DNA of 20,529 bases from contig JALAGF010000485.1 in assembly GCA_030167865.1 (NCBI GenBank), positions 62,001-82,529 of the forward strand, written 5' to 3'. Shown here piece by piece: positions 1 through 20,529 of the stretch (the first letter of the stretch is position 1; the number at the start of each line of letters is the position of its first letter). The notes below the pieces were generated by a model, which saw only the letters and a program-made list of their open reading frames with translations, searched no databases and was not told where the DNA came from. The stretch comes from Craspedostauros australis. Lineage: Eukaryota. The translations under genes and the position numbers were made by a program.

Positions 1-406
1 TGGCAGTACCCACGAGGACTGGCATCACGAGTGCCGAAAGCAGCAGCGGTACTGCAACGAAAGTGAAGACGGTGACGACTTGATGTGATGTGTTGCGGTG
101 CGAGCATGCGTACGCGTGAATATGAATAGACGACACAATTCTATCAGGCACGTAAGCACACTCCAGAACCAAAGCAGAGTGCCCAACTTAGAGCAGCATG
201 TGACATGATATCCATCTTGAATTACGGTATTAGACTGGAAAGATTACAGAATATAATACTATTGTAGAATACGAGGTCTTGCTTGGTCTGCTCTGTCAAC
301 GTGCACTGTTGGATGAGTATTTCTCTTTGTAGCCACGGAATGCAGAGGACATGAACGGAGAAACAATAACTATTATGTACTCGCACAGCATAATGCCACT
401 ACCCTC

Positions 407-441
407 CTCTGCTCTACGCTACTCTGCTCTACTCTGCTCTC
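407..441. repeat. Degenerate pentamer microsatellite (CTCTG/CTCTA)n
   Basis: ctctgctctacgctactctgctctactctgctctc read directly. Confidence 0.75.
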
Positions 442-1291
442 TTGGCGACCTCTCCCAGATTGGCTGGGATGTATTGAACCTCGGCGGTCTACTCGAAACG
501 CTGTTTGTGACGTCTGCCAACAAGCCCAGAACTTCTGGGTGCGTGAGGTATCTTCGGCGAACTGTTTGATCGGAGGTGGAATCGTGACAATGATACTTCT
601 GCGAAGTGTGCCGGAAGCAATGCAGCGCAGGGCCTTCACCGTTCAAATGAAGCGGTTACATAATTAGCGGTTGGAAGACGTTGTTTGGACTTATTCAAAT
701 GGAAGAAAGCGGTTACGCCAGCATGTGTGTGTCATTTGTGTGTCACGCAGGCGGTTCATTGGTGGTCTCTTCTGCGTTGTGGATGACGTCTCGGCAACCA
801 AGGGAGGAAGGGACCAGCAGCAGTGGAGGCACCTCACCACAGCGATGTGACAAAGAGAGAGTGTCTGCGCAATAACGCAGTACAAGTTGCTCGTGGAGTA
901 TCACGTGCGGCGCAGAACAGCACAGCGCAAGACTGGAAGCAAGCTCATCCACAAAAGCGCAATTCAAATCAGGTTGCTGTCCTCTCTCTCTTCTAGCAGA
1001 GCATAGTCAGCAGTGTAATCATTGTATTACCGACATCATCGACACCATAGACACCACCATCACCATCAACATCACACTCTACCATACTCACAGTCGTCAC
1101 AACCGCGATACCACCAGGTGTTGTTGTTGTTGTCCGCAGCCCCCGGCTCCAGTCTCCTTTGCGAATTGACGTTGACACAGTTTCGAGAGGACCAACCAAG
1201 AAACGGCACAAGCAAGAAAGCCAGTCAAATAAATCCCACAGCGCTGCTTCCCAGAAGCTGAAAGACACTTGCTTGCGGACACCCCACAACA

Positions 1292-1326
1292 ATCGACTAT
1301 CGACTATCGACTATAGACTATCGACC
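1292..1326 (+). repeat. Heptamer tandem repeat (ATCGACT)x5, imperfect, just upstream of the phosphatase ATG
   Basis: atcgact atcgact atcgact atagact atcgacc read directly. Confidence 0.85.
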
Positions 1327-1344
1327 ATCAACAAGAAACAAGCC

Positions 1345-2917
1345 ATGGGAAAAGCAAGCGGAGCAACGCCGCAGCGCGCCACGAACAACTATGCAGCACC
1401 GCACACCCCGATCGCATCGGCCAAGCGGCCACGATCCAGCATGGACAGGTCCATGCTGAGCCCAAGCGGCCACAAGAGCGGTCTGCCAGCCACTCCCCTC
1501 GTCAAGGGCGATCCCAACACCCCGGTGCCCAACGAAGGCGCGGGATCGCTCAAGACCCCACCGTCCGGCAGACCCCCGCTGGCCTCCGCGGATGCGTCCG
1601 ATCAGCCAATGTCGCCCATGCACCCCGCGCGCCCCATGAGCGTCCACGACCTCAAGATCAAGGAGAAGCTCTCCGTGCATCTCGAGGCCGACGAGGAGGC
1701 CGATGAGGCCGCCGCCATCGAGAGGCAGAACGACGCGCTCTTCAGTCCCGTCCTGCACCTGGACAAGGACGACGAGAAGCTCGATGGCGACGACGCAGCC
1801 ACTTCGGTCACCGACGAGGACGTGGCCAAGGCACAGCCATCCGACGGCTCCAACAACGACTACGAAGGGGAGGAGAGGCTGCAGGCCAACCGGGATCATC
1901 AGGGTGGTCACGATGGCGCGGGAGTCGCTGCCGATGACCACGACCATCAGCCGGAGGAGGAGGAGGAGGAGGAAGCCTCCCACCACGAGGAGACCGATGA
2001 AGAGGACGAGTTCAACCCATACCACTTCATCAAGTACCTCCCCAGCTACGAGCTCGTGGAGCCGTTGCGACCACCCATCAGCCTCCCGCCCAAGGACAAG
2101 GACAGTCCGCCAATCAGCCTCGTCCTCGATCTGGACGAAACTCTCGTGCACTGCACGGTGGAGCCGGTCGATGATGCCGACCTAGTCTTCCCCGTCGTCT
2201 TTCACGGCATGACCTACCAGGTCCACGTGCGCTTGCGTCCACACCTCTTCACCTTCCTCGAAAAGATCAAGGGCAAGTTCGAGGTCATCGTCTTCACCGC
2301 CTCGCAGAAGGTCTACGCCAACGAGTTGCTCAACTTGATTGATCCAGGTCAGTTCCATGCGTTCTTGTTCTATGCAGTTCCATCTCTCTCTCTCTTTCTT
2401 CCTTCATCTGTGTGTTGTGCGAGGAGTCGGCACAGAACCTTTTCACTCACCACCATCGCAATTCTCGTCCCACACACAATTCTGTTCGGAAACCATTTCA
2501 TTCCTTTCCTTTCTGGAATTCATTCTCGTTTGGGATGTTTCTGGTGCGCTTCTTCCAAACACAACAACAACGACAACGACAACCACCACCACAACCACAA
2601 CAACGATAATCACAGACGGCAAATACATACAGCACAGACTCTTCCGCGAGTCCTGCCTCGCCGTGGAGGGCAACTTCCTCAAGGACCTTACCGTCCTCGG
2701 TCGGGACCTGCGAAAGGCCGTGCTCGTCGACAACTCCCCGCACGCCTTCGGGTACCAGGTGGACAACGGCATCCCCATCGAATCATGGTTCGATGAGCCC
2801 ACCGACACCGAGCTCCTCAAGCTCGAGAGATTCCTGCGAAGTCTGCACGGTGCCCCAGACGTCCGCAAGTTGGTCAGGAAAAAGTTCCAGACGCATCGCC
2901 TGGTTCAGGAATCCTAA
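1345..2917 (+). CDS. CTD small phosphatase-like protein (FCP1/SCP family HAD phosphatase, CTDSPL2/SCP4-like); exons 1345-2347 and 2616-2917, ~434 aa
   Basis: Catalytic LVLDLDETLVH motif, VRLRPHL, FEVIVFTASQKVYAN, and after splicing HRLFRESC...KDLTVLGRDL...VLVDNSPHAFGYQVDNGIPIESWF...D.ELLKL. Intron GTCAGT(2348)...CACAG(2615) joins the frames as IDP-D-GKY. The ATG at 1345 follows a CAA-rich leader. The N-terminus is acidic and Ser/Pro-rich. Confidence 0.93.
2348..2615 (+). other. Spliceosomal intron (268 nt) in the CTD phosphatase gene
   Basis: GT...AG ends; removal restores a continuous SCP phosphatase domain across a frame change. Confidence 0.9.
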
Positions 2918-3455
2918 AGCAGCGTTTCCAGAGTGTCACCATGAGTACTCGTATTATACATGCGTATGGTACATGCGTATGGTACGACCTATGACAGGGT
3001 AGACAACGCTGCCCTTACACCAACTCTTCACCGCGCGGCCGTAAATGCCAATGATCGCAGAGGCATGACGTCGAAACATTCATTCGACTGTCCACGATCG
3101 TGGCACTGGTTGGAATTAATACTCTACCATACTACACGTAGGTAATACTCCAACTTCCCACGATCCTCTGCTCAGCATTGCAAGCAACATGCAGCAGTGA
3201 AGGGAACTGGTGTTGCTCTCAATCACGAAGGCACTCACACAAAGGAAGCCAACATCATCGGGGCTGGATGGAAGGAATCAAGCCATCCCATTTTGGGGGA
3301 ACAACAATAACAATGACAATGAAAACAGAAGTTATAACGACGGCAGTGGCGACAACGAGATAATACGCACGCACGCACGCACTGCACACACGGCGCACAG
3401 ACGCAGACAAACACAGGAACACGCACAGCACGAGGACAGCACAAGAACACAGACG

Positions 3456-4088
3456 ATGTCGAACGCAACAGCGACAGCAACGACGCCGACGACAAAGGCA
3501 ATCATAAAAAACAAAGAATAAAAAGAATACAAACAATTAAAAATCATCCTCCCAGAGTATGGAATACTCATCAAGGTGCAGAACATCCTCTTGAGCACAA
3601 TGAAAGAAGCTGATGAGCGAAGCGGAGGTGGAGTAGAATGCAAACAGGTCCAACACGACGCGACTCCGAGTGCGCAGCGCAAAGCACAAAAGGTGACCTG
3701 TGGTTGGGTTGATGCCGTCACAGAAGCATCCGTGAATGCAGCATTGGACTCTCACCCAAACTTGGGAACGGACAAGACCATGTCACGAGAGAATAACGCA
3801 CTGTGCAATGACATTGTGTTGTGGTCATTCGGACAAACCTTGACACTTATCCTTCGTTTCCGGCAAGAACGAATTCTGTGAATGCGTCGAGGTTTGGTCT
3901 TGGGTCGTCACCGAGGACGGATGAAACACAAACGAGAACGGCGTACAGCAAGGGGAACATCAGCTCTCTCTCTCCCTGCGGAGTTCAAGTTGGTGAGGGA
4001 GGGAGCCGGCATTGTGATTGATCTAACATGGGATCCAGCTAACATGATGGATGCTGAAGGTGGTAATTGTGTTGTGTTGTGGTGCTAG
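3456..4088 (+). pseudogene. Possible decayed gene: one reading frame with two internal stops
   Basis: ATG 3456 MSNATATATTPTTKAIIKNKE*(TAA 3519-3521)KEYKQLKIILPEYGILIKVQNILL...RQERIL*(TGA 3879-3881)MRRG...AEFKLVREGAGIVIDLTWD...C*, all in one frame. It follows a CA-rich leader like those before real genes here. No family recognised. Confidence 0.3.
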
Positions 4089-4734
4089 AGGGATAGTGCG
4101 TGTATGTATGGTAAGTGAGCTACTACTGATCATCGTTCGGATACTGCTGCAGCCTTTGCTTGCGTGATGTCACGACTTATGAGTGATGTGATCTGTTGCA
4201 TTGGACTCTCATCGAATCGAGGAGGCTTGCCAAGAACGAACAAGAGTGCAAGTCCGAGTAGAGCTTCTGGTTCTTGTTCGTGCATCCAAAACATCATCGA
4301 CGACTTGGCGTTGTGGCGTCCATCCCCCCGTTCACGTGGTTGGGAACGGGGATGGAGCATCCGTGAGAGACCATGGGCCTGACGGGTGCGAGAACCACGG
4401 CGATCGTTCGATGAATGCTTGGATGCGTGTGCGCATTGATGCGGCAGTGGTGGCGATCTTGGTGGGTGAGAGCTGATTGGGTTGGGCGAGTCGTAGCCCA
4501 GCGCCAATCAGTCCCAAGGAGGCTCTGTATGTTGGTGAGTGTGTGCGCGGGCAGAACCGCGCAAGCACGACGACGACTTCCGCTTTCACCAAGAACTTTC
4601 ACGGTGTTGATCGTTGTTGATCGTTGTATTGTATAACTGTAACTGTCGTTATAAATGTCAGTGCCGTATCTGCTGTACCTGCGAGACCATGAGCAAGGCA
4701 AGTGGCCACTCGAGCACCGGAGGGGTGACCGGCG

Positions 4735-5598
4735 TTATGAGTTGACGTTCATCTGTTTGCGACGGAAGCTGCTGGTGGTCTTGCCCCACCAGGACTTGGC
4801 CTTGATGTTGCCCTCCTCCTTGCGGAGGTGCTTGAGGTTGCTGGCGGCGCCGCGCGTGGCTGGGTGATCCTGCCCCAGCGTGGCCTCGAACATGGAGAGG
4901 GCTTTTCGGTAGAGCTCTTCGGAGTTGTTGAGGTCGTTCTGCTCGCGGTAGAGGCAGGCCAGCTTGCACATGATGTCGGCGCAGTCCATGTTGCTGATGC
5001 CGCCAAAGACCTTGTCCTCCATGGAGAGCGCTTCGCGGTAGACCTTGATGGCGGCGGGCAGTTTCCTTCGGTTGCACAGCTGGTCTCCCTCCTGCTCGTA
5101 CTGCAGCCACTGGTCGATGATCTCCATGTAGGATTGGTTGGAGAAGTCTACCTTGATGGATCCGTTGCTGATGCTCATGCTGCTGCGTGAGTTTGGCTTG
5201 CTGCCGGGCGTTTCGTCGAAGGAGCTGTGGGAGCTGTTGGTGCCCACGTCATCCATCCTGGGGACGCCCTCGAGGCAGCCGGCGACATCTTCCCTGAGCG
5301 TCTTCGTCGCGGTGTGATCCTTTCCGTAGCTGAGCTCGCACGTCCGGATGGCGCGCTTGAAGGCCACGAGGGCTGCTGGGACGTTGTCCTTGAGATGGAT
5401 CTTCGATCGGCCGATTCTCCAGTACGTCTTGATGGTGACCTTGTGGTACTTGCCCAGCACGGTCTCATTGGTCTTGAGCGCCTCTTCCAGCAGAGCCACG
5501 GCCCCTTCGAAGTTCTCCTGCTCATGCAGGGCCTTGGCCTGCTCGTACTTCTGTGATGCCTCCTCCAGGAGCTGCGTTGTTTTGTTCCGTGCGACCAT
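4735..5598 (-). CDS. Tetratricopeptide-repeat protein (kinesin light chain-like TPRs), ~287 aa
   Basis: Repeats EEALKTNETVLGKYHKVTIKTYWRIG, AIRTCELSYGKDHTAT, ALSMEDKVFGG...CADIMCKLACLYREQ and KALSMFEATLGQDHPATRGAASNL. Strong C/G third-position bias. First in-frame ATG at 5598; the ORF-track start at 5877 is GTG. Confidence 0.85.
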   Translation of the reverse strand: MVARNKTTQLLEEASQKYEQAKALHEQENFEGAVALLEEALKTNETVLGKYHKVTIKTYWRIGRSKIHLKDNVPAALVAFKRAIRTCELSYGKDHTATKTLREDVAGCLEGVPRMDDVGTNSSHSSFDETPGSKPNSRSSMSISNGSIKVDFSNQSYMEIIDQWLQYEQEGDQLCNRRKLPAAIKVYREALSMEDKVFGGISNMDCADIMCKLACLYREQNDLNNSEELYRKALSMFEATLGQDHPATRGAASNLKHLRKEEGNIKAKSWWGKTTSSFRRKQMNVNS

Positions 5599-8500
5599 CT
5601 TGTTATTATTCTTGTGCTTGTTCTTCTGCTTGTGGTCGCTGTTGTTGTCAGAGTCGCTGTTGTTGTTAGAGTCGTTGTCAGACTCTGTTGGTGCAGGAAT
5701 GGCTGTCTCGATGGCGTCTTCCACTGCGTCGATAATGATGACGGATTGGTTCACCGCGGCGTCGGTCTCACGCTCTGCTTCGTTGTGGTGGTTGGGTTGC
5801 GTGATTGTTGCGGTTTGCTTGTCGCTATTTGTTGGGTCTGCTTGATTGTTTGATTGCTTGATTGTGGGTGGAGGCACAATATCTGGGTTGGTGGTGGAGG
5901 AGCGTGGCTGTTCCCGTTGACTTCCGTGTGACGATATGTGACGACTCGTGCTGTGATTGTTGTGATTGTTGTCTTGTGTGATTGCAGTTGCTGGTGTTGT
6001 GGGTTGATGCGATTACAACTGAGGCCTGCGGATGGCGGTGGTGGCGAGAAACGAGTTGGTCGTGCTGAGAAGCTTCGCGGTTGCTTGTGCTGTGCTGTTG
6101 TGCGGTTGGGTCGTTGTTCCTGTTTGGGTGACCGGTGTGTGGCTTCTTGAGCAGGGTCGCGATCGTGTCAGGTGTTGCTGTCGTTGCCTGGTTGTGGAAG
6201 CGTCTGTGTGTGCGACCTCTGAGTGTCGTTGATTGTTGTTGGTTGTCGTTGATTGTCTGAGCCGTTCTCAAGATGCCGGCCGTTCCGAAGCCAACCAAGA
6301 ATGCTGAAGTGAAAGTGAACGTGGATGTGGATGTGAACAACGTGGAGTTGGTTGAAGCTTTGCTTTTGGGATTCAACTGTTGGGACCTCTTTCAAACCTT
6401 TCTCGAACTGAGATTGTGAAGGAGGTGGGAAGGTGGTTGTTAGTGCTTTGCGGCTCTTGTTGGTTGTCTCTTGTGTGGTTCTTGCCGTGTGGTTGTGTTT
6501 TCTGTCTTCTGTTTTCTGTGTGTGTGTCGGTGTGTGCGTGTTTGCGTTCCTTTGTTGGTGTGCGAACTACTCCTGCTCTCTGCTCAACGGGCTTTTGTGC
6601 ATGTTGGTCCTGCTTTTCTTCGGCCCCTCTTCTCTCCCTCTCTCAATTTCTCCTCCGCTTATCTCCGCTTACCTCGTTCGAACTGCGCGTGCTTGCAGTC
6701 CACGCCACCGCCCACCGTCTTGTTTCCTCTTTCTCCTTCGTCCCGTTCTTGCCACTCCGCTCACAGTCGTCCGCTCGCTGTCACGAAGCTGCGCGCATGT
6801 GTGCGCAATGATGCTGAGGAAAACGCCGCACAAAACGGACCGGGGTTTTCCAGCCCTCGCGATGTCGTCGTGACTCGTGTTCATGCTCCCCCAATCAAAA
6901 CATCGCGGGACCGCAACAACGACGACCTCGACAAGAACAACGTCGGAAAATTCCGTCAAATTCGTTGCCCAACACGACCCATCTTTGGCCGCAAGGAGTC
7001 ACTTGCTGACGTCAGTACTCTCAACCACCACACGAGGAGACACGAACGCAACGCAACCAAGACCAACTCGATTCTCACGCATCACTCCCGTTCAAATAGC
7101 GCTTCGCAGGATGTGCACGGAACTTTGTTCATCCCGACACGACAGCGACACTCTAGGACGACTCCAGGACATTCACTTCCCAATTATTTATCCTTATTTC
7201 CAAAATCGAGAGACAAGGCCATTTAAGGCTGGCGTGATCTTGTCTTGCCCGAAGGGACGAAAACGCCTCGGGTGTCATTCAGTCGCGGAATAAAAGTCGC
7301 AGCGACATGGCTACAGGCATCAGCGAGGTCTATTTTCGCGCTTCCGGCAACCCAAAAGCTCCCGCTTCTGTTCCTTGGCAGGAGTTTCGATCCGATTCGA
7401 TCCGATTCTCACAATTATCTGCCGTGTTTGTGTCGCCGGAGAAGAAACCAGCATTGCCCAAGTAATCGTGGTCTGTCAACGCTCTGTTTGCACGTACAAA
7501 TACACTCCTTTTGCCACCTCTCCTTCTTTCCTCAAATTGCCACACCATCTTGCCTATCCTCCGCATCGCTTGGCGCATCGGCATTCGGCATTGCCTCCAT
7601 CGGTGAGCCGTTCTTCTCCATCTCCCTTGTGCGGACGATACGACAAAGTATAGTACTCTACTCTACTTTACGTGCAGCAGCTATCCTTCTCCTTCCTCTT
7701 TGTTCAACATTCGTCCGTCGCTTCCTTCTCTATCGTGTGTAGACAGTACCAGAACCACATGCTTCACCCTCACATACTCGACACCTGCTCTCAGTTCGTT
7801 GGATCACTTAGATGAGAAGAATGGAGCGAGAGACGTTCTGACTACGCGTGAACAGTGCTGGAACTTTGGAGGATCCTCCAACTTACTCTGCAATCATGCG
7901 TCATGCGTCTCGGCTTCACCCATCAACAGAGGAAGAACTTATTCTTCGTCGGCTGCTTCGGAACAATTGCCAAGAGGTGCCGGCAACTATGGACGAACAC
8001 ATCCCCATCCGGACACGGAAAGGGATGCAACTCTTGGTACGATTGATCGTCCTCGAACCAATCTCTTCCATTGGGAGGTGGCGTGCGTCGACACGTACTC
8101 TACGATGCTCCCAATGTCGCAAGGATCAGGCCAGGCAACATCGAAGATGGCAGCAATCACATGGATGATGGCAATGATGATCAACAGCCAATCGTATAAT
8201 ACTACTCTACGATAGTATGGTGTCATGGTTATTGATAGCTCTCGCAGGGAAACGAATGCGTGTCAATCAATGTGTCACGTATACGTCCAGATCTTCGGCA
8301 ACAAGATGAGTGACACGCCACGGAGTATCACCTTCCCATTCGATCCGACTACTCATGCATTCTCTTCTTGCCCTGTCGAGCAGTCTCTGTCGACGAATAC
8401 AGTACCTACTCTATTCTTCAGTATGGTGAAGCCTTGCAATTTGGCAGCGCCGCCTGATTGGCATCAAATTGCTTCCAACACGTTCAAAAACCAAATCAGT

Positions 8501-8744
8501 GCAACCCATCCATCCATCCTTTCTCCCACCGATGCCGCCATTCATCTGCACACACGTACTGTACGTATGAGCATTGCAGAATGTGATATTATGCGATTGA
8601 AGAGAGAAGAGTAATCAGCGTGCTCCAATCGTTCTCCTCCATGTCGCGTCATGTTGGGCTCGCCTCCGCTCACATGCAACATCATCATGCAGCATGATTC
8701 CGTTTCACTTCACTTTACTTCGCTTCATTTGAGTTCGTTCCGCT

Positions 8745-9368
8745 TCACATTATCGCCGACGAAGACAGTAGAAGGGTAACGACGCCGACCAACGACCAAA
8801 CCACGACGAGCGCAATTCCGGACGCGCTGCCGCACAACTGGACGCCGGCGCATTGGCAAGCCACGCGCTGCTGCGTATCGATCTGCGCCGCGATTGGATT
8901 GTCGCCCCAGGCTTGGCAAAAGGATTGGCATTTGCCGACGCTCGTGATGTTCAAGTCCGCGCAATCATCCACTGCTCCCTCGTACGTGAAGACGGTCTCT
9001 TGATCAACGCACCGGAAGAAGTCCGGCACGTGGGTGCAGTTGCAGCTGGTGAAGCGGTAGATGTTGGGATCGTCCGACGTCGGTCCGATGGCGTAGTCCA
9101 CCCATTGCATTCGATCTTCCTTTTCGCAGATCCTGAGGCAGTCGGCTTTGGTGGTGTCCTTGTTGACGCCATTCGTCTTGCAGGGCTTTGCGGGGAATTC
9201 AGTTCCGCCCTGGGCTCGTGCGAAGAAACTGGCAGATGATAGTGGCGATGACGATGACGATGGCTGCAGCAGAAGCGTGGATTGAGTTGTCCACAGCAGG
9301 AACAAGACTGCGAATGAGCGCTTCATGGAGAGGAACATTGTCTCGGATCGTCTTGCGTCAGACATCAT
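8745..9368 (-). CDS. Small secreted Cys-rich surface protein, probably GPI-anchored or C-terminally membrane-anchored, 207 aa
   Basis: N-terminal hydrophobic stretch (KRSFAVLFLLW), 12 Cys in two C...CxxxC...CxC...C modules, N-glycosylation sequons NCT and NIT, then GSASG followed by a terminal hydrophobic tail with no cytosolic charged residues. Start Met (M1/M2/M11/M15) is uncertain. Confidence 0.75.
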   Translation of the reverse strand: MMSDARRSETMFLSMKRSFAVLFLLWTTQSTLLLQPSSSSSPLSSASFFARAQGGTEFPAKPCKTNGVNKDTTKADCLRICEKEDRMQWVDYAIGPTSDDPNIYRFTSCNCTHVPDFFRCVDQETVFTYEGAVDDCADLNITSVGKCQSFCQAWGDNPIAAQIDTQQRVACQCAGVQLCGSASGIALVVVWSLVGVVTLLLSSSAIM

Positions 9369-10254
9369 TGTGGCGGAGAGAAGAGAAAGGTTGCTCTCTT
9401 TGGCTGTCGATGAAGTGGGTGATGTATACTATTCTACGATCTATGGTTGTTAGCGACGCTGTTGATGGCTCCGACGGTTGTGCGTACAGGTATGGCGCTG
9501 TGTCGGCAACCAAATGATGTAATAGATGCGAACGCTGGTGTGGGCGTTGATGCGTTTGCCCTCTCCGATGATCCTGCCCGTAGTGCCGTTCTCGTTCTCT
9601 CGCGTCATGAAGTGGCTTTCACTCTTCCTGCAGCAGCGACACGAATGTGACCCGCAACGCGGATGGAGGCATTCGGCTGGGCAAGCCCAAGAAGGGTCAT
9701 CGTGGAGTGTTCGTGTTGATGCCTTGGACCAACCAAGATTGGATTCGACCGCGGAAACAAGATACTATTCGCAGTCGTGCGAAGCGATGGGTCCAATTAG
9801 TCCATCAAGGAGTGAAAGAGACGTCTTGCCATCATCCGTCATGACGTACTTTCGAATTGCCGATGGCGTGACACACGTCGAAACGTGCACAAGATTCCCA
9901 CATCGTACGGGCAATCTGCAATCTACCTTGCCTACCTCGTGTCGGGGAGCACGACCACCGACGTGTGGATCTGCCGCTTCCTCCTCTCTTCCGATCCTCT
10001 CTGCGCTGACACAGAGAAGATCATGTGGGCGATGTCGGTGACGAGGATGGACGACGACCGCCAACCAGGCAATCCAGTTCAACCAGCGACGAACCGGACG
10101 TGGCTTTTGGCAGAACGGAAACAGAACGAAATCAAATCAATCGGCATCACACACTTGCAGGTACATGGAGTACAGTACATTTGCGCAGCTCACAAATAGC
10201 AACATCACATAACATCATATCGGCAACGTCAACGACAATATCAACGACAACACC

Positions 10255-12176
10255 ATGAAGTTCACAGCATCTATCGTCGCCCTTGTGGGAGCCGCCGCCT
10301 CCGCCGGTGCCTTCAGCCCATCGGCCCCTTCCGTTCACAGCAGCACCAACGCCGCCACATCTACCCAGCTGTACTCCGGCGTCGAGCGCAACGAGAACTT
10401 CGCCAAGCTCGCTGGAGGATACCTGTTCCCAGAGATCGGCCGCAGACGCAATGCCTACCTCGAGGCCAACCCGGACATGGCCGACCGCATCATCTCCCTC
10501 GGAATCGGTGACACCACCCAGCCAATCCCGGACCACATCCTCGAAGGTCTCGTCGGCGGCGCCCAGAAGCTCGGAACCAAGGACGGTTACTCCGGTTACG
10601 GCGCCGAGCAGGGATTCGGAGATCTGCGCCAGAAGATCGCCACCAAGCTCTACAACGACCTCATCAGCGCCGACGAGGTCTTCGTCAGCGACGGTGCCAA
10701 GTGCGATATCATGCGCGTGCAGCAGATGTTCGGTTCCAAGGTCGTCAGCGCCGTGCAGGATCCATCCTACCCGGTCTACGTCGACACCTCCGTCATGATG
10801 GGACAGACCGGAACCCAGGACGAGTCCACCATGCAGTACGACAACATCGTCTACATGCCATGCACGCCAGACAACGGCTTCTTCCCAGATTACGAGAATC
10901 TGCCACGTGCCGACGTCGTCTACATTTGCAGTCCGAAGTAAGTTTGCTTGCTGGCTGGTTGGTTGGTTGATACGTTGGTTGTTGCTGTTGCCGTTGCTGC
11001 TGTTGTTGCTGTTGCTTGTGTGGATGATATTATATATTGCAACTGAATAGCGAAGAATCGGACTTGCGACGAATTGGGCATAGAGAATGAATGGCATTTG
11101 CCAACTATCTCCAACGAGGAAAGCTTCAACGAAGGATGGAACCCAATTGTGGTGCCTCTCTTGCAAATTATGTGACTTTCGTTGTATTCCATCTCGTCGC
11201 GTCGAAGTCCATGTTTCCGGCAGGCAGTGACAACAAAGCAACCAAACGAAACAACAACGTTCGGCATGTGTACCAGAAGAATCAAATGACATCCTTTGCG
11301 ACGCTGTTGCATCGTACCATTTCTCATCAAATCATCTGCGCATGTGCTTTGCTCCTTCGGCTGTGGACAACTCGACCAAAAACTGGTGCGACGACATGGA
11401 AATGAAACGACACGGAATGCTCAATCTCATCATCACCTGGATCCGAATTCCACTTCAAATTCACGACAATGCTCCACTCGGCTGCACCTTCACAAACCTG
11501 CAGCAACCCAACTGGTGCCGCCGCCACCAAGGAACAATTGGAGAACATCGTCAAGGTCTGCAAGGAACGCGGTTCCATCCTCGTCTTCGACGCCGCCTAC
11601 GCTCCATTCATCCGCTCTGAGGGTGTGCCAAAGTCCATCTACGAGATCGAGGGTGCCGAGGACGTCGCAATCGAGGTCAACAGCTTCTCCAAGTACGCCG
11701 GATTCACCGGAGTGCGCCTCGGATGGACCGTCATCCCAAGCGCCCTCAAGTTCAAGGACGGAACCCCAGTCAAGCAGGACTTCAACCGCGTCATGACCAC
11801 CGCCTTCAACGGCGCCTCCAACATCGTGCAGGCAGGTGGCCTCGCATGCCTCGACGACGAGGGCCTTGCCGAGATCAACATCCTCATCGACTACTACCTC
11901 GAGAATGCCAACATCCTCCGCGAGACCATGGAGGAACTTGGCTTCGTCGTCCACGGTGGTACTGACGCTCCTTACATCTTCGTCGAGCTCCCAGAGAGCA
12001 TGGGTGGATCATGGGATGCCTTCTCCTCAATCCTCGAGCAGACACAGGTCGTCACCATCCCAGGTGCCGGATTCGGACCAGGCGGGGAGGGATTCCTGCG
12101 TCTCAGTGCCTTCGCTCCACGTGATTCTGTCCTCGAGGCATGCAAGCGCTTCAAGGAAACTCTCAAGTCCGAGTAA
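10255..12176 (+). CDS. dapL: LL-diaminopimelate aminotransferase (lysine biosynthesis), plastid-targeted; exons 10255-10937 and 11504-12176, ~451 aa
   Basis: GYLFPEI, IISLGIGDTTQP, GYSGYGAEQG, EVFVSDGAKCD, DPSYPVYVDTSV, CSPNNPTG (spanning the intron), FDAAY, PLP-lysine motif SFSKYAGFTGVRLGW, FNGASNIVQAGG, PGAGFGPGGEGFLRLSAF. N-terminal signal peptide MKFTASIVALVGAAASAGA followed by FSP (ASAFAP-type). Confidence 0.97.
10938..11503 (+). other. Spliceosomal intron (566 nt) in dapL
   Basis: GTAAGT donor at 10938 and CTGCAG acceptor ending at 11503; the AA|C junction restores the conserved NNPTG. Confidence 0.93.
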
Positions 12177-12313
12177 ACTTAGTCTGCTACAGAAGTACAT
12201 ACAATTATTGGCAAGATGCATCACCTCACGTGCTTTCTCCAGTACCATGCTTCTACTTTACTCTACTCTACGACTTTGCACCTGTACCATACATCCATGC
12301 CAATGTTCTCTCT

Positions 12314-14973
12314 CTACTCGTGGCGCGGAGCTCCTTCGACGTGCGCCTTATCGCTGGCATCTTGGCTTGGATGCGCACGACTGCCATCACCATCGACGTT
12401 TGTCCCACTCTCCTCACCAGCATGTGTCGCACCAACATCATTCATCGTGGTTGCGCTTGTGTCGGCATCGGCTGAGACATCGTGCGGGTTGTTTGATGCG
12501 AGTTGTTCATCTTGTCTTCCATTCGGTGGCATGATGCGTCTCTTAAATGTGTCTATGCTTTGGGATGCTCCCACAGCATTGGCCACGACTGCAGGAATGA
12601 CTTCCTCTGCATCCTGGCCTGGAGCAACGGCATTCTTCTCTTCCACTCGTCCCTTGTTTCCATTTGTAAATGGGGGGACTTGCGCTCGCAATTGCGCTCG
12701 CGCACCTTCACTATTGTCTTCATCTTCACGTGCGTTTGGGTTTGATTGGCTTCGTTGTGTCGTCTCTCCATTTCCCCTCGAATTTCCTTCGTTGCTCGCG
12801 CCCTTGTCTTCGTCGATGATCTCACTCGCGATATTTCCTTCATCATCAGGATTGTCTTTGGTAGTGTGCACCGTTTGCGACGAATCGATGGTTCGATCGA
12901 GGGAAGGCTGAGTGTCATTCTCCGCCCTGTTCATCCTGCCGTCCTTTCCGCCGTCAGCATCGTGAACGTCATCGTTGCTGCCATACTCATTTTCACGATC
13001 ATCACCATTTTTTCCATCGGCATTCACAGCTTGATCCTGTTGATCGGTTGATGATTCCACCTTCGCACTCTGACGAGGTCCATTCGCAGCATCGTCTTCT
13101 GATGACAATGGTTTGGAGTCCTGTGCATCCGCCTCGAGGACTTCCGAAGCACTTTCCGCAATTGGCTCCGCCTGCTCCTCAAGAAGCGCCAGCAGTCGAT
13201 TCTTTGCGCGCTCCGCCTGAAACATTGGAGCGCAGGGCTGATCCTGTTGCAACTCAGATTTCGGCGAGGCAACCAGCGCTGGTCCTTGTTGCTGGAACAG
13301 ATGGACGGTGCGTCTCGTCGTCATCAGCAACGAGACGGGTCCGTGCGCCGATGCGATGTGCCTCAACCCGTGGACGGAGTACGGCAGACTGCACTGCCAC
13401 ACACGATGGTACGGATCGCGGCGGATCCTTTGGCGCATCCGATGCGATTGCGAGTCATGCTCCGGGCTGCGATACAGAAGCACGCGCCCGCAATGCGTGC
13501 CGATCAAAACGTTGTCACCGTATCCATGCACGCTCAGCACACAGTCCTCCGCATTCACGGCATCGTCCCAGAATCCTTGGGCGATCATGTACGGTCCATC
13601 CCAATTGTCGTCGTTGGGGTCTGAGACATCAAGGCCTGTGCCAGCGTGGCTTCGGTCTTCTTCCTCCACAGAGGACTCATCCGTGTCTGTATTCATCCCA
13701 GCTGCAGCCGCAGCGCCGTGCTCATGGTGGCCAAGGCGGTTGATGTTGTTGTTGTCGTTGCCGCTGATTTTCTCGCCTCCTTCCTCGACGTCAGATGGAG
13801 ACATGCGTCTCATATCTATCGTGCTGATTTCTGGCAGTTCCTTGATGATCCTGCACGCGTATCCACACAGCGAACCAGCGACCACCTGTACGGTTCTGTG
13901 CCAACGATGCCCAATGTCACCGTCGCTGCCTTGGTCGTCATCATTATTCCCGTGCGTTTGAAAAGTCTGCAACGTGACATCCAAGCAGCAGATGGGACCA
14001 TCGACAATGATAGTCTTTGATCGCAGGTTTCGCAGATCGAGTCCATCCTCCCATGTGAAGACTTGAATTGTACCATCTCGGCATGCAACAGCCAGGATGG
14101 TGGAATCATTCGCTCCACTGTGGACTCTTTGTTCTGACGATCCATCCCACAGCCTGCCATGATTGTCAACAGTCTCCGCACCATCACCATAGCCATCGGC
14201 AGCACCATTAGCATAATGGTGCTCGCTGGGACAGACTGGTCGAGTTGATGCCCTTGTGGAATAGGACATGCCAGCCAAAGCAGTAACGGGCGATGCGAAC
14301 GTGAATTCGTCTCGATCGTTGAGGATCTTCCGCAGGATCACACCGGATCGAGGTTCCGCAGTTGTCGCCACGTCTTCGTCATCTGCTTCGATCGTTGTGG
14401 CATCCACCGGAGCGTACAGACGCAATTTGTTGTCATTCGAACTTCCAAGCCACACACAAAATGTCGACGACGAGCCAACATTCGAGTTGCGTTTGCCAAA
14501 GGACATGACGCATTGCGCCAATGGCTTGAAAGTCAACAAGGCAACGTATGTCGTCGCGTCCTGCGTGCTGGTGCCTTCGTCGATCTGCAAAGCTAGCACA
14601 CCCACGATCGTGGATTTCGTCAGACCTGATGAGTCAGGTTGCGCGTCATTTCCATGGTGTTGCAACGTCGTCGCTGAAGTGGCGTGGGCAACACCGAGGG
14701 ATGCAAGCCTCGTTTTTGGCCGCCCTTTATGGATGTCATTCTTGTGCGATTTGATTTCTTGGGGTGCGGCATTGCCTCGCAGTGCGCGTGGTTCGTCTCC
14801 GTCCTGGCTCACTTGGGGCGGTCGGTGTAAGGGGCGATGCTGCGGCTCCAGATCAGCAAGCTCGTCAGACGAGATTGAGTCCAAGTTGACAAACGTCATT
14901 GATTGCGCTTGCATGGTCGTTGACGTTGCCTTCGACTGTGCTGTTTCTCTTTGGCTCTGGTGCAGTACGGACA

Positions 14974-15005
<32 letters not shown>

Positions 15006-15589
15006 CCATCGTGTCTCCGGATCCTGGCAGACGATTGGCCAACGCATATCCATCGAGGACCAAGCTTGGGCATCGGCAGCGTTTTGTGTTTCATTTGCAT
15101 TGCGATGGGTGGCTTCATTGATGTTGGTTGTTCACAGTCGATCAGCGGTGCATGTGCGAGAGCTTCCGTCGCATATCTCTCAGTCTCAGCAGCTTTTGAT
15201 GCAGCTTCTTCCCTTCCGTCATGAGCATCTGAATTCGTCGGAACCTCGTTCGAGGCCTCCTTCGAAGCTTGTGCCATATCGCTGTCGTTGTCATTCTCCT
15301 TCTGATCAGCCAATGCTGAACCGTCGGTGTTGGCTCCGTCCCTTCCAAGTGCATTCGTCAGATGCCTTGATTGTGTATCGTCACCGTCCTGCGGCGCTGG
15401 TGCATCGGCAGCAATGACAGCGACCTCCAACAGATGATTCTCCGTGGAGAGTCTGGTGGTGAACGTGGTGCAGGAATCGTGGACATCGGCATCGCGTCCA
15501 ACGCTGCTGTCTACCACGATTTGCGTGGGGGCCGAAAAGCATGTCGTGGAGGCAGCGAGAGGACATACCGCCGTCTCGACAAACTCCAT
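12314..15589 (-). CDS. Kaptin (KPTN, KICSTOR subunit)-like beta-propeller protein with long low-complexity insertions, 1091 aa
   Basis: Uninterrupted ORF. Conserved-looking blocks in Kaptin-like order: MEFVETAVCPLA, VWLGSSNDNKLRLY, FASPVTAL, ILAVACRDGTIQVF, VDGPICCLDV, VVAGSLCGYA, DCVLSVH...VLIGTHCGRVLLY, VWQCSLPYSVHGL, LLMTTRRTVHLFQ, and a helix AERAKNRLLALL. Acidic disordered segments lie between them. The CDS is confident; the family call is from recalled motifs. Confidence 0.65.
14977..15010. repeat. (CAT/ATG)n trinucleotide microsatellite encoding poly-Asp in the Kaptin-like ORF
   Basis: catcatcatcatcatcatcatcatcatcaccatc, which gives DGDDDDDDDDDG on the minus strand. Confidence 0.85.
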
Positions 15590-16097
15590 GTTCCGTATCG
15601 ACGTTGATGGAGTGGTGCTGGCAATACGTACGAGTGTGCTTGTGCAGGTATTGGCTTCGGGCTTCGTGACGATGGAGAGACACGGGGCGAAGATTTGATT
15701 GTGAGGGGTGGAAAACGAGGGCCGAATCCTTGGTTTGTTTTTTCGCTTCTCTTCCTTGCTTCGTGTCCACGCAGGCTTCGCATCGAAGATAGTGGGAGGA
15801 CTTCACTCGGGGGACGGTGATCGGGGAACACTTCCGCCTCTGCTACTCTCTCTCTATCTCTCCAGAGAGAAGAATACACAAGTGCTGATGTCTACGAATG
15901 CATTCTTTCTAGATGAGTGGAATATGCAGGCACATGCCCGTGCTCTCCATTTACAGTCTACTATACTCTGTTCCCTTTGTATCCGTACATCTAGCATGTC
16001 ACTCAATGATGTTTCCCAACAGCGACTGGAGGATGACGAAGATGGCAACGTCGCATCGATCCTTTCGCGGCAACGCAATTCATGGCGCATTTCATGT

Positions 16098-17378
16098 TTA
16101 ATGAAACAAGCGTCTTTGGATGCCGCACCCAAAGAAGGTCTGCAGGAAATGTTTGGATTTGTCGGCCAGAGGCAAATGGTCGAAGCTCACATCGTTGCAG
16201 CATGCAATGTCCGCAATCGTGCTGCGCATACTCATGAGAACTTCGATTTCATCAGGCGGCAACCGAAATCGGATGGCCCATTCTCGCAGCATGTTTGCGA
16301 TGTGGATGGCAACTTCCGGAGACGGCGATGACGCTGAATCGCCTTGTGGGATTGTCCCATCGGAAGACGGCAAGAAGTTTTGGATGCGATACGGGGTGAA
16401 GTACAGATCCTTCTGCTTCGCCTTGCGTATGGCCTTTGCCATGGAGTAGATGCATTGGATTGCGGCATCGGCGCTTGGCACAAGGAAGACTCTTCTTAGC
16501 TTCATACCGATTGCAAGAGGGAAAAGATCAAGAACGCAACATGCTGAAATAGTGAGGATCATCCCAATCGCAGCGGAGGTATAAAGTCGTGAAACCTGTT
16601 GAATCGAAAGTCCAAGGCGGCTCTCCATGATGATTCAATGCTTGGGTAGCCACGGCATGCCGCGCAGTGTTCTGTCCCTTCTTACCTTTGCCACAAGCTG
16701 CCCACGAGGAGACTGGGTCCATACTGGCTCCGTCGCCATGTGTTGGGCGCGCTGGTAGATAGAGCTGAAGTCAGAGAGCTGGTCTGCTTGATGCCGTCTG
16801 TCTGGTATCACAAATAATGCAGCCGAATATTGGAAGGACTGGAAGAAGTTGGAGAGAACATCCAAGTCGGTGGTTCCTTGCGTCGATCGCGATGTTGATG
16901 ATGTCTCTGCAGACGCACGCACCGAGGATGATTGCGCGCTCTCTTGAATCCTTTGCTTGATACCGTCCAGGTCATGATGGTCATACAACCGAACGGCGAG
17001 GCTAGACTCCGATGGGAAGACGAGATGAGCATCACCAAACAACTGCGAAACGACTTTCACTCGTTTGCAGTGCCCTCGCAGCTCGAATTCCACATCTTGG
17101 ATGCAAGTTTGGGGACGGAACGGCAAAACACGGAGCGTGGAGAAATGAACACAGCAATATCGTGAAAGTGAGCACATGAGAGGCATTGCAAGAAGACACT
17201 GCTTCACCCATGGCATCCCTCAACTCCATGGTCCGCGTCGGCAGCTCAGCTGCATGACGGTCAGCTGGCGAGGCTTTGGCACGAGATAACAGAAAACCAG
17301 GAAGGGTGAAGTCGAAAAAGGGACAGTGCCAAGTTCGTCACCTTTGAACTCTGCGCGTACCGGATGGCCTTTTGTCAT
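16098..17378 (-). CDS. ERCC1-like (inactive ERCC4 domain + HhH) protein, PARTING DANCERS/SPO16(C1orf146)-like; multi-exon. Tentative exons 17378-17342, 17264-17208, 17095-16686, and 16595 (or 16499)-16098
   Basis: Core DVEFELRGHCKRVKVVSQLFGDAHLVFPSESSLAVRLYD...LSNFFQSFQYSAALFVIP...RVFLVPSADAAIQCIYSMAKA. C-terminal HhH-like LPPDEIEVLMSMRSTIADIACCNDVSFDHLPLADKSKHFLQTFF. Clear GTAAG donor at 16685. The 5' exons and the acceptors are inferred from phase compatibility. Confidence 0.55.
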
Positions 17379-18111
17379 TCTTTCTTGCTGCCAAGATCGT
17401 TGTGAATCGCCGTTCTGCCATGTTGCATGTACTCGTACGTGTATTCGTCCATGGGAGTCGATTGTGGTATCATGGTCGCCAATCTCTGTGTTGCTCCTCC
17501 GTGGTGTCGTCCTGTTGTGATGGCGGAGCGTCCCGACATCCAACAGCGAACACAACAAGCACTCGTTGCGACGAGCAACATCAAACGCAGAATTCCTGTC
17601 CCGCCTCGACACATCATGGCGGACGTATCTTTGTTTTCAAAGGAGTCAAGTGAGTCATGATTCCAGTTTCTTCGATGTCTCTCTTGTGACCGGACAAGGC
17701 AAGAACCGAACACGATCAGTCATCTCGCACACCCACAACACTCACGTACCTACCTACGAGCCATGTAGTACCGCCGCCACGCATCAGTTGCCATGGACGA
17801 CACCTTCCACCAGATCCACAACCCTTGATCGTACGTATGTCGCACATGCACAGAAGCGGAGGTCCTGTGATTACGCGCACCAGCAGAGATCACCCCAGAG
17901 AGGCAGAGCAAACCCCCAGAAGAAGCAAACACAAACCCTCGAACGACGACAGCACCACCATCACCACTCGCATCTTCTACAGAATCATCTCTCTGAAGGT
18001 ATCGTAGGATCCCATTCCCGTCCACAAAACAGGCACACACCGAAACAAACATCCGCGAGACCACAAGTCAAGCAACCAAACTTTCCACCAGCCACCACCA
18101 ATACTCGTGCC

Positions 18112-20529
18112 ATGCGTCGCGCTCTCCTCCGTACACCAACAAGGGGAAAGATGAGGATGTCATCAATGGCGTCACTAACAGCCCTCGTGACCCCCGCGAT
18201 GGGATTCATCGTCCCACGCCCATGCTTGCCACCGTCCTCGGCCTCCAGATTCATCTCTTCGATGCCTTTCGCACCAGCCTCATCCTTGCCATTGGTGTCG
18301 ACTTCGCCACTTCAACACCAACCACAACGATGGTGGTCTGGTTCTCGTCTCTTTTCGGACATTACAAACGACGAGAATGTAGCAGCACCCGTGCCAGTCG
18401 ACGCAACAGCGGCGCCATCTGCGATCCCATTCGACATCGACAGCTACAAGGACCTCTTCAGCGACGCCAGCTTCTGGGACATCCAGTTGGAGGACGCAGC
18501 AGTCATGAAACTTCTCGATGAGAGAGTGTTGGGACAAGGACACTCTGCAGGTGAACCGTGGAAACCGTTGGTTGATGCACGAAAGAATATCATTACGTTC
18601 TTCAAAGAACATGGCAATCACGCTGTGCATCGTATGCAAAGCTACGCAGTCGGATGGGACAGAATGACGGATGTAGGCAAGCTTATCAAACAATGGATCG
18701 CGGAAGGAGGTAAAGGCGGCGCAGACCAAGCACAGGATGTCGTTGACAACATCAACGATTGCTTGGACAATGCTGCACCAACTCTCGACGACTTCGTCCA
18801 AAGGAGACTCAGCAGACTGCCATATGGAAAAGTCGAGACGCTATCACATGGCGCAGGCGAGACATTCTTTATTGGTTCCATCGACTCTGGAGACAAAGGA
18901 CTGTCTTTGGAAACTCCGGAAAACGCCATTCTGGACGCGTCGAATTCGCTGAAAAAAGGCAACGCCGTATTGGTCTACTTCTCAGAGAGCGGCAGTGGTA
19001 AGACAGTTGAGCTCGCCGGAAGCGCATTTTTGCGAGGTTGCGTCATCAGCATGATTGACGAAATTCCAAAATGGGCCAACTTACCCAATACGATGCCAGA
19101 CGAGGATCGACTCGAACAGTGCATTGATATACTCAAGGAGCGTTTCGATGACCTCGCAACATCCAATAAAGAAGCCTTCGAGACCATTCTCCAGGCAATC
19201 AACGACTGGGAGGAACCAAACGCCAATCCTACGGAAGATGTGAGGATCGTCTTCTGCATCGATGAAGCGTCTGCATGCCTCAACTTGGTGCAGACGATCA
19301 TCAATGAAAAGGACATTCTTTACAAAACCATGGGGGATCACATCGCAAGTGGATTTGGCGGCGTGCTAGACGAGAAGTTCAAAACGGACCGACCCATCCG
19401 TGTTGTGTTCTCTGTCGCCGGCACAGGGGCGTATGGGGCCACAGTTGGATCCAACCAAGCACACTACAAGTGCCTCAAGCCCAGTGGCAACACAGTCACC
19501 AACGAGCTGTACGATACACTCAAATCCGAGTACGACGAGAGCAGTGTTAGATACGAGAACATTGCGACATTCGAAGATCTGAAGACGCGGCCATTCCTGG
19601 GAATCATCGCCCAGGGCAATGCACGGATGGCTTCCATCTTGATCGATCAAATGTTCCATTCGGGGTTCCTGTACAACAATCCCTATGATGAGATCCGACT
19701 GATGTATTTGGTTTTTGACAAGTTCATCAATTCAAATGCAATGGGATCGCTGTGGAGCGGCCATGAAGGCTCGAACAAAAATGCCGAGCCAGGTGTACCA
19801 CTAGCGGAAGTCCCAAACTCGCAACATTTGCGGGACAAAGATATCATTGCAGCAAAGGACAGGATGGCTGCATCATCGCAAGCCTTTACGGCGCTTCTCT
19901 ATCCAGAGCCCTTCGAACTACCCGCCAATGACACAACAGCACAAGCGAAGGCAAGGGCGCTCAGCTACGGCCCTTCATTCCATAGCTTCTACAACGCGTT
20001 CCGTGGAACCGCTGCACCTGCTCCTGCCGAGGAGGACGATGACAGGCCGACACCTATGCGGCTGCTCGTTCGCAGGTACGGGATCGTGGTACCGGCAGAG
20101 TTTACAGGCAAGTGGACCGAAACGCAAACACTATCACAGCCGTTCATCATGAAGGACGTGATGCGACTACTGTGCATCTGGCTTGCGAGCAGTGGAAAAC
20201 GGTCGAGGGAGGCCAATGCGTTGTTGGGAGTCCATTCGTTTGGGTTCGAGGTGCTGTCAACTCAGCTTGTGAGTAGTGCCATTACAGCAGCCATGACCAT
20301 CGAGGAGAAGAAACGCAAAGACCTGCACCACATCTTGACAAAGAGCCTCAAAATGTTCCTGAGAGGTTACACCAACGATGGCGACGACACAGCCGAACAT
20401 GTTGACAAGGAGATCAAAGAGGCGTGGGAGGCATTCAAAGACGTGATTCCTGTCTCAACCGAATGCGATCTCACCTTGGATGGCATGTACTCTCAGAAAT
20501 CCGCGATGTGGTTGAACAAGCGAGACGAA
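18112..20529 (+). CDS. Crinkler/RHS-type (CR) STAND-like P-loop NTPase protein with N-terminal organellar presequence; 3'-truncated by the window edge (>=806 aa)
   Basis: Hand translation shows no stop from ATG 18112 to 20529. Walker A VLVYFSESGSGKT (18982-19005), Walker B IVFCIDEA (19246-19269), sensor-like VVFSVAGTG (ending 19428), GNARMA (19615-19632), LVRRYG, and SFGFEVL (GFE at 20242-20250). Not in the supplied ORF track because no stop falls in the window. Confidence 0.8.
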   Translation, partial: MRRALLRTPTRGKMRMSSMASLTALVTPAMGFIVPRPCLPPSSASRFISSMPFAPASSLPLVSTSPLQHQPQRWWSGSRLFSDITNDENVAAPVPVDATAAPSAIPFDIDSYKDLFSDASFWDIQLEDAAVMKLLDERVLGQGHSAGEPWKPLVDARKNIITFFKEHGNHAVHRMQSYAVGWDRMTDVGKLIKQWIAEGGKGGADQAQDVVDNINDCLDNAAPTLDDFVQRRLSRLPYGKVETLSHGAGETFFIGSIDSGDKGLSLETPENAILDASNSLKKGNAVLVYFSESGSGKTVELAGSAFLRGCVISMIDEIPKWANLPNTMPDEDRLEQCIDILKERFDDLATSNKEAFETILQAINDWEEPNANPTEDVRIVFCIDEASACLNLVQTIINEKDILYKTMGDHIASGFGGVLDEKFKTDRPIRVVFSVAGTGAYGATVGSNQAHYKCLKPSGNTVTNELYDTLKSEYDESSVRYENIATFEDLKTRPFLGIIAQGNARMASILIDQMFHSGFLYNNPYDEIRLMYLVFDKFINSNAMGSLWSGHEGSNKNAEPGVPLAEVPNSQHLRDKDIIAAKDRMAASSQAFTALLYPEPFELPANDTTAQAKARALSYGPSFHSFYNAFRGTAAPAPAEEDDDRPTPMRLLVRRYGIVVPAEFTGKWTETQTLSQPFIMKDVMRLLCIWLASSGKRSREANALLGVHSFGFEVLSTQLVSSAITAAMTIEEKKRKDLHHILTKSLKMFLRGYTNDGDDTAEHVDKEIKEAWEAFKDVIPVSTECDLTLDGMYSQKSAMWLNKRDE

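Follow-up and report, generated by a model that had tools for sequence, protein, structure and literature searches.

Organelle import leaders are well known, and the closest described counterparts of the leader considered here include the bipartite plastid signals of diatoms. Diatom transit peptides are Ser/Thr-rich, nearly without Asp or Glu and net positive, and plastid entry, as opposed to retention, is determined by a Phe at +1 together with an acid-free tail of net positive charge (Huesgen 2013; Gruber 2015). One of these studies also describes an “FAP or FXXP” motif, gives measured transit peptide lengths of 12–42 residues for T. pseudonana, and states a rule for stromal cleavage: A/S at -3, L at -2, a small or charged residue at -1, A/S/M at +1, and then net negative sequence (Huesgen 2013). 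A single leader can serve two organelles: import into both plastid and mitochondrion has been demonstrated experimentally for argRS2 and asnRS2 (Gile et al. 2015). In the section of the ASAFind reference sequences that was compared by eye (Table S4, part 1 of 8 plus the 10 mitochondrial rows), SignalP accepts seven of the 10 P. tricornutum proteins located to the mitochondrion by experiment. The leaders of three proteins there that are mitochondrial by experiment, FolC, GSR2, and PGP-2, are hydrophobic, SignalP-positive, long, and free of acidic residues.

For the remainder of the protein, one of the nearest described architectures is that of the CR (Crinkler-RHS) effectors, whose C-terminal module consists of a P-loop NTPase, an HTH, and an REase (Zhang et al. 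2016, as reported in Amaro et al. 2017, PMC5289972). A non-exhaustive literature search found no published report of an organelle-targeted CR-like protein.

The gene examined lies at the end of the window, which is the full 20,529-nt stretch of DNA analyzed; coordinates and strands refer to the window, and residue numbers count from the ATG at 18112. The frame opened by this ATG on the + strand comprises 806 codons and continues past the window end. The features referred to below are as follows (arrows mark cleavage positions).

10255..10386, + strand: in-window benchmark, the 44-residue bipartite plastid leader of an LL-diaminopimelate aminotransferase, MKFTASIVALVGAAASAGA↓FSPSAP...
17849..18111, + strand: C/A-rich tract without ATG, adjoining the start; probable 5′ UTR or promoter
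18112..18114, + strand: first in-frame ATG, context gtgccATGc, with a purine at -3
18112..18357, + strand: 82-residue acid-free leader, from composition, a pLDDT of about 28 throughout, and the lack of matching sequence in the closest homologue whose start is called
18112..18156, + strand: basic tip, residues 1–15 (MRRALLRTPTRGKMR), carrying six positive charges; its hydrophobic moment as a helix is high
18151..18168, + strand: in-frame Mets 14, 16, and 19, the alternative starts of the original prediction (contexts ggaaagATGa, atgaggATGt, tcatcaATGg)
18157..18216, + strand: uncharged stretch, residues 16–35 (MSSMASLTALVTPAMGFIVP), a candidate signal-peptide h/c-region by hydropathy
18205..18216, + strand: FXXP motif F32-I-V-P35 following A29-M-G31, from small residues at -3 and -1 and ASAFind scores
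18205..18354, + strand: transit-peptide-like tail, residues 32–81, with 11 Ser, 1 Thr, 10 Pro, 4 Arg, 1 His, and no Asp/Glu
18346..18375, + strand: candidate processing site R79-L80-F81↓S82-D-I-T-N-D-E, read from the sequence
18358..20529, + strand: conserved body with a helical N-domain, a STAND/AAA+-like P-loop NTPase, and helical domains, from homology, pLDDT, and fold matches; the gene exceeds the window
18982..19005, + strand: Walker A, S291-ESGSGKT-298 (family consensus SxSGSGKT)
19246..19272, + strand: Walker B, I379-VFCIDEAS-387 (family consensus AIDEAS)

The first 82 residues contain neither Asp nor Glu, the first acidic residue being number 83 (codon 18358-18360), and they are rich in Ser, Pro, Arg, and Leu (S15 P11 R9 L9 A7 M6 T5 F4; K+R = 10). 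The original prediction had described this composition, and it was correct in this as in placing Mets 14, 16, and 19, the G31↓F32 junction (...TALVTPAMG↓FIVPRP...), and the SRLF↓SD end (...SGSRLF↓SDITNDEN). With Asp and Glu making up 14.9% of the body, the chance of an 82-residue acid-free run is (1-0.149)^82 = 1.8e-6; the longest other such run, within the body, is 38 residues. AlphaFold pLDDT is below 50 over residues 1–103, predicting disorder there, and high from about residue 110. In P0005, the nearest homologue with a called N-terminus, Met1 falls opposite residue 80 and homology begins at residue 97, leaving the leader without a counterpart. These observations support the acid-free stretch as a leader-like N-terminal addition outside the conserved, folded body. 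The in-frame Mets are 1, 14, 16, 19, 30, and 51 (18112, 18151, 18157, 18166, 18199, and 18262), followed by M132. Because homology from residue 97 precedes M132, an ATG start would have to be at or before M51, and at least 32 acid-free residues would therefore be present whichever ATG is used. All candidate isoforms from M1 to M19 retain the hydrophobic stretch, and the dual targeting by alternative ATGs put forward in the original prediction is not supported in that form.

The leader can be divided into a basic tip, an uncharged stretch, and a long tail. The tip has a hydrophobic moment (muH) of 0.55–0.65 in 11-residue windows starting at residues 1–3 and 5–6, and of 0.41 from residue 4; a helix here would be interrupted by P9 and G12, and AlphaFold predicts none. 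The uncharged stretch is only moderately hydrophobic. Its best 11-residue Kyte-Doolittle mean is 2.03 (ALVTPAMGFIV), compared to 2.66 and 2.95 for the homologues P0017 and P0003, and by eye it is also weaker than that of the in-window aminotransferase leader. The residue at -1 of the candidate ER cleavage site is Gly, not Ala.

Plastid signals were scored with the published ASAFind matrix (Gruber 2015, Table S2), with the transit score taken over 20 residues (threshold 2) and the cleavage-motif score over 25. Assuming cleavage where the motif suggests, the Phe following A29-M-G31 satisfies the +1 criterion, and the transit score of 4.62 passes; the Phe alone contributes 3.25 of this, and 8.8% of internal Phe sites attain the other 1.37. 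The cleavage score, 5.70, is weak: 7.7% of the 1462 internal Phe sites in family proteins score at least as high, and it compares with 9.06 for the aminotransferase leader, 7.1–7.4 for the homologues P0017, P0003, and P0004, and about 8–9 for Phe-type proteins in the part of the reference set compared. The suggestion of a weak signal peptide followed by a plastid-type Phe is borne out for the Phe and the transit score, with both the cleavage score and the h-region on the weak side. The tail agrees with the properties published for diatom transit peptides, being 24% Ser+Thr, without Asp or Glu, and net +4. Around the candidate stromal site, Leu at -2, Ser at +1, and a net charge of -3 over the next six residues fit the published rule; the residues at -3 (R) and -1 (F) do not, and the tail length of 50 residues exceeds the measured 12–42.

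The aminotransferase gene provides a benchmark in the same window. Its body matches TIGR03542 from residue 45 (E 2.4e-62), and its leader has ASAFind scores of 9.06 for cleavage and 5.68 for transit. This leader shows that the host uses ASAFAP-type (signal peptide plus Phe) plastid import, a scheme that the 82-residue leader fits to a moderate degree.

Among the family N-termini examined, 19 of 44 carry NLS-like basic clusters, and those of P0003, P0004, P0075, and P0082 are hydrophobic. P0003 and P0004 begin with strong signal peptides whose junction reads A↓F, with cleavage scores of 7.18 and 7.39, and form one clade with the window protein (SH-aLRT 98). P0017, 25% identical to the window protein and in a different clade, has a leader of the same layout (MRSHRNRSFCM...SKLLLYGLLLIISSSTLHA↓FIAPQPQLP...), with its first acidic residue at 78 and a cleavage score of 7.08. 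It aligns with the window leader beyond what composition accounts for: the score is 50, vs. 26.7 +/- 4.9 for shuffles, and was reached by 5 of 2000 of these. Protein word-index searches for a close orthologue or gene model (with the whole protein, a 64-row alignment, and residues 100–806) yielded P0002 only, which is 5′-truncated, and metagenome locus scans with A1 and P0017 yielded no confirmed relative.

In what we consider an evenly balanced judgment, residues 1–82 would constitute a cleavable organelle-import leader, most simply a bipartite plastid signal of ochrophyte type, with the mitochondrion a possible destination for some or all of the protein. The layout suggests a route: the basic tip (1–15) leads into the moderately hydrophobic, uncharged residues 16–31, then G↓F-x-x-P, then the 50-residue Ser/Pro/Arg-rich acid-free tail, which ends in L-F↓S before an acidic mature N-terminus. 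Translation, presumably from M1 (or M14–19), would be accompanied by entry into the ER; cleavage before F32 would follow; the exposed Phe and the net positive charge would permit passage across the inner plastid membranes; and a second cleavage could occur near residue 81. Owing to its basic tip the leader is ambiguous, and the protein may go to the mitochondrion in part or entirely. Of the proposed organelle-targeting presequence, the leader-like extension is present, the host uses such signals, and some relatives have a signal peptide plus A↓F; the organelle would be the plastid, the mitochondrion, or both.

Any such reading requires that the leader be part of the protein. The gene's frame is stop-free for 197 codons 5′ of the ATG at 18112, back to a TGA at 17518, and zero stops over this distance were found in 19 of 3000 dinucleotide shuffles; an extended or spliced 5′ end is possible because this region is unexpectedly without stops. 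The C/A-rich tract at 17849..18111 is part of this stop-free region. If the protein has another 5′ end (an upstream exon, a non-AUG start, or an internal transcription start), or the leader is untranslated, the failure of codon usage to single out the frame would be understandable (body-trained log-odds of 0.00 per codon for the leader frame vs. +0.11 for another, which does not distinguish them), as would the lack of a gene model for the window protein in the protein database searched; introns are present in this genome, as seen in the aminotransferase gene. This is nevertheless decidedly unlikely. Conservation of residues 97–131, upstream of M132, places an ATG at or before M51, and the probability of 82 successive codons without an acidic residue is about 2e-6. 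From the TGA at 17518 up to 18112 no ATG occurs in frame, and the upstream in-frame peptide has neither a Met nor a coding signal. The nearest upstream ATG in any frame is at 17846, leaving 263 nt free of ATG before 18112, a length reached by 5% of mononucleotide shuffles; a comparable C/A-rich tract precedes the ATG of the neighboring aminotransferase gene. X1 contigs (X1 is not on record as RNA) span 17300-17504, 19318-19594, and 20021-20529, all outside the 5′ end.

If the leader is translated, it could be a mitochondrial presequence purely, either for the matrix, with MPP cleavage at R79-L-F↓S, or bipartite, with a matrix signal and hydrophobic sorting to the inner membrane or IMS. The MPP cleavage motif has Arg at -2 or -3, and R79-L-F81↓S82 fits the R-3 form; further Arg-based candidates are R15-M↓S17 and R46-F-I↓S49. 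The six positive charges and hydrophobic moment of MRRALLRTPTRGKMR and the 82 residues without acid would also suit a mitochondrial leader, as would the similarity, in the reference rows compared, to the leaders of FolC, GSR2, and PGP-2, that of FolC even having A↓F. However, the 10 prolines and little helical amphipathicity of residues 32–81 would not, and an FXXP following a small-x-small site would be unexpected, as would the likeness to the P0017 leader with its strongly hydrophobic h-region; the clade-mates P0003 and P0004, moreover, have classic signal peptides. We regard a purely mitochondrial presequence as credible but doubtful. Very improbable is a role of the hydrophobic stretch as ER signal or signal anchor with no plastid import, which would give a secretory, ER-resident, periplastidial, or membrane-anchored protein. 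The 20-residue uncharged stretch after a basic n-region could serve in this way, and hydrophobic N-termini recur in P0003, P0004, P0075, and P0082, but the published determinant of passage into the plastid is a Phe at +1 combined with an acid-free tail of net positive charge, and a nucleotide-dependent, nuclease-type protein would have no obvious substrate in the secretory lumen.

The proposed import leader appears to have been added to one member of an uncharacterized eukaryotic family in which a STAND-like NTPase is probably joined to a PD-(D/E)xK-like domain. The family has no match in Pfam, PADLOC, NCBIfam, or a PDB sequence profile search, and the window protein itself matches no Pfam family at E<=1. 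By its model, the window protein belongs with the STAND/AAA+ P-loop NTPases, with intact Walker A and B motifs and a predicted core fold with helical/winged-helix domains. Foldseek matched it to NRC3 (E 5e-4) and NRC4 (E 8e-4), as well as to CED-4 and ORC/Cdc6, and VIA-align gave its homologue P0002 Z scores of 10–11.6 to NLRs and archaeal ATPases (11.6 for 9qlv, 11.0 for 2qen, 10.8 for 8fvu); the matches in these whole-model searches are all taken up by the NTPase part. The C-terminal domain of the homologues has a conserved D...Q-x-K motif (in P0002 numbering, D787 in 46 of 48 rows, Q815 in 43 of 46, and K817 in 44 of 47), located on adjacent predicted strands at 788–798 and 803–816. This domain is a candidate PD-(D/E)xK-like nuclease; the window gene's copy would lie beyond the window end.

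The description of the NTPase as “CR-like” holds for the order of parts in its homologues; a Crinkler header (PF20147) or other header family was found neither in the window protein nor in any of 50 homologues, and Pfam profiles linked neither the window protein nor its family to CR families. In a protein atlas, the window protein falls with unnamed eukaryotic clusters and a Crinkler-family cluster at 0.89, and the P0002 C-terminal domain with NA37 at 0.90, with few shared features, and with an RHSP-bearing cluster at 0.80, placements that we take as leads only.

The signal itself is ordinary; the cargo, a member of an uncharacterized STAND-like NTPase family with a nuclease-like C-terminal domain, is the unusual part. 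If truly imported into the plastid or mitochondrion, it would offer a candidate for an NTP-regulated nuclease that works on organelle genomes in an algal group of ecological importance, with a bearing on organelle genome maintenance, defense, or inheritance. It could be supposed further that organelle retargeting has occurred at least twice in a nuclear, conflict-type STAND-NTPase/nuclease family of complex-plastid algae, in the window gene's clade and in P0017, and that its members act as an NTP-switched nuclease on the DNA of the plastid and perhaps the mitochondrion. This extended scenario is unlikely; if true, conceivable roles include surveillance against organelle-invading elements, control of copy number or inheritance, and programmed degradation of organelle DNA. 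The case also illustrates the difficulty of separating plastid from mitochondrial leaders in complex-plastid algae.

Among known systems, diatom aaRS leaders (Gile et al. 2015) have the signal peptide first and a stronger mitochondrial prediction from the second Met. In the window leader, known from sequence alone, the order is reversed, with the basic, mitochondrial-like part upstream of the hydrophobic stretch. Of the experimentally mitochondrial P. tricornutum proteins in the reference rows compared, FolC resembles it in having a basic tip, a hydrophobic stretch, and SLHA↓F, and GSR2 in having an acid-free leader of ~85 residues. Its points in common with ASAFAP-type bipartite signals are a stretch resembling a signal peptide, small residues at -3 and -1 before a +1 Phe, FXXP, a tail that is hydroxylated, net positive, and without acidic residues, and acidic sequence at the predicted mature N-terminus; it differs in its weaker h-region, Gly at -1, lower cleavage score, 15-residue highly basic tip, and 50-residue tail. 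A plastid signal peptide can follow a long n-region, as in P. tricornutum PtSP1, for which the part of the reference set compared gives a SignalP cleavage position of 42.

In the body, the NTPase and following helical domains share their predicted fold with STAND and ORC/Cdc6-type AAA+ proteins (plant and animal NLR NB-ARC/NACHT; the archaeal 2qen and 2fna). The family has ~10% sequence identity and no profile match to STAND NTPases, and in place of their LRR, TPR, or WD sensor repeats it carries a nuclease-like C-terminal domain. It differs from CR effectors in having no Ubl/LFLAK or other header, its N-termini being NLS-like or organelle-leader-like; its parts come in matching order, with NTPase, helical/winged-helix-like domains, and then, in full-length homologues, the D...Q-x-K domain.

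The reading frame of the NTPase gene opens with an ATG at 18112 (+) and runs for 806 codons to the end of the window. The first 82 residues of its product (the leader, 18112-18357) contain no Asp or Glu, the first acid being D83 (18358-18360), and include S15, P11, R9, L9, A7, and M6, with 10 Lys+Arg. Because Asp and Glu make up 14.9% of the protein outside the leader, an acid-free run of this length has a chance probability of ~1.8e-6; the second-longest such run in the protein is 38 residues. The acid-free, S/P/R/L-rich start of the original prediction is thus borne out, and Mets 14, 16, and 19, the junction PAMG/FIVP, and the end SRLF/SD read as it had claimed.

A neighboring gene serves as a standard of comparison:

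10255-10941 and ~11406-12176, + strand: LL-diaminopimelate aminotransferase gene, two exons, intron of ~0.5 kb

Its product matches TIGR03542 from residue 45 (E 2.4e-62), and its N-terminus is MKFTASIVALVGAAASAGA followed by FSPSAPSVHSS... Residues 1-44 form a textbook plastid signal of the bipartite type (signal peptide plus A/F), which serves as an in-genome benchmark and shows the source to be an alga with ASAFAP-type (signal peptide plus Phe) plastid import.

No in-frame ATG was found upstream of 18112, and none in any frame within the preceding 263 nt, a result matched by 5% of shuffles. This segment is C/A-rich, as is the 5′ flank of the aminotransferase gene, and ATG 18112 has a purine at -3 and shares CC at -2/-1 with the aminotransferase start. 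Among relatives whose N-terminus is called, the nearest is P0005 (34% identity); its alignment to the window protein begins at residue 97 of the latter, with Met1 of P0005 opposite residue 80. The next Met after M51 is M132; since residues 97-131 upstream of it are conserved, an ATG start must lie at or before M51, so every candidate start keeps at least 32 acid-free residues. The AlphaFold2 model (mean pLDDT 76, pTM 0.73; 64-row alignment) has a high-confidence body and a pLDDT of ~28 for residues 1-103. Body-trained codon usage did not distinguish the leader frame from another frame. It is improbable that the 5′ end has been mis-modeled: the 197 stop-free in-frame codons upstream of the ATG (17521-18111, +) leave room for a different beginning, but no Met or coding signal was found in them. 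This openness is unexpected, being reproduced in only 19 of 3000 dinucleotide shuffles; the remaining two frames contain 3 and 5 stops.

Candidate plastid signals were scored with the ASAFind matrix as published in Table S2 of Gruber et al. (2015; transit threshold 2), in which Phe by itself supplies 3.25 of the transit score.

ASAFind matrix scores of the leader, the benchmark, and homologues outside the window.
Aminotransferase benchmark: cleavage 9.06, transit 5.68
Window protein at G31/F32: cleavage 5.70, transit 4.62
P0017: cleavage 7.08, transit 4.31
P0003: cleavage 7.18, transit 4.24
P0004: cleavage 7.39, transit 4.11

By matrix scores alone, the window leader has the +1 Phe and a transit score above threshold. 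Its junction is weak, the residue at -1 being Gly and that at -2 Met: 7.7% of 1462 internal Phe sites in family proteins score at least as high for cleavage, as against 1.0% for P0017 and 0.9% for P0003. In keeping with a plastid signal are the uncharged stretch M16-P35, whose best 11-residue hydropathy of 2.03 is below that of P0017 (2.66) and P0003 (2.95), and F32-I-V-P35, an instance of the FXXP motif described by Huesgen et al. (2013). The tail (residues 32-81), with 24% Ser+Thr, 10 Pro, a net charge of +4, and no acids, is like published transit peptides in Ser+Thr content and charge, although its 50 residues exceed the 12-42 measured in T. pseudonana. It follows the published stromal cleavage rule in L80 at -2 and S82 at +1, then DITNDE, but departs from it in R79 at -3 and F81 at -1. 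We regard the segment as probably a real organelle-import leader, and it may well be a bipartite plastid signal, alone or with mitochondrial targeting; an ER, periplastidial, or secretory destination is very improbable.

The leader is ambiguous between plastid and mitochondrion; mitochondrial targeting alone is rather unlikely. A mitochondrial signal would accord with the leader tip (MRRALLRTPTRGKMR), which has six positive charges and a muH of 0.55-0.65, and R79-L-F/S also fits the mitochondrial R-3 motif. Two experimentally mitochondrial P. tricornutum proteins closely resemble the leader: FolC in its basic start, hydrophobic stretch, and SLHA/F, and GSR2 in an acid-free leader of ~85 residues. 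In the ASAFind reference table, seven of ten experimentally mitochondrial proteins of this diatom are SignalP-positive, and three of the ten are low-confidence plastid false positives. Gile et al. (2015) report dual targeting of diatom aaRS leaders to plastid and mitochondrion and suggest, as its basis, ambiguous leaders or alternative starts; in the latter case the signal peptide comes first, and initiation at the second Met yields a mitochondrial signal. The window gene has the reverse order, and all isoforms starting from M1 to M19 retain the hydrophobic stretch; given these and the context of the first ATG, the dual targeting through alternative ATGs originally proposed is possible but unsupported by these data. 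Dual targeting is more simply pictured as the work of an ambiguous leader.

N-termini were compared for the window protein and 43 homologues (n=44; Met start, 60 or more residues ahead of Walker A). An NLS-like basic cluster occurs in the first 60 residues of 19 of the 44, vs. 45 of 313 internal 60-residue windows. Long acid-free starts are confined to the window protein (82) and P0017 (77), followed by P0075 (44) and P0082 (28). P0017 is 25% identical to the window protein and falls in a separate clade, beside NLS-bearing P0015 and P0021; its leader has the same plan: the basic tip includes an internal Met and is followed by a hydrophobic stretch, LHA/FIAPQPQLP, and a tail that lacks acids and ends in SRSF. 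Aligned with each other, the two leaders score 50 (shuffled 26.7 ± 4.9; reached in 5/2000), while for alignment to the aminotransferase leader, shuffles reach the window leader's score in 202/2000 and P0017's in 735/2000. In a quick tree of 36 rows, the window protein groups (SH-aLRT 98) with P0002, whose N-terminus is missing, leaderless P0019, and P0003 and P0004, which have strong signal peptides, then A/F. On this tree the four leader-bearing rows require at least three changes, which implies repeated gain, or loss, of leaders within the family.

The window protein has no match in Pfam, NCBIfam, PADLOC, or PDB sequences. An exhaustive profile search recovered 99 relatives, 62 below 1e-10, with a consensus of an FRHxG motif, Walker A SxSGSGKT, Walker B AIDEAS, and several helical-domain motifs. 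In structural comparisons the NTPase part resembles STAND and ORC/Cdc6-type AAA+ proteins: Foldseek with the window protein returned NRC3 (E 5e-4) and NRC4 (8e-4), CED-4 and ORC ranking below, and VIA-align with P0002 returned TIR-NLR WRR4A (Z 11.6), archaeal ATPase 2qen (11.0), and NAIP/NLRC4 (10.8). Full-length members have a C-terminal domain in which D787 (P0002 numbering) is kept in 46/48 rows, Q815 in 43/46, and K817 in 44/47, on adjacent predicted strands in P0002. This would be a PD-(D/E)xK-like signature, read in homologues, the window gene's copy lying beyond base 20529. The two nearest partial relatives, P0005 and P0008, have Arg for the Walker A Lys (GNGSGRT) and a Walker B with D-D replacing D-E (CLDDA, CIDDA), and may be inactive or regulatory paralogues.

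The window also contains:

1159-2796, + strand: ORF, NLI-interacting-factor-like phosphatase (PF03031, E 1.5e-20)
4735-5877, - strand: ORF, TPR_10/TPR_12 repeats (E 3e-21)
8745-9368, - strand: ORF, N-terminal hydrophobic signal-like stretch (MKRSFAVLFLLWTTQSTLLL...), Cys-rich middle, hydrophobic C-terminus; no Pfam match
12314-15589, - strand: ORF of 1091 codons (open for 1162), very acidic, Asp runs; no Pfam match
16101-17636, - strand: one frame open in three successive stretches (178, 194, and 138 codons); no Pfam match

The first two are ordinary eukaryotic genes; the third looks from its predicted product like a secreted or membrane-anchored protein, and the fourth is an orphan gene adjoining the aminotransferase gene. 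In the last, one stop codon each at 16635-16637 and 17220-17222 separates the stretches, which may represent a decayed gene or a non-coding region that is transcribed, or may be due to chance. Over 17300-17504, contigs from X1, a sequencing run not on record as RNA, have higher depth than at the NTPase gene.

The original prediction called the protein a CR-like NTPase. The Crinkler header (N-terminal domain) and CR-related Pfam families are absent from the window protein and from all 50 homologues scanned, and the remaining links are two protein-atlas scores (0.89 and 0.80), so "CR-like" denotes resemblance rather than established membership. What stands is the order of parts, which agrees with that of the Crinkler/CR effector module NTPase + HTH + REase as described by Amaro et al. 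(2017, PMC5289972). Signals like this leader are familiar; what is new is the cargo, together with the apparently repeated retargeting within an uncharacterized NTPase/nuclease-like family.
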